From: Escherichia phage EP02SG
Strand: one strand, 5' to 3'
DNA: 64,000 nucleotides
Sequence record: PQ301181
In this document: positions 1 to 64,000 of the stretch, one piece after another
How positions within the stretch are numbered: the stretch's first letter is position 1
Layout of the letters: each line of letters opens with the position of its first letter
Position numbers and translations under genes: made by a program
Notes under the pieces: generated by a model
Told to the model about the DNA's origin: nothing
Databases searched by the model: none
Seen by the model: only the letters and a program-made list of their open reading frames with translations

Positions 1-327
1 ATACGTTGCCAAATAGATTTTTGTGCTTGTTTATTAACACCAATTGAACGAATAACCGGTTGTGACTGCTGATATTCTTTATAATCTTCTTTATAGATTT
101 CGTAAGCTGCATCAACAAATGAACTGATCGCTGCCATAAAGTTTTTACGTATACCACCAGGAGCTACTCCATTAGGGAATTCGGAATTTTCTCGAATAAT
201 TAAATATAACCCAGCTCTAACTTTAACGATAGTTCCAAGATAAGCCCCGTGGTACCAAATATCCCATCCTTCCTGAGTAGGTTCTGCGCATTTACGAAGT
301 TCGTTAATAATATTCAGCTTATTCATT
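1..327 (-). CDS. hypothetical protein, partial (3' end beyond window start)
   Basis: ATG at 325-327 (rc) with GAGGAA SD; minus frame open to position 1; N-term MNKLNIINELRKCAEPTQEGWDIWYHGAYLGT; absent from ORF track because no in-window stop. Confidence 0.4.
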
Positions 328-336
328 ATGTATTCC

Positions 337-969
337 TCACAGTACGTTAGTTACAAGGGTAATGATTTCTTTGGACACATTAGGGAAGTCAATGTAAGTA
401 TATTTACCACCGATCTTAATCTTAACATCATTTTCAAGAGAAGTAAACAGCTTTGATTCAGTTTCTGACATGTTGTATGCAAATATTCTAAGACAACCAT
501 CTCGACGAATTTCGATCTGACGAATACCTAGAACTCGTTTTGCAAATCGAACTTCCAAGTTACTACGGTTTTCACCGATTTCTTTAACTTCAACTTTATC
601 TTTAATATTTTCAAAAACAAAGTTTGCTAATTCATGCATTTCAGGAGTAACTCCACGTGCTTTTCTAGTGTTACGTTTCTGAAGAAGTTCTGGAGCATTT
701 TCTTGGGCAAAGAGGTCTGCAGCTTTTTGGATAATATCCATTGCTTCGCCTGTTGCTATAAGTCCATCACCAGATTTTTCGACTAAACCTTTCTTAATCA
801 ATACACCAATGTTAGAGTTAACAACCGATGCATTGTATTCCGCTTCCAGAGCTTCACGGACATTGGCAGCAGTGGTGAAGTTGTTCTTAATGATGTAAAC
901 CATTATTGCAGCAGTTTTTTCATTAAGAGCGTTTTCGGAAGCTTTGATGATGTAAGCAATTTTAGACAT
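337..969 (-). CDS. motA: MotA middle-transcription activator
   Basis: Track ORF 337..1029 trimmed to internal MSKIAYIIKAS (ATG 967-969) with GGAG SD; ~211 aa; matches remembered T4 MotA (NVVNSNIGVLIKKGLVEKSGDGL); sits next to gene 52 as in T4. Confidence 0.85.
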   Translation of the reverse strand: MSKIAYIIKASENALNEKTAAIMVYIIKNNFTTAANVREALEAEYNASVVNSNIGVLIKKGLVEKSGDGLIATGEAMDIIQKAADLFAQENAPELLQKRNTRKARGVTPEMHELANFVFENIKDKVEVKEIGENRSNLEVRFAKRVLGIRQIEIRRDGCLRIFAYNMSETESKLFTSLENDVKIKIGGKYTYIDFPNVSKEIITLVTNVL

Positions 970-1008
970 TTTATTTCTCCAATTTGGTTGTTTTGTTTTG
1001 ATAGGTCT

Positions 1009-1037
1009 ATAATAACATGTTTGAAGCAAAAGTAAAC
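1009..1037 (-). promoter_or_regulatory. T4-type early promoter (GTTTAC -35, about 17 nt, TATTAT -10) upstream of motA; overlaps a MotA-box-like TTTGCTTCA
   Basis: rc of 1009-1037 reads GTTTAC-TTTTGCTTCAAACATGT-TATTAT. Confidence 0.5.
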
Positions 1038-1074
1038 TTTATTTTGGGCTCTTTTTCAAAAGCCCTGGTAAAAT

Positions 1075-1290
1075 TTACAAACTCATTTCTTTAATAAGGC
1101 TAATAAGTTTTGCCTTTTTAGAACGAAGCTTTTCTAAATGATGTCCATTTGAACCGCGAACCACTAAAGAATTGATTTCAACTTCTAAGAAATTTAATTC
1201 TTCAACAAGTGCTTTACGTGGAGCATTCATACCAGGTTTAACTTTACCGAAACGAGTAGTTGTGTTTTGGGTTAATTTCATTTTAGACAT
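1075..1290 (-). CDS. hypothetical small basic protein (71 aa)
   Basis: Track ORF; starts MSK with a 5' leader and promoter copy identical to motA (block 961-1030 repeated at 1290-1350). Confidence 0.5.
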   Translation of the reverse strand: MSKMKLTQNTTTRFGKVKPGMNAPRKALVEELNFLEVEINSLVVRGSNGHHLEKLRSKKAKLISLIKEMSL

Positions 1291-1329
1291 TTTATTTCTC
1301 CAATTTGGTTGTTTTGTTTTGATAGGTCT

Positions 1330-1358
1330 ATAATATCATGTTTGAAGCATATGTAAAC
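1330..1358 (-). promoter_or_regulatory. T4-type early promoter, duplicate of the motA module
   Basis: Same GTTTAC...TATTAT arrangement; part of the 961-1030 / 1290-1350 direct repeat. Confidence 0.5.
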
Positions 1359-1382
1359 TGTTTTGTGAGAAAAATGCACAAA

Positions 1383-1398
1383 AGGGAGCCGAAGCTCC
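1383..1398 (-). terminator. C(UUCG)G tetraloop hairpin downstream of gene 52
   Basis: plus GGGAGCCGAAGCTCCC; rc GGGAGCUUCGGCUCCC followed by UUUUGUG. Confidence 0.45.
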
Positions 1399-1475
1399 CT
1401 AATCATGTTTGTCCAACCAATACAGCCAAATCACTAGTGCAGCTATTGCACCGAGAAATCCTAAGGCTAGGGCAC

Positions 1476-2801
1476 TCAAAGTGCCTCCAAGTCTTTAGTG
1501 TACTCTGTCACAACATCAGTAGACTTCCAATACTCATTTTCTTCTTTCTTAGCTTTAGCTTCTTCTGCCAGTTTACGCGCTTCGTCGGAAGTGATATGGA
1601 AGATGTTAAGACCTACAAGTTTATCGACATGTTCTTTATACATTTCGATTTGTGCCAGCTCTTCAGTCAAAGCTTTACGAGTCTTGCCCTGAATCACAAT
1701 TTCACCTGTAATAACTTTTTTGATGAAGTGTGCCTTAGCAAAAGCCAGTTTAAATGCTTTTTCAGATTCAAGGATTTTGTTGTCAATACGTTTCTGAACG
1801 TAAGTCTTACGGACTTCAACAAAATCTTTGATTAAGTCCACTACGTTATCGTAGACAGCTAATTTACCCTTTTCATTAATCACTGTGATGTTTTGTGAAC
1901 GACGTTCGATGAGACTAAAATCTTTCATGATTTTTTCATGACGTAGCTCTTCATCATCAGGAAGCGAGTACTCTTTACGGAACTTCACCTTAAACCCAAA
2001 GCCGTGTTCACCGCAATCATCTTCCCATGAGATTAGACCTTTGTCTTCCAACGGGTCAAGAACCTTACTCACATACGTTTCACGGTCGAATTTATATGGG
2101 ATTTCAGTTATCTGCATTTGAGTGCGAGATGTGAACTTATATGTTCCGTGAATCTCATAACGCCCATCAACTTCATGTACTTCACCACGGAATTCCGGGA
2201 ATTCAACTTTTGGCTTAGTGACATTTTTACCTTGAAGAGCTTGTAATACAGCTTTTTTGACTGATTTAAAACTATGAGGCAGAATATTTGTTGCGTAACC
2301 GGTTGCAATACCAGAGACGCCATTCAAAAGAACTGTCGGAATAATAGGAAGATAGAATTTTGGCGGAATGTGTTCTTTATCTTCATGAGCTGGAGCATAT
2401 TCAGTATCTTTATATACGTTATAGAAATTTTTACTTACACGAGCAAAAATATAACGAGATGCTGCAGCTTTTTGGACTGTTCGAGAACCAAAGTTGCCTT
2501 GGCCATCTAACAGTGGATAGTTGTTGTTCCATGTGTTAGCCATCAATGCACCTGCATCTTGTGCAGAAGATTCACCATGGTGATAACCTAAATCTGCAAC
2601 ACCACCTGCAATTGACGCAAGTTTATGAAATTTTTCTTTATTGCCACGAGCCAAATCTAACGCACGATGAACCACAAAACGTTGAACCGGCTTAAATCCA
2701 TCAATCATGTTTGGGATTGCACGGTTTTCAACGGTGTACATCGCGTATGCTAAGGCTTCGTTATCAATAATACTTTTTAGATTACGAGAATTCAATTGCA
2801 T
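1476..2801 (-). CDS. 52: DNA topoisomerase II medium subunit gp52 (GyrA-like)
   Basis: 441-aa track ORF; N-term ...RAIPNMIDGFKPVQRFVVHRALDLARG typical of type II topo A subunit; length and position match T4 gp52. Confidence 0.9.
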   Translation of the reverse strand: MQLNSRNLKSIIDNEALAYAMYTVENRAIPNMIDGFKPVQRFVVHRALDLARGNKEKFHKLASIAGGVADLGYHHGESSAQDAGALMANTWNNNYPLLDGQGNFGSRTVQKAAASRYIFARVSKNFYNVYKDTEYAPAHEDKEHIPPKFYLPIIPTVLLNGVSGIATGYATNILPHSFKSVKKAVLQALQGKNVTKPKVEFPEFRGEVHEVDGRYEIHGTYKFTSRTQMQITEIPYKFDRETYVSKVLDPLEDKGLISWEDDCGEHGFGFKVKFRKEYSLPDDEELRHEKIMKDFSLIERRSQNITVINEKGKLAVYDNVVDLIKDFVEVRKTYVQKRIDNKILESEKAFKLAFAKAHFIKKVITGEIVIQGKTRKALTEELAQIEMYKEHVDKLVGLNIFHITSDEARKLAEEAKAKKEENEYWKSTDVVTEYTKDLEAL

Positions 2802-2805
2802 ATTT

Positions 2806-2946
2806 TCACCATATTAATGAACAAATAGCCATTATAACATCTGAAATGAAAAGCACTACTTGGATTAGCCCAAACATCACACCATAGTACAGAACCGTAA
2901 GCAACAACAAGAGCCCGAAGGCTCCTGCTAAGATTTTCTTAATCAT
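2806..2946 (-). CDS. small membrane protein (46 aa), Ac-like position
   Basis: Hand-translated MIKKILAGAFGLLLLLTVLYYGVMFGLIQVVLFISDVIMAICSLIW; start overlaps stop of upstream small ORF (TAATG); lies at the T4 ac/stp locus between 52 and ndd; below track size cutoff. Confidence 0.35.
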   Translation of the reverse strand: MIKKILAGAFGLLLLLTVLYYGVMFGLIQVVLFISDVIMAICSLIW

Positions 2947-3092
2947 TACTCGCCTTTTAATACGTTAAAAAGAGCTAAGACCGCTAAGGTACCTTGTGAC
3001 ACCGCCTGTTGAAATACTGATGTTTCGCCTGTAACTAAAGTGTTAATGAATAAAAACGACCAACACAACAATGCAATAATCCATGTTACCAT
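2946..3092 (-). CDS. small membrane protein (48 aa)
   Basis: Hand-translated MVTWIIALLCWSFLFINTLVTGETSVFQQAVSQGTLAVLALFNVLKGE; GAGGTAATTAAA-ATG SD; coupled to next small ORF. Confidence 0.35.
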   Translation of the reverse strand: MVTWIIALLCWSFLFINTLVTGETSVFQQAVSQGTLAVLALFNVLKGE

Positions 3093-3144
3093 TTTAATTA
3101 CCTCAAAAATAAATTAAAGGCTTATTAAGCTAGGCCTGTATAAA

Positions 3145-3591
3145 TTAGTAACTCTGCAGAATGAATTTGAAATTATCAGCCAGAAGACGGTTCATTTCAG
3201 TGAGTGTTTGATATTCTGATGTATGATTGCGAGTGAATGCCAGAGCCAATTGACCTTTACCATAACCAGTAGTCAGGGGTTTCATGTTCTTAGCTGCAAC
3301 AAAAATTACATCATATTCAATATTGTTAGTGCCCATAGTACGGGCTAGTTGCGAACGGCCTTGACGAATGTGAGAAAGAATTGCATCCAACCCTTGTTTA
3401 GAACGTTGACGTCCTACAAAGAATCGTGCTGCTACTTGTCGCCAATCAGATGAACCTTTAACAAAGAAGTAAAAACCTTCACGAGAACGAAACTCTTTAG
3501 AAACTTCAGAACCGTATTCGCCATTACGAACTACTGCAACAACTTCACCACCAACTGCCAGAAGGTCTTTACGAGTTAAATATTTGGACAT
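3145..3591 (-). CDS. ndd: Ndd-like nucleoid disruption protein
   Basis: 148-aa track ORF; motifs [48 protein letters not shown] resemble remembered T4 Ndd; position between 52 and rIIB. Confidence 0.55.
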
Positions 3592-3634
3592 GCTAATTTC
3601 CTCAATTGATTAATGTTTTGTAATCCATGAGAGC

Positions 3635-3663
3635 ATTATACTCTGCTCTCAAGAGTTTGTACA
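3635..3663 (-). promoter_or_regulatory. sigma70-like early promoter upstream of ndd
   Basis: rc reads TTGTAC-N18-TATAAT with palindromic CTCTTGAGAG in the spacer; module recurs at about 47508-47545. Confidence 0.4.
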
Positions 3664-3666
3664 ATT

Positions 3667-3867
3667 TTATTCGGCTATATCAGAACGTTCAAAAAGCTCT
3701 TCAACAGTTAAACATTCAGTGTCATCCTCAATAAAGAATCGGGTCCAATATGTTGGGGCGATGCAGTTATGAGTTTGTCCGGCTATAGAAGCTACACGAA
3801 TAAGCTGCTGACCATTATTCAGAACAAATTTTTCACCAATTTCAACATCTTTAAAAAGCTTAGCCAT
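3667..3867 (-). CDS. hypothetical protein (66 aa)
   Basis: Track ORF preceded by GTTTAC-N18-TATAGT early promoter and GAGGAA SD. Confidence 0.4.
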   Translation of the reverse strand: MAKLFKDVEIGEKFVLNNGQQLIRVASIAGQTHNCIAPTYWTRFFIEDDTECLTVEELFERSDIAE

Positions 3868-3895
3868 TTTGTATTCCTCATGTTTTGATAGGACT

Positions 3896-3925
3896 ACTAT
3901 ACCATAATCCTACCTTGATGTAAAC
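3896..3925 (-). promoter_or_regulatory. T4-type early promoter
   Basis: rc: GTTTAC-N18-TATAGT followed by AGTCCTATCAAAACA leader. Confidence 0.5.
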
Positions 3926-4117
3926 AATTAAATTACATTAAAATATGTTAAAGCCAACCATGTTCCGGTGAACGAACATGCGATGTAAAAACCTGTATCG
4001 CAAATTGTTCTTAGTACAATAATAAGTGCATTTTTCATAAGTACCTCAATGCAATTGAAAATATTATACAAATCATAGGGATACTAAGCAACCATATTCC
4101 GATCCACGTTTTAGAGC

Positions 4118-4381
4118 TCATATCTCAACTTCCGCGAGTTCCATATATCCTTTGTTGATAACCTCTTTAAGGTCTTTAGAAAGAATAACACTAAAATGGT
4201 CGTTCATGTGTCCATTAACCAGACGAGTTATTTCGGCTTCAGATGACATATAAGGCACGTCTGAGTCCCAATGAGATAGACCCAAATGGGTATAAATCAT
4301 CCCTTCGTCATCTGCAGTGTTGTACATTGAAACAAATTCGCCTGTTACTTTATGTTTTGCGTAGAAAAATTTAAATTTCAT
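4118..4381 (-). CDS. hypothetical protein (87 aa)
   Basis: Track ORF with its own early promoter (4408-4437) and SD. Confidence 0.45.
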   Translation of the reverse strand: MKFKFFYAKHKVTGEFVSMYNTADDEGMIYTHLGLSHWDSDVPYMSSEAEITRLVNGHMNDHFSVILSKDLKEVINKGYMELAEVEI

Positions 4382-4407
4382 GATGTTATCCTCTTTTAGA
4401 TAGGACT

Positions 4408-4437
4408 ACTATATCATAGTCCTACTTAGTTGTAAAC
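4408..4437 (-). promoter_or_regulatory. T4-type early promoter with TAGGACTA/TAGTCCTA inverted repeat around -10
   Basis: rc: GTTTAC-N18-TATAGT; palindrome TAGGACTACTATATCATAGTCCTA at 4401-4424. Confidence 0.5.
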
Positions 4438-4449
4438 ACTTTTATGAAA

Positions 4450-5007
4450 TTAAAGTTGAAGATACCACCCGTTGTAGTTGCTCTTGCGGACGATTTTCTT
4501 TAGGTCTTCATGGTCTCCCACGAACTTTATAGAATAAGAGAAGACGTCAGGTGAGGTTTCTTTGACATCTAATATAATAATGCAATCTGCGACTCGATGG
4601 TTCAAGAAGGGCCCTATATTGATTCCATTACCACCCGGATAATCACCACTGTATCCTGTGGTAACAGAAATCCATTTAGAATCTATCTGGTGTGTCTTGA
4701 CTTCTACACGAATTCCACAATACTTGGGATGGGCTAACACGTCCCATGCATACGTGTACGGGTCTTCTACGTCTTCAATACCTTTATTAACATACCCGTC
4801 TAGCCAATTTGCTACTACATACTCTGCAAAGACCGCAACCTTACAACGTCGAACTACATCTTCTTTGTTTTGGCCAGGATTTTGGCTCAGGGAATACCGA
4901 GCAGTGTCAGCAATCTTCACCTTCATTTCACTAGTCAAAAACTCATTCGACAGGATAAATGTCGGAAGATTCTTCAGTCTCAACAGTCCCAAGTTCGTCT
5001 TTACCAT
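4450..5007 (-). CDS. hypothetical protein (about 185 aa) at the T4 denB position
   Basis: Track ORF 4450..5058 trimmed to MVKTNL (AGAGG SD); the 185-aa length and location just downstream of rIIB parallel T4 denB, but I cannot confirm similarity. Confidence 0.4.
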   Translation of the reverse strand: MVKTNLGLLRLKNLPTFILSNEFLTSEMKVKIADTARYSLSQNPGQNKEDVVRRCKVAVFAEYVVANWLDGYVNKGIEDVEDPYTYAWDVLAHPKYCGIRVEVKTHQIDSKWISVTTGYSGDYPGGNGINIGPFLNHRVADCIIILDVKETSPDVFSYSIKFVGDHEDLKKIVRKSNYNGWYLQL

Positions 5008-5230
5008 AGATACCTCTGATGTGTAGTTCGCCAAAATAAATGCGGTCACCTTCTTCAAGATATTCTGCGTCTACCGGTGGGATTTCAATAACAACTTCGT
5101 CGCATTCTAACCAGCCGTAGTGTGCATCACCAGGATGTTTTACCAATTTAGCGCAATAAACTGATTTACACTTATGATGACCACGAAGATTAGCAATTTT
5201 GGATTCTGATACGTCAAATGGATGAATCAT
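4943..5230 (-). CDS. hypothetical protein (95 aa)
   Basis: Track ORF 4943..5284 trimmed to MIHPFDV (AGGGG SD) just after the rIIB terminator. Confidence 0.4.
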   Translation of the reverse strand: MIHPFDVSESKIANLRGHHKCKSVYCAKLVKHPGDAHYGWLECDEVVIEIPPVDAEYLEEGDRIYFGELHIRGIYGKDELGTVETEESSDIYPVE

Positions 5231-5243
5231 AATTACCCCTAAA

Positions 5244-5268
5244 GAAAAAAAAGGGGACCAAAGTCCCC
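5244..5268 (-). terminator. rho-independent terminator after rIIB
   Basis: rc GGGGACUUUGGUCCCC followed by U9. Confidence 0.6.
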
Positions 5269-5273
5269 AATTA

Positions 5274-6221
5274 TTATTCTGCAAATAATTCAGTAACGTC
5301 TGAAATTACTTCATAACGACAAGTACGCATCTTAGCATCACCATAGTCAACTGGGATGGACACAACATCACGTGGATGAACTTTAACCTTAACAACTTTA
5401 TCTGAGCTAGAACCAAAGTAACGAATATATGATTTAGCACAAACATGTAGACCACGGGAACAAGTTTGAGTATCATCATCGTTAACACGAGTACGAGGCA
5501 TTGAAACAACTTTACCAGGCGAGTTATCAAATGTGCCGCTATAGCAATCTAAATAGTCCTTACGAACTACTTTCCATGCGTAGAAATGCCCATCTTCAGT
5601 GATTTCAATATCGTTTGCAACCAAGAAGTCGAATAAACGTTGTACAGCTTTTTCACTTGGGTTTTCTAACAGGTTTTCAAGGAATGGCAGATAGAATTTA
5701 AAGTCTTCGCCTTTTTCCATGGAATCAATAATACGATTAACCAGTCCTGAACGAATTTCTATACCTTGATAAAATAAACTACCACCTTCAATAGTAACAT
5801 TACCGTCAACAAACTTACTAATAGCTTTCTTGATGTTAATAAGTTCGACAGCTTTACTAAGGTTTCCTGCGACCAAATTAGCTTTAATTTCTTCAAAATT
5901 TGCATGACTTGATGGGGTCGCATTGTATGCTACGCGTCCTTCAATAATTGAAATAAATTTAGATGACGCGTTCCATACGATTTCTGGACGATGACCGCCG
6001 ATAATAGGTTCATCATTTTCTGGAACTTCTTCGATTACATAAGAGGCATCGTTTGCTTCAGGGACAACGCCTTCTGCTTTAAAATTCTTAACAATCTTAC
6101 GAAGAGTATCTGTTGAAATGTCGAAGTAATCGGCAATTTCTTTACGAGTCCATTTGCCTGATTCAACCAGGCCATAAGCTTCTAACTGTTCTTCTTGGGA
6201 CAAGCATTTAATATTGTACAT
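5274..6221 (-). CDS. rIIB: rIIB protein
   Basis: 315-aa track ORF; MYNIKCL... N-term and C-terminal block FYAWKVVR...DDDTQTCSRGLHVC...KVKVHPRDVVSIP match remembered T4 rIIB. Confidence 0.9.
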   Translation of the reverse strand: MYNIKCLSQEEQLEAYGLVESGKWTRKEIADYFDISTDTLRKIVKNFKAEGVVPEANDASYVIEEVPENDEPIIGGHRPEIVWNASSKFISIIEGRVAYNATPSSHANFEEIKANLVAGNLSKAVELINIKKAISKFVDGNVTIEGGSLFYQGIEIRSGLVNRIIDSMEKGEDFKFYLPFLENLLENPSEKAVQRLFDFLVANDIEITEDGHFYAWKVVRKDYLDCYSGTFDNSPGKVVSMPRTRVNDDDTQTCSRGLHVCAKSYIRYFGSSSDKVVKVKVHPRDVVSIPVDYGDAKMRTCRYEVISDVTELFAE

Positions 6222-6230
6222 AATGTTTCC

Positions 6231-8444
6231 TTATTTGGCCGCTTCCACGGCCTTCATGAATTTAACGATTTGAGCGACTTGTTCTTTAGAAAGAGTACCA
6301 CGTCGTCCCATGTAGTCTGACACAATATGATAATTGGTTTCGAATTCAATAACCATTTTATCATCATTATCGTAAGCATTATCTTTAAGCTTATCGAAAA
6401 TTTTAGCACACAATTCTAACTTCTTATTCAGTTCTGTATTAGTAGCACCTGCGAATCGATTCCATCCCCAACGATTATTTACTGTTGAGAGTTTTGCAAA
6501 ATCTTTACTGATTTCTTTGTTTTTAGAGCTAAAATACTTACTAAGGAAGTTAAGCTCTTCATTACGAGTAATATGATTCAAATAAGGCTGTGCTCTACGA
6601 CTTGGTGATACATACTCATCATAATCCACTTTATCGATTAGCGTAATATAGTCATTAATTGATTTTTCGAACAAGCATTCTACTTCACCAAGTTTACGAA
6701 CTTTCTTAGCAATCTGTGGACGAACTACAGTGAACTCTTTAATACCTGACAAATCAGCAATACGGGTCAAGAAATTGGAGTCATAGTTCAACCAACCTTT
6801 ATCTGCGTCAAGACATTCAGCATTAGAACGATTACGAATTACAACATAACCTTGAATCTCATCAGCTTTACCGGCCGGAATAAAGAGATCTTCTGATACC
6901 CAAACATCGTTTTCATTCTTAAAGAACCGATGAGCACTTGGGGATTTAGGACGAGGCTGTGATGAACGTTCTTTAACTTCAATCCACGGTTTAACTAATG
7001 CAAGAATTTCAGATGTCTTATAAAATTTAAGGCTATCACCAGCGAAAATAACCTTTAATCGTTCCAGAAGTTTCATTGCAACTTCATCTTCCGGGTTAAC
7101 GAATAATACGCTACTACCCCATCCGGAAGGAACCTTATCAACGAGTGTTGATGCATCGGTGGAAGTCAAAGCATCGTTCAGAGCACGCATCATTGGTACG
7201 CGGCCTTTCACATCGTCAATAACAATATCAATATGCTTACGACTAATACCTAACAGGCTATTAATTGAAATAGTTGAAGACGAGCTTCCGCTTTCACGAA
7301 TACGACGAAGTCGTGGGTCTGAAACTATATCGTATACGACGCCGAGATTACACCATTCAGGTCCCATTTTAAAACGTTTGTACAACTCAGAATAGGTTAG
7401 TTGTTCTTTAGAATATTTCAGTGATTCAATATTAGAACCGGCTTTTTCCATGTATTTACGAGCAGAGTAACCAAGAGAATCGATTTCACGGAATACATGA
7501 CGTGGATATTCACAATCAATCCATTTCTTAGAATCTTCAGCGAACAATTTAGCATCGATTTCTGCAACGCGTTTATGGATATTTGCTACAGTACGTTTAT
7601 CAAATGACAATGCTTCACGAGACGGGGCTACATCTAGTTCACCCATAGGGAATTTAATATAAGCTGTAGTGCATCGCGTCATCATCCATGTTTGTTCTTT
7701 AATAACACTTCCAATTGGATATACAATACCACCATAAACAGCCATGATATTACCACGTTCACCCCATGGAGCTTCCTTGGCTAAATAAACATCATCGAAT
7801 TCCGGGAAGTATTTGATATCTTTAACACCACGAACTTCTGCAATATCACCTAGAGGACGCATAACATATGCAATTTCGGATGCGAACTTTTCAAAATCTT
7901 CCGGGTTAACCGGTACAACTACTTCTACACCCGTACGGTCATCAGGACCCATCTTATCTACAAAGGTCGGCTTAATTTGTGGACCTGTGTCATCTTGGTA
8001 GATTACGTAACCACGAACTTCACCGTTGTGATAAGACGTAAGGTTAAATGTATCGGTATATGCTAGCGGAGCTTTAGAGCCGAGTCCGAATCCACCAATG
8101 AAATCGTTACTCGATGTTTTAGTTGAAGCAAAATATGAGTTATAGATTCCTGGCTCTTCGTCATTACCTCTAATGGTGAAATCACTCATACCAGGACCAA
8201 AGTCTCGAACTACAAAACGTGGGTCTAAACGACCTGGAGCCTGAACAATAAACTTATCAGTGCAACCATTAAGAATTTGTCCATCAATACAGTTTGTGAT
8301 TAATTCACGTACACAAGCCAATTCTTTGTTTGTATAAAGGTCATTAGACAAAATCTTATAAACTTTGCTATTGCCTTGAATAGTGAATGCTGTGCTCTTA
8401 CCGCCTGAACCAATAATCGTTTCTTTAGCCGTTTCAATAATCAT
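6231..8444 (-). CDS. rIIA: rIIA protein (GHKL-type ATPase fold)
   Basis: 737-aa track ORF; N-term MIIETAKETIIGSGGKS...VRELITNCIDG...GRLDPRFVVRDFGPGMS matches remembered T4 rIIA; adjacent to rIIB. Confidence 0.9.
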   Translation of the reverse strand: MIIETAKETIIGSGGKSTAFTIQGNSKVYKILSNDLYTNKELACVRELITNCIDGQILNGCTDKFIVQAPGRLDPRFVVRDFGPGMSDFTIRGNDEEPGIYNSYFASTKTSSNDFIGGFGLGSKAPLAYTDTFNLTSYHNGEVRGYVIYQDDTGPQIKPTFVDKMGPDDRTGVEVVVPVNPEDFEKFASEIAYVMRPLGDIAEVRGVKDIKYFPEFDDVYLAKEAPWGERGNIMAVYGGIVYPIGSVIKEQTWMMTRCTTAYIKFPMGELDVAPSREALSFDKRTVANIHKRVAEIDAKLFAEDSKKWIDCEYPRHVFREIDSLGYSARKYMEKAGSNIESLKYSKEQLTYSELYKRFKMGPEWCNLGVVYDIVSDPRLRRIRESGSSSSTISINSLLGISRKHIDIVIDDVKGRVPMMRALNDALTSTDASTLVDKVPSGWGSSVLFVNPEDEVAMKLLERLKVIFAGDSLKFYKTSEILALVKPWIEVKERSSQPRPKSPSAHRFFKNENDVWVSEDLFIPAGKADEIQGYVVIRNRSNAECLDADKGWLNYDSNFLTRIADLSGIKEFTVVRPQIAKKVRKLGEVECLFEKSINDYITLIDKVDYDEYVSPSRRAQPYLNHITRNEELNFLSKYFSSKNKEISKDFAKLSTVNNRWGWNRFAGATNTELNKKLELCAKIFDKLKDNAYDNDDKMVIEFETNYHIVSDYMGRRGTLSKEQVAQIVKFMKAVEAAK

Positions 8445-8456
8445 ATTTTTCTCTCA

Positions 8457-8657
8457 TCACAAGTTACGTTTAAAAATTTCTGCTACTTCAAGAAGTTCTT
8501 CTTTAGTAGCTGTATCGGTTTGTATTTTATATCGAATTTCTTTAAAGCGTTCTTTAAAGGACTCTGCTGACTCGATATCAAAAAATCTTTGGATAAGCCG
8601 GAATTCCCGGAGCACTGCTTTATCAAAAAGTTCCAAGTCCACGTTATATGTTCTCAT
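8457..8657 (-). CDS. hypothetical protein (rIIA.1 position)
   Basis: 66-aa track ORF immediately upstream of rIIA. Confidence 0.5.
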   Translation of the reverse strand: MRTYNVDLELFDKAVLREFRLIQRFFDIESAESFKERFKEIRYKIQTDTATKEELLEVAEIFKRNL

Positions 8658-8682
8658 AATATTCTCTTCAGTAGATTCCTAG

Positions 8683-8733
8683 GGCACTATTACTAAAGAC
8701 CATATAATCTATCATCTTATGTGTAATAGTGCC
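8683..8733. repeat. 11-bp perfect inverted repeat with 29-bp spacer upstream of rIIA.1
   Basis: GGCACTATTAC (8683-8693) and GTAATAGTGCC (8723-8733). Confidence 0.5.
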
Positions 8734-8749
8734 TCAGGCGATTCAGGAT

Positions 8750-9850
8750 TTACGCTGTGAAGATTTTATCCCACATCGCAACAACCGCATCTCGGTTATA
8801 CTTCTTCCATACTGCTTCAGCACGTTTAACTCGAGCTTCGTATGTGTCAGTGAATTCTAATACCGCTTTTGTGTAAAGCGCAACTACTTCTTTCTTAGGA
8901 GTAGAGGAATCAATTTCTACACGCACAGTATCCGGGTCATATTCGAATGTCGCGTGCGGATAATCCTTAAAAACTAACTGAATCACAGGGACACCTTTAG
9001 AGATGGCTTCAATAGAACTATTCTCTACCGTACCCGTGTCAGGACACGTATTGATAAGTGCTTTAGCTGTTTTAAGACGTTCCATGATTTCACTGTGTGG
9101 AGCATCAATAATAACAGGATACTTAGCCGGTGGTGCCCATTTACTAGGACAGTATCCTACACCATTTTCGCCTAGTGCTTTAATCGCTTCAAGAGCAACA
9201 TCAGTACGACGCATTTTAGTGTCATAACGTTGTGCACTAATAATCAGATCAGTCGCCGGAAGAACTTCAGGTTTCTCATTCAAACAAATAACCGGATAAT
9301 CTTCGGCTTCAAACAACGGATTTGCTCGCCAATAATCGTAATCAATTTTGTCAGTCAGACCTGAAGTCATATAACAATATTTGCGTTCAAATTCACGGAA
9401 GGCTTTAGTAGGAGCATAACTCTTACCACCATTCTTATGAATTTGAATAGTCTGGTCCCAAATTTGAACAATGCCACGAGATACCGGTTCAAATGGTGTT
9501 GCCATAAAATTCTTATGAACTTTAGAGAGACCTGCGTCTTTAATTGCCTGAACGGTTAGTTTAGTCGGTTCCATAGTAACAACAAAATCGTATTCATGGA
9601 TGCCGGCTAGTTCAACAATCTTACGAGCCATAGTATAACTCATACCTAGACTGAATTTAGTCAGATGACCAACAGGATGGTGTGTAACTTTCCAGTCACC
9701 AAACGTGTCATTATCAAAGCCGATATAATCAATATCAGCACCGATGGACACAAGATATTTCAACACATTTAAATGTACTGCTTCAAGGCCACCTTGTACG
9801 CGGTCAGGATTAAATGGGACTGCACGAGATGGGATAAACATAACTTTCAT
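8750..9850 (-). CDS. GT-B fold glycosyltransferase, putative DNA (hmC) glycosyl/arabinosyl-transferase
   Basis: 366-aa track ORF; C-terminal GTVENSSIEAISKGVPVIQL resembles the GT4/GT-B E-x7-E donor-binding motif; occupies the slot where T4 has gene 60 and mobA. Confidence 0.6.
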   Translation of the reverse strand: MKVMFIPSRAVPFNPDRVQGGLEAVHLNVLKYLVSIGADIDYIGFDNDTFGDWKVTHHPVGHLTKFSLGMSYTMARKIVELAGIHEYDFVVTMEPTKLTVQAIKDAGLSKVHKNFMATPFEPVSRGIVQIWDQTIQIHKNGGKSYAPTKAFREFERKYCYMTSGLTDKIDYDYWRANPLFEAEDYPVICLNEKPEVLPATDLIISAQRYDTKMRRTDVALEAIKALGENGVGYCPSKWAPPAKYPVIIDAPHSEIMERLKTAKALINTCPDTGTVENSSIEAISKGVPVIQLVFKDYPHATFEYDPDTVRVEIDSSTPKKEVVALYTKAVLEFTDTYEARVKRAEAVWKKYNRDAVVAMWDKIFTA

Positions 9851-9892
9851 AATTAAGCCTTATTAAAATTAAAATGAAGCTCCAGAAGGAGC

Positions 9893-11710
9893 TTAGGACA
9901 TCCATTCTTTACGAAGTTCTGAATCATCACCCAACAACATTTCAAAGAGTTCTTTCCAATTTTCAGGAAGTTTAACTACGTCGTACACAGGGTTCTGAAT
10001 CATTTCACGATATTCTGACTTTTCAAGGGAGCCTAATCCCTTGATGTATCGAATACTATGCTTAGGCAGTGTATCTTTAGCTTCTTCATACTCAGCTACA
10101 GTATAAAACCATTTTTGAGTTTTGCCAATTTGTGCAATAATTACAGGCGTTTTAACAAAGCGAATACGTCCTTGTTCAAACAATTCAGGCCAATTACTAA
10201 AGAAAGCAAGCAAAGCCGGATAAATACTTCCAAGACCGTCATGATCGGCATCGGTCATAATTGCAATATTACGATAGTTCGTATTCTCTGCCTTTTCACC
10301 AAGAATAAGACCTGTGATAGCACAGATATCAAAGAGCTCTTTGTTCTTCATCATATCAGCATATGACATACCCCAGCTATTCATCACCTTACCGCGTAAT
10401 GGGAATCCACCGTGTAGTTCACGGTCACGAACATCGATGAGATAACCAATTGCCGAATCACCTTCTGTTAAGAACAACGTCGTATCTGCATCTTTACCAC
10501 ATTGGTTAGCTTTAATATGCTTATGAACCTTAGCTTTAGTTGCCTTTTTAGCTGCTTTAGTTTCTGCAGCCTTTTCTGCCGCCAATTTACGAGCTAATGC
10601 TGCTTCGACAATAGGCATAATCAAGGCTTCGTTTTTAAGAAGTGCCTGAGCAATTTTCTTAGCATCTAATTGGATATGATTACGAATATCACCATACGTT
10701 GACGTTAAACGTTCTTTAGTCTGAGAATCAAAACGCATGTTGCTCATGTCTCTAATAAACATCAACATTGTGAGACATTCTTTAACACGAGCTTTAGTGA
10801 CTTCAATACCTTTATATTTCTTTTTAATACCGGGCAAAAGATGTTCGCAGATATCATCCATTACACATTCAACATGATGACCACCATTTTTAGTATGGAT
10901 GTTATTCACATAAGTTAAATGACGGAAGCCATCTGGCGATGTTGTGAATGCTATAGAGACTTTATCATTTTCTTGAATGATGTTATCTTCGCCAAATTGT
11001 TTAGCAAATCGTTTAAAATTACCGTCAACCTTTTTACCATTAAATGTGAACTTGATATCAGGATAAACGACTGCCAACGTTTGAAGTCGGTCTAAAGTAA
11101 TATCTAAATAAATTTGAGATAAATTATGCTCTTCAAATGAAGAGAAATCAGGAGTGAAGATTACTTTAGTGCCTTTACCTTTAGATTTCTTAGAAGACCA
11201 TGATTTGTTTTCCATTCCGTTTGAACAGTTAACAGTGATTTCATTTTCGCCATCTGACGTTATGCCTGTAAACAACGTAGAGAAGATATTAGTTAAACTA
11301 CTCCCGACGCCGTTCATACCACCGGTCTTACGTTCAGAGTCATCGCCAAAGTTACCGCCAGCCTTTGGAATAGTCCAGGCTGCTACAGGCCCAGGAATTT
11401 GTTCACCTGTTTGGTCGGTAACTAAACCTTGAGGAATACCACGTCCGTTATCTTCCACCGAAACTTGATTATTTTTAATTTGAACATCAATTTTATTTGC
11501 AAACTTAAATGATGTACGAATAGCTTCATCAACCGAGTTGTCAATAATCTCATCGATTAATTTAACCAGACCAGGAACATATTCAACTTGTTGATATTTA
11601 CCAAACAAAAAACGCTCATGTGCTTCTTTGGCCGAAGAACCAATATACATACCACTACGTTTCTTAATATGTTCTACATCTGACAATACCTTAATTTCAT
11701 TTTTAATCAT
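9893..11710 (-). CDS. 39: DNA topoisomerase II large subunit gp39 (GyrB-like), unsplit 39+60 form
   Basis: 605-aa track ORF; GHKL ATPase motifs (EIIDNSVDEA, DNGRGIP, GGMNGVGSS) and Toprim-like C-terminus in one frame; GAGGAG SD. Confidence 0.9.
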   Translation of the reverse strand: MIKNEIKVLSDVEHIKKRSGMYIGSSAKEAHERFLFGKYQQVEYVPGLVKLIDEIIDNSVDEAIRTSFKFANKIDVQIKNNQVSVEDNGRGIPQGLVTDQTGEQIPGPVAAWTIPKAGGNFGDDSERKTGGMNGVGSSLTNIFSTLFTGITSDGENEITVNCSNGMENKSWSSKKSKGKGTKVIFTPDFSSFEEHNLSQIYLDITLDRLQTLAVVYPDIKFTFNGKKVDGNFKRFAKQFGEDNIIQENDKVSIAFTTSPDGFRHLTYVNNIHTKNGGHHVECVMDDICEHLLPGIKKKYKGIEVTKARVKECLTMLMFIRDMSNMRFDSQTKERLTSTYGDIRNHIQLDAKKIAQALLKNEALIMPIVEAALARKLAAEKAAETKAAKKATKAKVHKHIKANQCGKDADTTLFLTEGDSAIGYLIDVRDRELHGGFPLRGKVMNSWGMSYADMMKNKELFDICAITGLILGEKAENTNYRNIAIMTDADHDGLGSIYPALLAFFSNWPELFEQGRIRFVKTPVIIAQIGKTQKWFYTVAEYEEAKDTLPKHSIRYIKGLGSLEKSEYREMIQNPVYDVVKLPENWKELFEMLLGDDSELRKEWMS

Positions 11711-11732
11711 GTTGTCTCCTCGTTATGAAGGT

Positions 11733-11759
11733 ATTCTATCATCCGAAATCTAAAGCAAA
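11733..11759 (-). promoter_or_regulatory. MotA-dependent middle promoter upstream of gene 39
   Basis: rc: TTTGCTTTA (MotA box) - 12 nt - TAGAAT, then GAGGAG SD and ATG at 11710; box overlaps the T-run of the terminator at 11762-11773. Confidence 0.5.
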
Positions 11760-11773
11760 AAGGGCCGAAGCCC
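11750..11773 (-). terminator. C(UUCG)G hairpin terminator
   Basis: rc GGGCUUCGGCCC + UUUUUGCUUU, directly after stop of ORF 11774-12199. Confidence 0.55.
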
Positions 11774-12199
11774 TTATTTAAATTTAATTTTCTGAAGTGC
11801 ATCAATTGCAGCCAAACGCCCTTGTTCACTTTTAACTGTAATGACCACATCGCCTGATACGATCACCGAACCATCAACAAATTCTATAGAGCCTTTTTTG
11901 AAATCGACAGCTGTATCTGATTCCGGAACTTCTTCAAAGAATTTAAATTCTGCACCATAAAGCAGAATATCACCTTGCATACTATGAATAGTTCGGCCAT
12001 AATCGCCTACGGCTTCTACAGCAATAACCGAAACGCCGTAACCAATCATCTCTTCCACAATAAAATCTTTAGACAATAAAGTAGTATGCAGATTAGTATT
12101 AAGACGTTTACCAGTCGTATTAAGAATTCTCAAGAAATTATCTTCCTGTCCTTTGATAATACGATATTTCTTACCAACTTCAAAACCTTTAAAAGCCAT
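11774..12199 (-). CDS. hypothetical protein (141 aa)
   Basis: Track ORF followed directly by C(UUCG)G terminator hairpin. Confidence 0.5.
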   Translation of the reverse strand: MAFKGFEVGKKYRIIKGQEDNFLRILNTTGKRLNTNLHTTLLSKDFIVEEMIGYGVSVIAVEAVGDYGRTIHSMQGDILLYGAEFKFFEEVPESDTAVDFKKGSIEFVDGSVIVSGDVVITVKSEQGRLAAIDALQKIKFK

Positions 12200-12201
12200 A
12201 A

Positions 12202-12381
12202 TTAACCCTTCTTAAGTAAGTCGTAAAAACCACCGTTCACATGTTTAGGAGCAGAAACCCGACGAGTAGACAGACGATGACATTCAGGGCAAACATCGTT
12301 TTCTCGTTCAGAAATCCTTTTAATTTTTTCATATTCATGACCACAATCTTCAGATTGACATTTATAGTCGTATAACGGCAT
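12202..12381 (-). CDS. FmdB-like zinc-ribbon protein (59 aa)
   Basis: Hand-translated MPLYDYKCQSEDCGHEYEKIKRISERENDVCPECHRLSTRRVSAPKHVNGGFYDLLKKG; CxxxxC...CxxC pattern; packed between flanking ORFs; under 60 aa so absent from track. Confidence 0.45.
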   Translation of the reverse strand: MPLYDYKCQSEDCGHEYEKIKRISERENDVCPECHRLSTRRVSAPKHVNGGFYDLLKKG

Positions 12382-12383
12382 TA

Positions 12384-12794
12384 TTATTCCTTAAAATGTG
12401 CTTTCAACATTTGATACAAAGACCATGCCTGGTCATTATTTTCGATAGTAATCGTCATCACAGGAAATTCAGACAATTCTTCAAGTTCACCAGAATCTTG
12501 CTCTTCGGACGCTTGATATGGATTTTCAACTTCGTCAAAGAACTCTGCTTCATTCGTGGAGAGCCAGATAAAGTTTTCATCAAGGATATCACCGCCTGTT
12601 GCGTATCCAACCGTGCCAGTAGATGTCACAATTTTAGTAGGACGACCAAGATGGTCAACATCTAATACTTTAAATGGTTCCATGCCAAGACGTCGTGCAT
12701 AAATCCCATTATCAGTGTGGTCTTTAATAAACTCTTCTTGGGCACGTTTATCTATAAATTGGTACCATGAGTTAACGCGGAATTTATTAGCCAT
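12384..12794 (-). CDS. hypothetical acidic protein
   Basis: Track ORF 12384..12812 trimmed to MANKFRV; its ATG overlaps the stop of the upstream ORF (TAATG). Confidence 0.5.
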
Positions 12795-13066
12795 TAGTAA
12801 GTTTCCTTCCAATAAGTTGTACCGTTTTCAGTGATTTCACGGAAGATGCCATAGATAGGCATTTCGTCACCGGGTTTTTCGTAAACGTAAACCACTTCGG
12901 TGTAGCATAAAAATTCAGTCCAATTTTTCTGTACAACAACTAAATCAGGATTAAACAGAACATCTTCAAACTCATCGATGTTTGAATCAGTAGTTACGTT
13001 TTTAATGATTTGACGTTTCATAATATTCTCCTCTTGTTTTGATAGGTCTATAGTATCATAGGCCAT
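12794..13066 (-). CDS. hypothetical protein (90 aa)
   Basis: Track ORF with promoter-like region 13050-13077 upstream. Confidence 0.5.
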
Positions 13067-13078
13067 AGTTGTTGTACA

Positions 13079-13603
13079 TCATTTTAGCAAAATAAAATCA
13101 ACTTGTTCTGCCAATGAACGTCTAAACATTAATTGACAACTTCCGAGGATGAAATCAGGTGCTTCATAGACCGCGATGTAGTATCCTTTAGCTTTCAAGA
13201 GTTCAACATCCACCTGGTCATCAAACCATGCATAAACCGCGTCAACACTTTCAAATCCAAAATAGAACCCTTGGGCCCAATCTTCACTCAATTCAAATGT
13301 GTGCTCAATTCTATAGTATCTTAAGATATTTTGTTCAAGGAGTTTATCTTCATTTACTGTAGGACGATTAGGAACATTATAGTTGTCGCCGTGATGGTAG
13401 AAGTTACCTGAGATTATTCCATGTTTATCAAGGAACTCCCATGTTTCTTCAGAGTTGTCGGTGCCCGACCATCCGTATGGCGAACGAGGTTCTTTATTCC
13501 AAGAGGTTTCCCAAATTCTGACGGCTTTACCATCTTCGATAGCAATTCCTGGTAATGATTCACGTTGAGTACAAAAACTACGTTCTACGCGGTAAACTAA
13601 CAT
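13079..13603 (-). CDS. hypothetical protein (174 aa)
   Basis: Track ORF; GAGGAG SD; early promoter 13630-13658. Confidence 0.5.
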   Translation of the reverse strand: MLVYRVERSFCTQRESLPGIAIEDGKAVRIWETSWNKEPRSPYGWSGTDNSEETWEFLDKHGIISGNFYHHGDNYNVPNRPTVNEDKLLEQNILRYYRIEHTFELSEDWAQGFYFGFESVDAVYAWFDDQVDVELLKAKGYYIAVYEAPDFILGSCQLMFRRSLAEQVDFILLK

Positions 13604-13629
13604 ATTATTCTCCTCTAGTTGATATGGTT

Positions 13630-13658
13630 ATAATATCAAAACCAGAGGAGAAGTAAAC
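13630..13658 (-). promoter_or_regulatory. T4-type early promoter
   Basis: rc: GTTTAC-N17-TATTAT. Confidence 0.5.
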
Positions 13659-13662
13659 AACT

Positions 13663-14082
13663 TTATGCGAAAGCAGCTTGGATATATTTTTTAATTTGGA
13701 ATTCAGGAACTACCATGAACTGACCAGCGAAAACGATGTTATAAAGCTTAACACCGTCTTCAACCCATTGGTCACTAATGAAGCCGGCGATTTGCTTAGT
13801 TTTCCACGGCGTTCCATCAGTTGCCGAAGCAATAGTGAATTCATGGTCTTTTTCAACAGAAACTGATCTGCATAGTCCCCATTTGAACGCTTTTTCTTCT
13901 GGTTCAATGAATTGGCTTGAGACGTAGCCAATATTACCATTAGCATCACGAACTTTAACTTGGTTACGACCAAAAACCGGATCACTCACAGAAAGAACTT
14001 CAACCAACTTCCCGGCAACTTTAGAGCGAGAAGCAACAGATACATATACGTAATCACCTGTAGAGAGATTTACAATATTCAT
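13663..14082 (-). CDS. hypothetical protein, paralog family member A
   Basis: 139-aa track ORF; shares C-terminal block GFISDQWVEDGVKLYNIVFAGQF.VVPE with the next two ORFs. Confidence 0.5.
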   Translation of the reverse strand: MNIVNLSTGDYVYVSVASRSKVAGKLVEVLSVSDPVFGRNQVKVRDANGNIGYVSSQFIEPEEKAFKWGLCRSVSVEKDHEFTIASATDGTPWKTKQIAGFISDQWVEDGVKLYNIVFAGQFMVVPEFQIKKYIQAAFA

Positions 14083-14091
14083 AATAATTCC

Positions 14092-14547
14092 TTAAGCTTT
14101 ACGAGGAGACACATAGCGAGTGATTTCAGATTCTTTAACAACTCGGAAGTCACCTAAGAATACGATATTGTATAACTTTTCACCATCTTCAACCCATTGG
14201 TCACTGATGAAGCCGCACATAATATCAGTTTTGTTTGGATAACCATATTCGTCGATGAAATCAAATTCTTTATCAGTCCGGAATTCAACGCCTTTGCAAA
14301 GGGCCCATTTGAACTGTACATTAGGTTCAGTAGAAGCAAAATGAGCGCTCACATGAGTTTCCAAGAATTTAGGACTTACGTAAGCGTACTGAGTTTCAGT
14401 TTTTCCAGAACTAGGAATGATTCGAACTTTAACTTCTTTAACACGTCCAGTACCATTAGTACGAAGTCCTACCACTTCAACTAGACGACCTGCAGCTTTA
14501 GAACGAGATGCAGACGATACACGCTTAATTTCACCAATAGTAATCAT
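14092..14547 (-). CDS. hypothetical protein, paralog family member B
   Basis: 151-aa track ORF; N-term RSKAAGRLVEVV and C-term GFISDQWVEDGEKLYNIVFLGDFRVV shared with 13663-14082. Confidence 0.5.
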   Translation of the reverse strand: MITIGEIKRVSSASRSKAAGRLVEVVGLRTNGTGRVKEVKVRIIPSSGKTETQYAYVSPKFLETHVSAHFASTEPNVQFKWALCKGVEFRTDKEFDFIDEYGYPNKTDIMCGFISDQWVEDGEKLYNIVFLGDFRVVKESEITRYVSPRKA

Positions 14548-14611
14548 AATTTCTCTCTCTCTTTGTTTAAATTGAATTCATTATACTCCATCCATCCTTG
14601 GATGTACAACA

Positions 14612-15148
14612 TTAATTAAGGATATTAACCACAGCACTACGTGGAACTACACTAAAATCACCTGCATGAACAACGTTCAGAAGTTCAACACCGTCTTCAA
14701 TCCACTGATCAGTTACCCATCCATTTACTGGACCTGCGAACGGACGTCGAATTGAAACATATTTACACAACAAATCAGTAGGCTCAATAGGCTTAATCAG
14801 AGTACCGTACATACAAGCGATATCCATATCAATACAGATATCTTTAACGGGTTCTACTTCTTTAATCAACAGTTCAAAGTCGGTGCTTGGAAGGGCGGTA
14901 GTAGAAATTGTACCATATGAATTTTTAATTTCTAAGAATAACCAAGGGCCTTCAACTTGTTTGATGAAGTTAACAATAGTGAAACTATTACCTTGAGTGG
15001 CACCTAAAATTTCACAAAACTTTTCATAAGCTCGCACTGAAGCACCATACCAGTTGATTTGTTTTTCATCTTTCAGGATGTAAGTAGCCGTTGTATTGAT
15101 ATTCATAATGTTTTCCTGTTTGGTTAAGATAGAAAGATTATACTCCAA
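14612..15148 (-). CDS. hypothetical protein, paralog family member C
   Basis: 178-aa track ORF; C-term GWVTDQWIEDGVELLNVVHAGDFSVVP matches the family block; own early promoter. Confidence 0.5.
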   Translation of the reverse strand: MEYNLSILTKQENIMNINTTATYILKDEKQINWYGASVRAYEKFCEILGATQGNSFTIVNFIKQVEGPWLFLEIKNSYGTISTTALPSTDFELLIKEVEPVKDICIDMDIACMYGTLIKPIEPTDLLCKYVSIRRPFAGPVNGWVTDQWIEDGVELLNVVHAGDFSVVPRSAVVNILN

Positions 15149-15166
15149 CCATCCTTGGTTGTAAAC
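15137..15166 (-). promoter_or_regulatory. T4-type early promoter with palindromic spacer
   Basis: rc: GTTTAC-AACCAAGGATGGTTGGAG-TATAAT; CAACCA/TGGTTG inverted repeat; variant copy at 14580-14610. Confidence 0.55.
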
Positions 15167-15171
15167 TGGTT

Positions 15172-15849
15172 TTATCGCTGTTTTACACTTAACGGGTCAG
15201 GATTCTCAGGGACATCTTCAAGGCCAAGCGCATAACGCTGAGCATATTTTAACATCAAAATATCTTTAGCACAATCGTGAATACTATCATGGGCAACGAA
15301 TCCTTTTAGCGTACCCATCGGTAATGGACACATACTTAATCCTCGTGTCAACGAGTAAGCTTCGATTGCTGTACGAATATCACGTTGAGCCCAGAATTTA
15401 ACCGGTTCTAATTTATCAGTATCAATATCTGGTTCAAGAACACCTTCATCACGATAGAGATCACGAATCAAATCTACCAAGATCGGGAAGTCAAAGCTCA
15501 TACCACGGCACCACATCTGTGATTTCCATTGGTCAACTTTATTAGCTCGGCAATAGTCTAAAAAGATTTTAATGCCTTCAAGCGTAGTGACATCGTCTTC
15601 AGACGGAGCCAAGTTTTTACGTGCTTCAGCTGATTGTTCTTTCCACCATTTCATAGTGGTTTTAGCGAAAACTCGCTTCCCTTTCTGAGAAGCTAAATTA
15701 AATTTAATTCGTTTACCTCGTTGAACAAGTTCTTCAAATGATTCAACAACTTCAGGGTCGGAATTATATGCAATAACCGCAAGGTCAATAACAGCCGCTT
15801 TTGATGTATTGCCGAATGTTTCAAAATCTATAATAACATCAGTGCTCAT
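15172..15849 (-). CDS. dexA: exonuclease A (DEDDh 3'-5' exonuclease)
   Basis: 225-aa track ORF; N-term IIDFETFGN...AVIDLAVIA and later HDSIHDC match remembered T4 DexA; precedes dda as in T4. Confidence 0.85.
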   Translation of the reverse strand: MSTDVIIDFETFGNTSKAAVIDLAVIAYNSDPEVVESFEELVQRGKRIKFNLASQKGKRVFAKTTMKWWKEQSAEARKNLAPSEDDVTTLEGIKIFLDYCRANKVDQWKSQMWCRGMSFDFPILVDLIRDLYRDEGVLEPDIDTDKLEPVKFWAQRDIRTAIEAYSLTRGLSMCPLPMGTLKGFVAHDSIHDCAKDILMLKYAQRYALGLEDVPENPDPLSVKQR

Positions 15850-15858
15850 AATTTTCTC

Positions 15859-17172
15859 TCAAATAAAATGGACGTCAAACCGACCACGAGTTGTGCCGAC
15901 ATACAATAACTGTTTAGCTAATTCTGAATCAGCATAATGGATACACGGTGTATAAACAAAGGCCGTGTCAACAGACATACCCTGGGCCTTATGGAAGGTT
16001 GATACTGGTAGTGCCTTCACCTTAGTGAACATACGTTTAGCATCCCAGAATTCGCTCCATGGAGCTTTACCACCTTTATTCCAAAATTTGTATGTTTCTG
16101 CGGTCTTAGCCAAAAACAAATTGAATTTATAAAGCTCTTCTTCAGAAGAAATAACCTTTATATCTTCGCGGATATATTCTTCATCATCCCCATATGTTTC
16201 TACTGTAAGATTCCAGTATCGTATCATATATTCGCCTGAAACACCACGTGCTTTAACGAATGTAGACGTTTCTACAGCATCTCGAATACGAACGAATTGA
16301 CCGTTATTGAAAAGCATTTCGGTCATATTTTTACCATCTAGCTTATATGTCTTAGTAAACGGCTCTTGTAGAACAATGACTTCGTCTTTAATAAATGGTT
16401 TTTCTGTTTCAAGAAGTTTTCGTCGAATAATTGAATTTAACTTGTCCACCGACTTATTTGTGAATGCCATCATTCGATTTTCGAAAAGGTCTTCAGGAGT
16501 TTTAACGACGTTAAAATAGTTCATCATATATGATTTAAGGTCTGTATATCCATGAACACCATGTCCATCAACTACTTTATCATAAATCCATTTGCCATTA
16601 CGAATATCAGTCGCAACATCAATAATTGGTGCGTTGCTACGTTTAACTTCTGTAAGGTTGCATTGCACGAAGTCTTTGTGAGTGAAGAAAGGACTTAGAT
16701 ACGCAGTTGATTCGCCTGGGTCTACCGGACGAATCTGACATCGGTCGCCGATTCCAATTACTGTACACCATTTAGGGATACTAGCTAACATTATTTTAAA
16801 CAGAGAACGGTCGCACATTGACGCTTCATCAAATAACAGTACACGGCACAAGGCTAAGTCTGGAACCTTTTTCTGTTCAAACAATACGTTTTCTTCGTAT
16901 GTAGTTGGGTTGATTTTAAGAATGCTATGAATAGTCGATGCTTCTTGACCAGCGAGTTTGCTTAGAACCTTTTTAGCAGCATGTGTAGGGGCTGCTAAAA
17001 TAATACCTGATTCTCCAGAAGAAATAAGGGCTTCAACGATGAATCTAGTAAGGGTTGTTTTACCTGTACCAGCGGGCCCATTAATAGTTACGTGATGTTT
17101 CTTTTCTTTAATAGCGTTCATAACAACGTTGAAGGCGTTTTTCTGGCCTTCAGTCAAATCATCAAATGTCAT
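15859..17172 (-). CDS. dda: Dda DNA helicase (SF1B)
   Basis: 437-aa track ORF; MTFDDLTEGQKNAFNVV...TINGPAGTGKTT Walker A, near-identical to remembered T4 Dda. Confidence 0.9.
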   Translation of the reverse strand: MTFDDLTEGQKNAFNVVMNAIKEKKHHVTINGPAGTGKTTLTRFIVEALISSGESGIILAAPTHAAKKVLSKLAGQEASTIHSILKINPTTYEENVLFEQKKVPDLALCRVLLFDEASMCDRSLFKIMLASIPKWCTVIGIGDRCQIRPVDPGESTAYLSPFFTHKDFVQCNLTEVKRSNAPIIDVATDIRNGKWIYDKVVDGHGVHGYTDLKSYMMNYFNVVKTPEDLFENRMMAFTNKSVDKLNSIIRRKLLETEKPFIKDEVIVLQEPFTKTYKLDGKNMTEMLFNNGQFVRIRDAVETSTFVKARGVSGEYMIRYWNLTVETYGDDEEYIREDIKVISSEEELYKFNLFLAKTAETYKFWNKGGKAPWSEFWDAKRMFTKVKALPVSTFHKAQGMSVDTAFVYTPCIHYADSELAKQLLYVGTTRGRFDVHFI

Positions 17173-17480
17173 CGTAAAGTCCCTGCAATTGGAATACTAA
17201 CAATACGGCCTGTGTCCAGGATTCGCTGATACAATTTTTGCGTCTCCGCATCTAGTTTAACGTGTTTCATTTCAAGCTTATTAAACCAGAACTTACGCGG
17301 AGTTTCGACCATTCTTAGAACTCCCATTTTTAAATCTGTTTTATACTGTGTTTTCAAAGTATCGAAAACTTTATCTGCAATATCCTTTCTAAAAAATACT
17401 GCAGGACGATGCTCATCAAGTGGAACCGGGACAGTAAATCCTTCCATATCTCGATAAACTATTGCATATACATAAACCAT
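17169..17480 (-). CDS. hypothetical protein (dda.1 position)
   Basis: 103-aa track ORF; stop overlaps dda start. Confidence 0.5.
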   Translation of the reverse strand: MVYVYAIVYRDMEGFTVPVPLDEHRPAVFFRKDIADKVFDTLKTQYKTDLKMGVLRMVETPRKFWFNKLEMKHVKLDAETQKLYQRILDTGRIVSIPIAGTLR

Positions 17481-17482
17481 AA

Positions 17483-18229
17483 TTAACCTTTAATCAGTTG
17501 GAATAATGATGCGCTAAGTGGTAAGCCACGTTTCAATTTTAATTTGCCAATGAAACCAATCTTTTCAAAACGTTGCAGACCTTGGATAACTTTATCATAT
17601 GTATCGAAAAGCGATTCAGCGTCAGTTAATTTAGTTTTAGTTTTCCAGTCAGAGCCTTTAAGAAGAACGTTGAGTTTAGTAAGTTCATGGCCTTCTGCTT
17701 GATGTGAGCCATTAATGCGTGCTTTCAAAGCAACAATTCTAAGTTTAGATTCGTTAGATAAAGGTTGATTTTTCATCATGTTCGCCATATGCTTAACACG
17801 ATTTTCACGTTTTGCTCGGATTTTTAAAATAGTACCATAAACCTTTTTAATTTGGGCCCATTTCTTCTCGTCGAGATTAAGTTTCTCTACTTTACGGGCA
17901 GAAGGATTAGCGATACGTCTTGCAATGGCATCACGTTTTTCAATAAGTTCTTCTAATGTTAAATCAGAACGAGCCGTGTTATATTTTTTCTTAACCGGGA
18001 TAACATTACCTTTAATGTAGCCGATATCGTTATTAAAACGTTCTAAGGATAATTTCTCACCTTCAACAGAGTTATTGAAAGATTCACCTGAGTAAGCGCA
18101 GACCTTTTGATCAAGAATGTTTTTAAGGTAATTAAAGTCTAAGTTAAAATCCTTAGAGCGTCTCTTCGCAGAAGCTCTGGTGTGGTCAAGACGACGATTG
18201 ATTTTGTTAATTTTATTATTTGATAACAT
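17483..18229 (-). CDS. srd: Srd-like protein (position of T4 srd)
   Basis: 248-aa track ORF; assignment is by length and position between dda.1 and the mod-like gene only. Confidence 0.45.
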   Translation of the reverse strand: MLSNNKINKINRRLDHTRASAKRRSKDFNLDFNYLKNILDQKVCAYSGESFNNSVEGEKLSLERFNNDIGYIKGNVIPVKKKYNTARSDLTLEELIEKRDAIARRIANPSARKVEKLNLDEKKWAQIKKVYGTILKIRAKRENRVKHMANMMKNQPLSNESKLRIVALKARINGSHQAEGHELTKLNVLLKGSDWKTKTKLTDAESLFDTYDKVIQGLQRFEKIGFIGKLKLKRGLPLSASLFQLIKG

Positions 18230-18380
18230 AATATTTTCCTCTGTCTTACGGACGTTAGGTCATTTATCTGATAGGTCTATAATATCATGCCCTCAGGTAG
18301 TGTACACTCTTTTTCATAAAATGCTTTAATTTTTTATGTGTTATAATGGTTCTGAGTTCCATCCGGTTATTCCAATCCAG

Positions 18381-18989
18381 TCAGTAACCAACAATAGACA
18401 GATTCCAGATTGTATAACGTCCATCTTGAATAATAGAATCTACACGCAGTGTAGTCCCTATAGGGAGCATAAATTCACATTCGTCAGATATAAGTCTAGC
18501 ATTAGACCGTCTTGTCGCTTCAGGGAAAGCTCCATTGAACTCGCAAGATGGTGCAGCCAGAATCATATTAAGCATATGTTCACGGAAGTTGAAAGCAAAT
18601 GGTGCATCTTTGATGCAGAACATATTAAATGTTCCATAAAAATTATATGAAGCGAAGTTACGTGCTACACCAAACACCGGACTGAAGCTCATTACTCTGT
18701 CAAATTTAATAATACTACCAATGCCTTTATCATCAAGTGTGGCCATAGTTTTCTTAGAGATTCCACGATACATTGTCTCAGGAACAGAAGACGACCAATT
18801 TCTACGAACAATTGCACTTAAATCTTGTTGGATGCTGTCTGGCTTGTTTTCCATACATTGCCACAGTACACTTTGTTCAATGTCGCTGAATTGACTATCA
18901 ATTTCGTACTGCAATACATCTTGATATTCGGGGTTTTGAGCACGACGAACCATTTCTTCAATTTCACACTCGTTATACGGCATAAACAT
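18381..18989 (-). CDS. ModA/ModB-like ADP-ribosyltransferase
   Basis: 202-aa track ORF; R-S-ExE type ART motifs in order (MYRGISK, VMSFSPVF, SDECEFMLP); T4 has two such genes here, this window has one. Confidence 0.6.
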   Translation of the reverse strand: MFMPYNECEIEEMVRRAQNPEYQDVLQYEIDSQFSDIEQSVLWQCMENKPDSIQQDLSAIVRRNWSSSVPETMYRGISKKTMATLDDKGIGSIIKFDRVMSFSPVFGVARNFASYNFYGTFNMFCIKDAPFAFNFREHMLNMILAAPSCEFNGAFPEATRRSNARLISDECEFMLPIGTTLRVDSIIQDGRYTIWNLSIVGY

Positions 18990-19336
18990 TTAGGTTTCTC
19001 CTGTGGTTGATAAAAGTATAGTATCATCGTCAGTAGAGTTTGTACACTAAAAATTCAACATTTTCAAATGAATGATTTTGTTAGGTATTCGCGTTCTTGA
19101 AGTTCAGATTGACATGTCATGATAGACCTCCATTTAAAGATAAGCCTATCATAACACGAGAGGAGGGAATGTAAACTACTTTTTAAGCTTTCCTACTAAA
19201 GGTCCATCAGGTCCAGGTTGTTCTAACATGAATAATGATGCTTTAAAAAGCAATGCCAACCCTTTCACCATTCGATACCATGTCTCAAAGTCTTTTTCCT
19301 TGATTTCTAGTAAGAATTTCTCTTTCAATTTCTCTT

Positions 19337-19525
19337 TCATTTCCAAGGACTCCATGGTGGAGGGTCGTCATAATAAGATGCAAGGTCTTTCAGGGCTTCA
19401 ACAGGTAAACTAAAGCCGTGTCGTTGTATAATACTATCTAGTTCATCAATAAGTTCACTACGATGCACTTTAGGAGCCTCAACTTCAGGCTCGTCAAACA
19501 TACTCATAAGGTCCATATTATTCAC
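19337..19525 (-). CDS. hypothetical acidic protein (62 aa)
   Basis: Track ORF; stop overlaps upstream ORF. Confidence 0.35.
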   Translation of the reverse strand: MNNMDLMSMFDEPEVEAPKVHRSELIDELDSIIQRHGFSLPVEALKDLASYYDDPPPWSPWK

Positions 19526-19982
19526 CTAGATAAAAACTAGCAGGTTCAGAGAATGTTTCTAGCGCTACACCTTTTGTCTTAAAAAATTTCCAAATAGCTC
19601 GTTGCAAATGGACTAAATCTGCTAATGATGTAATAAAGTATTTTTTGGCAAAATACTTATGGTCTCGCTTTTCAAACAAGTCTAAACGCTTTTCAGGATT
19701 CACATAAACTGCATTTTCCGTAGATTCATAACCTAAGTCCTTTATGCCTTCTTCAAGACTAAACGGAGAATTTTTAGAACGAGTAATAGCTCCAACTCGC
19801 TCTACACGAATTTTGTAACCTTTAGGAATCTGCAATTTGCAGAATTCTTCTACGATATATTGCGGATTATTTAGACTTTTGTTAATTAGAATAGCTATTT
19901 CTAGTGGAGTCTTATCTTCCACTGGTATATGTTTAAATGACTTGGCTTCAAGCAAATACATTTTAAATAGCATAGCATCCAT
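19518..19982 (-). CDS. hypothetical protein (154 aa)
   Basis: Track ORF in the mod-to-soc interval. Confidence 0.45.
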   Translation of the reverse strand: MDAMLFKMYLLEAKSFKHIPVEDKTPLEIAILINKSLNNPQYIVEEFCKLQIPKGYKIRVERVGAITRSKNSPFSLEEGIKDLGYESTENAVYVNPEKRLDLFEKRDHKYFAKKYFITSLADLVHLQRAIWKFFKTKGVALETFSEPASFYLGE

Positions 19983-20016
19983 TATAATTTCCTCGATGGT
20001 TCACCCATATAAAGTT

Positions 20017-20202
20017 TTACAATACGTATGAATGATTATAATCGGAAGAGCTTGAAGCATTAACCTGTTTTGTTTTTGGATGAACAACTTCTTCCATCAT
20101 TCCGTCGCCGATATATTCCCAACTTTTTTCGTGTGTATCAGGAATAGGCACCATACCTTCGCCTGGTTTAACAGCAAACAACTTCTTCAGCATCGTAAGC
20201 AT
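20017..20202 (-). CDS. hypothetical protein (about 61 aa)
   Basis: Track ORF 20017..20277 trimmed to the ATG with GAGGAA SD; overlaps the preceding ORF out of frame, so one of the two may be wrong. Confidence 0.3.
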   Translation of the reverse strand: MLTMLKKLFAVKPGEGMVPIPDTHEKSWEYIGDGMMEEVVHPKTKQVNASSSSDYNHSYVL

Positions 20203-20395
20203 TAATTGTTCCTCGAACAAAACGAACACCACCGTCATCCCAGCGGATTTCAGCATTAAATTTGACGTCTTCACCATCCATCATGAATGAGTGTACGACT
20301 ACATCATCATAATATCCAAGGCCGTATTTCAACGAAACTTCTTGAGCAATCAAAGCACCTAATGTGTTATTAGGTTTAATCCAACGATTTAACAT
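20168..20395 (-). CDS. hypothetical protein (75 aa)
   Basis: Track ORF 20168..20464 trimmed to MLNRWIK with strong AGGAG SD; early promoter upstream. Confidence 0.4.
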   Translation of the reverse strand: MLNRWIKPNNTLGALIAQEVSLKYGLGYYDDVVVHSFMMDGEDVKFNAEIRWDDGGVRFVRGTINAYDAEEVVCC

Positions 20396-20462
20396 ATTGT
20401 TCTCCTCTTGAGTAAGTAAGAATATCTTAACACAGTTTTTAGTGGTTGTAAACTGTAGAAAC

Positions 20463-20487
20463 AAAAAAAGGAATCCCGAAGGATTCC
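20463..20487 (-). terminator. rho-independent terminator after soc
   Basis: rc GGAAUCCUUCGGGAUUCC + UUUUUUUG. Confidence 0.6.
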
Positions 20488-20496
20488 TTAAATTAT

Positions 20497-20733
20497 TTAA
20501 CCGCTTACTGGTGTAGGGGTAAACATTGCAGCGTTCTTAGTTTTCCAATCAGCTGCATCAGAAACTACAGTAGAATATGCTGCCTTTTCTGACGGAAAGA
20601 TTTGATAATGAGAATCAGCAATCCGATGTTCGTTTGAATAAATCTCAAACGGCACAGAAACTTCCATACCTTTAACTTCTTTACCTTCACCAGCAGGATG
20701 CGTAAAGGTTTTGATGTTTACATAACCACCCAT
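20497..20733 (-). CDS. soc: small outer capsid protein Soc
   Basis: 78-aa track ORF; GYVNIKTF...HYQIFPSEKAAYSTV matches remembered T4 Soc; followed by C(UUCG)G hairpin plus T-run terminator. Confidence 0.85.
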   Translation of the reverse strand: MGGYVNIKTFTHPAGEGKEVKGMEVSVPFEIYSNEHRIADSHYQIFPSEKAAYSTVVSDAADWKTKNAAMFTPTPVSG

Positions 20734-20735
20734 AA

Positions 20736-20960
20736 TTAACTCCTTTGTTGTTTAATTACAGGTGTATTTATAATGAATTTCTTCGGGACAATAAAATATC
20801 CGAATTTAGCTAATATAACAACATCACCGTTAATTATTACCGGAGAATAATCATCTGGAGTATTAAATTTCCAGTGGAGTCTAGTATTATATCCATCAGA
20901 GCCGAATGCTTTATTAGCCGGTCTCCCGGCTTTTTGCCATGCATAAAAATCAAGTTTCAT
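20736..20960 (-). CDS. hypothetical protein
   Basis: Track ORF 20736..21056 trimmed to internal MKLDFYAWQ; the N-terminal part of the track ORF may be leader; my hand reading of this stretch disagreed with the track frame, so the start is uncertain. Confidence 0.3.
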   Translation of the reverse strand: MKLDFYAWQKAGRPANKAFGSDGYNTRLHWKFNTPDDYSPVIINGDVVILAKFGYFIVPKKFIINTPVIKQQRS

Positions 20961-21122
20961 TTGCAACCCAATCAACCATATGTAGATGGTCTGATAATTG
21001 ACTAACATGCTGAAGCTGATTAGATAGGAGCTTACAAATAAGCTCACTGTTATCATTTTTAAATAGCTGGTCGATACGTTTCTTGTGGGCTTTCTTAAGC
21101 TGTCGTTTATTTAAACGAGCCA

Positions 21123-21644
21123 TTAGTAACCTCGGTCTTGGCGGGAGAAGTTTTCAGCATTCTTCAAGTAATACAGTTTAAAGATTTCTTCAGCGGAAAG
21201 TCCCAGACCTTGGAACATATTCAGAACAAAGTGGAGGATATCAATCATCTCGAATTTAATTTCAAGCTGGTCTTCAGGAGACAGTTCATCGATACGACGA
21301 TTTCGATATTCAGCATGTTGTGCTTTCCATGGCTTCCATACAGAGCTAGCGGCTTTTTCACCATTGCTCATACCACCAAGTGAAGTCAGCAGTTCACGGA
21401 ATTCATCATCAATATAATCTTTCTGATTACGCAGCCAATCAACAACATCGCCAGCAGTGGCTAATTCATCAGGATGTTTGTTATGTTCAGGCTTGTCATT
21501 TGCCAGACGAACCTGTAAAGATTTCTGCATATCAAGCATTACCTGCAGAGGGTCTTTATCTTCGTGAATCAGGGCATTAAAATAAGCTTCTTCTGCTTTA
21601 TCAACACCAGAAATAAGTTGTGAACATTCGTTAAAGTGCGCCAT
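21123..21644 (-). CDS. 56: dCTP pyrophosphatase gp56 (dCTPase/dUTPase)
   Basis: Track ORF 21123..21659 trimmed to MAHFNECSQ; PLQVMLDMQ, ETAGDVV, DDEFRELLTSLG, FHFVLNMF, EEIFKLYYLKN match remembered T4 gp56. Confidence 0.85.
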   Translation of the reverse strand: MAHFNECSQLISGVDKAEEAYFNALIHEDKDPLQVMLDMQKSLQVRLANDKPEHNKHPDELATAGDVVDWLRNQKDYIDDEFRELLTSLGGMSNGEKAASSVWKPWKAQHAEYRNRRIDELSPEDQLEIKFEMIDILHFVLNMFQGLGLSAEEIFKLYYLKNAENFSRQDRGY

Positions 21645-21677
21645 TATTTTTCCTTTCAATTCAGTATAAGAGAAGTT

Positions 21678-21706
21678 AATTCTAACATTAATTTTATAAA
21701 GCGTAA
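21678..21706 (-). promoter_or_regulatory. possible MotA-type middle promoter upstream of gene 56
   Basis: rc: ACGCTTTA box-like - about 12 nt - TAGAAT; one mismatch to MotA box; approximate coordinates. Confidence 0.3.
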
Positions 21707-21734
21707 TAAATAATAAGGTAACTAAGGAGATATT

Positions 21735-21932
21735 ATGTTTAAACTTCCATCGTTAATCAACGCTATTAAAGGCAATAAAAAGAAAACTGCTATCGCTGCA
21801 ATAGTTGTAGGTGGCATTATTTCATGGAACTTCGGGATTGCACCATTGTTAGTTGCCCATGGTATTATAGTTCCTTCTGTTCCATTGGATACTGTAGTTG
21901 ACCTAGCCTTTGCTATTATAGGGCTTGTTTAA
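21735..21932 (+). CDS. small membrane protein (65 aa), only plus-strand gene in window
   Basis: Track ORF; strong AAGGAG SD 7 nt upstream of ATG; hydrophobic with two predicted TM segments; 3' end overlaps the 3' end of gene 61 on the opposite strand. Confidence 0.5.
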   Translation: MFKLPSLINAIKGNKKKTAIAAIVVGGIISWNFGIAPLLVAHGIIVPSVPLDTVVDLAFAIIGLV

Positions 21933-22951
21933 ATCTTCGAATAACGAGATAATCTCATTTTAGCATGCAACCCACTTGAAATATTCTGTTTCATATATTC
22001 TAAAATTTCTTGTGGTGTTGCATTTTCTTTCATTACCATATCATTCACATCCTTTGATCTCCATGGAGCTCGGTCCCAGAACATGACACGTTCGCCTGCA
22101 TCAACTAATCGCTTCATGCGAGCTATAGTATCCGGATGCCTAGGTTCATTATCCATTACCCATACCCGACGTTCTTTAAATGGTACCACATCTAAATCTA
22201 TTGAGCCGCCTGTAATAGCGATTGCATTGGGTATGAATAAACTATCAATAGGGCCTTCCATTACCCAGACGTCCCCTTCCTTAACACGTTCAACACCATA
22301 AATTTTTGTTGCAGACTCAAACGCTTTAATAGTGATATATTTCTGAGGAGCATCTTTACGAAGTGCACGTCCTTGGAATGACTCGGCCTTACCATCTTTA
22401 TTAAAAATAGGAATCACTAAACGTGGTTCGGGAATCTCTTTCTTATACGTACCAGGTTGAATCTTGTTGACCAATTTGGGCCATTCTAATGTGAACCATA
22501 ATCTGTTCCATGATTCTTTAGGAATACACCGAGACTTAACATATTTCACAATAGGATGCTCTTCAGGCAACTTGTCTAGACGAGAACAAGACGGCAAAGA
22601 ATTTATAGTCTTTTTCTCTGGCTCAGGCTTAGCTTCAGGAACCTTTTCAATCTTTGGTTCCATTCTAGCTTTTTCTTTACGAACTTCCATTAGATATTCG
22701 CGATAAAGCTCTTCATCATACTCTTTTAAGTATCCGGAAATTGTATTGTGGTATTGACAATTATAGCAATGTACATTACCAGGAGTACCGCCATAATACC
22801 ATCCACGAGCTTTCATTGCATCTGTCTGGGAGTCGCCACATACTGGACATCGAAATGTTAATTTAAATGTGCTTGAATTATTGATTTGTCTAAAACGAGG
22901 TAGGTGAGAAAACGCACGATAAGCAAATTCATTATCTATCCATTCAGCCAT
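21929..22951 (-). CDS. 61: DNA primase gp61
   Basis: 340-aa track ORF; MAEWIDNEFAYRAF, zinc-binding CPVCGDS...CYNC and Toprim region match remembered T4 gp61. Confidence 0.9.
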   Translation of the reverse strand: MAEWIDNEFAYRAFSHLPRFRQINNSSTFKLTFRCPVCGDSQTDAMKARGWYYGGTPGNVHCYNCQYHNTISGYLKEYDEELYREYLMEVRKEKARMEPKIEKVPEAKPEPEKKTINSLPSCSRLDKLPEEHPIVKYVKSRCIPKESWNRLWFTLEWPKLVNKIQPGTYKKEIPEPRLVIPIFNKDGKAESFQGRALRKDAPQKYITIKAFESATKIYGVERVKEGDVWVMEGPIDSLFIPNAIAITGGSIDLDVVPFKERRVWVMDNEPRHPDTIARMKRLVDAGERVMFWDRAPWRSKDVNDMVMKENATPQEILEYMKQNISSGLHAKMRLSRYSKI

Positions 22952-22990
22952 AGTATTCTCCAGAGGCCTTAAATTAATAAGGCCATCATA

Positions 22991-23458
22991 TCACAACTTA
23001 TTAATATTTACTTTAATTCGCTTTCTTTTCTTGGAAGGAATTTGTTCTGGACCTTTATTTACGACTGCACCTGTAGTTGTTCCTGATGCAATAGCTTGAG
23101 GGCTGCCACCTGAATCACCAGCAACCATATCCTCAAATAAAGGGAGTTCTTTAAATATTTCTTTCTGTTGTTCTTCTGTAATGTTATAGCGGGATGCTAC
23201 AGCACTCCAGGCAGACATCATTGAGGCCATTCCATTAAGACCTGGAACAGTGCTCATCATTCGCTTCATTGAACGAACTGAAGCATGAAAAGGTGTATAA
23301 GCCGCTTTCTCTTCAGGAGTGGAAGGGCGTTTAAGAACACTTCCACGTTCATCGATGATTTTGGCTTCATACGCTTTCCATTCGGTAAAAGGTTTTTGCA
23401 TTAGTCGGATAAACTTATATGCGTAAACAGAATCTATTGCAGTGTTAATAATACCCAT
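22991..23458 (-). CDS. hypothetical protein (61.1 position)
   Basis: Track ORF 22991..23485 trimmed to MGIINTAIDS with AGGAGG SD. Confidence 0.5.
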   Translation of the reverse strand: MGIINTAIDSVYAYKFIRLMQKPFTEWKAYEAKIIDERGSVLKRPSTPEEKAAYTPFHASVRSMKRMMSTVPGLNGMASMMSAWSAVASRYNITEEQQKEIFKELPLFEDMVAGDSGGSPQAIASGTTTGAVVNKGPEQIPSKKRKRIKVNINKL

Positions 23459-23477
23459 AGGTACCTCCTGAGTATAT

Positions 23478-23675
23478 TTAATCAATTACAAAGATTGCTT
23501 TGTCACCATTTATATCCGTGACTTCATATGTAGTGCCTTCATACTGTGGAATATTCCAAATTACACCATCATTAGCTTTTACGCTAATACGGCATTGGTG
23601 TTTTGAAACAACTTCATAATCTTCAAAACTTGTAAAAACACTAATTTTAGAACCAGTGCAAATTGCAGTAGTCAT
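23478..23675 (-). CDS. hypothetical protein (65 aa)
   Basis: Track ORF; tight packing. Confidence 0.4.
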   Translation of the reverse strand: MTTAICTGSKISVFTSFEDYEVVSKHQCRISVKANDGVIWNIPQYEGTTYEVTDINGDKAIFVID

Positions 23676-23676
23676 T

Positions 23677-24336
23677 TTAACCTCGATTCATAAATGCATT
23701 AAATATTTGGTCATCAACAGAAATTTCTAATTTGACTTCAATTGCTTCAGCCTTTTCTTCAGGTGGTAATTCGTATCCACACACTACAATTTTTTCATCG
23801 ATATCAAAATATACAGAAGCAATATGATTAATGTTATTTTCAGTTAAGTCTAAATCAACATCAACATCTTTTTGACCTACACTTAAAGGATAACTAATAC
23901 GGGTTATTTTATTATCTTTAACAAAGAGTCCACCGACATACTCTGTACTACGTTTGAAGTTTACACGTTTCCGAAATGAAAGATATGATGCATCTTTACC
24001 GTGAGCTCGGCTCATAGGACATAATGAATAGCTAGAATAAGAGATGTCAAATCCTACACCTTCAATATGAGCCAACGCGTCGTGATTAAACCAATTATAA
24101 TCATATGCCAAATCCATTATATTGTAATATGTGAAAGGCACCGGATTAACATCATACGTTGTACCTTTAAAATCTGCCCAGGCAACGATTTCGTTATCTT
24201 TAACAATTACAAAAATTACACCAATATGGTATCCGTTATTATTTTCATTCGGCGTTATATTATAACATTGTGCATTAGGAAATTTACCATATTTAAATGG
24301 CGCATTTTTGTGCATATAATAAATCATATTATTCAC
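23677..24336 (-). CDS. hypothetical protein (219 aa)
   Basis: Track ORF; stop overlaps sp start. Confidence 0.5.
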   Translation of the reverse strand: MNNMIYYMHKNAPFKYGKFPNAQCYNITPNENNNGYHIGVIFVIVKDNEIVAWADFKGTTYDVNPVPFTYYNIMDLAYDYNWFNHDALAHIEGVGFDISYSSYSLCPMSRAHGKDASYLSFRKRVNFKRSTEYVGGLFVKDNKITRISYPLSVGQKDVDVDLDLTENNINHIASVYFDIDEKIVVCGYELPPEEKAEAIEVKLEISVDDQIFNAFMNRG

Positions 24337-24622
24337 CTGTGATTTCGGTTACGATATCTTTGTTATCGAAATTAGGGTCACAATACAAAACATAATTGTA
24401 CTGCATGATACCACCGGACTTAAGTTGTTCAACAACTTTATTAACCATATTAGGACGGTCTCGTTTAGTGATGTTCATGATATCAGAGAAGATTTGTTGT
24501 TCAACATCTTCTTGATTTGCAGTCATTGACCACTCACAGAGGTCTTTATCATAACCTGCCGTAACTGGAGCTGGTGCACATGATACTGCGAGTAAGATTG
24601 CTGCCAATGATAACTTTTTCAT
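24329..24622 (-). CDS. sp: Spackle periplasmic protein (lysozyme inhibitor/superinfection exclusion)
   Basis: 97-aa track ORF; signal peptide then GYDKDLCEWSMTA...KSGGIMQYNYVLYCD matches remembered T4 Sp. Confidence 0.8.
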   Translation of the reverse strand: MKKLSLAAILLAVSCAPAPVTAGYDKDLCEWSMTANQEDVEQQIFSDIMNITKRDRPNMVNKVVEQLKSGGIMQYNYVLYCDPNFDNKDIVTEITGE

Positions 24623-24651
24623 TTTAACTCCTTAGTTGATTTGATAGGACT

Positions 24652-24681
24652 ACTATACTATAGTCCATCTATAATGTAAAC
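24652..24681 (-). promoter_or_regulatory. T4-type early promoter upstream of sp
   Basis: rc: GTTTAC-N18-TATAGT with TAGGACTA...TATAGTCC inverted repeat. Confidence 0.5.
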
Positions 24682-24685
24682 AAGT

Positions 24686-24934
24686 TTATTCTTTTTCGCG
24701 AATAATAATTACTTGTTGAGGCTGCTGAGCAGATTTCTTTTCGGCAACGATAGACCAAATTAAAGTTCCAATCCAACCAATCATCGTCCAGTTAAAGAGT
24801 AAAGATACAAAGAAGATTGCTGTTGTGCTTTTTGTGCCACGAATAAGTGCGATTACCCAAGGCAACATGTAAATGATGATTGAACCAATACCTGCGATTA
24901 AAACTGCTACTGAACTAGCTACGAATAATTCCAT
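24686..24934 (-). CDS. Imm-family (superinfection immunity-like) membrane protein
   Basis: 82-aa track ORF; two TM helices and motif NWTMIGWIGTLIWS resembling the Imm GW...GW...LIW signature. Confidence 0.5.
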   Translation of the reverse strand: MELFVASSVAVLIAGIGSIIIYMLPWVIALIRGTKSTTAIFFVSLLFNWTMIGWIGTLIWSIVAEKKSAQQPQQVIIIREKE

Positions 24935-24996
24935 GTTAATTTCCTCTTGATTTGTTATGTTTATAGTATCTTATTTTTAACTTTGGCGTAAACCAA

Positions 24997-25365
24997 TTAG
25001 TTAAATTTGTTTAAACGTTCAATACACTGGACGTAGTTATTTGCGATTTGTTTCTGGGTAGGCTCTTTACCAGTTGTTTCAACATAGCGAATGAATGCGA
25101 TTTCAGTAGCCTGTAAGCAATGTTCTTTAACGCGCTGTTCTTTTGACACAGCTACGGTATCAGAATCACGATAACGTTGAGCATGAGCATCAGCTTGAAT
25201 CATTCGATTACCTACAGTAACCGGGTCTTCCACTTCAACTTTAGGTTGGTCATACTGTTTAACATTCGGATTGTAAATCAGTTGGCCAACGTTATTAGGG
25301 ATAAAGCCATGGGCACCACATCCGGTTAATCCAAATACCATTGCTAAAGCGATTAATTTTTTCAT
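24997..25365 (-). CDS. putative lipoprotein
   Basis: 122-aa track ORF; signal peptide with lipobox LTGC. Confidence 0.5.
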   Translation of the reverse strand: MKKLIALAMVFGLTGCGAHGFIPNNVGQLIYNPNVKQYDQPKVEVEDPVTVGNRMIQADAHAQRYRDSDTVAVSKEQRVKEHCLQATEIAFIRYVETTGKEPTQKQIANNYVQCIERLNKFN

Positions 25366-25393
25366 TTCAATTTCCTCTGTAGTTGATAGAAAG

Positions 25394-25423
25394 ATAGTAA
25401 CACAGTATGTGGTGCTTGTAAAC
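25394..25423 (-). promoter_or_regulatory. T4-type early promoter upstream of lipoprotein gene
   Basis: rc: GTTTAC-N18-TACTAT. Confidence 0.45.
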
Positions 25424-25435
25424 AGTTATTTAAAA

Positions 25436-25624
25436 TTATTGAAAATCTGCTTCGAAAACTTTCTCGTCATTAACAAATGCTTTAACTAATGCGTTGTTCA
25501 CTTCAGCAAGTTGTACCGTAACCCACTCGATTTCTTCGCGATCACCTGATAACATGATATCTTTAGTGAACATCTCACCGCTTTTAAACCAACCGATAAA
25601 AGTAACTTTAGTTAATTTGTTCAT
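25436..25624 (-). CDS. dmd: Dmd (discriminator of mRNA degradation; RnlA/LsoA antitoxin)
   Basis: Track ORF 25436..25645 trimmed to MNKLTKVTFIGWFK; FMGWFK...MFTKEI...AEVNKALVKAF pattern matches remembered T4 Dmd; ATGA overlap with upstream ORF. Confidence 0.8.
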   Translation of the reverse strand: MNKLTKVTFIGWFKSGEMFTKDIMLSGDREEIEWVTVQLAEVNNALVKAFVNDEKVFEADFQ

Positions 25625-25938
25625 ATTTCCTCGCAAAATGCCCATTCAGCGTGATAAACTGTAGCACCTTTAGTATTATTCATTTGAACTACGTCTACCG
25701 GAGAAATTACTCGATAGAGACGTGGTTCACCTCCATAAGAGCGTGCTGCTCGTCCTGCATAAATCTTTGCTAAACCGATATCTTCAGTAAAGAATACACG
25801 ATCCAAGTTTTTCTTACGTCCTGTTTCAGACAGAACTCCTGTTTCTTCAGGAGGACAAAGCATGTTTTCGATGTTAGCTGAACTACTTGAACCGTGATAA
25901 AAAATCTTAAATTCTGCTTTACAATCGATGGTTTTCAT
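25621..25938 (-). CDS. hypothetical protein (105 aa), weak ADP-ribosyltransferase-like motif pattern
   Basis: Track ORF; ordered FYHGSS ... YAGRAARSY ... YHAEW loosely fits an H-Y-E ART arrangement; speculative. Confidence 0.4.
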   Translation of the reverse strand: MKTIDCKAEFKIFYHGSSSSANIENMLCPPEETGVLSETGRKKNLDRVFFTEDIGLAKIYAGRAARSYGGEPRLYRVISPVDVVQMNNTKGATVYHAEWAFCEEI

Positions 25939-25967
25939 TTTGTTCTCCTCTTGGTTGGTGTAAGTAC

Positions 25968-25997
25968 ATCATATCATGCCTAGAGGAAGATGTAAAC
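25968..25997 (-). promoter_or_regulatory. T4-type early promoter upstream of the 105-aa ORF
   Basis: rc: GTTTAC-N18-TATGAT, immediately after the gp41 stop and hairpin. Confidence 0.45.
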
Positions 25998-26004
25998 CCC
26001 GAAA

Positions 26005-26020
26005 GGAGACCGAAGTCTCC
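26005..26020 (-). other. intercistronic C(UUCG)G hairpin after gene 41
   Basis: rc GGAGACUUCGGUCUCC; no T-run on the minus-strand 3' side, so probably an RNA stability/processing element rather than a terminator. Confidence 0.4.
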
Positions 26021-26026
26021 TTTTTA

Positions 26027-27469
26027 TTAAAATTTTAACTCATTGGCTAAGCTATCTAGGTCAGCACGTGTTGCTTTGGCTTTACCTACGCGTTCCGTAC
26101 GATTCACCTCTGCCTGACGCATCTGAGCACCTGCGTTTTCATTTACTGTGTTAGGTGTGTTCATGCCTTCTTGCTCAATCTCAATCCATTTCTGGTTGCC
26201 TTTACGTACACCCATCAGGAATTTATTCCACTTATTCTTATCACCGTATCGTGATTTGATTTGTTTGATAAGTTGTTGTTCAGCTTGTGCAAGTTCTTCG
26301 GTTTCAATTACGGCCAACATGAAATCTGCCGTTGCTGGTAAACCTGCTGATTCTGCAATATCGCTCATGTTCATGTCCGAAGCATCCCATGCTGCGCGTC
26401 CTACTTGAGCGGCAGTCCATAGAACTGTTTCAGATTCTACTGCTAATGCACGAAGTTCTTCTGCGATAGCTTTAACTAATGTGTAGCTATTTTCAGTGTA
26501 AACTCTGATACGACAAGACCCACAAATACCTAAGTAATCAACCATGATTACAGATGGCACAAAGTTCTTCTTGAGTTTCAATTCATTAAGCAATGCACGG
26601 AATGTATTAGCATTAGCTCCACCAGTAGGATACTGTTTAACTACTAAACGTCCTAATGTGGATTTTGAACGCCATTTTTCCATCTTGGCTTTATATTCAG
26701 CATAAGATACGTTACCATCATCGATATCATCAAGTGATACGTCAAGCATGTTTGCATCTATACGCTTAGCACAAACTTCTTCAGCCATTTCCATAGAAAT
26801 ATAAAGAACATTATGGCCCGTTTGAAGATAATCTGCAGCAAGTGAACAAAGGCCTAAAGATTTACCAACGTTAACACCAGCCATTAAAACATTCAGTGTA
26901 CCGGTTTCTGCACCACCTTTAGTAATTTTATTTAGAATGTTTAATTTGAACGGGACCTTACGTGCTTTGTTCAGATAAGAAAGCCAGCGTGCTTCGTAGT
27001 CTTCCATCCAGTCATGTCCAACATAACTATCAAACGAAATTGAAAGTGCTTGACGCATAATATCAGGAATAGCTCCTACGTCAGGCATTTTCTTGTTACG
27101 TTGTTCTGGAGGTAGTTCAGCATTAGACTGAATCTCAATGATTTTGGATGTAGCATTATACATCGCTTTTTGCTGGACATATTTCTCAGTTTCTTTAACC
27201 AACCATTCATGGTCTTCAGGAGTATCAGCCAATTTTTCAATTAGGTCTGAAGTTCCTTTATATTCGGCTTCAGTTAAAGAACTGTTATCTAAAGCCACCT
27301 TTAATGCATTGATAGATGGCATTGCATTATATTCGTTAACGTGGCTCTTTATAATTTTAAAGACGTTTTTTGCCGGTCCACGCTCAAAATACTCAGAATC
27401 CATATAAGGCCAGACCTTAGAAAAATAAGCCTGGTCGTATACTAGATGAGACAAAATAATTTCTACCAC
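26027..27469 (-). CDS. 41: replicative DNA helicase gp41 (DnaB-like)
   Basis: 480-aa track ORF; Walker A GVNVGKSLGL and overall match to remembered T4 gp41. Confidence 0.9.
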   Translation of the reverse strand: MVEIILSHLVYDQAYFSKVWPYMDSEYFERGPAKNVFKIIKSHVNEYNAMPSINALKVALDNSSLTEAEYKGTSDLIEKLADTPEDHEWLVKETEKYVQQKAMYNATSKIIEIQSNAELPPEQRNKKMPDVGAIPDIMRQALSISFDSYVGHDWMEDYEARWLSYLNKARKVPFKLNILNKITKGGAETGTLNVLMAGVNVGKSLGLCSLAADYLQTGHNVLYISMEMAEEVCAKRIDANMLDVSLDDIDDGNVSYAEYKAKMEKWRSKSTLGRLVVKQYPTGGANANTFRALLNELKLKKNFVPSVIMVDYLGICGSCRIRVYTENSYTLVKAIAEELRALAVESETVLWTAAQVGRAAWDASDMNMSDIAESAGLPATADFMLAVIETEELAQAEQQLIKQIKSRYGDKNKWNKFLMGVRKGNQKWIEIEQEGMNTPNTVNENAGAQMRQAEVNRTERVGKAKATRADLDSLANELKF

Positions 27470-27478
27470 GATAACTCC

Positions 27479-27820
27479 TTAAAAGAATTTAAATTTTTTC
27501 TTGGTCCGTTCATTAAAAGCTTGTTGTACTTGCATTGTAACACATTTTTCAACATGTGGTGCAAGTTCTGCTTTTCTGTCCTGGTCAAGAACTGCAAAGT
27601 CCATTACGATTTTACCATCAACCCAGTCTAGTTTTGTAATATAGACTATATGATGAGAACCATCTTCAAGTGTAATCAGAATCTCTTGAATGACATTTTC
27701 CATTGCTGAACGGATAATTTTAAGAGATTCATTAAACACTCGTTCTTTGCGAATGTCTTCCCCTTCCGAAGAAGGGGATTCATCAACGATTTCTAGATTT
27801 AAATCATCGAGATTATTCAT
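27479..27820 (-). CDS. 40: gp40-like head vertex assembly protein
   Basis: Track ORF 27479..27841 trimmed to MNNLDD; position between 41 and uvsX as in T4; similarity not verified. Confidence 0.5.
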   Translation of the reverse strand: MNNLDDLNLEIVDESPSSEGEDIRKERVFNESLKIIRSAMENVIQEILITLEDGSHHIVYITKLDWVDGKIVMDFAVLDQDRKAELAPHVEKCVTMQVQQAFNERTKKKFKFF

Positions 27821-28985
27821 CGAAATCTTCCATTTCGTCAAGGTCGTTTTCTATATCTGCTGCAGACGGAGCATCAGAAGTTTTAACCGGAACTTTAGTT
27901 GTTGCTTTGCAATTAATAAGGTCGTTAACAGCGTCATCAACTTCTTTAATAGAAGAGATAGCACCTAGTTTATATTTAGTTTCAATTGCATCTCGGAAAG
28001 GTTTGTGTTTAAACAAAGGTCCCCAGAATTCTACACAATCAGTAGCTTTAGCACGCCACGATTTCTCTTCACGAATCATTTCGCCTGTTTCTTCGTCAAG
28101 GAATTCACGAGCATACCAACCGGCTTTAGGCTTAACCACAAAACCGATTTCAGTTGCCATTTCTAACAAGCCACTGAATGGGTCAATACCACCATCGAAA
28201 TTAACCGTGATTGGGAAAGTAGATTTCTCTTTAACTGTACGAGATTTTTCTGCTTTCAACGTGAAGTCATAACCGGTCAATTCTGTACCTTCTTTAACCT
28301 GACGTTTAGAGATAAAAAATACCGTGTTGGCAGAATAAAGAATACCTGTACCACCGCCCATAATCTCTTTAGGATACAATCCACCAATTTCCATTGCGGT
28401 ATGGTTAATTGCAACACACGGAATATCTTTAATAGTCAGATAAGGAGTCACAATACGGAAAAGAGATTTAAGTGCCTTAGCACGAGACATATCACCTACA
28501 ACTTTCTCGTTCAACGCATCTTCGGTTTCTTTCTTAGATGCAGTATTACCGATTGAATCGATAAAGATAATAACTTTATCACCGCGTTCAATCGCGTCAA
28601 GCTGATTAGTCATATCAACTTTAAGTTGTTCGACGGACTGAATTGGCGTATGAACTACACGGTCTAAATCAACACCCATTGAACGAAAATAAGATTCTGA
28701 AGCACCGAATTCTGAGTCATAAAACAAACAGATTGCATCTTTATATTTCTTCATATATGCTGCAACCATAGTTAGTCCAAACAACGTTTTAAAGTGTTTA
28801 GAAGGAGCAGCAAAAATAGTTAAGCCTGATTGCAACCCTGCATTCAGTGCACCACCTAATGCAATATTCAACATCGGAATACGAGTAGGGACTTCATCAC
28901 GATTATTAAACAGCTTAGACTTAGTCAAGTCTGCAGTCATTTTAGAAGTAGAAGCTTTAATCAGACGAGATTTTAAATCAGACAT
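27813..28985 (-). CDS. uvsX: UvsX recombinase (RecA-like)
   Basis: 390-aa track ORF; RecA fold with Walker A GLTIFAAPSKHFKT and acidic C-tail; matches remembered T4 UvsX. Confidence 0.9.
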   Translation of the reverse strand: MSDLKSRLIKASTSKMTADLTKSKLFNNRDEVPTRIPMLNIALGGALNAGLQSGLTIFAAPSKHFKTLFGLTMVAAYMKKYKDAICLFYDSEFGASESYFRSMGVDLDRVVHTPIQSVEQLKVDMTNQLDAIERGDKVIIFIDSIGNTASKKETEDALNEKVVGDMSRAKALKSLFRIVTPYLTIKDIPCVAINHTAMEIGGLYPKEIMGGGTGILYSANTVFFISKRQVKEGTELTGYDFTLKAEKSRTVKEKSTFPITVNFDGGIDPFSGLLEMATEIGFVVKPKAGWYAREFLDEETGEMIREEKSWRAKATDCVEFWGPLFKHKPFRDAIETKYKLGAISSIKEVDDAVNDLINCKATTKVPVKTSDAPSAADIENDLDEMEDFDE

Positions 28986-29085
28986 TGTATTTTTCCATAG
29001 GCATCATTATATTTTACTCATGTTTAAAAGATAAGACGATTATATACTAAGGGTTATACAGCATTTAAAAACTTTAAACAGGCTC

Positions 29086-29634
29086 TTAACGAGCCCATTT
29101 GATAATTTCTGTAATCAAATAATTACGTTCGCTTGCATTAAATCCTATAACTTTGTTAGCACCGTCATGATTAAGTAATTGATACGTTTGGATTTTGTTA
29201 TGAATTGCAAACTCTTCAAAATATGAAATGACTGTATTAAAACCGAATGAAGACAAAGTAATAAGGTCGTCTTCAAAACTTTCAGTCATTTCGTTACGTG
29301 TTAAAATAATTGTGAACACATCATGGTTTTGGCAAAGACGAACATAATCCTGTTCATAAACATCAAGAACCGAGTCCGCATCTTGTCGAATACGTCCATA
29401 AACCCAGTTACTAATATATCCACGGTCTAACAGATAAATCTTAGTAGGGTCTAAATAATTCAACATCGTTTCGAAACAACCAACTTCATTTCGAGACTTA
29501 ACATCGAAACGTCCATCAACTGTTCGTTTAGGGAAATCAATCTTTACATATCTTTCACTAATTTCCATTATGTCATTAATGAAAGTTGTTTTACCAGCAT
29601 TATCCGGGCCATCTACTAAAATAATTTTAGCCAT
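29086..29634 (-). CDS. P-loop kinase (nucleoside/nucleotide or sugar kinase-like)
   Basis: 182-aa track ORF; Walker A GPDNAGKTT at N-terminus; start within 2 nt of upstream ORF stop. Confidence 0.55.
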   Translation of the reverse strand: MAKIILVDGPDNAGKTTFINDIMEISERYVKIDFPKRTVDGRFDVKSRNEVGCFETMLNYLDPTKIYLLDRGYISNWVYGRIRQDADSVLDVYEQDYVRLCQNHDVFTIILTRNEMTESFEDDLITLSSFGFNTVISYFEEFAIHNKIQTYQLLNHDGANKVIGFNASERNYLITEIIKWAR

Positions 29635-29635
29635 T

Positions 29636-30535
29636 TTATTCCTCGATTACGACATCTTCATATTTAGGTATATTATACGGCGAAGAAATTAAAGCATTAA
29701 AGTAGATGAACTCGCCAAGACCTGGATGGAATACTTCTTCAGGATTTTCGAAATATTGAATCTTCGGACGTCCTTTAAGAATTTGATAGTACTCAGTTTT
29801 AGTTGGATTAAAAATTCGAATCAGCGCTTCTTCAGGATACTTATTTCTGTCGAAACTATTATTTGGATCAGTTATATAAAGCGGTTGACCTAATTGAATT
29901 GCGCATTCAACCACTTGTTCAAAACGATAGCATGGGTCACTAATTCGAAATGGATGAAAAATACCATCTAGATGAATAGGAGCCAAATCACCTACAAGAC
30001 GCTGCATGACGGAAGGACGTATAACTTTCTGTGTTACGATAATCTTATTACCATCTGCACCTGCGTTAACCAGCACTTCTTTTTGACGTTCATTCAACAC
30101 AGTAGTTTGAAGTGAACGATTAACAGACAACATGTCGGTTTTTAAGAATTCATCAATATAAAAACGTGGTTTATTAGGGTCTGCAGTGATATTGAAATTG
30201 AATTCTACGTCAAAAGCGCCATCATATCCAGTGATATCTGTGATTAGAAAATCACAATCATAATAAGCAATTAATGAATCAACCACAAATTCATTTTCAG
30301 ACCAGAAATATTTACGAGTGTTATACGCGTTATCTTTATACCATAATGGAACAAACTTAAATTCCGGAAAAAGACGTTCGCATTCTTTAATATCAGATGC
30401 ATTACGTGGATATGTAATCACATCACCTGGATTAGCACGGTGCAAATGAAGTTGGAAGTTGCCATCCTTAAGGATAGCATACTGACCAGTTTCATAAGAC
30501 CGCATACTCAAGATAGGTACACGGAAAATAGCCAT
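29636..30535 (-). CDS. hypothetical protein (299 aa) at the T4 beta-gt position
   Basis: Track ORF; start overlaps gp42 stop at 30535; no recognisable resemblance to T4 beta-glucosyltransferase. Confidence 0.5.
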   Translation of the reverse strand: MAIFRVPILSMRSYETGQYAILKDGNFQLHLHRANPGDVITYPRNASDIKECERLFPEFKFVPLWYKDNAYNTRKYFWSENEFVVDSLIAYYDCDFLITDITGYDGAFDVEFNFNITADPNKPRFYIDEFLKTDMLSVNRSLQTTVLNERQKEVLVNAGADGNKIIVTQKVIRPSVMQRLVGDLAPIHLDGIFHPFRISDPCYRFEQVVECAIQLGQPLYITDPNNSFDRNKYPEEALIRIFNPTKTEYYQILKGRPKIQYFENPEEVFHPGLGEFIYFNALISSPYNIPKYEDVVIEE

Positions 30536-31251
30536 TAGTCAAGGAATCCTTTAACATAATCAAAATCACGTTCAAACACATGGGCACTTACCATGGTATG
30601 AGTATAATCACCAACTTCTACACCACATTCATTAGCGATATAATGAAGTAATTTTCCTTGGAGATAAAAATCCAACTGCATAACAACAGCACAGTTCTGA
30701 GAACGCATATGACAGTGGGTATAAAGCTTACCATCACGAATATAATAAGTCACTGAGTCAGTACATGGATATTCAAGTGTTTCGTCCGAATCAAGCAAAG
30801 CCTGATCTGAACTTTCTAGAATTTGGAACACAACTCTTCGGGAGTTAGGCTTCTCTTTAAGTTCTTTTAGAAGAGCTGGTAATTGGGCCGCAATGCGAGG
30901 ACCATAGAAAGTGTTGAAGTTCGCCGGCAAAACATCTGATTTTGGTTTAGAAATAAATTTAGCGACATTAGGATATGCCTTAAACGCTTCTTCTGCGTTG
31001 GTACCACCAGAAATCATAAACTTCCAGAAGTCTTCGGCATATTCATAAGAGATGCGGTTAATACGTGGGTCGGTCATTTTGAATGATGATGGAGTGTCAA
31101 CAACTACTGTCATAGACCCAATTTCATTACAACGTCCAATACGAGAATCAGTTACGAATTCCGGGTTTTCTAAAATTTCACGATTGACTGCTTTAAATGC
31201 GGTTTGAAAATCTGCGGCTTTAATATATTTCATTGTGTTATGTTTTCCCAT
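30535..31251 (-). CDS. 42: dCMP hydroxymethylase gp42 (thymidylate synthase family)
   Basis: 238-aa track ORF; TS-fold block PCTDSVTYYIRDGKLYTHCHMRSQNCAVVMQLDFYLQGKLLHYIANECGVEVGDYTHTMVSAHVF; length and position match gene 42 rather than td. Confidence 0.8.
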   Translation of the reverse strand: MGKHNTMKYIKAADFQTAFKAVNREILENPEFVTDSRIGRCNEIGSMTVVVDTPSSFKMTDPRINRISYEYAEDFWKFMISGGTNAEEAFKAYPNVAKFISKPKSDVLPANFNTFYGPRIAAQLPALLKELKEKPNSRRVVFQILESSDQALLDSDETLEYPCTDSVTYYIRDGKLYTHCHMRSQNCAVVMQLDFYLQGKLLHYIANECGVEVGDYTHTMVSAHVFERDFDYVKGFLD

Positions 31252-31269
31252 GTTTACCTCAATACAGTT

Positions 31270-31295
31270 ATTATATACTCAATTCATAAAGCTTA
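31270..31295 (-). promoter_or_regulatory. possible MotA-type middle promoter upstream of gene 42
   Basis: rc: TAAGCTTTA - 11 nt - TATAAT then GAGGTAAAC SD and ATG at 31251; one mismatch to MotA box. Confidence 0.35.
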
Positions 31296-31374
31296 TTTGA
31301 ATTTCTTAGCGATGTTGATATAACGTAAAGCTTCAGCATCGATATTTCCAAGAACACTATGAAGAAATGCATCA

Positions 31375-31533
31375 GCGTAGTATTCTAGTTGAACAGGTTT
31401 CTTTAATCACTTTAGCCGCTTTAGTTTCAAACAGGCCCATAAGGGCCTTTTTAAGAATTTGTTCGTTGCTGTTAATTTTAATAGTCAAAATCTCTTCGTT
31501 AAGTTGGTGGTTAAAAGTTTTTCTAGAAATCAT
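31375..31533 (-). CDS. small hypothetical protein (about 52 aa)
   Basis: Hand-translated MISRKTFNHQLNEEIL...; ATGA overlap with stop of the 386-aa ORF; coordinates approximate. Confidence 0.25.
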
Positions 31534-32690
31534 TCTGGGTACCTCAAAGCGTCATCAGAGTTAGTTATATCAATAATAGATATAGAGTTTTCTGATAACC
31601 CATTTTTAGATAACTGACGTTTATAATATCTTTCACAATATGTACACGTCGTCCCACAGATTTCATTAGCACAATCGAAATCTGGATGTTTGAACCACCT
31701 TTTTTCTAAAAAGCCGTCTAACAAAGAGGTTTCAATATTTACCGTATGTGAAAACTCAGTCTCATTTTCAAGAGTGAAAATGGTCTCTAAAGGCTTCCAC
31801 AATTCCAACAAATTACCTTCAAACTTTTCAGAAGCGTAAGCTTCAAGAACTTTTAAAATGTAGTCGGTGCTACCTGTACGTCCTGAAACTTTAAATTGAG
31901 TGATACCAATATCATTATAAAGTTTCAAATCTTGAGGACGAACAAAACGAGTTCTCAACCAGTTAAATGGATCTGTATCACGAGCTTTAATACAGTGTTG
32001 CATTGGATATCCATTTAAAGATTTGGCATCATCTACTGTAACATCGGTGCTATGGAAAATATAGCAAGAGTCACGATAGCTACAATGTGTTGTATACCCT
32101 TTACCAGCATTAGAACAGAACTCATTTACAAGAACTTCAAATATTATATTGTTCTTATTGCAAAACTCTGCTGCACGCTTCAGGAAAGAAACTGAACGGT
32201 TCTTATGAATTCCACAACAGACCTTTTTGATATTATACTGGTCATGCAAGTATTTGATTTGAGTTACAGCATCAACATGTAGAATTGTTGAAACTTCAAT
32301 CTCAATGTCTTTATTGACTTCACGAACAATTTCCATAACAACAGGGTTAGCGATAGTAATACGCCATACGCCTATTGACCAAAGATACTGAACATAATCC
32401 TGAATAGCTTTCTTCTTCCACTCAACTAGTTCTCTTTTTGAACCAGGATTTATCGTGTTGAGTGTATAGTTAAAGCAAATACCTAATTCGTTACAACGTT
32501 TAACGTAATCTTCTAACATCTTTTTGTCAACGTCAGGAAGCCTAAAATCAGGTCTGGCTGCTACAAAAGCCATTTCTCTTGTAGAGCCGTATACTTCGTT
32601 TATCAAGCTATTAGGATAAGTTTTATTGAGCTCTACGATTTTATCAAGAAGAGCTAAATCAAAATTCGTTCCGATTTTAAAAGTATTCAT
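31530..32690 (-). CDS. Cys-rich putative metalloenzyme (386 aa), possibly TIM-barrel/Fe-S (peptidase U32-like?)
   Basis: Track ORF; Cys clusters NEFCSNAGKGYTTHCSYRDSCYIF and CANEICGTTCTYCERYY; family assignment uncertain. Confidence 0.5.
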   Translation of the reverse strand: MNTFKIGTNFDLALLDKIVELNKTYPNSLINEVYGSTREMAFVAARPDFRLPDVDKKMLEDYVKRCNELGICFNYTLNTINPGSKRELVEWKKKAIQDYVQYLWSIGVWRITIANPVVMEIVREVNKDIEIEVSTILHVDAVTQIKYLHDQYNIKKVCCGIHKNRSVSFLKRAAEFCNKNNIIFEVLVNEFCSNAGKGYTTHCSYRDSCYIFHSTDVTVDDAKSLNGYPMQHCIKARDTDPFNWLRTRFVRPQDLKLYNDIGITQFKVSGRTGSTDYILKVLEAYASEKFEGNLLELWKPLETIFTLENETEFSHTVNIETSLLDGFLEKRWFKHPDFDCANEICGTTCTYCERYYKRQLSKNGLSENSISIIDITNSDDALRYPE

Positions 32691-32753
32691 TTTTTTTTTT
32701 TTTGCATCCCACGTTAATTGATGCGATGGTTTTTGCAGGTCTTACTTAAATTA

Positions 32754-33140
32754 TTATAGATTCGGTTTATATGATTTAAATGTTTCGAATTCGCCTTTAT
32801 TCATAAGAGCTTTGAATTCGTCAGGACGCATAGCTTTGTCGTCGATAATCCAATCATATACTGGTTTATGTGTTAGCAAATTATGGTACTTCAATCCAAT
32901 GTTTGCCAAGTTCTGAATCAGACTTGGGAGAATGTCAATTGCTATACGACCAGGACCGACTGACTTCATACCGCGAGCAGTGTAAAGCGTTATGGTATGC
33001 CCTGCATCATACAGGGCATTAATGGCAGACACCATTTCGACGTCTGGTTTGAAGTTCACGTAATCACGATTGTTATTCCACTCTGTTATACAATCATCGA
33101 CATCAAAACAAAGATTAAGCATGTTTTCTACACGGTGCAT
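32754..33140 (-). CDS. HAD-superfamily sugar-phosphate phosphatase (KdsC-like)
   Basis: Track ORF 32754..33155 trimmed to MHRVEN (TAATG overlap with upstream stop); HAD motif I FDVDDCIT, motif II TLYTARG, motif IV WIIDDK. Confidence 0.55.
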   Translation of the reverse strand: MHRVENMLNLCFDVDDCITEWNNNRDYVNFKPDVEMVSAINALYDAGHTITLYTARGMKSVGPGRIAIDILPSLIQNLANIGLKYHNLLTHKPVYDWIIDDKAMRPDEFKALMNKGEFETFKSYKPNL

Positions 33141-34828
33141 TAGATTCGTTCCCATTGATGAGTGATATCGCCACCGATTGGACGATAAGAAACACCAGTT
33201 TCTTTATCAGTTAGTACCCATTTACCAGGATTTTTTGTAATCAGAGTAGCCGTTACAGGTTCTGCTACATCATAACTAATAGTGCCGTCCTGAAGTACAC
33301 GGCCCATGTTACGTAATTGCTTAGTCAGAAGTTCCATACCTTTATAATATGCGGCTACCGCTTTAAGTGGATTATTCTTGAAATAACCACCTAATGCAAT
33401 CCAGATAATTGCCACTGCCAAATGATGATACTCGTTAAACGAACTCATCTTTCCATATTTGTAAACTAACGGATTGATGTTAATAGTCACATTACAAGTT
33501 GTTTCATCAATAGTAAACTGTCCCCAAGTCGGATTAGCGTTGAATTCATCATAACCTGAAACAGCGTAAAGCACTTTAGCTTCATCATACAATTTTGGCC
33601 CATAAATCTTGGTTTCACCAAAATATCCACGAGGGTCGATAAACTTGACTTCACCATTATCAGTAATCATAGTATTACTGAAGTTCGGGTCACCATGAAT
33701 AACAGAGTACTGTCCCTGAGAACGGTTATGATAACGAATAAGGTGTTCTAAAGCTTGTTTCAACATTGGCTTCAGACGCCCAATCTTAGTGTAGTTCACA
33801 TGTGTGATTTTACCAAATGAATCAATCAATGGTTGAATACTTTCACAACGATCAATAACTTTAGTATAGAATTCTTTAGTGAAATCACGACGAACAGTTT
33901 CAGGACTTACAAAATAAGTGTCTGTGCTGAATTTCAGTGCATCTAAAATTGCATCAATAATTTGTGGACGAGCAAGACTTGATTTGGATTTAATATATTC
34001 AAATGCTGGCTTACCTTTAATACGTTCCATAATAAAGTGGCCGCCAGGATGATAACTTACAATCCGTGGAACTGAATCTGATTTAACTTTCTTATACCAA
34101 TTGACTTCATCTTTTTGAAGTGCAACGCCCTGTTCTGTTAAAGCAATCTTTGTTACCGTTTCTTCGCCAATTTCAACTGCATTAAAACTACGATTAAGTT
34201 CACGAACTTCATGAGCTTTTTCAAGTTTAGGCATATCACCAAGATCGATGATATTCATAAGCTCTGATTTATTGAATGCGCTGCCGTAAAGGAATTCTAC
34301 GAAATCACGTCCTTTGCAGTATTCATGAATTTCCTCATCAGTAGAACCCATATAGAATTCCCAGTCTTTGAACTGATAAATTCCTACAACATTACCACCT
34401 GTTGAACCTACATTAGTGATATTTTCACCGTCGAAATTATATCGACATTCGTCACCCTTAACATAGATTGCGTTAACATTCCAAGACCACGAACCAAAAT
34501 CAGGAATAATATCACACCAGTTAACAATTACATTATGGCCGTCTAAATCTTTGTGCAATTTAGCAAGAGCATAAGCAGAACCATACGCTTCATCAACTGT
34601 ACGAATAGTCACATTGAACCCTTCTTGCTCACAATAAGCTCGAACAGTTTCAGCAAATTTTGAATGAACTACTACAATAATTTCATCTGCGCCAAGGTCA
34701 GAATAAATTGTATACAAATTGCTCAGAATAGTGTCTTGTTTATAGTTAACAAGCACCTTAGGAATATGATGCGTTATTGGATACAAACGAGTTGCCAGTC
34801 CAGCACCAAGAATAACAGCTTTTTTCAT
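33140..34828 (-). CDS. bifunctional sugar-1-phosphate nucleotidyltransferase / sugar kinase
   Basis: 562-aa track ORF; N-term MKKAVILGAGLATRLYPIT..PKVLV (RmlA/GalU-type NTP-transferase); C-term HGDPNFSNTMI...FIDPRG (APH/choline-kinase Brenner motif); TGAGGA SD. Confidence 0.65.
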   Translation of the reverse strand: MKKAVILGAGLATRLYPITHHIPKVLVNYKQDTILSNLYTIYSDLGADEIIVVVHSKFAETVRAYCEQEGFNVTIRTVDEAYGSAYALAKLHKDLDGHNVIVNWCDIIPDFGSWSWNVNAIYVKGDECRYNFDGENITNVGSTGGNVVGIYQFKDWEFYMGSTDEEIHEYCKGRDFVEFLYGSAFNKSELMNIIDLGDMPKLEKAHEVRELNRSFNAVEIGEETVTKIALTEQGVALQKDEVNWYKKVKSDSVPRIVSYHPGGHFIMERIKGKPAFEYIKSKSSLARPQIIDAILDALKFSTDTYFVSPETVRRDFTKEFYTKVIDRCESIQPLIDSFGKITHVNYTKIGRLKPMLKQALEHLIRYHNRSQGQYSVIHGDPNFSNTMITDNGEVKFIDPRGYFGETKIYGPKLYDEAKVLYAVSGYDEFNANPTWGQFTIDETTCNVTININPLVYKYGKMSSFNEYHHLAVAIIWIALGGYFKNNPLKAVAAYYKGMELLTKQLRNMGRVLQDGTISYDVAEPVTATLITKNPGKWVLTDKETGVSYRPIGGDITHQWERI

Positions 34829-34869
34829 GTTGTGGTCCTCATTGGTAAGTAGGAGTATTGTACACTATT

Positions 34870-35013
34870 CTAGTTAAAGCATTCATACTTTGCTTGTAGT
34901 CCAATCATAATCCATCCGATTATAAGAGTCGGAATCATTACTGGAGCCGTTAAGCTCCAGTAGATAGTCATGACAAGCATCAATAGTAAAAGTCCTATTG
35001 TTATTGCTTTCAT
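34870..35013 (-). CDS. small membrane protein (about 47 aa)
   Basis: Hand-translated MKAITIGLLLLMLVMTIYWSLTAPVMIPTLIIGWIMIGLQAKYECFN; ATGA overlap with stop of the SIS-domain gene. Confidence 0.3.
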   Translation of the reverse strand: MKAITIGLLLLMLVMTIYWSLTAPVMIPTLIIGWIMIGLQAKYECFN

Positions 35014-35645
35014 TGTTCGCCTCGTAACATGGCACCTAGTGCACCGCCGGGGTGGAACTTAAGGAAGTCATTAGAGGTAAATCCACGTTCAGACGAAAGG
35101 TTGATAGCAAACGTATCGATAAGCGCTAACAACAATGTAGTGGACATGGTCGGAGCCAGAGAATTCTCATCAACCTCTACTGCGATGCCTGTACAGAACG
35201 TATAATCAAAAAGAGCTTCGTATTCTTGTGGAATGTCCGGGTTACAATGCAACAGAATCTGTTTGACGTTCGGACGAATCATTTTAAGATGCTTAGCCAC
35301 GCCTATCATTTCTTCAGTTTTACCAGAACGACTAATATGAATCAACACATCATTAGGCGCAATGAATCCTGCATCACCGTGAGAATAATGCCCAGTGTTC
35401 AAGTACATACTCGGGATACCGAGTGAAGCAAATGTCTCAGAAGCTTTAGTTGCAATATTAGCATTCTTACCAACACCTGTAATAATTACTCGGCTTTCAT
35501 AATTACTAAGTCCTGGGCGTCGAAGAGTTTCTAGAATAGCATTATAACGAGCAGGGTTTTGACTAATTACTTTGGCCATAGCGGCCAAAGAAGAAGCTTG
35601 TTTTATGATTGCGTCAATAGCGATAGTAATAGGAGTAGTTTTCAT
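35010..35645 (-). CDS. SIS-domain sugar-phosphate isomerase, arabinose-5-phosphate isomerase (KdsD/GutQ/KpsF)-like
   Basis: 211-aa track ORF; ITGVGKNANIATKASETFASLGIPS...HGDAGFI...VLIHISRSGKTEE...LAPTMSTTLLLALIDTF...FHPGGALG match SIS/API signature; no CBS domains. Confidence 0.7.
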   Translation of the reverse strand: MKTTPITIAIDAIIKQASSLAAMAKVISQNPARYNAILETLRRPGLSNYESRVIITGVGKNANIATKASETFASLGIPSMYLNTGHYSHGDAGFIAPNDVLIHISRSGKTEEMIGVAKHLKMIRPNVKQILLHCNPDIPQEYEALFDYTFCTGIAVEVDENSLAPTMSTTLLLALIDTFAINLSSERGFTSNDFLKFHPGGALGAMLRGEQ

Positions 35646-35685
35646 ATTTCTCTCATTTAATTAGTTTACCGTCCATGACATTATA

Positions 35686-38397
35686 TCAAAAATCGAACAT
35701 ATCGAACAGAGATGCTTTCTTCTCATAATCGAGTTTCGCTGCTGATGTGAATCCTTCAAGTGGTTTAATAAATGTCTTCTCAAGGAGAACAGTGTAGTCC
35801 ATCCAGTGAAGTACATCGTCTTTAATTAAATCTGTGATTTCAGTACCAGAAGGCCATGCGATACATTTATCACCGAATGGGTTTCCTTCACGTAAAGGCA
35901 GAACATATACTTTTTCACCTTCTACAACTTGCGGTGCATCGATATTACCTTTGATAGCACGGTTATACGTCAGAATTCCACGAATATGGAACGGGCATTT
36001 GGGACCAGGGAATCCACCTACATCATATTTAGCAATGTTATTCGCAGAAGATACCGACGCGATGCTAATATAATTCAATTGACGGAATTCTTTTTCAAAC
36101 TCTTTAAAATATTCTTGTAATGATTCTTCACCTTCTTGAAGCATACGACGAATACATTCTTTAAGAGCTTTCTGTACTGCTTTAGGAGTCGAAGATTTCT
36201 GAGTCTCTAGACCCATGATTTTGAGTTTAGGCTCAGCGTAACGAGTACCTTCCATATCCCACACGTTTAATGCATAACGTTTCTTACCAGTCCAGAATCC
36301 ACCAATACCTTTAGAACCGAGTGGAGGCCCAGCGATAGCTTCTCGGTCCATGAACATTAAGTGTTGTTTATTGTTCATGTATTCACACATTTCACGGAAA
36401 CCTCTATCAATAGCTGGTTCCATACGTTCACGTGCAAACTTATCTAAGAAGTCTACCCAATGGTTGGTATCACGGAATTTAGATTCACCAACCTTATCGA
36501 TAATTTTATCAGCAGATACGTAAATAGAGTCTGTATCACCATAAAGAACGAAAGCTTCACCTTCTGTGCCACAAACTTCATTCAGATATTCATTAACTTT
36601 ACGTTCAATCCACTGTAAAGCCATTTGACCAAATGTTGTGATTGCAGTAGCATTACGCAAATCATAATAACGGAACCAAACGTTGCCAAGTGCACCATAA
36701 AGTGAGTTGATAAGCAATTTACGGTTAATTTGGGCAGTCATACCTGCAACTTCAGTACGTTGAGCTCTAAACAACATTTCATTAAGAGATTTAGCAGACA
36801 ACTTTTTAATCTTTTCTTTAATCTCATCACTGAAGTCGAAACGATAATCAACATCTAATGGTTCATCAACAGAAAGATTAGGATTATGCAATGCCTCTTT
36901 AATTATTTCACCATTACGTTGAGCTGCAAGCATGTAACCTTTATGTTCTTTACGTTGATTAAAGACCTTAGTGATTTCAGTTGGAACTACACCATCACGG
37001 TCTTTATAATACATCATGCCGTTAGGAGAACAACTGTACACATCAGAAGGACGTTCAGCAACAGCGTTAATATAATCATGCAATGGAGCTACTTTAAACG
37101 TTCCTGCTATTGTTTCTGGGCTAATATTCACTTGGCGAATAATACTTGGATACAGGGATGTAAGGTCGAAACTCATTACATATTTGTATCGATTTGGAAT
37201 AGGTTCCTTAACAAAAGCGCCTGGATAAGGTTGAACCGGATGAGAACGACCTTGTGGAATCACCTTGTTCTGCTCTTTAAGGCTATTAAAAATAATAGCA
37301 TCCCAAGTTTTAATTGGACTGAACACAGATTGAATCTGAATTTTAGCATAATAACCCATGTCCAAGCTCAAGTTAATGAACTGGCGTTTAGCATCAATTT
37401 GCAATACACGATACACGTCGATAATGTTATAAGAAATATATCGTTGGTGATTGCTTTCACGAAGCTTAGAAATAGGGCCGTCATATTTCAGTTTACCAAC
37501 GTTCAATTCAAATTCTGAAATGTAATCCAAAGAATATGACGGTTGATTGGTAAAAGAGAATTTTTTGTAAAGGTCAATATAATCAAGAACAGAGATACCG
37601 AACAATGTAATGATTTCACGAGAACCATACATGTTTTCGATAACTTTAACACGAGTTTTACGATGTGGTGATAAACGTTTCGCAGTAGATTCGCCAAAAA
37701 TATTCTTGATTCGGTTATACACATATGGAATATCAAATGACTCAACGTTCCATCCAGTCAAAATGACAGGAGTTTTCTGTTGCCAGAAGTTGAGATATTC
37801 CATCAACAATTCTTTTTCGTTATCGAACGGCATATAAATGATTTTATCGATAATTTCGGATGGAACTTCATCACCGCCTTGTTCTTGAAGCTTAGCCGCA
37901 ATTTCGATAGACCATTCTTCTACATTACCATATGGAGAATTCAATAGATCAAATACGTAGAACCTGTCATCAATTGAGTCATAATGGGTGATAGCATCAA
38001 TCGGATGTTTTGCTTGGGACGGCTCAGGGAACCCGTCCGGAGATGTTACTTCGATGTCGAAGTTAGCCACACGAATTTTTGTATGGTCGTATTTGATTTC
38101 ATAGTTATAAGTGTCAGACAAATACGCCAATTTGAAATCGTCCATGCCAAGTGCTTCAAGACCGATATCTTCCATGCGTTTAATCCATTGGGAGGCATCA
38201 CGCATATTAGCGAACAACTTACGAGTACACGGCTTACCGTAGATATCGAAATATTTCGTAGCCTGACTTTCTGGACAATGAGCAAACAGTGATGGTTTAT
38301 ATTCTACTTCACGAGTACGTTCACGGCCGTTAGAATCGATGTAACGTTCAAAAATTGAATCACCAATCTGTTCAACCGTTAAGTAAAATTCTTTCAT
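35686..38397 (-). CDS. 43: DNA polymerase gp43 (family B, with 3'-5' exonuclease)
   Basis: 903-aa track ORF; exo motif FDIEV, pol motifs KLLINSLYGALG and YGDTDS; N-terminus MKEFYLTVEQIGDSIFERYIDSNGRER as I remember RB69 gp43. Confidence 0.95.
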   Translation of the reverse strand: MKEFYLTVEQIGDSIFERYIDSNGRERTREVEYKPSLFAHCPESQATKYFDIYGKPCTRKLFANMRDASQWIKRMEDIGLEALGMDDFKLAYLSDTYNYEIKYDHTKIRVANFDIEVTSPDGFPEPSQAKHPIDAITHYDSIDDRFYVFDLLNSPYGNVEEWSIEIAAKLQEQGGDEVPSEIIDKIIYMPFDNEKELLMEYLNFWQQKTPVILTGWNVESFDIPYVYNRIKNIFGESTAKRLSPHRKTRVKVIENMYGSREIITLFGISVLDYIDLYKKFSFTNQPSYSLDYISEFELNVGKLKYDGPISKLRESNHQRYISYNIIDVYRVLQIDAKRQFINLSLDMGYYAKIQIQSVFSPIKTWDAIIFNSLKEQNKVIPQGRSHPVQPYPGAFVKEPIPNRYKYVMSFDLTSLYPSIIRQVNISPETIAGTFKVAPLHDYINAVAERPSDVYSCSPNGMMYYKDRDGVVPTEITKVFNQRKEHKGYMLAAQRNGEIIKEALHNPNLSVDEPLDVDYRFDFSDEIKEKIKKLSAKSLNEMLFRAQRTEVAGMTAQINRKLLINSLYGALGNVWFRYYDLRNATAITTFGQMALQWIERKVNEYLNEVCGTEGEAFVLYGDTDSIYVSADKIIDKVGESKFRDTNHWVDFLDKFARERMEPAIDRGFREMCEYMNNKQHLMFMDREAIAGPPLGSKGIGGFWTGKKRYALNVWDMEGTRYAEPKLKIMGLETQKSSTPKAVQKALKECIRRMLQEGEESLQEYFKEFEKEFRQLNYISIASVSSANNIAKYDVGGFPGPKCPFHIRGILTYNRAIKGNIDAPQVVEGEKVYVLPLREGNPFGDKCIAWPSGTEITDLIKDDVLHWMDYTVLLEKTFIKPLEGFTSAAKLDYEKKASLFDMFDF

Positions 38398-38454
38398 TTA
38401 ATTTCCTTTAGACGAGTTATTGTCTTTTGTTTGTTGATGAACTTATTATACTCC

Positions 38455-38474
38455 AAATGGGACCGAAGTCCCAT
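38455..38474 (-). other. C(UUCG)G hairpin between regA and gene 43
   Basis: rc AAUGGGACUUCGGUCCCAUU followed by UGGAGUAUAAU. Confidence 0.4.
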
Positions 38475-38478
38475 TGCT

Positions 38479-38847
38479 TTAATTACCAATTGTATATTTT
38501 GCTTTCAAAGTCCAGTCATCTTTCTGTTTAAAAGAGATAACACGGAAGTTATTAGTCAGGCTAAATAGATCTTCACGAGCAGAATCTTCAATAACAATCA
38601 ATCCCCAGTCTTCAAGCAACTGAGCAATCGAATCACGTCGCTGATAGTCTTCACCATCAATATCAACCTGACGTCCGTCCATACGCAGCATTTCTTTAAA
38701 GTGGACGATATAGTATTTACCTTGTTTTTGGAGGATATGACAAGACTGGTAAAGGACTTTATCCTTGTTATTAGCGATGCCCATACGGGTCAAAGTCTCT
38801 TTGACTTTCAGAAAATCTTCAGGGTTCTTCAATTTAATTTCAATCAT
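38479..38847 (-). CDS. regA: RegA translational repressor
   Basis: Track ORF 38479..38856 trimmed to MIEIKLK; KPEDFLKVKETLTRMGIANNKDKVLYQSCHILQK...NNFRVISFKQK match remembered T4 RegA. Confidence 0.85.
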   Translation of the reverse strand: MIEIKLKNPEDFLKVKETLTRMGIANNKDKVLYQSCHILQKQGKYYIVHFKEMLRMDGRQVDIDGEDYQRRDSIAQLLEDWGLIVIEDSAREDLFSLTNNFRVISFKQKDDWTLKAKYTIGN

Positions 38848-38849
38848 TT

Positions 38850-39413
38850 TTACCATTCCAATGCTAATTTTTTAAATTGTTTTTGTTCTTTCACATTTTT
38901 TGTAACTTCTTTGAGAAACTCATCAGTGACCATGGCCTTCAGTTCTTTAAGGACTATTGGCAACTTGTTATTTTTTTCAAGGAGCCGCTTATACTCAGTA
39001 GCATCATTCATGTTGATTGTGTAATGTTTCATCAACAGTTTGATAACTAGTAACTCTGAAGTGTCTTCGACTAGTTTAGCCCATTTAGAGAATCGACGAC
39101 CACGCGGAATTGCCGCCATCATATAGTTGAAGTGCGCTTCATCACTTAATTCAGAACCGACTAAGTTCATCATGTAAACAGCTGGCATACATTCTGGGAA
39201 CTGGGATAATGAGTTCTCAACCATAAATTTTGAGTAGTCGACCTGAGCAATTGACATAGATTTCTTTTCATTAATAGCATTAATGATTTTAAAGAATTCA
39301 TTCTCAGGTTTTTCTTTAAACATATCAGCACATTTTTGAATCGCATCGGCGTCATTAGACTTCCATGCAATTTGGTGCTCGTTAAGCTGGACGTCATCAT
39401 CAAATAAGTTCAT
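38850..39413 (-). CDS. 62: clamp-loader small subunit gp62
   Basis: 187-aa track ORF; [12 protein letters not shown]...[20 protein letters not shown]...[13 protein letters not shown] match remembered T4 gp62. Confidence 0.9.
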
Positions 39414-39414
39414 A

Positions 39415-40377
39415 TTATTTCCAAGTTAATTCGCAGGTCAGTTGAAGAAGCATATACATAACATGTAATTCAATATTACTTGCTAATCCATGAAACTTAT
39501 TGTTTTCGCCTGCAATTTCATAAAGCGAAATAATACTTTTACCAGGTGCAACTTGGTCATAACATTCTGAAACTAATTTATCGATGAACCATGAATAATC
39601 TGCGGCATATTTTGGAGCTAATGCACGAAGCTGTTTGATATCTTTGTTCTTCATTGCTTCGATAACATCAGAGACTGTGCCACGGTCATTAGTTACGATA
39701 GACAAAATACCTGCATCAAGAACACCTTTAGACGAGTACTGGTCTAATTGTCCAATTGTACGACGAAAGTCCGGAAAGTTCTTTTTAACCAGAGCTGCAA
39801 CAACTTTCATATCAGCGATTTCGATATTTTCATTCTTACAGATTTCAACCATACGATGAATCATTTTCTTCATCATCGAGATTTTATCTTCTTCGGTTGG
39901 ACGTCCGAATTCGATAACTCGACAACGACTACGTAATGGTTCAATAATTCCATCGATGTTGTTAGCAGTAATAACAATAGAGCAGTTACTAGAGAATTCT
40001 TCCATAAACGTACGAAGGTGACGTTGTGATTCGGCGAGGCCACTACGGTCAAATTCATCAATAACAATAACTTTAGGCTTGCCTTCCATTGAGACTGAAC
40101 GAGCGAATGCGGTTAACGGACCCCGCACAAAATCAATCTTACAATCAGAACCGTTGACGAACATCATTTCGGCATTGATATCATTACATAATGCTTTTGC
40201 TACGGTTGTTTTACCTGTACCAGGAGAAGGAGAGTGCAAAATAATATGAGGAAGTTTTCCTTTAGATACTAAAGACTTGAATGTTTCATGGTCATACGCA
40301 GGCAGAATACATTCGTCAATGGAAGAAGGACGATATTTCTGTTCTAGAATGTGTTCTTTAGAATTGATAGTAATCAT
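39415..40377 (-). CDS. 44: clamp-loader large subunit gp44 (AAA+)
   Basis: 320-aa track ORF; Walker [21 protein letters not shown]; matches remembered T4 gp44. Confidence 0.9.
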
Positions 40378-40452
40378 GTAATTTTCCTCATTATCATTAA
40401 ACTGGAGGATTTCTCCTCCATAATCGTATTACAATAAACGTAAAGCTTTGAC

Positions 40453-41139
40453 TTAGAAGTCGTGAGTAGAATCAGCTTCCATCGCAATAACATAACTTAC
40501 TTGAGAGCTTTCAAACTTGGCTGCAACTTTATCACCAGCTCCCCACAACATTACTTTATAGTTACCTGGCTGAATTTTCATATTAGCCATATTGATTACG
40601 AAGTTAAAGTTGTTAGAACCATCATAATCGGTAAGAGTCAAAGAATACTTAGGACGAGTTAGTCCAGAATCTTCAACTTTATTATAGCCATTGATAACAA
40701 TTTTACCATCTTTATTTGTAATAGCAATTGTATCAATCTGAAGACCACGTGAAACTCGAAGCAATTGTTGAAGGTCTTCAGCTTTAATTTCAGTAATCAC
40801 AGAAGCCACTGGGAATTGAATTGGCTTATTAGGAAAAACAATGGTGCTCTTGTCAGCGGCTGGCCAATAAACTGTGGAACGTGTATCTGCAATTTTAATA
40901 TTGCCATCGGTGTGCATTGAAATTTCGGCGTCATCAGACACTAGACTCAAAATGCTTAAGAAGCTATTCAAATCATAAAGTGCTACGTCAAAATCAATTT
41001 CATCAGAGATATTTGCTTCCGCATAAGTGGTGCCATTAACTGCACGAGTCATAATAAATTTACCTTGACTCAGCAGAATGCCGGAGTTAATAGAGGCAAA
41101 GTTTTTCAGAATAGCGATAGTATCTTTAGACAGTTTCAT
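40453..41139 (-). CDS. 45: sliding clamp gp45
   Basis: Track ORF 40453..41154 trimmed to MKLSKDT; LLKNFA.INSGI...QLLRVSRGLQIDTIAIT match remembered T4 gp45. Confidence 0.9.
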   Translation of the reverse strand: MKLSKDTIAILKNFASINSGILLSQGKFIMTRAVNGTTYAEANISDEIDFDVALYDLNSFLSILSLVSDDAEISMHTDGNIKIADTRSTVYWPAADKSTIVFPNKPIQFPVASVITEIKAEDLQQLLRVSRGLQIDTIAITNKDGKIVINGYNKVEDSGLTRPKYSLTLTDYDGSNNFNFVINMANMKIQPGNYKVMLWGAGDKVAAKFESSQVSYVIAMEADSTHDF

Positions 41140-41179
41140 TTTATTTCCTTTCAAGACAATTCAAAGTTTAACAAATTTA

Positions 41180-41596
41180 TTATGCAGCAACCATCTGCTT
41201 TTTAATAGCTTCAGGCAGTGATTCAATATATTCTGGAATTTTAGAAGCAACAATTTCACCAGCTGCAATTAGTTGTTCGTCGGCATCAACACAGTAGAAA
41301 TCTTCCAGACGCTCAGAACCATCTTTATCAAGAACGATTTTTCCACCGGCTTCAATAGAATCTTTATAGTGCTTACGCATCAGATGAATCCACATATCAG
41401 ATACATCATTATCAATAAAACCATAAATCATAAAACGAGTTTCTTGTGGCAAAGATTGGAGTTTTTTAGCACTTGCGTCATCACAATGCAGGACCCATGC
41501 TTTACGAACACGGTTATGGTTATGTGGGTTAGCGTCAGTACGGATAGAAGTAACTTTCAGATCAGCAGCAGTGAAACCTTTAGCAGTAGTAAACAT
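41180..41596 (-). CDS. rpbA: RpbA-like RNA polymerase-binding protein (by position)
   Basis: 138-aa track ORF directly after gene 45 as in T4; similarity not verified. Confidence 0.5.
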   Translation of the reverse strand: MFTTAKGFTAADLKVTSIRTDANPHNHNRVRKAWVLHCDDASAKKLQSLPQETRFMIYGFIDNDVSDMWIHLMRKHYKDSIEAGGKIVLDKDGSERLEDFYCVDADEQLIAAGEIVASKIPEYIESLPEAIKKQMVAA

Positions 41597-41608
41597 ATTA
41601 TTTCTCTC

Positions 41609-41809
41609 TTATTCGTAGAAGTCGGTAACTGTCCATGCAGAATTGCGATTAGACATTATTTTATTATACTCGTCTTTAAAAGCAGATTTGAGCATTTGTT
41701 CAGTAACAATATGTTCTTCACCTGAAAACGTATTGGTCAAAACATATTTTTTAATTTCAGGGACAACGAGAAGATGTTGGCCAGTTGAATACTCCATGTT
41801 GTTCTCCAT
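41609..41809 (-). CDS. hypothetical protein (45.2 position)
   Basis: 66-aa track ORF. Confidence 0.4.
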   Translation of the reverse strand: MENNMEYSTGQHLLVVPEIKKYVLTNTFSGEEHIVTEQMLKSAFKDEYNKIMSNRNSAWTVTDFYE

Positions 41810-41851
41810 TTAATTTGATGTGGTCATTATAACCACATCGTGTTAAAGCGT

Positions 41852-43540
41852 TTATGAAACAGTCATTACCGTAAATCGTCCAACTTTGCTCATCTGAAGA
41901 TGTTGTCCATAACGTTGAGGGTCATGGTCTCGATGAGAGATAATGAACACATTAGTATTTTGTAAACTTCCAAGAATGGTATCTATAGCCTTAACAGCCT
42001 CAGAATCGACAGCACCATCAAAAACCTCATCAAGAATCAGAGTGTTGATTTTAACGCCAGAGACCTTTTCAGCAATATCTCGCCATGTAAACAACAATGC
42101 GATATCGATACGTGCCTTTTCACCTTGACTAAATGAAGCGTAACTAAAGTCTTCACGACCACGTGATTTTATAGATTCATTGAATTCTTCGTCAATAGAA
42201 AACACGTAATCAGCTTCCATGATTTTAAGATAGTGGTTAATCTGCTTGTTAAACAGAGGCACATATTTTTTAATGATAGCACCTTTAATACCAGAATCTT
42301 TTAACATATCTGTGATAATACCACGATGGTATTTTTCAAGAACGATATCAGATTTTGTTTTAATGATTTTATCAAGTTCTTTTTGAAGCAAAGCTATCTC
42401 ATCGGCATGGTCGATAAATTCCGCTGAGGCTTGTTCTATTGCAGCTTTAACTTTCTTAGCTTTATCAATAGTGGCAATCATTGCTTGTTTCTTGGTACGA
42501 ATATCAGATGCAAGGTCCTGTTTAGTCTTAACATTAGCTCTATATTCGTCCACTAGGACACTCAGATTATCTCTGTGACATGTAAGTTGCTCGAATGAGT
42601 GATTACATTCATGAAGCTTATCGGTAATCTTAGAGACAATAGGATCACCCTGGTGCAACTGTGACGCACAAGTAGGACATGTACCACCATCATGATACAT
42701 CTTAATAACTTTGTTATATGAGTCAATTTTAGATTTAATCAAGAATGCTTCTTGTCCTATCTTGTTGAATGCCTCAGTAGGGTCTTCATCAAGAACGATA
42801 TTAAGTAGACGCTCGTTAGCTTCTTCGATTTCTGCTTTTAATGAACGAGCTTCTTTGGCTAGGTCGTCATACATATTCTGTAGACGCGCTACATTATCAC
42901 CAGATAATTTCTTTTGACGTTCGATATTCTCGTTATAAATCTTAATTTGTTGGATAATACCATCTTTCTTGGCATCGAGAACTTGACCCTGGGAATTAAG
43001 TTCTCGAACTTGAGACTTATTGATTTTATCCATTTCAGCGAGTGTGCCGACTTCTAAAAGGTCTTCGACAAGTTTTCTACGAGCAGGGGTGCTAAGAGCC
43101 ATGAAAGGGGTATACCCTGCCGTCCCAAGCACAACGATTTGTTTAAAAGACGCGTATGACATTCCGATGCTACGTTCAAATTCTTCTTGGAAGTCACGAC
43201 TGCTGGCAGATTCATCAAGACGAACACCGTCAACGGAGATTTCGAAAATATTGGGCTTTTGGCCGCGTTTAATGAAGTATTTTTTACCATCGAATTCCAT
43301 CCAAAGCTCAACTAAGAGCTCTTTCTTGTTCGTGCTATTAATGATTTGCCCTTTCTTAACATCACGAAATGGTTTACCGAAAAGTCCGAAAGTAATGGCT
43401 TCTAACATCGTAGATTTACCACCACCATTTTTACCAGTGATTAATGTCTTTTGGACTTTATCTAATTGGATATCAATAGGATTCCCACCTACCGACATGA
43501 TATTTTGATAACGAACACGATTTAATTTAAATGATTTCAT
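41852..43540 (-). CDS. 46: recombination endonuclease subunit gp46 (Rad50/SbcC-like)
   Basis: 562-aa track ORF; Walker A GKNGGGKSTMLEAITFGLFG, central coiled coil with CPTC hook, signature and Walker B at C-terminus. Confidence 0.9.
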   Translation of the reverse strand: MKSFKLNRVRYQNIMSVGGNPIDIQLDKVQKTLITGKNGGGKSTMLEAITFGLFGKPFRDVKKGQIINSTNKKELLVELWMEFDGKKYFIKRGQKPNIFEISVDGVRLDESASSRDFQEEFERSIGMSYASFKQIVVLGTAGYTPFMALSTPARRKLVEDLLEVGTLAEMDKINKSQVRELNSQGQVLDAKKDGIIQQIKIYNENIERQKKLSGDNVARLQNMYDDLAKEARSLKAEIEEANERLLNIVLDEDPTEAFNKIGQEAFLIKSKIDSYNKVIKMYHDGGTCPTCASQLHQGDPIVSKITDKLHECNHSFEQLTCHRDNLSVLVDEYRANVKTKQDLASDIRTKKQAMIATIDKAKKVKAAIEQASAEFIDHADEIALLQKELDKIIKTKSDIVLEKYHRGIITDMLKDSGIKGAIIKKYVPLFNKQINHYLKIMEADYVFSIDEEFNESIKSRGREDFSYASFSQGEKARIDIALLFTWRDIAEKVSGVKINTLILDEVFDGAVDSEAVKAIDTILGSLQNTNVFIISHRDHDPQRYGQHLQMSKVGRFTVMTVS

Positions 43541-43776
43541 ATGTATTCTCTTCGAATGAAGTCCTCTACATATTTTAACATGTCATCTCTATCAGCAAAA
43601 TATTCATCTAGTTCTGCATACATAACAACACCTGGTGCGTACTCACAGGTAACATACATTGTTCCAAAGAAACGAGGAGTTGATTCCTCGTAATTCTCAG
43701 TCCATTCAACGACACCAATATAACCGTCACCAATACTAAATTCATGACGATGGATTTCATAGTCAGTCTTCGTCAT
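43537..43776 (-). CDS. hypothetical protein (46.1 position)
   Basis: Track ORF 43537..43791; start chosen at MTKTDYE; stop overlaps gp46 start. Confidence 0.45.
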   Translation of the reverse strand: MTKTDYEIHRHEFSIGDGYIGVVEWTENYEESTPRFFGTMYVTCEYAPGVVMYAELDEYFADRDDMLKYVEDFIRREYI

Positions 43777-44020
43777 TATACGCATCCTCAATACACGCTT
43801 CAGCCATTTTAAGAATAGAGCCAGGAGTATCGTTGTCCATTATATTAAAGCTAAATTCAATAGCCCAGTCTGTGCAGACATGAACTGCTTTAACTTCATT
43901 GCCTTCAACGCGTAATGGCTCAATCCAATACTTGATAGTGTTCTCGAATCCATCATCATCTTTAACGTCTATTTCAACTTCAAGCCCGAGCCCAGCATTG
44001 TTAAATTCATCTAAAGTCAT
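43763..44020 (-). CDS. hypothetical acidic protein (46.2 position)
   Basis: 85-aa track ORF; stop overlaps gp47 start. Confidence 0.45.
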   Translation of the reverse strand: MTLDEFNNAGLGLEVEIDVKDDDGFENTIKYWIEPLRVEGNEVKAVHVCTDWAIEFSFNIMDNDTPGSILKMAEACIEDAYNDED

Positions 44021-45036
44021 TGTGTTGCCTCAATATAAAGTTCGTTAGAATATTTGACCAGCGCTTCTCTGTCTTCGTCTGAGATATCTGGAATCGCGTC
44101 AATATATTCTTTAATGATATCTTGAAGTGATTTAATCTCGATTTCCTGGTCGTCATCAGATTCAACACTGTTATCAACTTTAGAAACCATACGAAGAGAG
44201 TGAACTACTTTTTCAAGTTCAGATTCAAACTTAGTCAACTCTGAATCAATTTCTGATACTATAACACGTAAGGCTAGATTAGTATAATCAGAATAATTGA
44301 TTTTGCCTTTAAACGGATAAGTGATTCGTCGATGCCATGTTGTTTCATTAGGAATAAATTCCATACGTTCAACATCAGTGTCAAATACCCAGAATCCTCG
44401 AGGGTCGTTTTCATCACCTGCAGTAAGGGTCCATGGTGTCCCAATATATTTGACGTTAGCAGCTTCAGAGATTGTGTGGAAGTGGCCGGACCAGACTTGT
44501 TTATAGGTCTTTAAGAAATCAGGTTCAAGCCCATGAGACTTCATTCCTTTATAGAAATAAAAACCATTCAGTTCCCAATGCCCAACACAATAAGCGGCAG
44601 AAGAAGTCTTGATGTGCTCTAAGATTTCACCTGTATTTTCTTCGCACATCCAAGGAATTAAATCAATCAAACATCCGTCAAAATCTACTGTAGTAGGCTT
44701 ATCATATACTTTAACATTAGGATATTTAGCCAAAAGCTCAGTAGAAGCATTTGGAGTTAAAGTATTTTTAAAGTGCATATCATGGTTTCCTACAACGGTA
44801 TGTAGTGCAATACCAGCATCATCAAGCATTTGAACTATTTCACGGGCGAATTCCATAGTTTTATGTGTGATTGCTTTTCGCACATCAAAAATATCGCCAT
44901 ATTGAATCCATGTAGTAATTCCGTTTTTCTTAGAATATTCTATTGCTTGTTTAATTCCATCCAACTGAATGGATTGAACCCACTCATCATCGGCTTTAAC
45001 ACCTAAATGCCAATCACCTAAATTTAAAATTTTCAT
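44017..45036 (-). CDS. 47: recombination endonuclease subunit gp47 (Mre11/SbcD-like)
   Basis: 339-aa track ORF; phosphoesterase motifs GDWHLG, GDIFD, GNHD, GHWE, GHFH; GAGGAA SD. Confidence 0.9.
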   Translation of the reverse strand: MKILNLGDWHLGVKADDEWVQSIQLDGIKQAIEYSKKNGITTWIQYGDIFDVRKAITHKTMEFAREIVQMLDDAGIALHTVVGNHDMHFKNTLTPNASTELLAKYPNVKVYDKPTTVDFDGCLIDLIPWMCEENTGEILEHIKTSSAAYCVGHWELNGFYFYKGMKSHGLEPDFLKTYKQVWSGHFHTISEAANVKYIGTPWTLTAGDENDPRGFWVFDTDVERMEFIPNETTWHRRITYPFKGKINYSDYTNLALRVIVSEIDSELTKFESELEKVVHSLRMVSKVDNSVESDDDQEIEIKSLQDIIKEYIDAIPDISDEDREALVKYSNELYIEATQ

Positions 45037-45059
45037 ATTATTTCCTCATTAGTTAATTC

Positions 45060-45085
45060 ATTCTATCATCCGTTTATAAAGCAAA
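45060..45085 (-). promoter_or_regulatory. MotA-dependent middle promoter upstream of gene 47
   Basis: rc: TTTGCTTTA - 11 nt - TAGAAT; shares ATTCTATCATCCG...TAAAGCAAAA block with the gene 39 promoter. Confidence 0.5.
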
Positions 45086-45110
45086 AAAAAAAGGAACTCC
45101 GAAGAGTTCC
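45083..45110 (-). terminator. rho-independent terminator upstream of gene 47
   Basis: rc GGAACUCUUCGGAGUUCC followed by U10. Confidence 0.6.
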
Positions 45111-45283
45111 TATCCACATAGTACACCGTACAGAGGCTCATTTGAACTTTTAAATCGAATGGGCTTGTATGTAATAGTTCCTTCGGCTTTAGCTTTATCA
45201 TAAGACTCTTTAAAACGTCTCATTCTTTCTGCTTTGCCTTTACGGATTTTATCGAAATTTTCAGAGGTCAGGTCGTTCGTCAT
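45110..45283 (-). CDS. small hypothetical basic protein (57 aa)
   Basis: Hand-translated MTNDLTSENFDKIRKGKAERMRRFKESYDKAKAEGTITYKPIRFKSSNEPLYGVLCG; GAGGTG SD; followed by strong terminator; sits where T4 has alpha-gt. Confidence 0.3.
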   Translation of the reverse strand: MTNDLTSENFDKIRKGKAERMRRFKESYDKAKAEGTITYKPIRFKSSNEPLYGVLCG

Positions 45284-45322
45284 GCATAATCACCTCTCAG
45301 AAAATACCTAAATCGATTTCTC

Positions 45323-45529
45323 TCATCGTTTCCACCATTTCTTAACTTGAAATGAATCAACCCACACGAGTTGTTTTGGGTCTGCCTTTACAATAGGCGG
45401 ACAAATTTCTGTAATAGAACCGTCGTGATATTCCTTTTCGGAAATTTTAACACAAAGAGGACCTCCCAATTTAAGGGTGAATCCTGCGTTCAGATTAAGA
45501 CGTTTAAACTTTGTTTGAACTAGCGCCAT
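45323..45529 (-). CDS. hypothetical protein
   Basis: Track ORF 45323..45544, start uncertain. Confidence 0.35.
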   Translation of the reverse strand: MALVQTKFKRLNLNAGFTLKLGGPLCVKISEKEYHDGSITEICPPIVKADPKQLVWVDSFQVKKWWKR

Positions 45530-45827
45530 TAATGATGTCCTCAATAGCCTGACGAGTAGTAACCCACTGGATTTTAATTAACTTGTCATTATATGGTTGT
45601 CGTAGAATATCCCGAGATTTCTTAATAGCATATTCGTAAGCTTCGAAGTTGTTTTGAATTGCTGCTTCTTGAGCATGAGCATAAAGACGGTTTAGCTCAA
45701 AACGATTCTTTTTAAGAATCTTTTCGGATTTTTTACGTGCTTCAGCTTCATTTTTCTTTTGGATTTCTTGTAGCATTTTAGCTACTGCATCTTCTGCTTC
45801 TTTATTTTCAATAATCTCGGTAGTCAT
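45504..45827 (-). CDS. hypothetical protein (107 aa), helical/coiled-coil
   Basis: Track ORF. Confidence 0.45.
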   Translation of the reverse strand: MTTEIIENKEAEDAVAKMLQEIQKKNEAEARKKSEKILKKNRFELNRLYAHAQEAAIQNNFEAYEYAIKKSRDILRQPYNDKLIKIQWVTTRQAIEDIINGASSNKV

Positions 45828-45828
45828 A

Positions 45829-46044
45829 TTATCTCATTAAATTAAAATAAAAACGTCCATCCTCTTCAATACAGAACTCATACTCAACCGGAGTCCCATT
45901 TATCGAAAATGACACGTCATGTGGGTTCAAAGGGTCGATGTCAAAATTAATTTTAAATTCACGACCCAACAGTTTTACCAAATAAGGGATTGCTTCGTCA
46001 AAAGGTTCTTCTAAGTAGTTAGAGATGTCAATTGTCATCCTCAT
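45829..46044 (-). CDS. hypothetical protein
   Basis: Track ORF 45829..46122 trimmed; candidate ATGs overlap the end of gene 55. Confidence 0.35.
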
Positions 46045-46585
46045 ATAAAAAATCCAAACTAGGCGAATCGCTAACAACTTCCTTCTTTTCAGCCCCAGGA
46101 GCTTTATAAGCGGATTCTTCATAATGCGTCATTTTATCGTAGATGTCTTGAATAAACGTTTCATCTACCAACGCTACCATATCATCGTCATGACTGTCGT
46201 AGACGTTATGAACGAAGTAACTATATTTCTTTGCAACTTCCTTACGCTCTTTTTTGATACGTTGGACAAAAGCATTAAAACAAGCTCGAGTTATGTATGC
46301 ATGTGGGTTATTGTACTTAGTTTCGTCGAAATTATGAAGTCCCTTAATAGAGGCTTCAATCCCATCTGCAATCATCTCCTGCTTCCAAGACTGGGTATAT
46401 CCTGAAAAGTTGAAACGTTTGGACAGGCCTTCGGCGATAAGCATAATTGCTAAACCGATGGTATCATTCTGACGAATAATTTTGTTTGGGTCTTTATTAT
46501 TTAAGAGCTCCTTTTTCCACTCGATTATAGCGGCGAGAAGCTCTTTATTATTCACATAGTTATTTTTAGGTTTTTGTTCAGTCAT
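46028..46585 (-). CDS. 55: late-transcription sigma factor gp55
   Basis: 185-aa track ORF; [63 protein letters not shown] near-identical to remembered T4 gp55. Confidence 0.9.
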
Positions 46586-46657
46586 AAGTACCTCTTAGCT
46601 CAATTCATAGGTCTATTATATCATAATATTTAGAGACCTATCTTAAAGCACGAGATA

Positions 46658-46927
46658 CTATCGGAGCAAACAATAAGCCTGAAACACTTTTTCCATTAAA
46701 CGTTTGAACTCATGGATATCGATATAAAGCTCAGTAAGACCGGCATTATAAAGAAAATCTAAAAAGTTCTCATGTGTTTCGTTATAGTCGCCTTCGTTTA
46801 ATTGAGATACATGAGTTTCCCAAAAACCAACACCTTTAACGAATGGAAAATACGTGACTTTCATGTATTCGTCAACATAAAATTCGCCCAGCTTTTCTTC
46901 AGTTATACTGATTCGAGCTAATTTCAT
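46658..46927 (-). CDS. hypothetical protein (89 aa)
   Basis: Track ORF. Confidence 0.45.
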   Translation of the reverse strand: MKLARISITEEKLGEFYVDEYMKVTYFPFVKGVGFWETHVSQLNEGDYNETHENFLDFLYNAGLTELYIDIHEFKRLMEKVFQAYCLLR

Positions 46928-47151
46928 TCTAGTTCCTTTGCTGCTTCAAGAGCATCATCCAACGAATCAAATTGGTCAACGAAATCGATATTCAACGCAT
47001 CGTCAGCCGTAGCATATAGCCACCATTGTTTGAATTCATATTCTAGGATAAATCCAAGCCCTTCAATCTGAGAAAGACCTAGGCTATTTGTACCAACTTC
47101 GTAACCAGCTAGACGCAGGTCATTAATCAAAGATTCTGTTAATACGCTCAT
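46924..47151 (-). CDS. hypothetical acidic protein (75 aa)
   Basis: Track ORF; ATGA-style overlaps both sides. Confidence 0.45.
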   Translation of the reverse strand: MSVLTESLINDLRLAGYEVGTNSLGLSQIEGLGFILEYEFKQWWLYATADDALNIDFVDQFDSLDDALEAAKELE

Positions 47152-47480
47152 TTTACCGCCTTAACAATTTTCAGGTCAACGAATTTTTTCTTACGTTGAT
47201 TTTTCATACGACGGATAGTCTTTTCAGAGATTTCATGTTTCTGATAAGCTTTAGATTCAACACCAAATGCAGCAACGTCAAATTCAGAAAGAATATATTG
47301 TACTAGAATTTCACGAATAGAATTACGTCCAATTTTCTGGTCGTGTTTTTGCATGATTTCATAAAGACGGAATTCCCACGCGTCAAGGACTTGAGGAGTA
47401 ACAATATTGCCGGATTCCAGAAGAGCAACAACTTTATCGAAAGCGAAAGAATTAACTACGTTTTTGATTTTAGTAGACAT
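47148..47480 (-). CDS. hypothetical protein
   Basis: Track ORF 47148..47510 trimmed to MSTKIKNV with GAGGAA SD. Confidence 0.45.
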   Translation of the reverse strand: MSTKIKNVVNSFAFDKVVALLESGNIVTPQVLDAWEFRLYEIMQKHDQKIGRNSIREILVQYILSEFDVAAFGVESKAYQKHEISEKTIRRMKNQRKKKFVDLKIVKAVK

Positions 47481-47546
47481 ATTATTTTCCTCGGTTATTT
47501 TATTATCCAATGAGAGAATTATACTCTGCTCTCAAGAGTTTATATA

Positions 47547-47786
47547 CTATTTTTTAAGCATGAAAAGTAAGTAATTTGTATCACGTGGAGTAATATCAAC
47601 ACCCATATCAAAGATGCCTTTATAGATTGGGTATTTATTTTCGGTTGTATCGAAGCTGAAACTATTTCCATCACAACTAACAGTAATAGCATCTGTTAAA
47701 ATGTCATACTCAATCCTAACAATTGAATCCCCAATTTTAACGTCGAGGTGTTTTTTGAATTTGATAAAATCTAATTCTTGGGCCAT
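47547..47786 (-). CDS. hypothetical protein (79 aa)
   Basis: Track ORF. Confidence 0.45.
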   Translation of the reverse strand: MAQELDFIKFKKHLDVKIGDSIVRIEYDILTDAITVSCDGNSFSFDTTENKYPIYKGIFDMGVDITPRDTNYLLFMLKK

Positions 47787-47849
47787 GATATTTTCCTCAT
47801 TTTAAGACGATAGGAAGATAATAACATGTCTTCCTATCGTCGTACATTA

Positions 47850-48050
47850 TTAACCTAACTTTTTAGCGCCTTTCCAGCCTTCATACATAGCTGCGCAAGT
47901 CAATAGCACGGCATGTTGGCATTCTTTGTATTTGTAAATCCAGAACCAACGTAAAAAGTCTTCGTCCTCAACACCATTGAGTTTCATATTGGCAAAGAAT
48001 TCGGCACGTTCTTCACGAAGTTGCCATGACACAATATTTTCAGGATTCAT
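47850..48050 (-). CDS. hypothetical protein
   Basis: Track ORF 47850..48062 trimmed to MNPENIV; overlaps upstream stop. Confidence 0.4.
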   Translation of the reverse strand: MNPENIVSWQLREERAEFFANMKLNGVEDEDFLRWFWIYKYKECQHAVLLTCAAMYEGWKGAKKLG

Positions 48051-48181
48051 TTTGTGTTCCACGCCCCATTTTCATCGATGAACTTAATCCAGTCATTTAC
48101 AGACCATTTAGTTGTATCACCCTTTGGATTAACATTTAAAGTATATAATCCCTGCTTAAAAAGCATTCGTTTGATATTCAT
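48047..48181 (-). CDS. small hypothetical protein (44 aa)
   Basis: Track ORF 48047..48274 trimmed to MNIKRMLF with GAGGAA SD; the track's N-terminal extension overlaps the preceding gene. Confidence 0.3.
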   Translation of the reverse strand: MNIKRMLFKQGLYTLNVNPKGDTTKWSVNDWIKFIDENGAWNTK

Positions 48182-48188
48182 AATTTCC

Positions 48189-48482
48189 TCAACTATAACG
48201 ATAACATTCATTAGCTTTACGTTTGGCTTCAGTATGAGAAGTATTATAATCATAATCTTCTTTACTGTAAACATCTTTTTTCAACTTACGAACTTCTTTG
48301 CGGAGTTGTCGATTCATTTCGTTCTTGACTTCGGAATCAACGCCTTTCATACGTTTCCATTTATCTGAGCGGAAAATGTTTTCAACCATGTCTTTGTGGC
48401 TAACACCGTCAGGAGCTTTACGTTTACCAAAATAGTCGTAATCACGAACTTTCAAATCTTTACGACGATACGTTTTACCCAT
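48189..48482 (-). CDS. hypothetical highly basic protein
   Basis: Track ORF 48189..48509 trimmed to MGKTYRRKD; Lys/Arg-rich. Confidence 0.4.
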   Translation of the reverse strand: MGKTYRRKDLKVRDYDYFGKRKAPDGVSHKDMVENIFRSDKWKRMKGVDSEVKNEMNRQLRKEVRKLKKDVYSKEDYDYNTSHTEAKRKANECYRYS

Positions 48483-48489
48483 AAGTACC

Positions 48490-48738
48490 TCAGAGGTTGA
48501 TTGATACAATGCGTTTGATAAAATTCACTTCACTTACTGAAAGGTCTTTAAGACCGATTGATTCTAAACGCTGAGTAAGCGTCAACATTGGGATATAGTC
48601 CCATTGTGTTTTAGACGTTTGATAAGTACGGACGCCATTAGCAATTTCAACATGCAAATCGGAAATGGTAACGAATACTGTACGCTCATCATTAACTTTA
48701 AGGGTTAGAACAACTTTCTTTGAATCTAAACTAATCAT
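48490..48738 (-). CDS. hypothetical protein (82 aa)
   Basis: Track ORF. Confidence 0.45.
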   Translation of the reverse strand: MISLDSKKVVLTLKVNDERTVFVTISDLHVEIANGVRTYQTSKTQWDYIPMLTLTQRLESIGLKDLSVSEVNFIKRIVSINL

Positions 48739-48917
48739 GGCTTAATTTCCTTCGCAATTGAACAGAAGATACCGCGGTCACAAAGCATTTCACCAATTTC
48801 TGGATATTTGATCGAACGGTACCAAACATCCAGGCTTGAAACTCTGGTTATCTGTACTGCATTACCGTTGACAGAATAGTACTGGTCGACCTTAATTTCT
48901 TTATCTTCAATTGTCAT
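48735..48917 (-). CDS. hypothetical protein (60 aa)
   Basis: Track ORF 48735..49079 trimmed to MTIEDKEIK (GAGGAA SD); upstream part of the track ORF is promoter sequence. Confidence 0.35.
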   Translation of the reverse strand: MTIEDKEIKVDQYYSVNGNAVQITRVSSLDVWYRSIKYPEIGEMLCDRGIFCSIAKEIKP

Positions 48918-48944
48918 TTTATTTTCCTCTATAGTAGATTGTTT

Positions 48945-48974
48945 AATCTTAACACATCTATTGAGGATGTAAAC
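48945..48974 (-). promoter_or_regulatory. T4-type early promoter
   Basis: rc: GTTTAC-N17-TAAGAT then GAGGAA SD. Confidence 0.4.
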
Positions 48975-49083
48975 TGTTTTATGAAAATATTTTTTGATTT
49001 GAGAGGGGCACAAGGAGATAGTGAAGTGAAGATTCCAATGGATTATATTAGAAATGAGATAAAGAAGACCAGGCGGCACCTGG

Positions 49084-49407
49084 TCAATCTTCTATGATAT
49101 CAGAGTCATATCCTAATGAAATCAAGGACTTTTTAAACTCTGCAATATTCTTTTGTTTCTTATCATTTAAAAATATGACAGGATAACGAATATTAAGTGA
49201 AGTGAATCCTGCACGTTTAGCAAGAGATACGATTAAAGGACGGTCATATTCAATCTTACCATTATTAGTGAGGACTTTATAAAATGTATAAGGAGCATTG
49301 AGCTCCTTTAAAAGTTTTGTAACAGTATAACATCCCGGACAACGTCCTACTTCTTCAGGGATGCCATAAATTTCAATCTTGTTCTTTAAGTTCGAGTTTT
49401 GTTCCAC
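49084..49407 (-). CDS. thioredoxin-fold protein (glutaredoxin/NrdH-like), CPGC active site
   Basis: Track ORF 49084..49536; redox motif EVGRCPGCY; proposed GTG start with AAGGAA SD because the domain has no ATG; a membrane-anchored longer form is an alternative. Confidence 0.45.
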   Translation of the reverse strand: MEQNSNLKNKIEIYGIPEEVGRCPGCYTVTKLLKELNAPYTFYKVLTNNGKIEYDRPLIVSLAKRAGFTSLNIRYPVIFLNDKKQKNIAEFKKSLISLGYDSDIIED

Positions 49408-49690
49408 GAGAAATAATTCCTTGGTAAGCCCAATAAGGAGGATTAACAGAATCCTCGCCAGAGTTTTCTTCAGGAAAATAAACCTGGATAACAAATCCAG
49501 ATTCATCAAAGGTAAAATAAACTGTAGGCAGTTCACCTAACAATTCGGCACGAGCATTAATTTCTTCGAGATCTCGTTCACGTCCAGCCCAAAAACTAGG
49601 ATTTAGATTACATTCGTAAAAATAATAGTCATTACCGAACATATCAAAACCTTTCCAACTCTCTACCACATACCGCTCAAAACTAATCAT
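49373..49690 (-). CDS. hypothetical protein (105 aa)
   Basis: Track ORF; overlaps the 5' region of the 150-aa track ORF out of frame. Confidence 0.4.
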   Translation of the reverse strand: MISFERYVVESWKGFDMFGNDYYFYECNLNPSFWAGRERDLEEINARAELLGELPTVYFTFDESGFVIQVYFPEENSGEDSVNPPYWAYQGIISRGTKLELKEQD

Positions 49691-49692
49691 AA

Positions 49693-49908
49693 TTAAGCCT
49701 TTTTATCAAGAACAGAATTCAGTTTATTAGTAATTTTGTCCAAACGTTCATTGAATTCGCTGGAGGATAAACCCTTTTCCGGAGAAATTAAACTAATCAA
49801 GAAAAATACAACAGTAAAAGGAATAAGAAAAATAGCTCCAACTGCCATAAACAAAAAGAACGTTACAGTTGTAAGAAAATCAGCTAAACCTTTACGAAAT
49901 TTATACAT
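49693..49908 (-). CDS. small membrane protein (71 aa)
   Basis: Track ORF; one or two TM helices. Confidence 0.45.
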   Translation of the reverse strand: MYKFRKGLADFLTTVTFFLFMAVGAIFLIPFTVVFFLISLISPEKGLSSSEFNERLDKITNKLNSVLDKKA

Positions 49909-50018
49909 ATTTACCCTTAATTAACTAAGCATTGATAAACACCAAACTATACTGCGAATAAAATTCTGGACCAAAACGAAAAATCATATCATTTATAGTA
50001 TCCATAATGTAATTCAAT

Positions 50019-50489
50019 TTAATCATGTTTCCACACCCCATCGGTATTTGACCAAAGTCGCTGATTATCTGATCCTCGCCACATCTTTTTAGTCGGAAGA
50101 TTTTTCTCATACTTCCCATCAATAATAACATCAACATATTTAAGCATTTCTAGTTGTTTAATATCTTCAAACTTATATCCTGTCCACAACCAAATGCTTT
50201 TATTGGGATAAAGATTTTTTACTGTTTGAGCAATGCAATGAACAACATCTCTGTTATCGGGATAGAGAGGGTCTCCTCCAGTTATAGTTAATCCTTCTAT
50301 ATAATCATTATTCAAACATTCAATTAATTGCTCTAGTGTTTCACCCGTGAATGGAATACCATTTCTAGCGTTCCATGTTGATTTATTATAACACCCTTCG
50401 CATTTATGCAAACAACCTGTAACGAAAAGAACGACCCTGCAACCAGGGCCATTCACAAAATCGCAAGGATAAAATCTATCATAATTCAT
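50019..50489 (-). CDS. nrdG: anaerobic ribonucleotide reductase activating protein NrdG (radical SAM)
   Basis: 156-aa track ORF; CLHKCEGC (Cx3Cx2C) and match to remembered T4 NrdG. Confidence 0.85.
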   Translation of the reverse strand: MNYDRFYPCDFVNGPGCRVVLFVTGCLHKCEGCYNKSTWNARNGIPFTGETLEQLIECLNNDYIEGLTITGGDPLYPDNRDVVHCIAQTVKNLYPNKSIWLWTGYKFEDIKQLEMLKYVDVIIDGKYEKNLPTKKMWRGSDNQRLWSNTDGVWKHD

Positions 50490-52303
50490 TGGTGTTTAAC
50501 CCTATGCATGATTTCTTTATTTTTGCCGAGATTAAATCCGCGTTCGTTAGGATTTCCAAGATAACCGCATGTTCTTCTTATGGTGTTCATCTTTTTAGGG
50601 TCAGTTTCTCCGCAAACTGAACAAACAAATCCGTTTTCAGTAGGAGTCATTTCATGGGTACTTCCACACGTAAAACATTTATCTACTGGCATGTTAACAC
50701 CAAAATAATCTAAATGTTGCGCAGCATAATCCCAGACAGCCTCAAGACCTTTTAAGTTATTTTTCATATCAGGAAGTTCAACATAAGAAATGTGTCCGCC
50801 AGTCGCAATGAAATGATATGGCGCTTCACGAGAAATCTTTTCAAACGGAGTAATATTTTCTTCTACTGAAACATGGAAACTATTAGTGTACCAGCCTTTA
50901 TCAGTAACATCTTTTACACTTCCATATTTTTCTGTATCAAGTTTACAGAAGCGATAACAAAGGTTTTCAGCAGGAGTAGAATACAAGCTAAAAGCAAAAC
51001 CGGTTCTTTCAGTCCACTGCTTAAGACGAGCATTCATTTTAGTTAAAATTTCCTGTCCAATATCACGTCCGACAAGAATATTCAATTCGTGAATACCAAT
51101 GTATCCTAAGGACACTGAACTTCTACCGTTTTTAAATAACTCAATTATATCGTCATCAGGTTTAAGACGAACCCCGAATGCACCTTCTTGGTAAAGAATA
51201 GGAGCAACTGTTGCTTTAACACCCTTTAAAGAACTAATTCTACACATCAAGGCTTCAAAACACAGATCCATTCGTTCATTAAATAGCTCAACAAATTTCT
51301 GTTCATTGAATTGTGTTCCAATATAAGAATCTAACGCAATACGAGGAAGATTCAGTGTTACAACACCAAGATTATTACGTCCATCAAGAATTTCATTACC
51401 GGTCGAATCTTTCCATACACTCAAGAAACTACGACAACCCATTGGAGAAACAGGAATAGATGAACCAGTGATAGCTTTATTGTTCTTAGCTGAAATAATA
51501 TCAGGATACATTCTTTTGCTTGCGCACTCTAGAGCAAGCTGCTTAATATCATAGTTCGGATCGTCTTTATAAAGATTAACACCTTCTTCAACGAACATAA
51601 CAAGCTTAGGGAAAATAGGAGTTATTCCATCACGACCAAGGCCTTTAATGCGGTTTTTAAGAATTGCCTTCTGAATAATTCGTTCAGTCCAGTCAGTTCC
51701 AGTACCAAATGTAATTGTCACAAAAGGCGTTTGTCCGTTTGAACTAAAGAGAGTATTTACTTCATACTCATAAGCTTGAAATGCATCGTATACGTCTTTT
51801 TCTGTTTTAGATTGGGCATAATTCAACGCATCAGCGATTTGCCATTTTTCTGCATCCTCAATATGTTTTGCATATGTGCGTTTAACATAAGGAGAAAGAA
51901 CTTTATCAACATTCGCAAATGTAGTTCCACCATACTGATGTGAAGCAACCTGTGCGGTAATTTGTGCCATAATTGCAGTAGCAACACCAATCGATTTAGG
52001 CGTTTCAATTTGAGCATTGCCTAATTTAAATCCGTTTTCAAGCATTCCTTTTAAATCTACTAAACAACAATTAGTAAATGGAAGAGCAGGGGAATAATCA
52101 ATATCATGGAAATGGATAATTCCGCTTTCATGTGCTTTCATAATAAAAGACGGGACCATATTTTTGGCAATGTGCTTAGACACAATACCAGCCATAAGGT
52201 CCCGTTGAGTTGGAAAAACACGAGAATCTTTATTAGCATTCTCGTTCAAAAGATCTTTATTAGTTTTATGAATTAATCCTTCAATTTCTTTTTCAATTTT
52301 CAT
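50486..52303 (-). CDS. nrdD: anaerobic ribonucleoside-triphosphate reductase NrdD (glycyl radical enzyme), intronless
   Basis: 605-aa single track ORF; C-terminal Zn ribbon CFTCGS...CSVCG and glycyl radical motif RRTCGYLG. Confidence 0.9.
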   Translation of the reverse strand: MKIEKEIEGLIHKTNKDLLNENANKDSRVFPTQRDLMAGIVSKHIAKNMVPSFIMKAHESGIIHFHDIDYSPALPFTNCCLVDLKGMLENGFKLGNAQIETPKSIGVATAIMAQITAQVASHQYGGTTFANVDKVLSPYVKRTYAKHIEDAEKWQIADALNYAQSKTEKDVYDAFQAYEYEVNTLFSSNGQTPFVTITFGTGTDWTERIIQKAILKNRIKGLGRDGITPIFPKLVMFVEEGVNLYKDDPNYDIKQLALECASKRMYPDIISAKNNKAITGSSIPVSPMGCRSFLSVWKDSTGNEILDGRNNLGVVTLNLPRIALDSYIGTQFNEQKFVELFNERMDLCFEALMCRISSLKGVKATVAPILYQEGAFGVRLKPDDDIIELFKNGRSSVSLGYIGIHELNILVGRDIGQEILTKMNARLKQWTERTGFAFSLYSTPAENLCYRFCKLDTEKYGSVKDVTDKGWYTNSFHVSVEENITPFEKISREAPYHFIATGGHISYVELPDMKNNLKGLEAVWDYAAQHLDYFGVNMPVDKCFTCGSTHEMTPTENGFVCSVCGETDPKKMNTIRRTCGYLGNPNERGFNLGKNKEIMHRVKHQ

Positions 52304-52773
52304 TTTAAACTCTTTCTAAGCTGCTTTTTGAATGAAGCTATTAATTGTGTTTTGGTATCAGATTCATTATATTCAAATCCTCTTTGAAGCATCTCAGCCA
52401 TCATTTCCTCTTTACCTAGTCTTGAGAACTCTTTAGTTTTGTCTGGAACAAAATTAGGATGGATATTATTATCAGAATAATCTTGTTTCAAATAAGCAAG
52501 AAGAGCTTCAAGCCATTCGAGGTAGTCGACATCACGTCCTTTAAGACCTGAACGGTTGAACTTATGCTTCATTTGACCTTCTGCTGCGTTGCACAGATTA
52601 CAGAGTAACCCACGAACTCTACCTGCTTTTGGCCCGTTTAATTCGTGGTCGTGGTCAAGATGGTTACCTTGAACATCAGGGTCTAATTCACGGTGGCAAA
52701 TAGGACACTTACCATTCTGTGCATCATAAAATTTTTGTTTTTCTTCTTTATATTTTGCGCCTGATAATAACAT
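52300..52773 (-). CDS. 49: endonuclease VII gp49 (Holliday junction resolvase)
   Basis: 157-aa track ORF; MLLSGAKYKEEKQKFYDAQNGKCPIC...HLDHDHELNGPKAG.VRGLLCNLCN near-identical to remembered T4 gp49. Confidence 0.9.
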   Translation of the reverse strand: MLLSGAKYKEEKQKFYDAQNGKCPICHRELDPDVQGNHLDHDHELNGPKAGRVRGLLCNLCNAAEGQMKHKFNRSGLKGRDVDYLEWLEALLAYLKQDYSDNNIHPNFVPDKTKEFSRLGKEEMMAEMLQRGFEYNESDTKTQLIASFKKQLRKSLK

Positions 52774-52812
52774 GATAAACCCTTACCTTAAATAGATAAG
52801 GGTATTTATAAT

Positions 52813-52992
52813 TTAATAAATGTTATAAAAGTCACGATGGAAACGTTTGTATTGGCGAATCATTCTTTTAGTAGGACGTGTTACCGAAATGATTGAAGTC
52901 CTCATGTTCGGATTGTTTGGAGCACCAATTATAACAAATTTCCAAGATTTTTGACCGTTTATTCTTTCGCCAAAAAATAATGCAGTTTTCAT
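52813..52992 (-). CDS. small basic protein (59 aa), paralog of 53417-53587
   Basis: Hand-translated MKTALFFGERINGQKSWKFVIIGAPNNPNMRTSIISVTRPTKRMIRQYKRFHRDFYNIY; shares TRPTKR...R..HR.FY C-terminus and nucleotide similarity with 53417-53587. Confidence 0.3.
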   Translation of the reverse strand: MKTALFFGERINGQKSWKFVIIGAPNNPNMRTSIISVTRPTKRMIRQYKRFHRDFYNIY

Positions 52993-53001
52993 AATAAGCC
53001 C

Positions 53002-53415
53002 TTAACTTAAACGTCTTTCTAAATATTCAATGTATTCCGCTGCGACTTGCATCAGATTACCTTCATAACCGTCATTATTTTCTTGGGCGGCTAATTTAGC
53101 TAAAGCATAAGAAATACGTTCACCTTCGAATTCGCCAAGTCCACCATCACAAACTACTTGGTCAATTTCTTCGAGTTCATCTATTGAATGGGATTCCCAG
53201 AAGCACCAAAGAGAAGTATCACGGTCATAGATGCAAAGTTTCTCACCTGTGTTCAACATCACTTCGATAATGCCATGGTCGCCATAACCACCTTCGGCAG
53301 TAGTACCAATTACCTTGATGAGTGTTCCTTTCTTTAATTCAGGAAACTTGACTTGTAGTTCTTCATCTTCTTTAACAATCTTGAACCATTTACCGCGAGT
53401 TTCAGAAATATTCAT
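53002..53415 (-). CDS. hypothetical acidic protein
   Basis: Track ORF 53002..53553 trimmed to MNISETRGKWF. Confidence 0.4.
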   Translation of the reverse strand: MNISETRGKWFKIVKEDEELQVKFPELKKGTLIKVIGTTAEGGYGDHGIIEVMLNTGEKLCIYDRDTSLWCFWESHSIDELEEIDQVVCDGGLGEFEGERISYALAKLAAQENNDGYEGNLMQVAAEYIEYLERRLS

Positions 53416-53416
53416 A

Positions 53417-53587
53417 TCAATATTCTCTATAAAAGTTACGATGAGAACGTTTAGCTTTGCGAAGCTGACGTTTAGTAGGACGAACTGTAAATGGTTGTCC
53501 AGAGAAAAAATTCGGATCGGTTTTAATAAGCAAATACCAATCATGCTTGCCATTTTTTAATAAACGGTACAATAATTTAACTTGCAT
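53417..53587 (-). CDS. small basic protein (56 aa), paralog of 52813-52992
   Basis: Track ORF 53417..53614 trimmed to MQVKLLYRLL; C-term FTVRPTKRQLRKAKRSHRNFYREY. Confidence 0.35.
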   Translation of the reverse strand: MQVKLLYRLLKNGKHDWYLLIKTDPNFFSGQPFTVRPTKRQLRKAKRSHRNFYREY

Positions 53588-53715
53588 AATAATCTCTTCC
53601 CATTTCCATATCAATTAATTCATTTATTGAAGGTTCATCATAACACGTTTCTTCGTCATTGTAAACTGTTTCGACGTCTGGCTCGACTGTCTCCCATCGA
53701 GCCGAATACCACGGT

Positions 53716-54072
53716 TTAACCCCGGAGTTTATTGAGCTCTTCATAATCAATCCAGGATTCTAGCCCTGAAGGCAGGTCACATTCAATGTTCCACAGAAGC
53801 TCTTCAATGGCTTGCAGGCGATTATATTCTTCAACGGTAATGGTAACCATTGGTGCAACCGGTTCTGCCTTTTTAACCATCATATCGTTCATCAGGACGT
53901 AAAGGTCATCACGAACGACAGTGTCGTTCCAACCCCATGATTTGGCTTCGTAAGCTAATGATGAAGGGAGCACATTTAAAACTTCAATAATAGTTGGAGC
54001 ATCAGGACCAAGTTCATTGGCACAAACTTCGTATACATCTTGGAAATCTTTAAGATTTAATGAATATGTCAT
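53716..54072 (-). CDS. hypothetical acidic protein (118 aa)
   Basis: Track ORF; stop overlaps nrdC start. Confidence 0.45.
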   Translation of the reverse strand: MTYSLNLKDFQDVYEVCANELGPDAPTIIEVLNVLPSSLAYEAKSWGWNDTVVRDDLYVLMNDMMVKKAEPVAPMVTITVEEYNRLQAIEELLWNIECDLPSGLESWIDYEELNKLRG

Positions 54073-54332
54073 TTAAAATATTCTCGTAGTTGGTCAAAGC
54101 CACCGATCGAAGTTCCATCAGGAGCAAACACTTGAGGCATAGTCAATCCGACTTGTGATTCACGTCCAAGCTTAACCAGAAGCTCAGCAATTTTCTCATC
54201 ATCGAACACACCTTTTTCTGGCATAACATTAATGAATTCGAATGGCTGTTTCTTAACAGTCAGCAATCGTTTCGCATTATCGCAATAAATGCATTTATGA
54301 ATAGTAGAGTCATACCCGTACACTTTAAACAT
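54069..54332 (-). CDS. nrdC: thioredoxin NrdC
   Basis: Track ORF 54069..54350 trimmed to MFKVYGYD; CIYCDNAKRLL...PQVFAPDG..IGGFDQLREYFK near-identical to remembered T4 NrdC. Confidence 0.85.
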   Translation of the reverse strand: MFKVYGYDSTIHKCIYCDNAKRLLTVKKQPFEFINVMPEKGVFDDEKIAELLVKLGRESQVGLTMPQVFAPDGTSIGGFDQLREYFK

Positions 54333-54738
54333 TATTTTTCCTTTCATCAATTAAATATGCAACGCCAAATACAGTACATGTAATAAAACCTGTGATACAG
54401 ATAGAAACCAACAACACTGTACCAAAGAACCAAATCAAGTTATCTTTAGTAGTTTGTTTAATATCCATCTCACGAATTTCTATAGCTATCGTATCACCTT
54501 TATTCAGAAGCGTATAAAACGACGGTGATACATGCCTGTCAAAAACACGGCCTTGTTCATCTTTATAAACTGCAATAAATTCCAATTTAGAATATTTTCC
54601 TGTAGATTGGCCTGAGATTAATTCCACTACCTCCACAGGAATTACTTTAGTTTCCATGTAAGTATTCTGGCTGTTCCAAATGAATGGAATGATGGCAAAA
54701 ACTAAAGCTGCAATAAAGCAACGAAGGCTATATCTCAT
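54325..54738 (-). CDS. membrane protein (137 aa)
   Basis: Track ORF; N-terminal and C-terminal TM helices. Confidence 0.45.
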   Translation of the reverse strand: MRYSLRCFIAALVFAIIPFIWNSQNTYMETKVIPVEVVELISGQSTGKYSKLEFIAVYKDEQGRVFDRHVSPSFYTLLNKGDTIAIEIREMDIKQTTKDNLIWFFGTVLLVSICITGFITCTVFGVAYLIDERKNNV

Positions 54739-55043
54739 TATAATGTTCTCTCAAATTTGTGGAAGCATTTACGGCATTTCAATTTCAAGTTATCAGTGGT
54801 CCAGTTAACCAGTTGGACTTGGATAGTTCCACATTCCGGACATGGATGTTTTGCTGCCGATTTGGCAGCATTTTCACGTCGTTCAACCATTTTCATTATT
54901 TCGTTCCATGCCGGAGGAACGAACTCTTCTTCACCGTGGATTTTATCTCGCTGAACAAATTCAATCTTTGAACTATCGTCAATAAACTTAACCAAGCCAT
55001 GATTAGTGCTCATATCAATATCCTCTAAAAGACGTAGTTTCAT
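54738..55043 (-). CDS. zinc-ribbon protein (101 aa)
   Basis: Track ORF; CPECG...CRKC motif. Confidence 0.45.
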   Translation of the reverse strand: MKLRLLEDIDMSTNHGLVKFIDDSSKIEFVQRDKIHGEEEFVPPAWNEIMKMVERRENAAKSAAKHPCPECGTIQVQLVNWTTDNLKLKCRKCFHKFERTL

Positions 55044-55993
55044 TATAACACCTCAATGGCATTTCGTAAGCCATCCGCTTTCGCATTCAGAGCTTTTAAT
55101 GATTTAGTTTGTTCAGCAATCTGGGCTTCGACTTCTTTCAGACGAGATTTGAGATATTCGCGTTCTTCTCTTAAATTATCAACTTTTTCTGCTTTAGTCT
55201 CTTTAATAGGCTTAGGCTTATACTCATTAGGGTTCTTCAACTTAATTTGAATGCGAGAACTGTATAACATTGAACCGTTATCTTCGGTTTCGCTGAACAT
55301 TTCAACAACATCCATAGTCTGTAATATCATACGAAGTTTATAAGACAGCGAACTAACGGTTTTGTTGCGCTTATTAATTTCTTCGGCTTTCATGGTACCG
55401 AGATTACGTGAGTAGTAATAAGGAACCTGGATATCAATTGACAATGATGCGTTACCATTACCAGTTGGTTTGAATACTGCAGTAACCCAATCTTTAACAT
55501 GAACTTTATTTGTACGACCGTCGCCGCCTGTGAATAATTTACGTGAATGTTTAAAAAGCATATTCACTTGGTTATTGAATTCACAAGCAAATTTATCAGC
55601 AAATTTAGTTTCAGGAATGGTAGATAACCAATCAGCCAAATGAGTCTTTTTAACATCGTTAATAATAGTAAATTCAACTAAATCAGTTTTAGATGTCACA
55701 GATTTAATAAAGCTCGGCTTCATAAAGTTTTTAATGTTATCGCGAGCTACAGTAGAAGATAATAAACGAGAACGTTTGAACCATTGAAGCAGTGTCCCTA
55801 ATGAATGAGAATACGCATTCTGAGTATCTTTACAGATATGATTTTCTTGGCCTGTGTATATACCAAAATCGCGAAGAATACCACTTACTACAACTCGGTG
55901 TGGAACATCAAATCCTAATGAACCAGAAGCACGTTGGGCATGAACGTTAGCGATAAGACCTGCAAAATAATCAACATAATGTGAACGTGTCAT
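55043..55993 (-). CDS. hypothetical protein with C-terminal coiled coil (316 aa)
   Basis: Track ORF; consensus early promoter 56022-56051 directly upstream. Confidence 0.5.
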   Translation of the reverse strand: MTRSHYVDYFAGLIANVHAQRASGSLGFDVPHRVVVSGILRDFGIYTGQENHICKDTQNAYSHSLGTLLQWFKRSRLLSSTVARDNIKNFMKPSFIKSVTSKTDLVEFTIINDVKKTHLADWLSTIPETKFADKFACEFNNQVNMLFKHSRKLFTGGDGRTNKVHVKDWVTAVFKPTGNGNASLSIDIQVPYYYSRNLGTMKAEEINKRNKTVSSLSYKLRMILQTMDVVEMFSETEDNGSMLYSSRIQIKLKNPNEYKPKPIKETKAEKVDNLREEREYLKSRLKEVEAQIAEQTKSLKALNAKADGLRNAIEVL

Positions 55994-56021
55994 AATATTT
56001 TCCTCTAGTTAAGATAGAAAG

Positions 56022-56051
56022 ATTATACTCCAACCATCCTTGGTTGTAAAC
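56022..56051 (-). promoter_or_regulatory. T4-type early promoter with palindromic spacer
   Basis: plus ATTATACTCCAACCATCCTTGGTTGTAAAC; rc gives GTTTAC-N18-TATAAT; identical module at 15137-15166, variant at 57042-57071. Confidence 0.55.
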
Positions 56052-56055
56052 TGAT

Positions 56056-57015
56056 TTATGATTTTAATGCATTCATTGCGTTAAAAAGTTTAGAGTACTG
56101 CAACTGGAGATTCGTTACAACACTTTGAGCATCACGAAGCTTAGCTTGTGCTTTGTCAAGTTCAACAGACAGTTGGTCCATAGTGGCCTTGATTTGATTG
56201 TAATGGTAATCTTCGGCCGGAAGAAGGTCATTAGAAACATTTAGTTTTACTGCAGACAGTTTGCACACATTTGGCAAACCTTTAAACATTGATTTACCCG
56301 AAGTAGAATAAGCACTTAGGACTTCGGCCTGTTCAATTGGGGTCCCAGTAAGCGATGCTTCAAACAATGCATTTTCCTTTTTAAGATTTTTATAATATTC
56401 AGAGTCTTTGTGCCACCATGGCGCAGGAACCTTTTTACCAATAGATACACGAGCCTGGATAGCGATATGGCCCTTATTCTTGATAACGTCGATAATATTA
56501 AGCTCACGAGAATAAATTGCTTTAATCTGGTGAATATTATCACCTAACACTTCCAACGCTTGGTGGAATACACGAGCAACGTTATCATTCTTAGGTTTAT
56601 ACGTAAGAGTGAACTCGTTCTCACTGATAACCATGATTTCCAACTTATCGTAAGTATATTTCAAATGTTTCATGTTAATTGCTTGAGGACGAATACGAGA
56701 AGCAATGGCCATCAGATTGTTAAGGTTATTCCGGAACTGCTTAGCGAAATATTGTCCTTCACCGCCAATACAAAAATTAAGAAGTTTCTGTTTGGCTAAT
56801 AAACGGCTGAACTCACCATTTTTAATGAACTCTTTAACGGGTGTGTTAGTAACGCATTCAAATTGAGTAAACTTACGAGAAGTAATCCCATAATATGAAC
56901 AGATTTCCTCAATCTCTTCAGGAGTCTTTACAGGCATACGGATAGGATTAGGACCTGGGGTATATGCGTTCGAGGTAAATTCTTTGATAAGTTCTCTACG
57001 TGTAATAGAAGCCAT
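56056..57015 (-). CDS. hypothetical protein with C-terminal coiled coil (319 aa)
   Basis: Track ORF; same promoter module upstream (57042-57071). Confidence 0.5.
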   Translation of the reverse strand: MASITRRELIKEFTSNAYTPGPNPIRMPVKTPEEIEEICSYYGITSRKFTQFECVTNTPVKEFIKNGEFSRLLAKQKLLNFCIGGEGQYFAKQFRNNLNNLMAIASRIRPQAINMKHLKYTYDKLEIMVISENEFTLTYKPKNDNVARVFHQALEVLGDNIHQIKAIYSRELNIIDVIKNKGHIAIQARVSIGKKVPAPWWHKDSEYYKNLKKENALFEASLTGTPIEQAEVLSAYSTSGKSMFKGLPNVCKLSAVKLNVSNDLLPAEDYHYNQIKATMDQLSVELDKAQAKLRDAQSVVTNLQLQYSKLFNAMNALKS

Positions 57016-57070
57016 TTTATATTCCTCATGTTGAAAAATTTATTATACTCCAACCATCCTTGGTTGTACA

Positions 57071-58066
57071 TCATTCCTTAAGAAGTTTTACTACTTGAAT
57101 AAGATTAGCTCGTTCTGTTTTATTTTTACCGTTTAAGCCTGCTAATCGTGAGATTTCATCATCAGTCTGTTGAATAGTTACATTAAGTTCGTTAATCAAA
57201 GCTTCAAAGTATTTGATTTGCTCAGCATGTTTTGATTCAAATTTTTGAACCGGAATAACGTCTTGGTTTAGTTCATCAATAAGGTCTTTAAGAGCATCTT
57301 CTTGGTTGATATCATATTCAACTTCTTTTATTTCTTCAACGAGCTCGTCTTTATATCTAACGTCTTTTAGTCCTGGTGCTGGTCCTGAAATCTCTTCTTT
57401 AAGAGTACAAACATATCCAATACGGTATCCAATACCGTCTCGCTTGATAACAACTTCGTCAATAAATCCACAATGTTTAAGTCCAGAGCCGATTACGTCA
57501 AAATATCCTTGACGTCGTCCTTCAAACGTTACACGAACTACTAAGACAGTTTTACCTGCAACCTTTTGAAGCTCACATTTATAAAAGTCAGTTGAACCTG
57601 AATAACGTGGATGAGTTTTAAAGTTCATCTGACGATCTAGGCCCATTTGTAAGCGTGCTGATACGGCCATAAAACGTGTTTGATTCTCGTTAAGATGAGC
57701 AACAATCCATTTCAAAGGCATTTTACACTGTTCACGGCCGAACAAATCAGTACGTCCTAGATTACGCAGGATGTTGTTAGAGTTAATCATCGACAGAACG
57801 TTAAGTTTATTCAGCGCGCTGAAGATTCCATCGGCCATTGATTTTCCGTAACCTTTACACGCTTTAATAAGCGCTCGCGGTAGATTAGTATAGATTTCAG
57901 ACGGCATATGAAAATCAAATTTACTAGTCAGTAATTGATGAACTTGGATAGCAATTTGCTCATAATTAAGTGCTCTTCGATCATTATGGTCTTTAAACCA
58001 TACTTTAATCTGTGAAGCACATAAACCGTTAATTTCATGTTTTACCGCATCAGATGTAATGCTCAT
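57071..58066 (-). CDS. hypothetical protein with C-terminal coiled coil (331 aa)
   Basis: Track ORF. Confidence 0.5.
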   Translation of the reverse strand: MSITSDAVKHEINGLCASQIKVWFKDHNDRRALNYEQIAIQVHQLLTSKFDFHMPSEIYTNLPRALIKACKGYGKSMADGIFSALNKLNVLSMINSNNILRNLGRTDLFGREQCKMPLKWIVAHLNENQTRFMAVSARLQMGLDRQMNFKTHPRYSGSTDFYKCELQKVAGKTVLVVRVTFEGRRQGYFDVIGSGLKHCGFIDEVVIKRDGIGYRIGYVCTLKEEISGPAPGLKDVRYKDELVEEIKEVEYDINQEDALKDLIDELNQDVIPVQKFESKHAEQIKYFEALINELNVTIQQTDDEISRLAGLNGKNKTERANLIQVVKLLKE

Positions 58067-58128
58067 AACTATTTCCTCAGATTGAATTGGAACTCAAAAC
58101 CATTATAACCCGTCCTTGGGTAAAGCGT

Positions 58129-58656
58129 TTATGCGTGAACCGTCTTTAAACGTTCTTCAAATTTCCGAAGAGTACTAATACGTTCTGCTTTCTGTTTTGT
58201 ATAGTTTGCAATACGTTCTGAAGTGAGAGCGTATCGTTCGTTTACTGTTTCTTTCATGAAGTCAGGGATTTCACGAGAAGCTTTAATTTCATCAAACTTA
58301 TCGAGTACTGCCTGGTCTTCAGCGATTAAATTTTCGTACATCTCGATATCTTTCTTGATAAACTCGATATCTTCCTGGGTTACTTTGGATAAACGAGATG
58401 CTTTATCCTTTTTGTACTGCTCGTTAGTTTCACGAGACCAGAATAATGTACGTTTTTTGTTAGTGTTTTTGTAGACTTCCACAATTCCAACTGAATCGAT
58501 GATAGCAATCCAATTCCAGCGAGATTTGAAAATCTGACCTCCGTCCACGGTAATCTCGTTACCATAAGCAACGTCATTAAAGAACTTGCTTTGTGCTTCA
58601 GATTTAAATTTACCGTCGTTATAATTTACCAGGTTGAAAATATCTTTAGCGTTCAT
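58129..58656 (-). CDS. hypothetical protein (175 aa)
   Basis: Track ORF; early promoter 58673-58701 and SD upstream. Confidence 0.5.
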   Translation of the reverse strand: MNAKDIFNLVNYNDGKFKSEAQSKFFNDVAYGNEITVDGGQIFKSRWNWIAIIDSVGIVEVYKNTNKKRTLFWSRETNEQYKKDKASRLSKVTQEDIEFIKKDIEMYENLIAEDQAVLDKFDEIKASREIPDFMKETVNERYALTSERIANYTKQKAERISTLRKFEERLKTVHA

Positions 58657-58672
58657 GTTTTACCTCCAGTAG

Positions 58673-58701
58673 TTGATAGGTCTATAATAACATAACCATA
58701 G
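58673..58701 (-). promoter_or_regulatory. T4-type early promoter with AGGTCTAT/ATAGACCT inverted repeat
   Basis: rc: GTTTAC-N17-TATTAT. Confidence 0.5.
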
Positions 58702-58714
58702 ACCTTGTAAACAA

Positions 58715-59002
58715 CTAAAAGAAACTTTTTTCGGTATTTTTTCCACTGAACCAAACCGATTTCGGAATTTTCTGTAATTTTTCAGATTTAAGTTTCTCTT
58801 CCTGTTCTTTCTTATATGCATCCTTGTCGTACTGGAACAACTCTAAGGCATTCTTTTGTAGACGGTCTAAGGTAATTAAGGCTTTAGTTTTTCCTTTCAA
58901 GGAAGAGTCCTGGCGAACCTCCTCGCTATATTGCATCGTAGAACTAACCATACGATGAGCATAGAGTTCTACTGCGGCTTTAATTTTTTGCATAAAATCC
59001 AT
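58715..59002 (-). CDS. hypothetical protein (95 aa)
   Basis: Track ORF. Confidence 0.45.
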   Translation of the reverse strand: MDFMQKIKAAVELYAHRMVSSTMQYSEEVRQDSSLKGKTKALITLDRLQKNALELFQYDKDAYKKEQEEKLKSEKLQKIPKSVWFSGKNTEKSFF

Positions 59003-59140
59003 AACATATCCTCTTTGATTTGTACATCATTATTTTTAAATATTTCTATGCCCTCAGTAGGTTCCTGGTGTCCTTATTTGAGGTAAGCCATATGATTATT
59101 CATCTTTATGGCTTTTGTTACCTCAGAACTTCCTATAAGC

Positions 59141-60121
59141 TTATTTCAGTAAAGTTACTTCAGAGATTTCCTCCCAACCATCTTTATCAGTTGAAATAAA
59201 ATCTGCTACGTAAAGAGCCGTACGTAATGATACATTGCGAAGACGAGATACGTTAGCCTTCATCCAGGACAATGCTTTATACGTTTCTGCATCTGTCAGA
59301 CCACGTTTCTGCATCATGTCAGTAGATAATATTACATCTTCAACTCGAACCATAATCTCTTCATTAGAGTGTACTCCAAGGTCGAGATACACTGAACGAG
59401 ATACTAAAGCTTGAAGGTGTGGGGCAAGTTTCGAACCGCGTTCTAACTCTTTATCGATATCAACGTTTGTAATGAAAACGATAGTACCTTCAAACTCAAA
59501 TTCTTTATCAATACCCTTATCATCGAGATAAGATGACGCAGTGCTCCAACAAACTTTGCGTTTATCTCCAGTATCTAATGCTGCTTTAAGAAGGTTCAAG
59601 ATGTCCATATCTGAGAATACGTCAACGTCGTCGATTAAGAGAACGCTGTCTGCATCACGGTTGAGCCAAAGTTGTTCGTAAAGGCCGATACCAGAGATTT
59701 TACCATTAATGCTTTTGTATTTGATGAAACCATTATCATTAGCGTTATTAAGTGCTTTATCCAGAGAATACGTCTTACCAATACCAGCTGCACCTGAAAT
59801 AATGAGTGAACGAATTTTGCCATCGATAATGCCATTCGTCATCATGTTCATTACTTTAAAGCGTTTGTTGATACGAGTTTTCATATCTTCAGTGCTTTCA
59901 ACGACTGCAACTGGTGATGTCTCAACTCCTTCCATTACGATGTCTGATTTGAAGACCCATACTCCACGTTCAGAACCGTCAATCATAACGAAAATTTTAC
60001 CATCACCTAAGTGGGAACATTCAGGATTAAGCTTTGCCGGGAACCAGGTCTTTGTGGCAACATAAGAACCAGAGATTTCGTTATTACGATAGATACCTTT
60101 TTTGATTTGAACGTTGAACAT
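59141..60121 (-). CDS. AAA-family ATPase
   Basis: Track ORF 59141..60142 trimmed to MFNVQIK (TTGGAGAATAAA-ATG); Walker A GAAGIGKTY, Walker B LLIDDVD. Confidence 0.5.
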   Translation of the reverse strand: MFNVQIKKGIYRNNEISGSYVATKTWFPAKLNPECSHLGDGKIFVMIDGSERGVWVFKSDIVMEGVETSPVAVVESTEDMKTRINKRFKVMNMMTNGIIDGKIRSLIISGAAGIGKTYSLDKALNNANDNGFIKYKSINGKISGIGLYEQLWLNRDADSVLLIDDVDVFSDMDILNLLKAALDTGDKRKVCWSTASSYLDDKGIDKEFEFEGTIVFITNVDIDKELERGSKLAPHLQALVSRSVYLDLGVHSNEEIMVRVEDVILSTDMMQKRGLTDAETYKALSWMKANVSRLRNVSLRTALYVADFISTDKDGWEEISEVTLLK

Positions 60122-60219
60122 TTTATTCTCCAATTTACTCATTTCGTTTCGATAGGTCTATAGTATCATATCCTAAAAGCATGTACACTACTTTTTTAAA
60201 AATATTTTAACCCCCTAAA

Positions 60220-60235
60220 GGGACCCGAAGGTCCC
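60220..60235 (-). other. C(UUCG)G hairpin after ORF 60241-60522
   Basis: rc GGGACCUUCGGGUCCC. Confidence 0.4.
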
Positions 60236-60240
60236 CACAT

Positions 60241-60522
60241 TTACTTATCGCACTTAGCAACATAATTAGGCATATCACAGAATACGGAGCGAGTAACTAC
60301 TCGGCCCTTTGACCATGCTTCAGTTGCTTGTCCGGCTGTGCTATTAATATAGCTTGATCTAATGTTCTCAATACCCTGAGAATGTGAGGCATTTACCGAA
60401 CCATTAGAAGACCCAGAAGTCTGGTTACCGCCAGCTCCTGCACTACCGCTGGCTGCACCCGTGGTAGCACCAACAGAGAATGCCATCATTACTGCGAATA
60501 AACCAATTACTAATTTTTTCAT
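60241..60522 (-). CDS. secreted Gly/Ser-rich protein with signal peptide
   Basis: 93-aa track ORF; N-terminal signal sequence, low-complexity GS region, two C-terminal Cys. Confidence 0.45.
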   Translation of the reverse strand: MKKLVIGLFAVMMAFSVGATTGAASGSAGAGGNQTSGSSNGSVNASHSQGIENIRSSYINSTAGQATEAWSKGRVVTRSVFCDMPNYVAKCDK

Positions 60523-60553
60523 ATTTACCTCAAGTTAATGGTTATTTATCTAC

Positions 60554-61543
60554 TTATTTATAGTAAGAATTATGATTTTCGAGATAGACTTGTTCAAGGA
60601 AGTCATCCCAGAAACTCATATCTACTTTTTGTTGCATACCGTTCTTGGCAGCTTGTTCTGACGCATGTTCAACTTGGTCAACGATATCTTCTAGGAATTC
60701 TTGTACAGTTTTAAACGTATGTTTACCAAGCTTAACATCGAGAATAAATGGAGCATCCTGAAGTGGGTAAACCAGGTCGCCTGTTTTGTAAATTTCCAAT
60801 AATTGAAGTCCACCACGACATGCATGACTCAATGCTTTCCAGTCAATACCTTCGTTAGCTTCTGCCTTACGAGCACGTTCGCCATAGTTCTCTTCCAGTT
60901 TAACAAGGATGGCATTGAACTCTTTATTGGTTAACGTGTCTTGGAATTTACGGTCTAACAGATTATAGAATGTTTGCTTACCTGTTTTCTCGTTTTCAGT
61001 TTCAACCCACGAAGCAAATTCACCTACAGGCAGAACATTCTTCATATGTGATAAACGAATTACTGCACCATTATCAAAGTATGGTCCCCATTCATTAGAA
61101 CGTTTAAGGGCTTGACGAAGAACAGCCAGTCGAGAACCCTTGACACCGTATTTAGAAGCTTGCTTACGGACATACCCTAAATAAGATTTCATGTTAGTGG
61201 TATAGAAACGAGACCTGTTATCTTGAATATACTTCCACACGTCAGGCAAATCAGATTTAACTACTAAACTTGGTGGAGTGTGAAGCATATCTAATGCGAC
61301 AGTTTCACCATCCGCAGCTAGTTTAAAGAAATATTTGAGACTATACAACTCATGGTCCACGTCGTCTTTTGTGTTCTTAGAAGATGTGTTATTCGTGTTC
61401 TTGCTCATGTGTTCTTTAACGTTACCGGTCAAGATATCACGAGCATGAGGGACATAAATTTCTTTAAAATCGACGTCAGATTCAGGAGTAGACGTTCCAT
61501 AAAGGTGGCTACCAAAGTAGCCTTTCATAATTGTTTTCATCAT
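60554..61543 (-). CDS. Pol-beta superfamily nucleotidyltransferase (function unknown)
   Basis: 329-aa track ORF; N-terminal GSHLYGTSTPESDVDF (GS-x9-SDxD) plus downstream acidic residue (VALDML); start overlaps stop of upstream membrane ORF. Confidence 0.5.
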   Translation of the reverse strand: MMKTIMKGYFGSHLYGTSTPESDVDFKEIYVPHARDILTGNVKEHMSKNTNNTSSKNTKDDVDHELYSLKYFFKLAADGETVALDMLHTPPSLVVKSDLPDVWKYIQDNRSRFYTTNMKSYLGYVRKQASKYGVKGSRLAVLRQALKRSNEWGPYFDNGAVIRLSHMKNVLPVGEFASWVETENEKTGKQTFYNLLDRKFQDTLTNKEFNAILVKLEENYGERARKAEANEGIDWKALSHACRGGLQLLEIYKTGDLVYPLQDAPFILDVKLGKHTFKTVQEFLEDIVDQVEHASEQAAKNGMQQKVDMSFWDDFLEQVYLENHNSYYK

Positions 61544-62013
61544 TTAGCCTTATATTCAAGAGTAGGACAGACTTTTTCTTTACGAGCTTTAATGTATTCA
61601 CCTATTAATGATTTCTTACGTTCAATAGGTTCAAGTCCATTTTTAATTCGTTCTTGGTTTTGTGCAATGAACTCAATTTCTTTATAATATTTTCTGTCGT
61701 TATATTTGTCTAACAACCAAGACGGACCAATTACCAACCCGGCAGAAATAAAAGCCATGACTGCTACCATTAAAATGCCTACGCCAATTGAGGCTGGAAC
61801 TAATGTCCATAGACTGCTAAAAACAAAGAATCTAGTTAAAATTTCCTGGCCAATGATTGTTACTGCTGCTAAAATCGCAAATCCGATAATTGAAACAGAC
61901 AATACCGGGATTAACGTTTTCCAAAAATAAGCACACAACGTTTTAGGGCGGTTCCATGTACTATTGAACGCTGCATAAATTTTAAAGTGCCAAGAGTTTT
62001 CATTGATAATCAT
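61540..62013 (-). CDS. membrane protein (157 aa)
   Basis: Track ORF; 2-3 TM helices then Lys-rich soluble tail; translationally coupled to the nucleotidyltransferase. Confidence 0.45.
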   Translation of the reverse strand: MIINENSWHFKIYAAFNSTWNRPKTLCAYFWKTLIPVLSVSIIGFAILAAVTIIGQEILTRFFVFSSLWTLVPASIGVGILMVAVMAFISAGLVIGPSWLLDKYNDRKYYKEIEFIAQNQERIKNGLEPIERKKSLIGEYIKARKEKVCPTLEYKAK

Positions 62014-62022
62014 AATAATTCC

Positions 62023-62553
62023 TTATTTCAAAGTCGGGATAATAGAATCAAGATAAGCTTTAAGAGCTACAGCTTCGTCTTTGGTAAATGTAGTAACATG
62101 TGAACGTAAATCATCATTTTGGCGAATAGTTACGACATCACCATCTTCATAAGAATTCATGACTGCCAAAGTCGTGGTATAGTTTGGAGCTATTGGATTA
62201 ATAATGTAAGCACCACGACTGATACCCCATTTAAGTTTAGCCTTTTCAGGTGGTTCGGATTCCAAGAATTCTTTCACCTTAGCAACGAATGTTTTCCAGT
62301 TATCGATAGAAAGGCATTTGTCTTCAGTTTCGATATTAGCACCGTTATAAAGCCCATGATAAAAACGAGCCTGAAGGTCTCCACCAATATTAATTGCCGA
62401 TGCATGACCAGGCGGATTGAGTTTCAAAATCTCGTCTAGTTCCATAGGACAAATAGTAATACCATCATCTTCCTGAGTCAGAACGTATACATTACCACGT
62501 TTTTCGATAGTCAAATCACCGAACAGTTCGGTTGTTTCAATTACAGTTTTCAT
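62023..62553 (-). CDS. hypothetical protein
   Basis: Track ORF 62023..62565, start possibly MKTVIETTE. Confidence 0.45.
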   Translation of the reverse strand: MKTVIETTELFGDLTIEKRGNVYVLTQEDDGITICPMELDEILKLNPPGHASAINIGGDLQARFYHGLYNGANIETEDKCLSIDNWKTFVAKVKEFLESEPPEKAKLKWGISRGAYIINPIAPNYTTTLAVMNSYEDGDVVTIRQNDDLRSHVTTFTKDEAVALKAYLDSIIPTLK

Positions 62554-62567
62554 ATTATTCACCAATT

Positions 62568-62735
62568 AAAGTTTCAACAAAATTCACCAAATCATTCTGA
62601 CGAGAATCAACTTGTTTTTCATAAAAGTCTCCACAGTCATTTACTGCATGATAAGCTACATCATTTAAATCTGAATCAGCTTCACGTAAGTCATGGATAA
62701 GGTCCATCAATTTATTAGCTTGTTCACGGGTCATT
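62568..62735 (-). CDS. small hypothetical acidic protein (about 55 aa)
   Basis: Hand-derived minus-strand ORF starting MTREQANKLMDLIHDL; approximate coordinates. Confidence 0.25.
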
Positions 62736-62869
62736 TTACCATACTCGTTTCAATAAGATTCACTATGCCGTTTACCATGTTATAAGTAAACATCGGATAA
62801 TTGTATTGTACTACAACATAAGCGATAAGCAAAAGTTTCATTTTGTTCTCCGTTTGTTTTGATAGGACT

Positions 62870-62899
62870 ACTATAACATAGTCCTACCAAGACGTAAAC
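62870..62899 (-). promoter_or_regulatory. T4-type early promoter with TAGGACTA/TAGTCCTA inverted repeat
   Basis: rc: GTTTAC-N18-TATAGT. Confidence 0.5.
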
Positions 62900-63135
62900 T
62901 ACCGATTATGTTTTAAAATGCTATAAAGAGCTTCTACTTGGCTTGCATCCAGGTAAATAACATCATCATCTTGCTCAATGGAAATTCCGCCAGTATTACC
63001 TTCAACGAAATTACATTCACATACTTCAACGGTGCGATATACATCACCAACTGGATGCTCAGGCTCCAGAACAATCACGCCATCTTCAGAACAACCGCTT
63101 GGGTCATATAACATTACAGTTTCCTCGCCAACCAT
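62899..63135 (-). CDS. hypothetical Cys-containing small protein, paralog of 63206-63370
   Basis: Track ORF 62899..63189 trimmed; shares MLYD..G.SEDGV..L.PE block with the next ORF. Confidence 0.4.
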   Translation of the reverse strand: MVGEETVMLYDPSGCSEDGVIVLEPEHPVGDVYRTVEVCECNFVEGNTGGISIEQDDDVIYLDASQVEALYSILKHNR

Positions 63136-63205
63136 GAAAAGAATAAACCAATTAAAACAGGTCCTACAGCCATTGTTAACCAAGCCCAAGGTTCAAGATA
63201 ATAAA

Positions 63206-63370
63206 TCATCTCATGCTCCTGTGCCAACAGTTTCTTGGTTCACGTTTAAAAATTTCATCATGCATTGATTGACAACCAACACAATATATCACCACCATAT
63301 CATCTTCAGCGCTTTCAGGTAAAAGTTCAAGTACACCGTCTTCAGATTTTCCAGTATAATCGTAAAGCAT
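63206..63370 (-). CDS. hypothetical small protein with CxxC, paralog of 62899-63135
   Basis: Track ORF 63206..63397 trimmed to MLYDYTGKSEDGVLELLPE; CVGC motif. Confidence 0.4.
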   Translation of the reverse strand: MLYDYTGKSEDGVLELLPESAEDDMVVIYCVGCQSMHDEIFKREPRNCWHRSMR

Positions 63371-63377
63371 AATATCC

Positions 63378-63557
63378 TCACATAATCTCGTTAACATACA
63401 TTTGCAATTCGGTGTGCGTATCAGCCATCTTTTTCATAGCTCTGTTAATGTCGATGTCTCCATCTTCGCAACCATGAGCATTTTCCCAATCAGATACCGC
63501 ATTAGCGTACTCTTCAATCAAAAACATTAACTTAGAAATTTTTTCTTTACGTGACAT
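63378..63557 (-). CDS. hypothetical protein (about 59 aa)
   Basis: Track ORF 63378..63626 trimmed to MSRKEKISK with GAGGAG SD; early promoter upstream. Confidence 0.4.
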   Translation of the reverse strand: MSRKEKISKLMFLIEEYANAVSDWENAHGCEDGDIDINRAMKKMADTHTELQMYVNEIM

Positions 63558-63658
63558 AACGTTCTCCTCTAGTAAGTAAGGACTACTATAACACAACCTG
63601 AGGAGAAGTAAACTGATAGATGCCAAAAAGCCCCAACCATAAGGAAGGGGCTAGTAAA

Positions 63659-63961
63659 TTAGATAGATGTAGGCTCTAATTTTATTTTCATGAACTCGGC
63701 AAATTGTCTGGCAGTTTTTATGCCTTGTTCATGACATTCAAATGCATCATCACAGGGGCTATTTTTGTAATGCTTTACCATATACTTATAGAATTTTTCA
63801 GAATTCTCGACATTTTGAATTTCAAACAAAGTATATACGTTTTTAATCCCTGATTCCATAAAGTTGTCAAAATATGGGTCGGTGTACGCAGTACCAACGA
63901 TAGGAGTTGTTGCTGCAAAAAACCCCAGCATCGCCATGACAGCTATCGCTCTTAAGGCCAT
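63659..63961 (-). CDS. secreted protein with signal peptide (100 aa)
   Basis: Track ORF; hydrophobic N-terminus MALRAIAVMAMLGFFAATTP. Confidence 0.45.
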   Translation of the reverse strand: MALRAIAVMAMLGFFAATTPIVGTAYTDPYFDNFMESGIKNVYTLFEIQNVENSEKFYKYMVKHYKNSPCDDAFECHEQGIKTARQFAEFMKIKLEPTSI

Positions 63962-64000
63962 ATAGGCCTCCTGTTAATTTTGGCCAGTATTTATTTTTCG

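Follow-up and report, generated by a model that had tools for sequence, protein, structure and literature searches.

The locus between rIIA.1 and the topoisomerase gene 39 of Escherichia phage EP02SG (sequence record PQ301181) encodes a GT-B glycosyltransferase of 366 amino acids, and the question it raises is which sugar this enzyme transfers and onto which acceptor. The window analysed here is a stretch of 64,000 nucleotides. From its letters alone, the protein had been put forward as a candidate for transferring the NDP-sugar made by a gene cluster at 29-35.6 kb onto hmC in the phage DNA. The results presented below correct this model: the modified base is 5-hydroxycytosine (5hoC) and not hmC, two transferases are involved and not one, and the 366-aa protein is probably a chain extender, that is, a transferase dependent on UDP-arabinofuranose (UDP-Araf) which adds the second, beta-1,3-linked sugar to an arabinose already bound to DNA.

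The open reading frame is located at 8750..9850 on the minus strand; it starts with ATG, and its ribosome-binding site, AAGG, precedes the start by about 8 nt. The peptide that had been quoted as its donor-binding signature, TGTVENSSIEAISKGVPVIQL, corresponds to residues 272-292 of the product. The flanking genes are rIIA.1 (66 aa, 8457-8657) and the topoisomerase large-subunit gene 39 (605 aa, 9893-11710), and the placement between these two genes is confirmed by the coordinates of the reading frames as well as by the RB69 annotation. The DNA of the region is 98-99% identical to that of many Mosigvirus (RB69-like) coliphages. The G+C content of the reading frame, 0.39-0.42, is similar to that of the neighbouring genes, which is 0.33-0.43 over 5-14 kb. 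Among 5 Mosigvirus copies, dN/dS was 0.01-0.045 at a synonymous divergence of 0.11-0.33. The reading frame is a real gene under strong purifying selection.

In T4, the order of genes is rIIA, rIIA.1, 60, 60.1, mobA, 39. It had been assumed that the 366-aa gene sits where T4 has gene 60 and mobA; this is incorrect, as neither has been replaced. Gene 39 of the window is unsplit, with residues 1-474 matching T4 gp39 and residues 473-605 matching T4 gp60, and the counterpart of T4 gene 60 is the C-terminal portion (about 133 aa) of this protein. The 60.1/mobA insertion of T4 is inside the topoisomerase gene and separate from the site of the 366-aa gene. Because the unsplit gene 39 spans both gp39 and gp60, the 366-aa gene is an insertion at the junction of rIIA.1 and the 3' end of the topoisomerase gene, which is only 55 bp long in T4.

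Comparison with known proteins indicates that the gene is already known. Its product is identical at 363 of 366 residues to RB69 ORF003c/gp3 (RB69p003, NP_861693.1), a protein of equal length that is encoded at the same place and differs by just three conservative substitutions (T56N, V230A, T327I). RB69 ORF003c was picked out by HMM and HHpred searches as a GT-B enzyme and likely arabinosyltransferase (Thomas et al. 2018, PMC6024577). RB69 gp3 was later named 'beta-arabinosyltransferase 2', as a proposal (Lee et al. 2026, PMC13326640), and the same second-transferase assignment has likewise been proposed for Mosigvirus NP. A PDB profile search returned chains 9iqz and 9ir0 (E = 7e-179). The entries, 9IQZ 'phage HY126 glycosyltransferase' (apo) and 9IR0 'with UDP', were released on 2025-07-16 and are 99% identical to the window protein over the full length, with three substitutions (Y160H, G164A, S315F); a crystal structure of the protein with its nucleotide thus already exists. 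A claim of novelty therefore fails, since the gene was identified in 2018, the structure with UDP was released by the PDB in 2025, and a role in di-arabinosylation was proposed in 2025-2026.

The GT-B assignment made by the sequence-only reading was upheld by the structural comparison and by the crystallised HY126 protein. The non-self Foldseek matches were GT-B enzymes, namely BshA, PimA, MshA and members of GT1. The protein has two Rossmann-like domains with the nucleotide-sugar in the cleft, bound by the C-terminal domain, and UDP binding is given by the title of 9IR0, a look-up on the 99%-identical protein. The AF2 model used was poor (pLDDT 58.7, from an alignment of six sequences) and served for fold class only. 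The best non-phage structural matches were the bacterial GT4-type enzymes PimA (2gej), BshA (3mbo) and MshA (3c4q), with Foldseek E of about 1e-8 at 10-14% identity. These enzymes share with the 366-aa protein a C-terminal nucleotide-binding helix, 'E-A-x-x-x-G-x-P-V', but differ in acceptor, which is proposed to be DNA for the phage protein. Membership in the CAZy GT4 profile was not supported by the profile searches. Pfam, including GT4/Glycos_transf_1 (PF00534) and Glyco_trans_4, gave no match to the reading frame at E<=10, and the divergent relatives were below threshold, with 12.6-17.1 bits for PF20706 GT4-conflict (cut-off 26) and, for the relative P0015, 13.6 bits for PF00534 (cut-off 26.4). 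PDB searches with family profiles retrieved nothing beyond the 366-aa protein itself.

The family to which the protein belongs is small. PHROG 8302, labelled 'unknown function', matches it over residues 1-366 (E = 1e-222), and this full-length match places it in the secondary transferase family of RB69 gp3 and the DLP3 proteins gp76 and gp77. Only 5 clusters of the family exist in an index of 5.8 billion proteins, and an exhaustive HMMER profile search of 1.84 billion protein clusters yielded no more than 11 representatives; no bacterial family reached E<=1e-3. An alignment of 12 members (35-43% identity) contains 48 invariant columns, among them G20, G21, R208, D210, R214, E276 and E281. The motif common to the family is [ND]-[TS]-G-T-[VI]-E276-[NH]-x-S-x-E281-A-I, in which the spacing of the glutamates is E-x4-E. 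The resemblance to the E-x7-E motif that had been noticed is therefore partial. When aligned by hhalign with P0015, which carries the canonical ETAGYAVFE (96.7% probability), the second glutamate falls on E281, but the first falls on G273 and is replaced by the invariant E276.

The lack of resemblance to the T4 glucosyltransferases was also verified. BLASTP and tblastn gave E>0.5 for every pairing of the 366-aa protein with T4 a-gt and b-gt, and the family profile, compared with T4 a-gt by hhalign, reached a probability of 0.3%. Remote HHpred similarity of ORF003c to the T4 glucosyltransferases was reported with deeper profiles (Thomas et al. 2018, PMC6024577). The T4 alpha-glucosyltransferase (GT72) and beta-glucosyltransferase (GT63) are also GT-B enzymes that transfer sugar from a UDP-sugar to modified cytosines in phage DNA after replication. 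Their donor is UDP-glucose and their acceptor is the hydroxyl of hmC, whereas the acceptor proposed for the 366-aa protein is a sugar hydroxyl on arabinosyl-5hoC.

The nature of the donor and the acceptor base can be read from the cluster at 29-35.6 kb, which is 95-99% identical to RB69 p045-p055 and whose genes lie on the minus strand. It contains a nucleotide (thymidylate-like) kinase at 29086..29634, 98.4% identical to RB69 p045 and syntenic in the clusters of Acinetobacter phages. A GT-B glycosyltransferase of 299 aa, equivalent to a fusion of RB69 gp46:47, is encoded at 29636..30535, a thymidylate-synthase (ThyA) homologue (Pfam PF00303), the equivalent of RB69 gp48 with 99.2% identity to p048, at 30535..31251, and a U32-like protein at 31530-32690. 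The HAD-like phosphatase at 32754..33155 is 99.2% identical to RB69 p051 and is the equivalent of RB69 gp51 and HY126 AfhF, which have a role in UDP-arabinofuranose synthesis (PMC13326640). The gene at 33140..34828 encodes a bifunctional sugar kinase/NDP-sugar pyrophosphorylase with Pfam NTP_transferase and weak kinase matches and 95-99% identity to RB69 p052/p053; its equivalents, RB69 gp52:53 and HY126 AfhE, make the UDP-arabinofuranose donor (PMC13326640). The gene at 35010..35645 encodes a SIS-domain arabinose-5-phosphate isomerase (Pfam SIS; RB69 gp55) that is 99% identical to RB69 p055. It can be seen that the synthase, the genes for UDP-Araf synthesis and the candidate primary transferase all occur together in the window, at 29086-35645.

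The proposal of hmC as the acceptor did not survive this comparison. The ThyA homologue is just 24.8% identical to T4 gp42, and its near-identical RB69 counterpart, gp48, is a 5-hydroxy-dCMP (5hodCMP) synthase whose activity was shown experimentally (PMC13326640). The modified base of the Mosigvirus group is arabinosylated 5-hydroxycytosine rather than hmC (PMC13326640, PMC13390438). By NMR and MS, RB69 DNA contains beta-D-Araf-(1->3)-alpha-D-Araf-5-hydroxy-dC together with the mono-arabinosyl form (PMC13326640), and in DNA of Mosigvirus NP the ratio of mono- to di-arabinosyl-5-hydroxy-dC is 1:4. Together, the relationship of the ThyA homologue to RB69 gp48 and the chemistry of RB69 and NP DNA indicate that the acceptor base is 5hoC.

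The presence of a second GT-B enzyme had been overlooked. In the direction of transcription, the 299-aa gene follows immediately on the ThyA homologue and precedes uvsX, which is the slot of the beta-gt gene in T4. Of the two canonical glucosyltransferase loci that had been described as empty, only the alpha-gt slot is indeed so, with gene 47 ending at 45036 and a-gt.2 at 45113-45268; the beta-gt slot, from the gene 42 homologue to uvsX, holds the 299-aa GT-B gene and the kinase and is consequently not empty. No sequence in the PDB matches the 299-aa protein, which also has no sequence similarity to the 366-aa protein (BLASTP E = 2). The 299-aa protein is the shorter of the two, and an alpha-linkage to the base has been proposed for it and its counterparts (RB69 gp46:47, DLP3 gp79 and the single ara-GT of Thanatos). 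By tblastn it was detected in 348 phage records, and it comprises at least 138 protein clusters. The records include Mosigvirus, Dhakavirus and phages of Klebsiella, Enterobacter, Serratia, Yersinia, Proteus, Providencia, Edwardsiella, Pectobacterium, Shewanella and Acinetobacter. Every arabinosylating lineage found has it, and its gene is universally syntenic with that of the 5hodCMP synthase. The 299-aa enzyme is thus a better candidate than the 366-aa protein for the formation of the base-proximal alpha-linkage, and, as the 299-aa enzyme is the one conserved throughout the arabinosylating lineages, the 366-aa protein does not stand alone as a candidate and is probably not the base-proximal transferase.

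The distribution of the 366-aa family is narrower and nested within that of the 299-aa enzyme (211 versus 348 records). The 211 phage records belong to Mosigvirus, Acinetobacter phages and one Tegunavirus, a set that did not change across three to four divergent tblastn queries. About 155 Mosigvirus-type records carry one copy each, 95-100% identical to the 366-aa protein; 55 Acinetobacter phage records carry homologues of about 42% identity in two places each; and the single Tegunavirus record carries a homologue of less than 60% identity. A scan of IMG/VR detected only contigs of the Mosigvirus and Acinetobacter phage types and no new lineage. All members with a visible genome are T4-like phages. 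In Shewanella phage Thanatos-1, whose DNA is mono-arabinosylated and which has a single ara-GT (PMC13326640), the 299-aa homologue is present and no 366-aa homologue was found by tblastn. Dhakavirus JS98 has a cluster with the 299-aa transferase only; its gap of 588 bp between rIIA.1 and gene 39 is empty, and a search of it for a remnant of the 366-aa gene found none.

The Acinetobacter phages have a different arrangement. In five loci of this type, tandem paralogues of the 366-aa protein occur directly after the kinase, inside the cluster, in the interval from DNA polymerase to helicase, and the loci carry the same set of modification genes as the window. The paralogues, DLP3 gp77/gp76 (DLP1_075/_074 and relatives), are 41-43% identical to the window protein over the full length, have the same invariant residues and are 54-57% identical to each other; they differ in being within the cluster, as opposed to about 20 kb away for the window gene. 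In a neighbour-joining distance tree they group together, apart from the window protein, a grouping suggestive of a duplication that took place in the lineage of the Acinetobacter phages. DLP3 DNA is tri-arabinosylated, and in vitro the combination of gp76 with gp77 uses UDP-Araf to attach a third (beta-1,5) arabinose to RB69 DNA (PMC13326640); gp76 alone or gp77 alone is inactive (Lee et al., PMC13326640). The link that had been drawn between the 366-aa protein and the sugar cluster is supported by the homologues embedded in the equivalent cluster.

The comparison of these phages adds a simple rule to the model, namely that the number of gene copies goes in step with the length of the arabinose chain. 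Across the three lineages with chemically characterised DNA, 0, 1 and 2 copies of the 366-aa family parallel glycans of 1, 2 and 3 arabinoses in Thanatos-1, Mosigvirus, and DLP3 and its relatives, respectively. This parallel, combined with the universal presence of the 299-aa enzyme, leads to the second-step reading stated at the outset, which agrees with the recent literature. The modification probably proceeds as follows. The cluster at 29-35.6 kb would make UDP-D-arabinofuranose, the donor for the soluble 366-aa enzyme, and the cytosines of the phage would be replaced by 5-hydroxycytosine. The 299-aa enzyme, whose gene adjoins that of the 5hodCMP synthase, would add the first alpha-arabinofuranose; after replication, the 366-aa enzyme would add a second arabinofuranose to mono-arabinosylated 5-hydroxycytosine in DNA, yielding the beta-D-Araf-(1->3)-alpha-D-Araf-5-O-dC that is dominant in Mosigvirus DNA. 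We infer that the beta-1,3 step takes place on DNA rather than on the nucleotide. Transfer of Araf onto DNA-bound arabinose by gp3 is a proposal backed by the distribution and the copy-number pattern. Functional analogues that extend a DNA-attached sugar are the beta-alpha-glucosyltransferase of T2/T6 (gentiobiosyl-hmC) and the secondary 'TAGT' transferases (PMC6024577; PMC13216743), which transfer a hexose rather than a pentofuranose. The inactivity of DLP3 gp76 and of gp77 when alone (PMC13326640) speaks against a second step carried out by a single enzyme. A structural point also speaks against the second step: the proteins nearest in structure are GT4 enzymes of the retaining type, and formation of a beta product from a presumably alpha UDP-D-Araf would need inversion. 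The altered position of the first glutamate may bear on this question.

Other explanations were considered. The original proposal in the literature, made for hmC, was that the 366-aa protein is the primary transferase (PMC6024577), which here would place the first arabinose on the modified cytosine. The protein is a UDP-binding GT-B enzyme, it is for this type and not for the 299-aa enzyme that a crystal structure was found, and first-step activity on 5hoC DNA was undetected for any DLP3 transferase (Lee et al., PMC13326640). Even so, this role appears unlikely. The base is 5hoC and not the hmC of the proposal, and the 366-aa gene is absent from at least 137 records that have the 5hodCMP synthase, the UDP-Ara cluster and the 299-aa GT-B enzyme. 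Thanatos-1 arabinosylates its DNA without a homologue, JS98 has no trace of the gene, and universal synteny with the synthase is a property of the 299-aa enzyme. Equally doubtful is the explanation that the 366-aa protein performs no autonomous step and is a partner of the 299-aa enzyme or of a paralogue, such as a processivity or acceptor-positioning subunit. The joint requirement for DLP3 gp76 and gp77 (PMC13326640) would be accounted for in this way. However, every member, the two Acinetobacter paralogues among them, retains the same donor-site residues (the GG loop, R208, E276 and E281), which argues that each is catalytically competent, and Mosigvirus makes di-arabinosyl DNA with one copy only.

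An acceptor other than DNA, such as the host envelope, a lipid or a protein, would be in keeping with the best structural neighbours (PimA, BshA and MshA), which are glycosyltransferases for lipids, small molecules and LPS, and with one GenBank record in which the protein is labelled a GDP-mannose-dependent phosphatidylinositol mannosyltransferase. It is nevertheless very improbable, since the family is confined to phages with the arabinosylation cluster and lies inside it in Acinetobacter phages, homologues act on DNA in vitro (PMC13326640), and the few representatives among the 1.84 billion clusters come, where the genome is visible, from T4-like phages, with no bacterial family detected at E<=1e-3. 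Extension of a DNA-bound arabinose thus remains the preferred role. Beyond this, it is conceivable, though somewhat doubtful, that the family constitutes a mechanistically distinct and still unclassified GT-B clade of inverting beta-arabinofuranosyltransferases built on a GT4-like shell, whose acceptor is a sugar on duplex DNA and whose copy number (0, 1 or 2) sets the length of the glycan and the defences escaped. Such a clade would have lost the first glutamate of E-x7-E and have instead an invariant glutamate three residues later. Some or all of this suggestion may already be contained in the crystal structure and the recent papers.

Which of the restriction, CRISPR and glycosylase defences a phage escapes is decided by the sugars on its DNA, and these sugars therefore matter for the therapeutic use and the engineering of phages. 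Deletion of the 'arabinosyltransferase Aat' in Mosigvirus Bas46 left the phage viable and made it sensitive to a plasmid-borne defence (PMC13216743); this result fits a dispensable, defence-relevant secondary transferase, if Aat is the 366-aa gene. Additionally, a 7-bp stem-loop is present at 9877..9894 on the minus strand, between the stop codon of gene 39 and the ribosome-binding site of the 366-aa gene, with a putative role as a terminator-like element or an RNA hairpin.

At the position of gene 42, the window carries a homologue of thymidylate synthase, ThyA (30535-31251, minus strand). The product shares 99.2% identity with the 5-hydroxy-dCMP synthase of RB69 but only 24.8% with T4 gp42, compared to 60-90% for the flanking genes. 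In T4, imm lies between genes 42 and 43, whereas its homologue in the window is found downstream of gene 41 (24689-24934, minus strand), and the 42-43 interval is occupied instead by the sugar-activation genes of the arabinosylation cluster.

Neither JS98 nor the Acinetobacter-phage clusters contain an equivalent of the peptidase-U32-like gene of the Mosigvirus cluster (31530-32690, minus strand), and this gene is therefore probably not needed for arabinosylation itself. The homologue of the small RB69 ORF049c (31296-31533, minus strand) is represented by two overlapping matches in different frames, covering amino acids 1-47 at 93.6% identity and 18-79 at 66%, a pattern which points to a frameshift or a rearrangement when compared with RB69. 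The Acj9-type contig of an Acinetobacter phage has a rearranged cluster in which the sugar-activation genes come after the ThyA homologue, the 299-aa GT-B transferase, and the kinase. For the Dhakavirus JS98 (NC_010105.1), tblastn gave no match to arabinose-5-phosphate isomerase in the cluster, and an unrelated 166-aa ORF is located at the isomerase position (3159-3659 of the JS98 locus). Therefore, the sugar pathway of Dhakavirus may be different.

The distribution of the 366-aa GT-B transferase, the proposed extender of DNA-bound arabinose, may reach a third lineage. A homologue with less than 60% identity was found in the phage collection in one record whose organism name begins with 'Tegunavirus', suggesting a possible further lineage with a secondary transferase. 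None of the six Yersinia-phage records with the 299-aa enzyme are among the holders of the 366-aa family.

One of the two transferase paralogues in the Acj9-type contig (8846-9951) is broken into two frames near residue 185. Shigella phage JK45 (MK962757.1) possesses, downstream of the intact 366-aa gene, an extra CDS (1794-2204 of the JK45 locus) that joins the first 5 codons of rIIA.1 to the final ~131 codons of the transferase gene; it reflects either an artefact of assembly or a tandem duplication of part of the region. In the window, the stretch from the stop codon of gene 39 to the ribosome-binding site of the 366-aa ORF includes a G+C-containing hairpin of 7 bp with a T-rich run after it (9877-9894, minus strand).

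Follow-up and report, generated by a model that had tools for sequence, protein, structure and literature searches.

The window analysed here is a 64,000-nucleotide stretch of Escherichia phage EP02SG (PQ301181), in which nine minus-strand open reading frames lie at 29086-35645, between uvsX (27813-28985) and the DNA polymerase gene (35686-38397) (Table 1). A first-pass annotation of this DNA had given these nine reading frames, and an ORF check finds them all at the same coordinates and lengths, together with the overlapping stops and starts, of 1 and 4 bases, at 30535, 31530-31533, 33140 and 35010-35013. In T4 the interval between uvsX and gene 43 holds segA, beta-gt, 42, imm and imm.1, and the block had been described as a replacement for beta-gt and imm. 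The T4 layout is right and the window lacks a beta-gt homologue, but imm and imm.1 have not been lost and lie at 24689-25365.

Table 1. Genes and signals of the block, with two related genes elsewhere in the window.
Feature	Coordinates	Strand	Details
SIS-domain arabinose-5-phosphate isomerase, KdsD/GutQ-like (RB69 gp55)	35010..35645	-	211 aa
Hydrophobic ORF, RB69 ORF054c family	34870..35013	-	47 aa; PHROG 3610 4.5e-27
Bifunctional AfhE (RB69 gp52:53)	33140..34828	-	562 aa; 95-99% identical to RB69p052/053
HAD-type Mg-dependent phosphatase AfhF (RB69 gp51)	32754..33140	-	128 aa; DVDDC (DxD) motif
Peptidase_U32-family TIM-barrel protein (RB69 gp50)	31530..32690	-	386 aa; ten invariant cysteines
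Small ORF, RB69 ORF049c family	31372..31533	-	53 aa; start overlaps U32 stop as ATGA
MotA-box-type middle-promoter-like site	31270..31292	-	GCTTTA, 11 nt, TATAAT; upstream of synthase gene
5-hydroxy-dCMP synthase, thymidylate-synthase (TS) family	30535..31251	-	238 aa; RB69 gp48 99% identical
GT-B fold glycosyltransferase, proposed first (base-proximal) arabinosyltransferase (RB69 gp46:47)	29636..30535	-	299 aa
Thymidylate-kinase-like P-loop nucleotide kinase (RB69 gp45)	29086..29634	-	182 aa; 98% identical to RB69p045
Terminator-like hairpin, 10-bp stem and T-rich tail	29076..29100	-	overlaps stop of block's last gene
gp56 dCTPase homologue	21126..21644	-	99% identical to RB69p028
Second GT-B (GT4-like) arabinosyltransferase, RB69 ORF003c/gp3 homologue	8750..9850	-	99% identical to RB69 ORF003c

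The 6.7-kb block is present at 97-98% DNA identity in 151 phage records (RB69-like, Mosigvirus), and the pattern is thus not due to chance. Phage HY126 is among these records with 98% identity, and the proteins across the block are 95-100% identical to those of RB69 (100% for the DNA polymerase and UvsX). Deposited crystal structures correspond almost residue for residue to three of the proteins: the synthase, the phosphatase and the second transferase, which is encoded elsewhere in the window and whose entry is labelled phage HY126. Taken as a whole, the interval is very probably the cytosine-arabinosylation cluster of an RB69-like phage, a cluster that is already known (Thomas 2018; Mahler 2025; He 2026; Lee 2026). 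The clusters of RB69, HY126 (Afh genes), Bas46/47 (Aat) and Acinetobacter phage DLP3 present the same block gene for gene, except that DLP3, like DLP1, lacks the U32 gene and has extra glycosyltransferases for a third arabinose. With identities of 97-99%, the phage described here would be expected to behave like RB69 and HY126.

RB69 virion DNA has been shown experimentally to carry mono- and di-arabinosyl-5-hydroxycytosine (5hoC) (PMC13326640), and NMR and MS place the arabinose in an ether link at C5 of 5-hydroxycytosine (PMC13326640; PMC13390438). An earlier report had named the RB69 base 'ara-hmC' (Thomas 2018, PMC6024577), an assignment since termed erroneous (PMC13390438). The first-pass annotation stated, correctly, that arabinose had been reported for RB69, and its proposal that the phage encodes a route to a pentose nucleotide (by SIS arabinose-5-P isomerase, HAD phosphatase and fused kinase/nucleotidyltransferase), with an NDP-arabinose product used for glycosylating phage DNA, agrees with the published system (PMC6024577; PMC13326640). 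The base that it took to be glycosylated, hmC, gives way to arabinosyl-5-hydroxycytosine.

The difference begins with the gene in the T4 gene 42 slot, whose product had been read as a gp42 dCMP hydroxymethylase. The protein is of the TS fold (Pfam Thymidylat_synt, 2e-15) and its position is syntenic with gene 42, but its identity to T4 gp42 is only 25%. In ThyA numbering Cys146 is kept and the changes L143E, D169N and N177D are seen, so that the Asp169 of both ThyA and gp42 is replaced by Asn. There are only 5 substitutions in 238 residues relative to PDB 9iqc/9ir2/9iqu (E 8e-161), and RB69 gp48 converts dCMP to 5-hydroxy-dCMP with O2 and flavin, as seen from 18O2 labelling and FMN binding (PMC13326640). 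The low gp42 identity, Asn169, the near-identity to 9iqc/9ir2 and the gp48 chemistry together rule out a dCMP hydroxymethylase, and the protein is a flavin- and O2-dependent 5-hydroxy-dCMP synthase.

The complete route drawn in the first-pass annotation ran from gp42-type hmC, through HAD dephosphorylation to free arabinose, a C1 kinase and a nucleotidyltransferase, to arabinosyl-hmC. The fold and synteny noted above, the 'ara-hmC' of the 2018 report, and the order in which the HAD and kinase steps are worded in Table 1 of Lee et al. (PMC13326640) would fit this route, but it is contradicted already by the published chemistry, both of the synthase and of the C5 ether, as well as by the bisphosphate order reported for HY126 AfhE/AfhF in the account in PMC13326640, and we consider it highly improbable.

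In the base branch of the 5-hydroxycytosine pathway, the gp56 homologue (given as dCTPase in Table 1 of PMC13326640) would very probably generate dCMP and clear dCTP from the pool, and in supplying the one and removing the other it would be part of the same base-replacement pathway, even though its gene is outside the block. The TS homologue would then hydroxylate dCMP at C5 with O2 and flavin, and kinases would raise 5-hydroxy-dCMP to the triphosphate, which the polymerase would insert instead of dC. The P-loop protein (PHROG 761 thymidylate kinase, 6e-45, with a weak dTMP-kinase P-loop match) may also act in the pathway; a Tmk-like kinase gene is found in every related cluster examined, and its homologues adjoin the glycosyltransferase gene in JS98, DLP1, Thanatos-2, L024, L027 and L028.

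The sugar branch would start with the SIS-domain protein (SIS 2e-10; KpsF/GutQ 2e-32; KdsD 1e-30; PHROG 5670 2e-116) converting ribulose-5-P to arabinose-5-P, a role proposed for the RB69 gp55 homologue (PMC6024577; PMC13326640). AfhE has an N-terminal nucleotidyltransferase domain (NTP_transferase 1e-9; MurU/LicC/RmlA-like; 1jyk LicC 2e-5) and an APH/choline-kinase-like C-terminal domain with a weak APH match (0.004); with the SIS and HAD matches, these bear out families that the first-pass annotation had named. The split of gp52:53 into two ORFs in RB69 is a sequencing error (PMC6024577). AfhF, for which an alternative upstream start at 33155 would give 133 aa, matches a capsule-biosynthesis HAD phosphatase family (TIGR01689, 4e-13), PDB 9iqw (E 8e-88) and 1xpj (5e-10).

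For HY126, the account in PMC13326640 has UDP-arabinofuranose pyrophosphorylase and anomeric kinase activities demonstrated by experiment in the N- and C-terminal parts of AfhE, respectively, and has AfhF, likewise by experiment, taking the 5-phosphate off arabinofuranose-1,5-bisphosphate. Here the AfhE kinase domain would likewise phosphorylate arabinose-5-P at C1 to arabinofuranose-1,5-bisphosphate, AfhF would strip the 5-phosphate, and the N-terminal domain would uridylylate the product to UDP-arabinofuranose. This order of kinase, phosphatase and uridylylation is that of He et al. for HY126 as reported by Lee et al. (PMC13326640), whose Table 1 has the older order (dephosphorylation to arabinose, then phosphorylation) and whose text has the bisphosphate route; on that account the kinase acts first, and the 5-phosphate is not removed before C1 phosphorylation as the first-pass annotation supposed. 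Its other suggestion, a KDO-like octulosonate pathway (isomerase, KdsC-like phosphatase and CMP-KDO-type nucleotidyltransferase) decorating DNA or the cell surface, draws on the KdsD/GutQ-like isomerase and the presence of a HAD phosphatase and a nucleotidyltransferase, but is barely conceivable: KdsA (KDO8P synthase) and KdsB homologues are absent among the ORFs, no KdsC-type family is among the phosphatase matches, the nucleotidyltransferase matches MurU, LicC, RmlA and GlmU types, and RB69 DNA has been shown to carry arabinose (PMC6024577; PMC13326640).

The kinase and nucleotidyltransferase families that make up AfhE are also those of AmgK-MurU (anomeric MurNAc kinase and MurNAc-1-P uridylyltransferase) and LicA-LicC (choline kinase and CTP:phosphocholine cytidylyltransferase), MurU and LicC being the best nucleotidyltransferase matches and APH/choline-kinase-like models matching the C-terminal half. 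AfhE differs in fusing both activities in one 562-aa chain and in the phosphatase step that intervenes, which is required because the kinase substrate already bears a 5-phosphate. A second parallel is the ADP-heptose pathway of LPS, with the SIS isomerase GmhA, the kinase/nucleotidyltransferase HldE and the HAD phosphatase GmhB. Both systems start from a sugar phosphate produced by a SIS isomerase, turn it into a bisphosphate with an anomeric kinase, strip the distal phosphate with a HAD enzyme, and activate the resulting sugar-1-P with a nucleotidyltransferase that shares a chain with the kinase (the order here being that recounted in PMC13326640), and the AFDB fold match of the DLP3 phosphatase homologue is a GmhB-type heptose-1,7-bisphosphate 7-phosphatase (Lee et al., PMC13326640). 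However, here the sugar is a pentose and the carrier UDP, rather than heptose and ADP, and the AfhE kinase is APH/choline-kinase-like rather than PfkB, its transferase MurU/LicC-like rather than cytidylyltransferase-like; the two are therefore analogous and not orthologous.

The 299-aa protein, formerly listed as unknown, has no Pfam or PDB match by sequence, and is by predicted fold a GT-B glycosyltransferase: its AF2 model (pLDDT 93) matches in Foldseek MshA (3c4q), sucrose-phosphate synthase (6kih), UDP-GlcNAc 2-epimerases and 9ir0, the last labelled 'phage HY126 glycosyltransferase with UDP'. It has been proposed as the first arabinosyltransferase (PMC13326640). The second transferase gene is located between rIIA and gene 39, and its product matches PDB 9iqz/9ir0 with an E of 5e-251. 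The 299-aa protein would put the first arabinose on the 5-OH and the second transferase would add another; this order, and the choice of nucleotide or DNA as acceptor, are presumed, and single DLP3 glycosyltransferases showed no activity on 5hoC-DNA (Lee et al., PMC13326640). T4 hmC glucosylation (gp42, alpha- and beta-glucosyltransferases, host UDP-glucose), which occupies the same slot between uvsX and gene 43, similarly has a TS-family enzyme altering dCMP and GT-B enzymes then adding sugar, but with a hydroxymethyl group from methylene-THF instead of a C5 hydroxyl from O2/flavin, and with a host sugar donor where this phage makes its own.

A further question is posed by the U32 protein, described at first as a Cys-rich enzyme and given no place in the pathway. 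It is an iron-sulfur enzyme of the Peptidase_U32 family (PF01136, 6e-11; score of 42 bits where the cut-off is 22), and the accessible literature on the cluster gives it no explained function. The AF2 model (pLDDT 89) has 5d88 as its top PDB fold match, and profile comparison ranks RlhA first among the E. coli paralogues (hhalign, 84% probability, E 7e-6). The characterised PF01136 members RlhA and TrhP are hydroxylases, RlhA for ho5C2501 in 23S rRNA, and TrhO/TrhP as dual routes to tRNA 5-hydroxyuridine; UbiU/UbiV carry out O2-independent ubiquinone hydroxylation. In the alignment, C203 and C209 fall on the first and second of the four cysteines of RlhA/TrhP/UbiU, whereas the third and fourth are unaligned and there is an extra C-terminal CX4CX3CX2C set.

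No other protein of the cluster is as well conserved between genera (80-87% identity), and tblastn matches in sequenced phages are all at least 80% identical and come from T4-like phages of Enterobacterales and Shewanella. In 51 phages the gene is coupled to one for chorismate mutase, and a single metagenomic phage contig couples it to DAHP synthase, both suppliers of prephenate; other contigs have it beside a gene of the 299-aa transferase's family (GT299) with no TS homologue seen there. From these sequence relationships we propose that the U32 protein is a putative O2-independent, prephenate-dependent cytosine (pyrimidine) C5 hydroxylase, which may make the 5-hydroxyl group without oxygen. 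If so, this C5 hydroxylation would have two routes, through the O2-dependent TS homologue and through the U32 enzyme, as with TrhO and TrhP, and the family would gain its first deoxynucleotide or DNA substrate.

It is unlikely, to our minds, that the U32 protein instead acts on the sugar or reduces a heterocycle. To our knowledge, characterised PF01136 members, UbiU/UbiV included, are hydroxylases and none is a sugar enzyme. The gene does have sugar genes on one side and base genes on the other, adjoins SIS, AfhE-like and epimerase genes in contig L023, and is labelled 'sugar or heterocycle reductase' in Table 1 of Lee et al. (PMC13326640) and 'putative enzyme involved in UDP-arabinose biosynthesis' in the BASEL annotation. 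However, Acinetobacter phages and JS98 have the full sugar pathway without it, the couplings to chorismate mutase and DAHP synthase point elsewhere, and in megaphage-like contigs its surroundings are dCMP deaminase, Tmk, dNK and NT5C genes, in stretches where no sugar genes are called.

T4-like phages manipulate translation, and with RlhA as nearest E. coli paralogue the U32 protein could hydroxylate host or phage RNA (tRNA U34 or 23S C2501, like TrhP/RlhA) and in this way tune translation, its location being incidental. We find this less likely still, as the gene is inside the 5hoC cluster at all six sequenced-phage loci inspected and directly follows a GT299-family gene in three of the eight metagenomic contigs inspected, and as RlhA (653 aa) and TrhP (453 aa) are both longer, with additional C-terminal regions that this protein lacks.

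Among the minor features, we note that the ORF049c homologue, 79 aa in RB69, is frameshifted here, an additional A at about 31398-31400 cutting it to 53 aa; its length is also 53 aa in ZQ3 and JS09, and 40 aa in HY126. PHROG 8601 matches residues 1-50 of a 79-position profile. Its slot is that of the chorismate mutase gene in other genera, but it gives no CM_2 signal with Pfam or hhalign. The ORF054c homologue is situated between the isomerase and AfhE genes, and an ORF is annotated in the same position in JS98 and CHI14; both small ORFs may have roles in the pathway. The hairpin at the end of the block is a consensus match only, the regional total of such sites not exceeding shuffled expectation. 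Sites similar to the MotA-box-type site are present at 29672-29695 and 34857-34880, and the motif is enriched in the window, with 43 matches against 13.9 expected, a number reached in none of 100 shuffles.

The minus-strand block between uvsX and DNA polymerase gene 43 is an already known cluster that has been partly characterised by structure and biochemistry. Arabinose was detected in RB69 DNA by Thomas et al. 2018, who named the polymerase-uvsX module as the likely source of UDP-arabinose and ORF003c as the transferase (PMC6024577). The RB69 base was then identified by MS and NMR as mono- or di-arabinosylated 5-hydroxycytosine with an ether at C5 (Lee et al. 2026, NAR; PMC13326640), and these bases have been published for virion DNA of RB69, NP, HY126 and Bas46/47; the 2018 hmC assignment is termed erroneous in PMC13390438. 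RB69 gp48, the TS homologue, converts dCMP to 5-hydroxy-dCMP with oxygen from 18O2 and FMN bound, an activity marked by Asn at ThyA position 169, and in the proposal of Lee et al. gp46:47 (the 299-aa protein) transfers the first arabinose and gp3 the second (PMC13326640). Citing He et al. 2026 for HY126, they describe AfhE as an arabinose-5-P kinase and UDP-arabinose pyrophosphorylase, and AfhF as stripping the 5-phosphate from arabinofuranose-1,5-bisphosphate (PMC13326640). A transposon-mutagenesis preprint on LC53 and Bas46 holds no essentiality data for the cluster genes. With the pathway published between 2018 and 2026, rediscovery by itself adds nothing new, and the first-pass annotation shows that a real hypermodification cluster is recoverable from raw sequence alone. 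Its core outline, a phage-made sugar donor for DNA glycosylation, was right; its modified base, hmC, gives way to 5-hydroxycytosine ether-linked at C5 (PMC13326640, PMC13390438), and its dephosphorylation ahead of a C1 kinase to the bisphosphate route reported for AfhE/AfhF (PMC13326640).

A six-frame ORF listing recovers the nine minus-strand ORFs and their stop/start overlaps as first described, and profile searches uphold the domain guesses (Thymidylat_synt 2e-15, Peptidase_U32 6e-11, NTP_transferase 1e-9, SIS 2e-10); the APH-type match to the C-terminal half of AfhE is weak (0.004). The SIS protein matches KpsF/GutQ (2e-32) and KdsD (1e-30), the HAD protein matches the 'capsule biosynthesis phosphatase' TIGR01689 (4e-13) and PDB 9iqw (8e-88), and the P-loop protein matches a thymidylate-kinase PHROG (6e-45). 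Flat GC content across the block and its flanks (0.32-0.43) rules out a compositional island. In 151 phage records, almost all from Escherichia/Shigella Mosigvirus, the 6.7-kb block recurs at 97-98% identity, with ZQ3 and HY126 as top DNA matches (98.3%). Between gene 43 and uvsX the gene set is complete and in the expected order (SIS isomerase, AfhE fusion, HAD phosphatase, TS homologue, glycosyltransferase, Tmk-like kinase). The split RB69 ORFs 46/47 and 52/53 are single ORFs here, in agreement with the literature. DNA polymerase and UvsX are 100% identical to those of RB69 and the cluster proteins 95-99%; we note that the C-terminal part of AfhE reaches only 95%, which against the 100% of the flanks suggests either mosaicism or errors in the old RB69 record, and that RB69 is absent from the 40 best DNA matches of the block. 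The same slot in T4 does hold segA, beta-gt, 42, imm and imm.1, and the window has no beta-gt homologue. However, imm and imm.1, taken at first to have been replaced, are both retained, having moved from between genes 42 and 43 (their T4 position) to the region of gene 61, sp and dmd, which is also where RB69 has them.

Coordinates of features in the window and in metagenomic contigs
Feature	Sequence	Position	Strand	Remark
ORF003c homologue	window	8750-9850		gp3; between rIIA and gene 39
imm and imm.1	window	24689-24934 and 25000-25365	minus	
uvsX	window	27813-28985		
Tmk-like kinase	window	29086-29634	minus	P-loop protein
Putative MotA-type middle promoter	window	29672-29695	minus	just upstream of kinase
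299-aa transferase	window	29636-30535	minus	RB69 gp46:47
TS homologue (synthase)	window	30535-31251	minus	RB69 gp48
Putative MotA-type middle promoter	window	31270-31292	minus	just upstream of synthase
ORF049	window	31372-31533	minus	
Extra A in ORF049	window	~31398-31400	minus	short A-run
U32	window	31530-32690	minus	RB69 gp50
AfhF	window	32754-33140	minus	HAD phosphatase
AfhE	window	33140-34828	minus	562-aa fusion
C-terminal part of AfhE	window	33140-34174	minus	
Putative MotA-type middle promoter	window	34857-34880	minus	just upstream of AfhE
SIS isomerase	window	35010-35645	minus	
DNA polymerase (gene 43)	window	35686-38397		
TS homologue, transferase, Tmk-like kinase	window	29086-31251	minus	
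TS homologue, transferase, Tmk-like kinase	L027	6277-8555		
TS homologue, transferase, Tmk-like kinase	L028	6303-8594		
Flavodoxin_2-type oxidoreductase	L026	1-123		upstream of synthase
Flavodoxin_2-type oxidoreductase	L027	5715-6275		directly upstream of synthase
Flavodoxin_2-type oxidoreductase	L028	5739-6293		directly upstream of synthase
247-254-aa protein after U32	L008	9175-9939		
247-254-aa protein after U32	L011	9080-9826		
247-254-aa protein after U32	L022	8089-8832		
Gene run that includes U32	L024	4777-13179		

Between the TS homologue and PDB 9iqc/9ir2 there are 5 differences in 238 residues. Aligned with E. coli ThyA and T4 gp42 it keeps Cys146, with Glu at 143 (LEYPC at 143-146) and Asp at 177 (QLD), the two dCMP specificity positions, and it has Asn at 169, where the motif is RSQN as compared with RSND in T4 gp42 and RSCD in ThyA. 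This D169N difference, together with 25% identity to T4 gp42 over 218 residues, means that the protein should not be filed as a gp42 hydroxymethylase, as it had been. The 299-aa protein, previously listed as of unknown function, has no match in Pfam and PDB sequence searches and has a predicted GT-B fold (pLDDT 93), with MshA, sucrose-phosphate synthase and UDP-GlcNAc 2-epimerases as best matches. The ORF003c homologue is 99% identical to RB69 ORF003c and matches PDB 9iqz/9ir0 (5e-251), the latter labelled 'phage HY126 glycosyltransferase with UDP'. The base branch resembles that of T4 in having a TS-family enzyme acting on dCMP followed by GT-B enzymes, but hydroxylation replaces hydroxymethylation and the sugar donor is phage-made. 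The order TS homologue, transferase, Tmk-like kinase is kept in the metagenomic contigs L027 and L028, whose synthase and kinase are ~54% and ~30% identical to those of the window, and single DLP3 glycosyltransferases are inactive on 5hoC-DNA according to Lee et al. (PMC13326640). Given both observations, the first arabinose might go onto the mononucleotide, with the dedicated kinase handling the glycosylated dNMP.

A less well described member of the block is U32, the homologue of RB69 gp50, which a table in Lee et al. lists without discussion as a 'sugar or heterocycle reductase'; of the RlhA/TrhP hydroxylation pathways the same paper says only that they use no TS-type synthase homologues (PMC13326640). 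We tentatively propose, with somewhat less than even confidence, that U32 is an iron-sulfur enzyme that hydroxylates C5 of dCMP, or of another cytosine/pyrimidine deoxynucleotide, in a prephenate-dependent, O2-independent reaction. The phage would then have, in addition to the flavin/O2-dependent TS homologue, an anaerobic way of making 5-hydroxycytosine, the same logic that pairs TrhP with TrhO in forming tRNA ho5U. Family membership favours the proposal: U32 matches PF01136 at 42.4 bits against a gathering cut-off of 22.4, which places gp50 in the RlhA/TrhP family. In that family the Fe-S enzyme RlhA forms 5-hydroxycytidine in 23S rRNA, prephenate donating the hydroxyl, and TrhP depends on prephenate where its counterpart TrhO depends on O2 (PMC13602947). 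The AF2 model is a U32 TIM barrel (pLDDT 89) with 5d88, the U32 peptidase Mk0906, as top PDB fold match; 5d88 is the sole U32-family entry among the top 50 Foldseek matches, the U32 hydroxylases being absent from these, and the sequence itself has no match in the PDB. A 23-sequence U32 profile aligns best, among three E. coli paralogues, with RlhA (84% probability, E 7e-6, 203 columns), and hhalign matches of the family to TrhP (E 0.0046) and UbiU (E 0.012) are weak, with single-sequence templates.

C203 and C209 of U32 align with the first two members of a four-Cys set found at C169/C176/C192-3/C196-7 in RlhA and TrhP and at C169/C176/C193/C232 in UbiU. In UbiU/UbiV this set supplies the ligands of a 4Fe-4S cluster. 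That only two of the four align counts against the proposal, the third and fourth being unaligned in U32; C192 and C233, invariant in 23 homologues, could supply the remaining ligands of a U32 cluster. Besides C203/C209 there are eight further invariant cysteines, including a C-terminal group outside the barrel core, where model confidence is lower. This group, at residues 340-352, is an invariant C-X4-C-X3-C-X2-C (…DCANEICGTTCTYCERYY); within it, a CX3CX2C whose last Cys is preceded by an aromatic residue resembles the radical-SAM cluster motif.

Extreme conservation is also a point in favour. Across genera no other cluster protein is as well conserved as U32 (80-87% identity), compared with 69-83% for the synthase, 42-73% for AfhE, 38-72% for the kinase, 46-69% for the transferase, 68-90% for UvsX and 60-84% for the polymerase. 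It occurs in 221 phage records, with hosts among Enterobacterales and Shewanella, and is missing from the otherwise complete clusters of Acinetobacter phage DLP1 and the E. coli Dhakavirus JS98. AfhE occurs in 373 records, 57 of them from Acinetobacter phages; for U32, neither the ten most frequent organism names nor the 60 listed records include an Acinetobacter phage. A strict rule that U32 tracks facultative anaerobes is ruled out by the JS98-type Dhakaviruses, which infect E. coli without U32, and their lack of it also weighs against the hydroxylase proposal.

Also in favour are two independent, indirect links to prephenate supply. In Entb_45, Thanatos-2, Klebsiella kv_tblp2 and Serratia CHI14, a translationally coupled ORF whose start overlaps the U32 stop by 4 bases encodes a type II chorismate mutase (Pfam CM_2, 33-45 bits; gathering cut-off 27). 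Homologues are present in 51 phage records and adjoin the U32 and TS genes in those inspected, and in Thanatos-2 the U32-chorismate mutase pair has been relocated together to the opposite cluster end. The second link is in the metagenomic contig L023, where a DAHP synthase gene (the DAHP synthase model scores 237 bits, the KDO8P synthase model 63) comes right after a U32 gene whose product is 54% identical. Such lineages would bring their own prephenate supply beside U32; against this, the Mosigviruses lack chorismate mutase and would need host PheA/TyrA. The corresponding slot of the window is taken by ORF049, a small ORF that shows no similarity to chorismate mutase.

More than 200 metagenomic U32 homologues (48-58% identity) lie in phage-like contexts, ~15-17 kb of each contig being seen. 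The company of deoxynucleotide-metabolism genes likewise favours the proposal: several megaphage-like contigs have the order Tmk, UDG/PolIII-alpha, (dCMP deaminase), U32, SSB, and one contig has U32 beside NT5C, dNK and a nucleoside deoxyribosyltransferase. In the megaphage-like L008, L011 and L022 (one of 466 kb) U32 lies between PolIII-alpha and SSB, dCMP deaminase intervening in two, and is followed at the same position by an unannotated 247-254-aa protein without a Pfam match.

In contigs L023, L024 and L025, the gene directly ahead of U32 encodes a protein homologous to the 299-aa transferase (26-30% identity, E 1e-12 to 2e-17), the two genes abutting or overlapping by a few bases, and no TS homologue lies within the 15 kb seen; L023 also carries SIS-like and AfhE-like genes. 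This replacement of the TS enzyme beside the same transferase family favours the hydroxylase proposal, and in some uncultured phages U32 would take the place of the TS homologue entirely as partner of the base-proximal glycosyltransferase. Contigs L026-L028 have no U32, and their transferase homologues lie downstream of a D169N TS homologue, directly so in L027 and L028, where a Tmk-like kinase follows. Across these contexts, members of the transferase family accompany the TS enzyme, U32 or, in the window, both, as would be expected if the two enzymes were alternative suppliers of the 5-hydroxyl acceptor. All three contigs have a Flavodoxin_2-type NAD(P)H oxidoreductase upstream of the TS homologue, a candidate flavin reductase partner of the 5-hydroxy-dCMP synthase; the window block has no such gene. 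The L024 genes run, in order, Gly_transf_sug, Tmk-like kinase, 299-aa transferase homologue, U32, immediately followed by a TET-associated glycosyltransferase, then dUTPase/DCD, with a UDP-galactopyranose mutase further on. The set has the look of a hexofuranosyl modification system for DNA pyrimidines that relies on a U32 enzyme and has not been described before.

The 5-hydroxy-dCMP synthase already known depends on O2, while the host bacteria are facultative anaerobes. If the proposal is true, an O2-independent hydroxylase encoded within the same operon would explain full DNA modification, and hence protection from restriction and CRISPR, where O2 is scarce; the U32 hydroxylase family would extend from RNA and quinones to DNA precursors; and U32 would mark 5-hydroxypyrimidine DNA modification in uncultured phages that have no TS-type enzyme. 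Full-text literature searches, which did not cover He et al. 2026 and Mahler et al. 2025, gave nothing relevant joining U32 or chorismate mutase to phage cytosine modification.

The sugar branch follows the same logic as the ADP-heptose pathway: after an SIS isomerase, an anomeric kinase forms a bisphosphate, a HAD phosphatase acts on it, and a nucleotidyltransferase fused to the kinase comes last, but the domains used are AmgK/LicA-like and MurU/LicC-like rather than those of HldE type. The KDO-like pathway offered earlier as an alternative shares only the KdsD-like isomerase with the block and falls away, as the nine proteins include no KdsA, KdsB or KdsC-type matches and the nucleotidyltransferase resembles MurU, LicC and RmlA. 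The clusters of Thanatos-2, Klebsiella kv_tblp2, Proteus Pm5461 and JS98 have both AfhE and the HAD phosphatase. AfhE is only 42-54% identical in these four, and no SIS isomerase was detected in the stretches covered; clusters of this kind may draw arabinose-5-P from host KdsD/GutQ or make a different sugar.

In ORF049, the homologue of RB69 ORF049c, one extra A in a short A-run causes a truncation: the 79 aa of RB69 become 53 aa in the window, as they do in ZQ3 and JS09, and HY126 has 40 aa. The frame thus varies among near-identical phages, and the gene could be decaying or phase-variable, or the difference could be a sequencing error. That it is a diverged chorismate mutase was rejected, with no Pfam, NCBIfam or hhalign signal for the window, frameshift-repaired or intact RB69 forms.

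Middle promoters and a terminator within the block can only be inferred, and generic sigma-70 and terminator scans gave counts not above shuffled expectation. The MotA-box-like pattern GCTTNA-N10-13-TANNNT has 43 matches in the window against 13.9 expected, a number reached by none of 100 shuffles, and the kinase gene has a terminator-like hairpin across its stop codon.

Follow-up and report, generated by a model that had tools for sequence, protein, structure and literature searches.

Within a window of 64,000 nucleotides from Escherichia phage EP02SG (sequence record PQ301181), the whole stretch of DNA analysed here, direct reading of the minus strand yields an open reading frame of 182 amino acids with an ATG start at 29086..29634. 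The initial annotation had placed a small kinase of this length at the same position, leaving the strand unstated. The predicted protein is the orthologue of RB69 gp45 (RB69ORF045c, NP_861735.1; RefSeq name "thymidylate kinase"), with 179 of the 182 residues identical (98%), and we regard the two as the same gene in sister phages, with no substantive difference between them. The counterparts in ST0 and JQD51 are identical to it. The surrounding 7 kb are 97–98% identical to many Mosigvirus genomes (PNJ-9, HY126, JS09, ST0 and others); in HY126, which matches the window at 97.9% identity over 7 kb, the GenBank record labels the gene hypothetical.

The open reading frame is a real gene under purifying selection, as evident from its coupled start, from homologues in 343 phage records and from dN/dS values of 0.0–0.2 among close Mosigvirus relatives, which rest on small counts. 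Its translational coupling signal (29635..29644, minus strand, ...TAATCGAGGAATAAAATGGC...) reads GAGGAA-TAA-A-ATG. The Shine-Dalgarno sequence GAGGAA (29639–29644) thus lies within the 3′ end of the upstream glycosyltransferase gene, whose stop codon is separated from the kinase start by one base. Around the kinase stop codon, which lies in the loop, a terminator-like hairpin with a U-rich tract (29066..29100, minus strand) folds with −17.5 kcal/mol (z −2.9). It is the sole terminator-like site within 28800–31700, where 1.4 are expected by chance, and as weak evidence it probably marks the end of the transcription unit ahead of uvsX. The promoter scan returned 12 sites against 12.0 expected by chance; given this lack of excess, no promoter is claimed.

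The gene cluster around the kinase

In order of transcription, the region carries gp43, an isomerase gene, a gene for a 562-aa nucleotidyltransferase/kinase, a HAD phosphatase gene, a U32 gene, a small open reading frame, a thymidylate-synthase-like gene ("synthase"), a glycosyltransferase gene, the kinase gene, uvsX, gp40 and gp41, which is the local gene order of RB69. All features described in this section lie on the minus strand. The isomerase (35010..35645, 211 aa), the counterpart of RB69 gp55, is 99% identical to the JS09/RB69 gene annotated as arabinose 5-phosphate isomerase. The 562-aa protein (33140..34828), the counterpart of RB69 gp52:53 and HY126 AfhE, is a bifunctional nucleotidyltransferase/kinase that matches Pfam NTP_transferase (E 1e-9) and, in its C-terminal half, weakly the APH/fructosamine-kinase families of Pfam. 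It is followed by the HAD-type phosphatase (32754..33155, 133 aa, PHROG 1238), the counterpart of RB69 gp51 and HY126 AfhF, whose function has been described elsewhere (PMC13326640), and by a U32 "peptidase"-family protein (31530..32690, 386 aa; Peptidase_U32 E 6e-11, PHROG 5757), the counterpart of RB69 gp50. Arabinose activation is accomplished by an arabinose-5-phosphate isomerase, a bifunctional kinase/uridylyltransferase and a phosphatase (PMC13326640, citing work on phage HY126).

The last three genes before uvsX, encoding synthase, glycosyltransferase and kinase, are co-directional, with synthase and glycosyltransferase overlapping by 1 nt and a spacer of 1 nt before the kinase. The synthase (30535..31251, 238 aa; Pfam Thymidylat_synt E 2e-15) is 99% identical to RB69 gp48, for which activity as a flavin- and O2-dependent 5-hydroxy-dCMP synthase has been shown; purified gp48 carries a bound flavin species, and the origin of the hydroxyl oxygen was probed by 18O2 labelling (PMC13326640). 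D169N (numbering of E. coli ThyA) is the hallmark of such synthases (PMC13326640), and the motif HMRSQNCAV...LD of the window protein contains exactly this substitution together with N177D, giving the signature RSQN. As the MAFFT alignment was two columns out of register in the D169 region, the signature was read from the conserved RS anchor and checked in 28 loci.

The initial annotation had coupled the kinase to a "gp42" operon. The kinase gene does share one tightly packed string with a thymidylate-synthase-like enzyme, but the identity to RB69 gp48 and the D169N motif rule out a T4-type gp42 hydroxymethylase, and since the neighbour is a gp48-type 5-hydroxy-dCMP synthase, the operon is one for 5-hydroxycytosine and its arabinosylation. 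The DNA of RB69 contains arabinosyl-5-hydroxycytosine rather than arabinosyl-hydroxymethylcytosine (Lee et al, 2026, PMC13326640), and the arabosylated 5-hydroxycytosine, in ether linkage, is reported to be the only form present (PMC13326640). Nor do the kinase and the synthase adjoin each other, as had been assumed: the 299-aa glycosyltransferase gene (29636..30535; PHROG 3891, E 1e-155) lies between them. Its product is 98–100% identical to the JS09 and RB69 counterparts, the latter being gp46:47, which was proposed as the first arabinosyltransferase but not reconstituted (PMC13326640). The cluster thus unites the kinase with a DNA glycosyltransferase and a thymidylate-synthase homologue of the D169N type. 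That gp1, which phosphorylates hmdCMP in T4, is encoded far away agrees with a tblastn search using the gp1 homologue of Morganella phage MP1 as query, which found no gp1-type dNMP kinase in the window.

A divergent member of the thymidylate-kinase superfamily

Three sequence features, all on the minus strand, tie the protein to thymidylate kinases. The P-loop (Walker A motif) GPDNAGKTT at 29584..29610 was present as initially annotated, although direct reading places it at residues 9–17 and not 8–16. The FPKR motif (29524..29535, residues 34–37), aligned by HMMER to vaccinia thymidylate kinase (2v54), lines up with FPQR/FPER, a segment of the nucleotide-binding region in class I thymidylate kinases. 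D70-R71 (29422..29427) is the counterpart of the DR(Y/H/F) that follows strand 3 in thymidylate kinases; it aligns to "ivDRYAFSGVAY" of the vaccinia enzyme, and the kinase continues with G72-Y73. The protein thereby combines a GxxxxGK[ST] P-loop (GPDNAGKT, residues 9–16) with the DR motif. Alignment also identifies a lid-like loop, RNEMTESFEDDLI, at 29260..29298 (minus strand, residues 113–125), which is short and acidic, with R113, F120, D122 and D123 invariant and R113 its single conserved arginine. The F-x-DD lid motif recurs in the distant kinases of the loci L058 and L063, described below; confidence in the structural model is lower in the lid-loop block (mean pLDDT 64 over residues 121–130).

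In the alignment of the close family, G9, D11, N12, G14, K15 and T16 of the P-loop are invariant, as are F34, P35 and K36, G41 and R42, R48, N49 and E50, D70 and R71, S75 and N76, the four lid residues, and H156 and N160 towards the C-terminus. Orthologues of the JS98 type are without R42 and R48. Among 79 distant members of the wider family, K15 and R71 are invariant, D11 and D70 nearly so, and G9 and G14 invariant or nearly so, with N12 and T16 absent from the listed columns.

How clearly the kinship emerges depends on the depth of the profile. A single-sequence search of solved structures with the kinase gave no significant match, and a profile of 20 close homologues gave weak thymidylate-kinase matches that aligned from the P-loop through FPxR. 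An exhaustive search of 1.84 billion proteins with this 20-homologue profile retrieved a small family of 309 representatives. Only the wider profile, built from 79 of these 309, produced significant thymidylate-kinase matches, among them vaccinia thymidylate kinase (E 1.8e-13), aligned along its whole length, and many further enzymes of this kind; it also matched YorR of the prophage SPbeta (E 4.5e-20). Consistently, 61 of the 79 wider family members match Pfam Thymidylate_kin, and the kinase itself matches PHROG 761, labelled "thymidylate kinase", with E 5.8e-45. The predicted structure likewise has the parallel sheet, P-loop, nucleotide-binding segment and lid of the thymidylate-kinase fold, and its best structural matches are all small-molecule kinases and not DNA or polynucleotide kinases. 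Fold prediction, a check suggested in the initial annotation, therefore speaks for the thymidylate-kinase type that had been named there and against the DNA-repair or packaging ATPase that had been its counter-proposal. Neither in sequence nor in fold is T4 gp1 (PDB 1del, 1dek) the closest relative of the kinase.

Two other relatives were considered and dismissed. The top matches to RecA were confined to the P-loop and summed over multi-copy fusion chains, and are artefacts. An AAA_33 identity (PF13671), the second half of the initial family assignment, fails because the kinase has no such match at E up to 1 and only four of the 79 wider members match AAA_33.

The protein is, at the same time, no canonical dTMP kinase. 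Pfam returned nothing above cut-offs for it, AAA_14 reaching E 0.04 and Thymidylate_kin giving no match; the NCBIfam dTMP-kinase model TIGR00041 scored 15.6 bits against a cut-off of 83.25, in a match that spans the P-loop only; and hhalign of the close-homologue profile with E. coli Tmk aligned only the 24-residue P-loop region. Class I thymidylate kinases carry an arginine or lysine at the fourth P-loop position, and class II enzymes an arginine cluster in the lid. The kinase has neither of these catalytic basic elements: the P-loop position is held by the invariant N12, and the lid offers R113 alone. Compared with the class I enzymes, to which it is 8–19% identical (vaccinia A48R 2v54, yeast 1tmk, human 1e2d), it retains the aspartate of the P-loop along with FPxR and DR but differs in N12, in a helical segment between FPxR and DR that is about 20 residues shorter, in its short acidic lid (F-E-D-D) and in an extra C-terminal hairpin with the invariant H156 and N160; the lid of class II enzymes, in contrast to the short and acidic one here, is arginine-rich. 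With the core motifs kept and these elements altered, the kinase is a divergent member of the thymidylate-kinase superfamily. YorR of Bacillus subtilis (PDB 2axp, 3kb2), matched by the wider profile, has a degenerate P-loop (GPDCCFKS) and permits no transfer of function, as it is itself uncharacterised and without evident link to a thymidylate-synthase homologue.

Co-distribution of kinase and synthase

A survey of 50,697 phage records detected the kinase in 343 of them and the D169N-type synthase in 345, with near-identical counts within host genera (kinase/synthase: Escherichia 176/176, Acinetobacter 57/57, Klebsiella 25/26, Shigella 15/15). We examined the linkage from both sides. Starting from the kinase, we sampled 18 loci from viral contigs, 16 of them from T4-like phages; the synthase is present at 14 of these 16, one further locus (L007) being a 4.4-kb contig that ends before the synthase position. 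Starting from the synthase, 29 of 30 sampled loci were informative, the thirtieth being a short contig that ends just past the transferase, and all 29 have the kinase within 10 kb of the synthase.

This linkage is kept through at least three gene orders. Mosigvirus, Acinetobacter phages and others share the order synthase, glycosyltransferase, kinase; JS98 and its relatives have HAD phosphatase, kinase, synthase, glycosyltransferase; and in L021 and the Proteus and Klebsiella types a U32 gene is inserted between kinase and synthase of the latter order. The neighbourhood of kinase, transferase and synthase has also been noted in Acinetobacter phage DLP3 and in Rhizobium phage RL38J1, the latter with hexoses and not arabinose as its sugars (PMC13326640). 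Outside T4-like genomes, L058 holds a four-gene island of flavodoxin-like gene, synthase, glycosyltransferase and kinase amid structural genes, while in L059 the kinase adjoins a MazG-like gene and lies roughly 3 kb away from a synthase of the D169N type, with no transferase homologue detected nearby. A tblastn search around the kinase–synthase pairs of these two loci found no homologue of the arabinose genes. In L063, also outside the T4-like genomes, a D169N-type synthase is followed by a fusion of the kinase with an HhH-GPD domain, an FMN reductase, an isomerase and an AfhE-like protein. The constant partner of the kinase is thus the C5-modifying thymidylate-synthase homologue and not the arabinose genes. 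A more distant kinase relative (L023) is accompanied by a MazG-like gene and a ThyA homologue of the hydroxymethylase type.

The fusion in L063 is part of a wider pattern, as eight distant representative clusters among the search matches, 314–357 aa in length, combine an N-terminal kinase domain with extra C-terminal sequence. In two of these eight, the C-terminal part matches HhH-GPD, the domain of base-flipping DNA glycosylases.

Few genes of the cluster evolve as fast as the kinase: its identity between the window and JS98 is 38%, compared with 80% for the synthase. It is also not strictly bound to the synthase. Morganella phage MP1 has the order gp43, two small open reading frames, kinase and uvsX, and tblastn over the whole MP1 genome found no homologue of synthase, transferase, U32 protein, HAD phosphatase, AfhE-like protein or isomerase. 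The MP1 kinase is nonetheless intact, with every family motif. Rgz1, a relative of MP1, carries the full modification cluster; the kinases of the two phages are only 60% identical, whereas their uvsX proteins are 92% identical. MP1 also encodes a gp1-type dNMP kinase, td and tk. An intact kinase in a genome without synthase and cluster argues that the protein can serve a purpose where 5-hydroxycytosine is not made, or that it took a new role in MP1.

Which nucleotide the kinase may serve

We consider it about an even chance (roughly 50%) that the protein is an ATP-dependent NMP kinase that converts 5-hydroxy-dCMP from the neighbouring synthase to the diphosphate; its catalytic activity, its monophosphate acceptor and the identity of the nucleotide are what we infer here. 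A role with a hypermodified nucleotide had been among the initial suggestions and is favoured by the near one-to-one co-distribution with the synthase, with the correction that the nucleotide, given a neighbouring 5-hydroxy-dCMP synthase, would be 5-hydroxy-dCMP and not hydroxymethyl-dCMP. The kinase would then be the last, translationally coupled gene of an operon for arabinosylated 5-hydroxycytosine DNA in RB69-type phages. In the proposed mechanism, the P-loop (K15/T16) would hold ATP, while FPKR, D70-R71 and other conserved basic residues would grip the phosphate of the C5-modified deoxycytidylate supplied by the synthase two genes upstream. The resulting diphosphate would be passed on by nucleoside-diphosphate kinase and the phage polymerase, which would bring the nucleotide into DNA. 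Synthase, glycosyltransferase and kinase look, in this view, like a portable three-gene module. Phages that lack a gp1-type kinase would depend on its kinase step, whereas in T4-like phages the step would be partly redundant with the gp1-type dNMP kinase. Such an overlap with the gp1 homologue would explain both the fast evolution of the kinase and the loss of R42 and R48 in the JS98 type. T4 gp1 and its RB69 homologue gp159 are the probable functional analogues, as their substrate is a C5-modified dCMP that a phage thymidylate-synthase homologue provides.

Several observations count against 5-hydroxy-dCMP as the substrate. RB69 gp159 already takes 5hodCMP to 5hodCDP, and synthase plus gp159 are enough to place 5hodC in E. 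coli DNA (PMC13326640), so that gp45 was dispensable for 5hodCMP phosphorylation in that assay. Together with the intact kinase that MP1 keeps without synthase, glycosyltransferase or arabinose genes, this leaves the label "dedicated" kinase, used in the initial annotation, not established. The failure of the curated models, N12 in place of arginine or lysine, the short acidic lid, the loss of R42 and R48 in the JS98 type and the rapid evolution of the kinase weigh in the same direction.

The gene and the idea of a part in base modification are already known. RB69 gp45, the same gene, was described as a thymidylate-kinase homologue that "presumably" contributes to the synthesis of the arabinosylated base (Nikulin and Zimin, 2021, PMC8056088), and structural matches led Lee et al (2026, PMC13326640) to list it as "nucleotide kinase", alongside DLP3 gp78 and RL38J1 gp214; the published nucleotide-kinase assignment of gp45 is computational only. 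Our analysis adds a count of how often kinase and synthase occur together, the finding that the synthase, and not the arabinose genes, is what the kinase is linked to, the exceptional case of MP1, and the catalytic positions at which the protein departs from canonical thymidylate kinases. Phages of the RB69 type are in wide use and count among the candidates for phage therapy. The arabinosylated 5-hydroxycytosine in their DNA, the product of a pathway worked out only in 2025–2026, determines which restriction, CRISPR and type IV defences they escape. Knowing what the kinase does would show the minimal gene set for transplanting the modification, and whether the protein controls the entry of the modified nucleotide into DNA, acts on a glycosylated one or is a redundant remnant of a mobile synthase–transferase–kinase module.

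Other substrates would fit parts of the evidence. The protein might be a general pyrimidine (d)NMP kinase, that is a true dTMP/dUMP kinase that raises dTTP supply, its position in the cluster being an accident of the variable uvsX–gp43 region. Fold and profile matches to thymidylate kinases speak for this, as does MP1, in which the gene persists with all motifs where the modification cluster was lost or never present. We nevertheless think it rather unlikely, as both curated dTMP-kinase models failed and the near one-to-one pairing with the synthase (343 versus 345 records, 29 of 29 informative loci) holds in genomes unrelated to T4. Moreover, dTMP is a substrate of T4 gp1, and both a gp1-type kinase and the host Tmk are already available, MP1 itself having a gp1 homologue. 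A pre-replicative route to the sugar, which we judge improbable, would have the transferase arabinosylate the free nucleotide and the kinase phosphorylate a bulky arabinosyl-5-hydroxy-dCMP beyond the reach of gp1-type kinases, so that the polymerase would build an already glycosylated dNTP into phage DNA; alternatively, the transferase might need the kinase as an obligate partner. In its favour, the gene order synthase, glycosyltransferase, kinase is the order of such a pathway, with the kinase translationally coupled to the transferase gene. Individual DLP3 transferases, moreover, gave no arabinosylation of 5hoC-containing DNA, and Lee et al, who could not reconstitute the first transfer on 5hoC-DNA, left transfer on the nucleotide possible (PMC13326640). 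DNA glycosylation in T4, however, is post-replicative, and in JS98 and L021 the kinase has the phosphatase gene on one side and the synthase (JS98) or U32 gene (L021) on the other, not the transferase; L059 lacks a detectable transferase homologue nearby, and MP1 has a kinase without any transferase.

A quite improbable role is that of a UMP/UDP kinase recycling the UDP released by DNA glycosyltransferases and so sustaining UTP for the demand in UDP-sugars. Some thymidylate-kinase relatives do take uridylate (Candida thymidylate/uridylate kinase 5uiv, E 1.5e-12), and the gene is usually found with transferases that use UDP-sugars. Yet kinases of this fold normally halt at the diphosphate, and MP1 and L059 have no transferase nearby. 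The P-loop aspartate equivalent to D11 contacts the 3′-OH of deoxyribose in thymidylate kinases, so that the near invariance of D11 in the wider family argues for a deoxynucleotide. T4 glucosylates its DNA with UDP-glucose and is not known to use such a kinase, and T4, T2 and T6 relatives are absent from the kinase matches listed. Very unlikely is, furthermore, that the substrate would be no free nucleotide at all, the protein being a DNA-level kinase on 5-hydroxycytosine or another group in DNA, in analogy to the kinases that act on 5-hydroxymethyluracil in the DNA of other phages, or else a non-kinase NTPase or scaffold. The atypical, acidic and arginine-poor lid would suit this, as would the two long clusters ending in HhH-GPD, one such fusion lying in the 5hoC-type cluster of L063. 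Against it stand the structural matches, all to small-molecule kinases, the retained nucleotide-binding motifs of thymidylate kinases, and MP1, which is without the 5hoC pathway; the hydroxyl is, in addition, ether-linked in RB69 DNA (PMC13326640), and phosphorylating it would be chemically without obvious use. The sugar pathway, the second role suggested in the initial annotation, would make the protein a kinase for sugars or sugar phosphates on the way to UDP-arabinose. We reject this scarcely credible reading, although the gene shares its locus with arabinose genes in T4-like phages: the route from isomerase through kinase/uridylyltransferase to phosphatase is complete without the kinase, which is present in the hexose-using RL38J1 as well (PMC13326640). 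The linkage to the synthase is independent of the arabinose genes, being kept in L058 and L059, where tblastn found no arabinose-gene homologues, and the fold is that of nucleotide kinases.

U32 and chorismate mutase genes beside the synthase

The cluster for arabinosylated 5-hydroxycytosine (5hoC) DNA contains a U32 'peptidase'-family gene (window 31530-32690, minus strand; Pfam E 6e-11), whose RB69 counterpart, gp50, is labelled merely 'sugar or heterocycle reductase' in PMC13326640. A type II chorismate mutase gene sits between the cluster's U32 gene and the synthase (the thymidylate synthase homologue of the 5-hydroxy-dCMP synthase type) in both Morganella phage Rgz1 (L025 4023-4400; Pfam CM_2, E 6e-12) and Proteus phage PM2 (L026 8911-9297; Pfam CM_2, E 3e-12). 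In Serratia phage LC53, an annotated chorismate mutase domain protein likewise adjoins the synthase. The product of chorismate mutase is prephenate, and hydroxylation by the U32 proteins RlhA, TrhP and UbiU/V runs without O2. Published work ties these proteins to prephenate-dependent hydroxylation, including the formation of 5-hydroxycytidine in rRNA (PMC5727448, PMC6599085, PMC10990095). This U32-linked chemistry and the chorismate mutase genes beside U32 and synthase together suggest that an anaerobic, prephenate-dependent second route to 5hoC may exist alongside the O2-dependent synthase. A literature search found no paper proposing such a link between U32, chorismate mutase and 5hoC.

Kinase divergence and retention among T4-like phages

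The window kinase shares just 38% identity with the kinase of Dhakavirus (JS98-type) phages (JS98, L002 6995-7531; relatives at loci L040-L044 and L053), whereas the synthase adjoining the JS98-type kinase is still 80% identical to its window counterpart. In addition, two residues that are invariant in the main group of kinases are replaced in the JS98 type, R42 by C and R48 by D. Taken together, the disparity in identity and the two replacements point to a constraint on the JS98-type kinase that has probably been relaxed or shifted.

In Morganella phage MP1 the stretch from gp43 to uvsX retains an intact orthologue of the kinase (NC_031020 20500-21030, corresponding to L017 9995-10525) in which every motif of the kinase family is preserved, and the whole MP1 genome contains no synthase, transferase, U32, phosphatase, AfhE-like or isomerase gene. 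Compared with its relative Rgz1, the MP1 kinase is 60% identical and uvsX 92%.

Kinase relatives in other gene contexts

An 87-kb contig from a phage unrelated to T4 (IMGVR_UViG_3300015360_000029) harbours a four-gene island (L058 9482-12268) that comprises a flavodoxin-like gene, a D169N-type synthase, a glycosyltransferase and the kinase, is surrounded by structural genes and looks like a mobile minimal module. Its flavodoxin-like protein (Pfam Flavodoxin_2, E 2e-16) fits the report of a synthase-bound flavin species.

The gene for a more distant relative, with 32% identity across the N-terminal half, lies on a 47.8-kb contig (L023 10001-12589; IMGVR_UViG_2974599159_000001). The end of a primase-helicase gene overlaps this kinase gene, after which come genes for a MazG-like pyrophosphatase and a ThyA homologue, followed by those for a dCMP deaminase and a family A polymerase. 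Because this ThyA homologue is of the hydroxymethylase type (D169 retained, N177D), the kinase lineage is also found with predicted hydroxymethylcytosine-type pathways.

Lastly, several distant relatives are long (314-357 aa; P0059, P0060 and six others), with the kinase domain at the N-terminus and extra sequence at the C-terminus, which in two of the long relatives matches an HhH-GPD (DNA glycosylase-type) domain. One kinase fusion belongs to a 5hoC-type cluster (L063 4616-10144; GCA_034680565.1, contig JAXOUH010003483.1), in which it comes after a synthase bearing the RSNN signature and before an FMN reductase, an isomerase and an AfhE-like protein. Since the host's endonuclease III, which is likewise of the HhH-GPD type, removes 5-hydroxycytosine by excision, this base might be read or shielded by the fused domain.

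Gene integrity within the window

The transferase (29636-30535, 299 aa) and the nucleotidyltransferase/kinase (33140-34828, 562 aa) are each encoded by one ORF in the window, compared with two pieces each in the RB69 reference record (RB69p046/047 and RB69p052/053), a split that fits the sequencing errors described by PMC6024577 and PMC13326640. The short ORF that separates the U32 gene from the synthase (31372-31533, minus strand) encodes 53 aa in the window and in JS09 versus 79 aa as annotated in RB69, and neither version has a Pfam match. The same interval also holds the chorismate mutase gene in Rgz1 and PM2.
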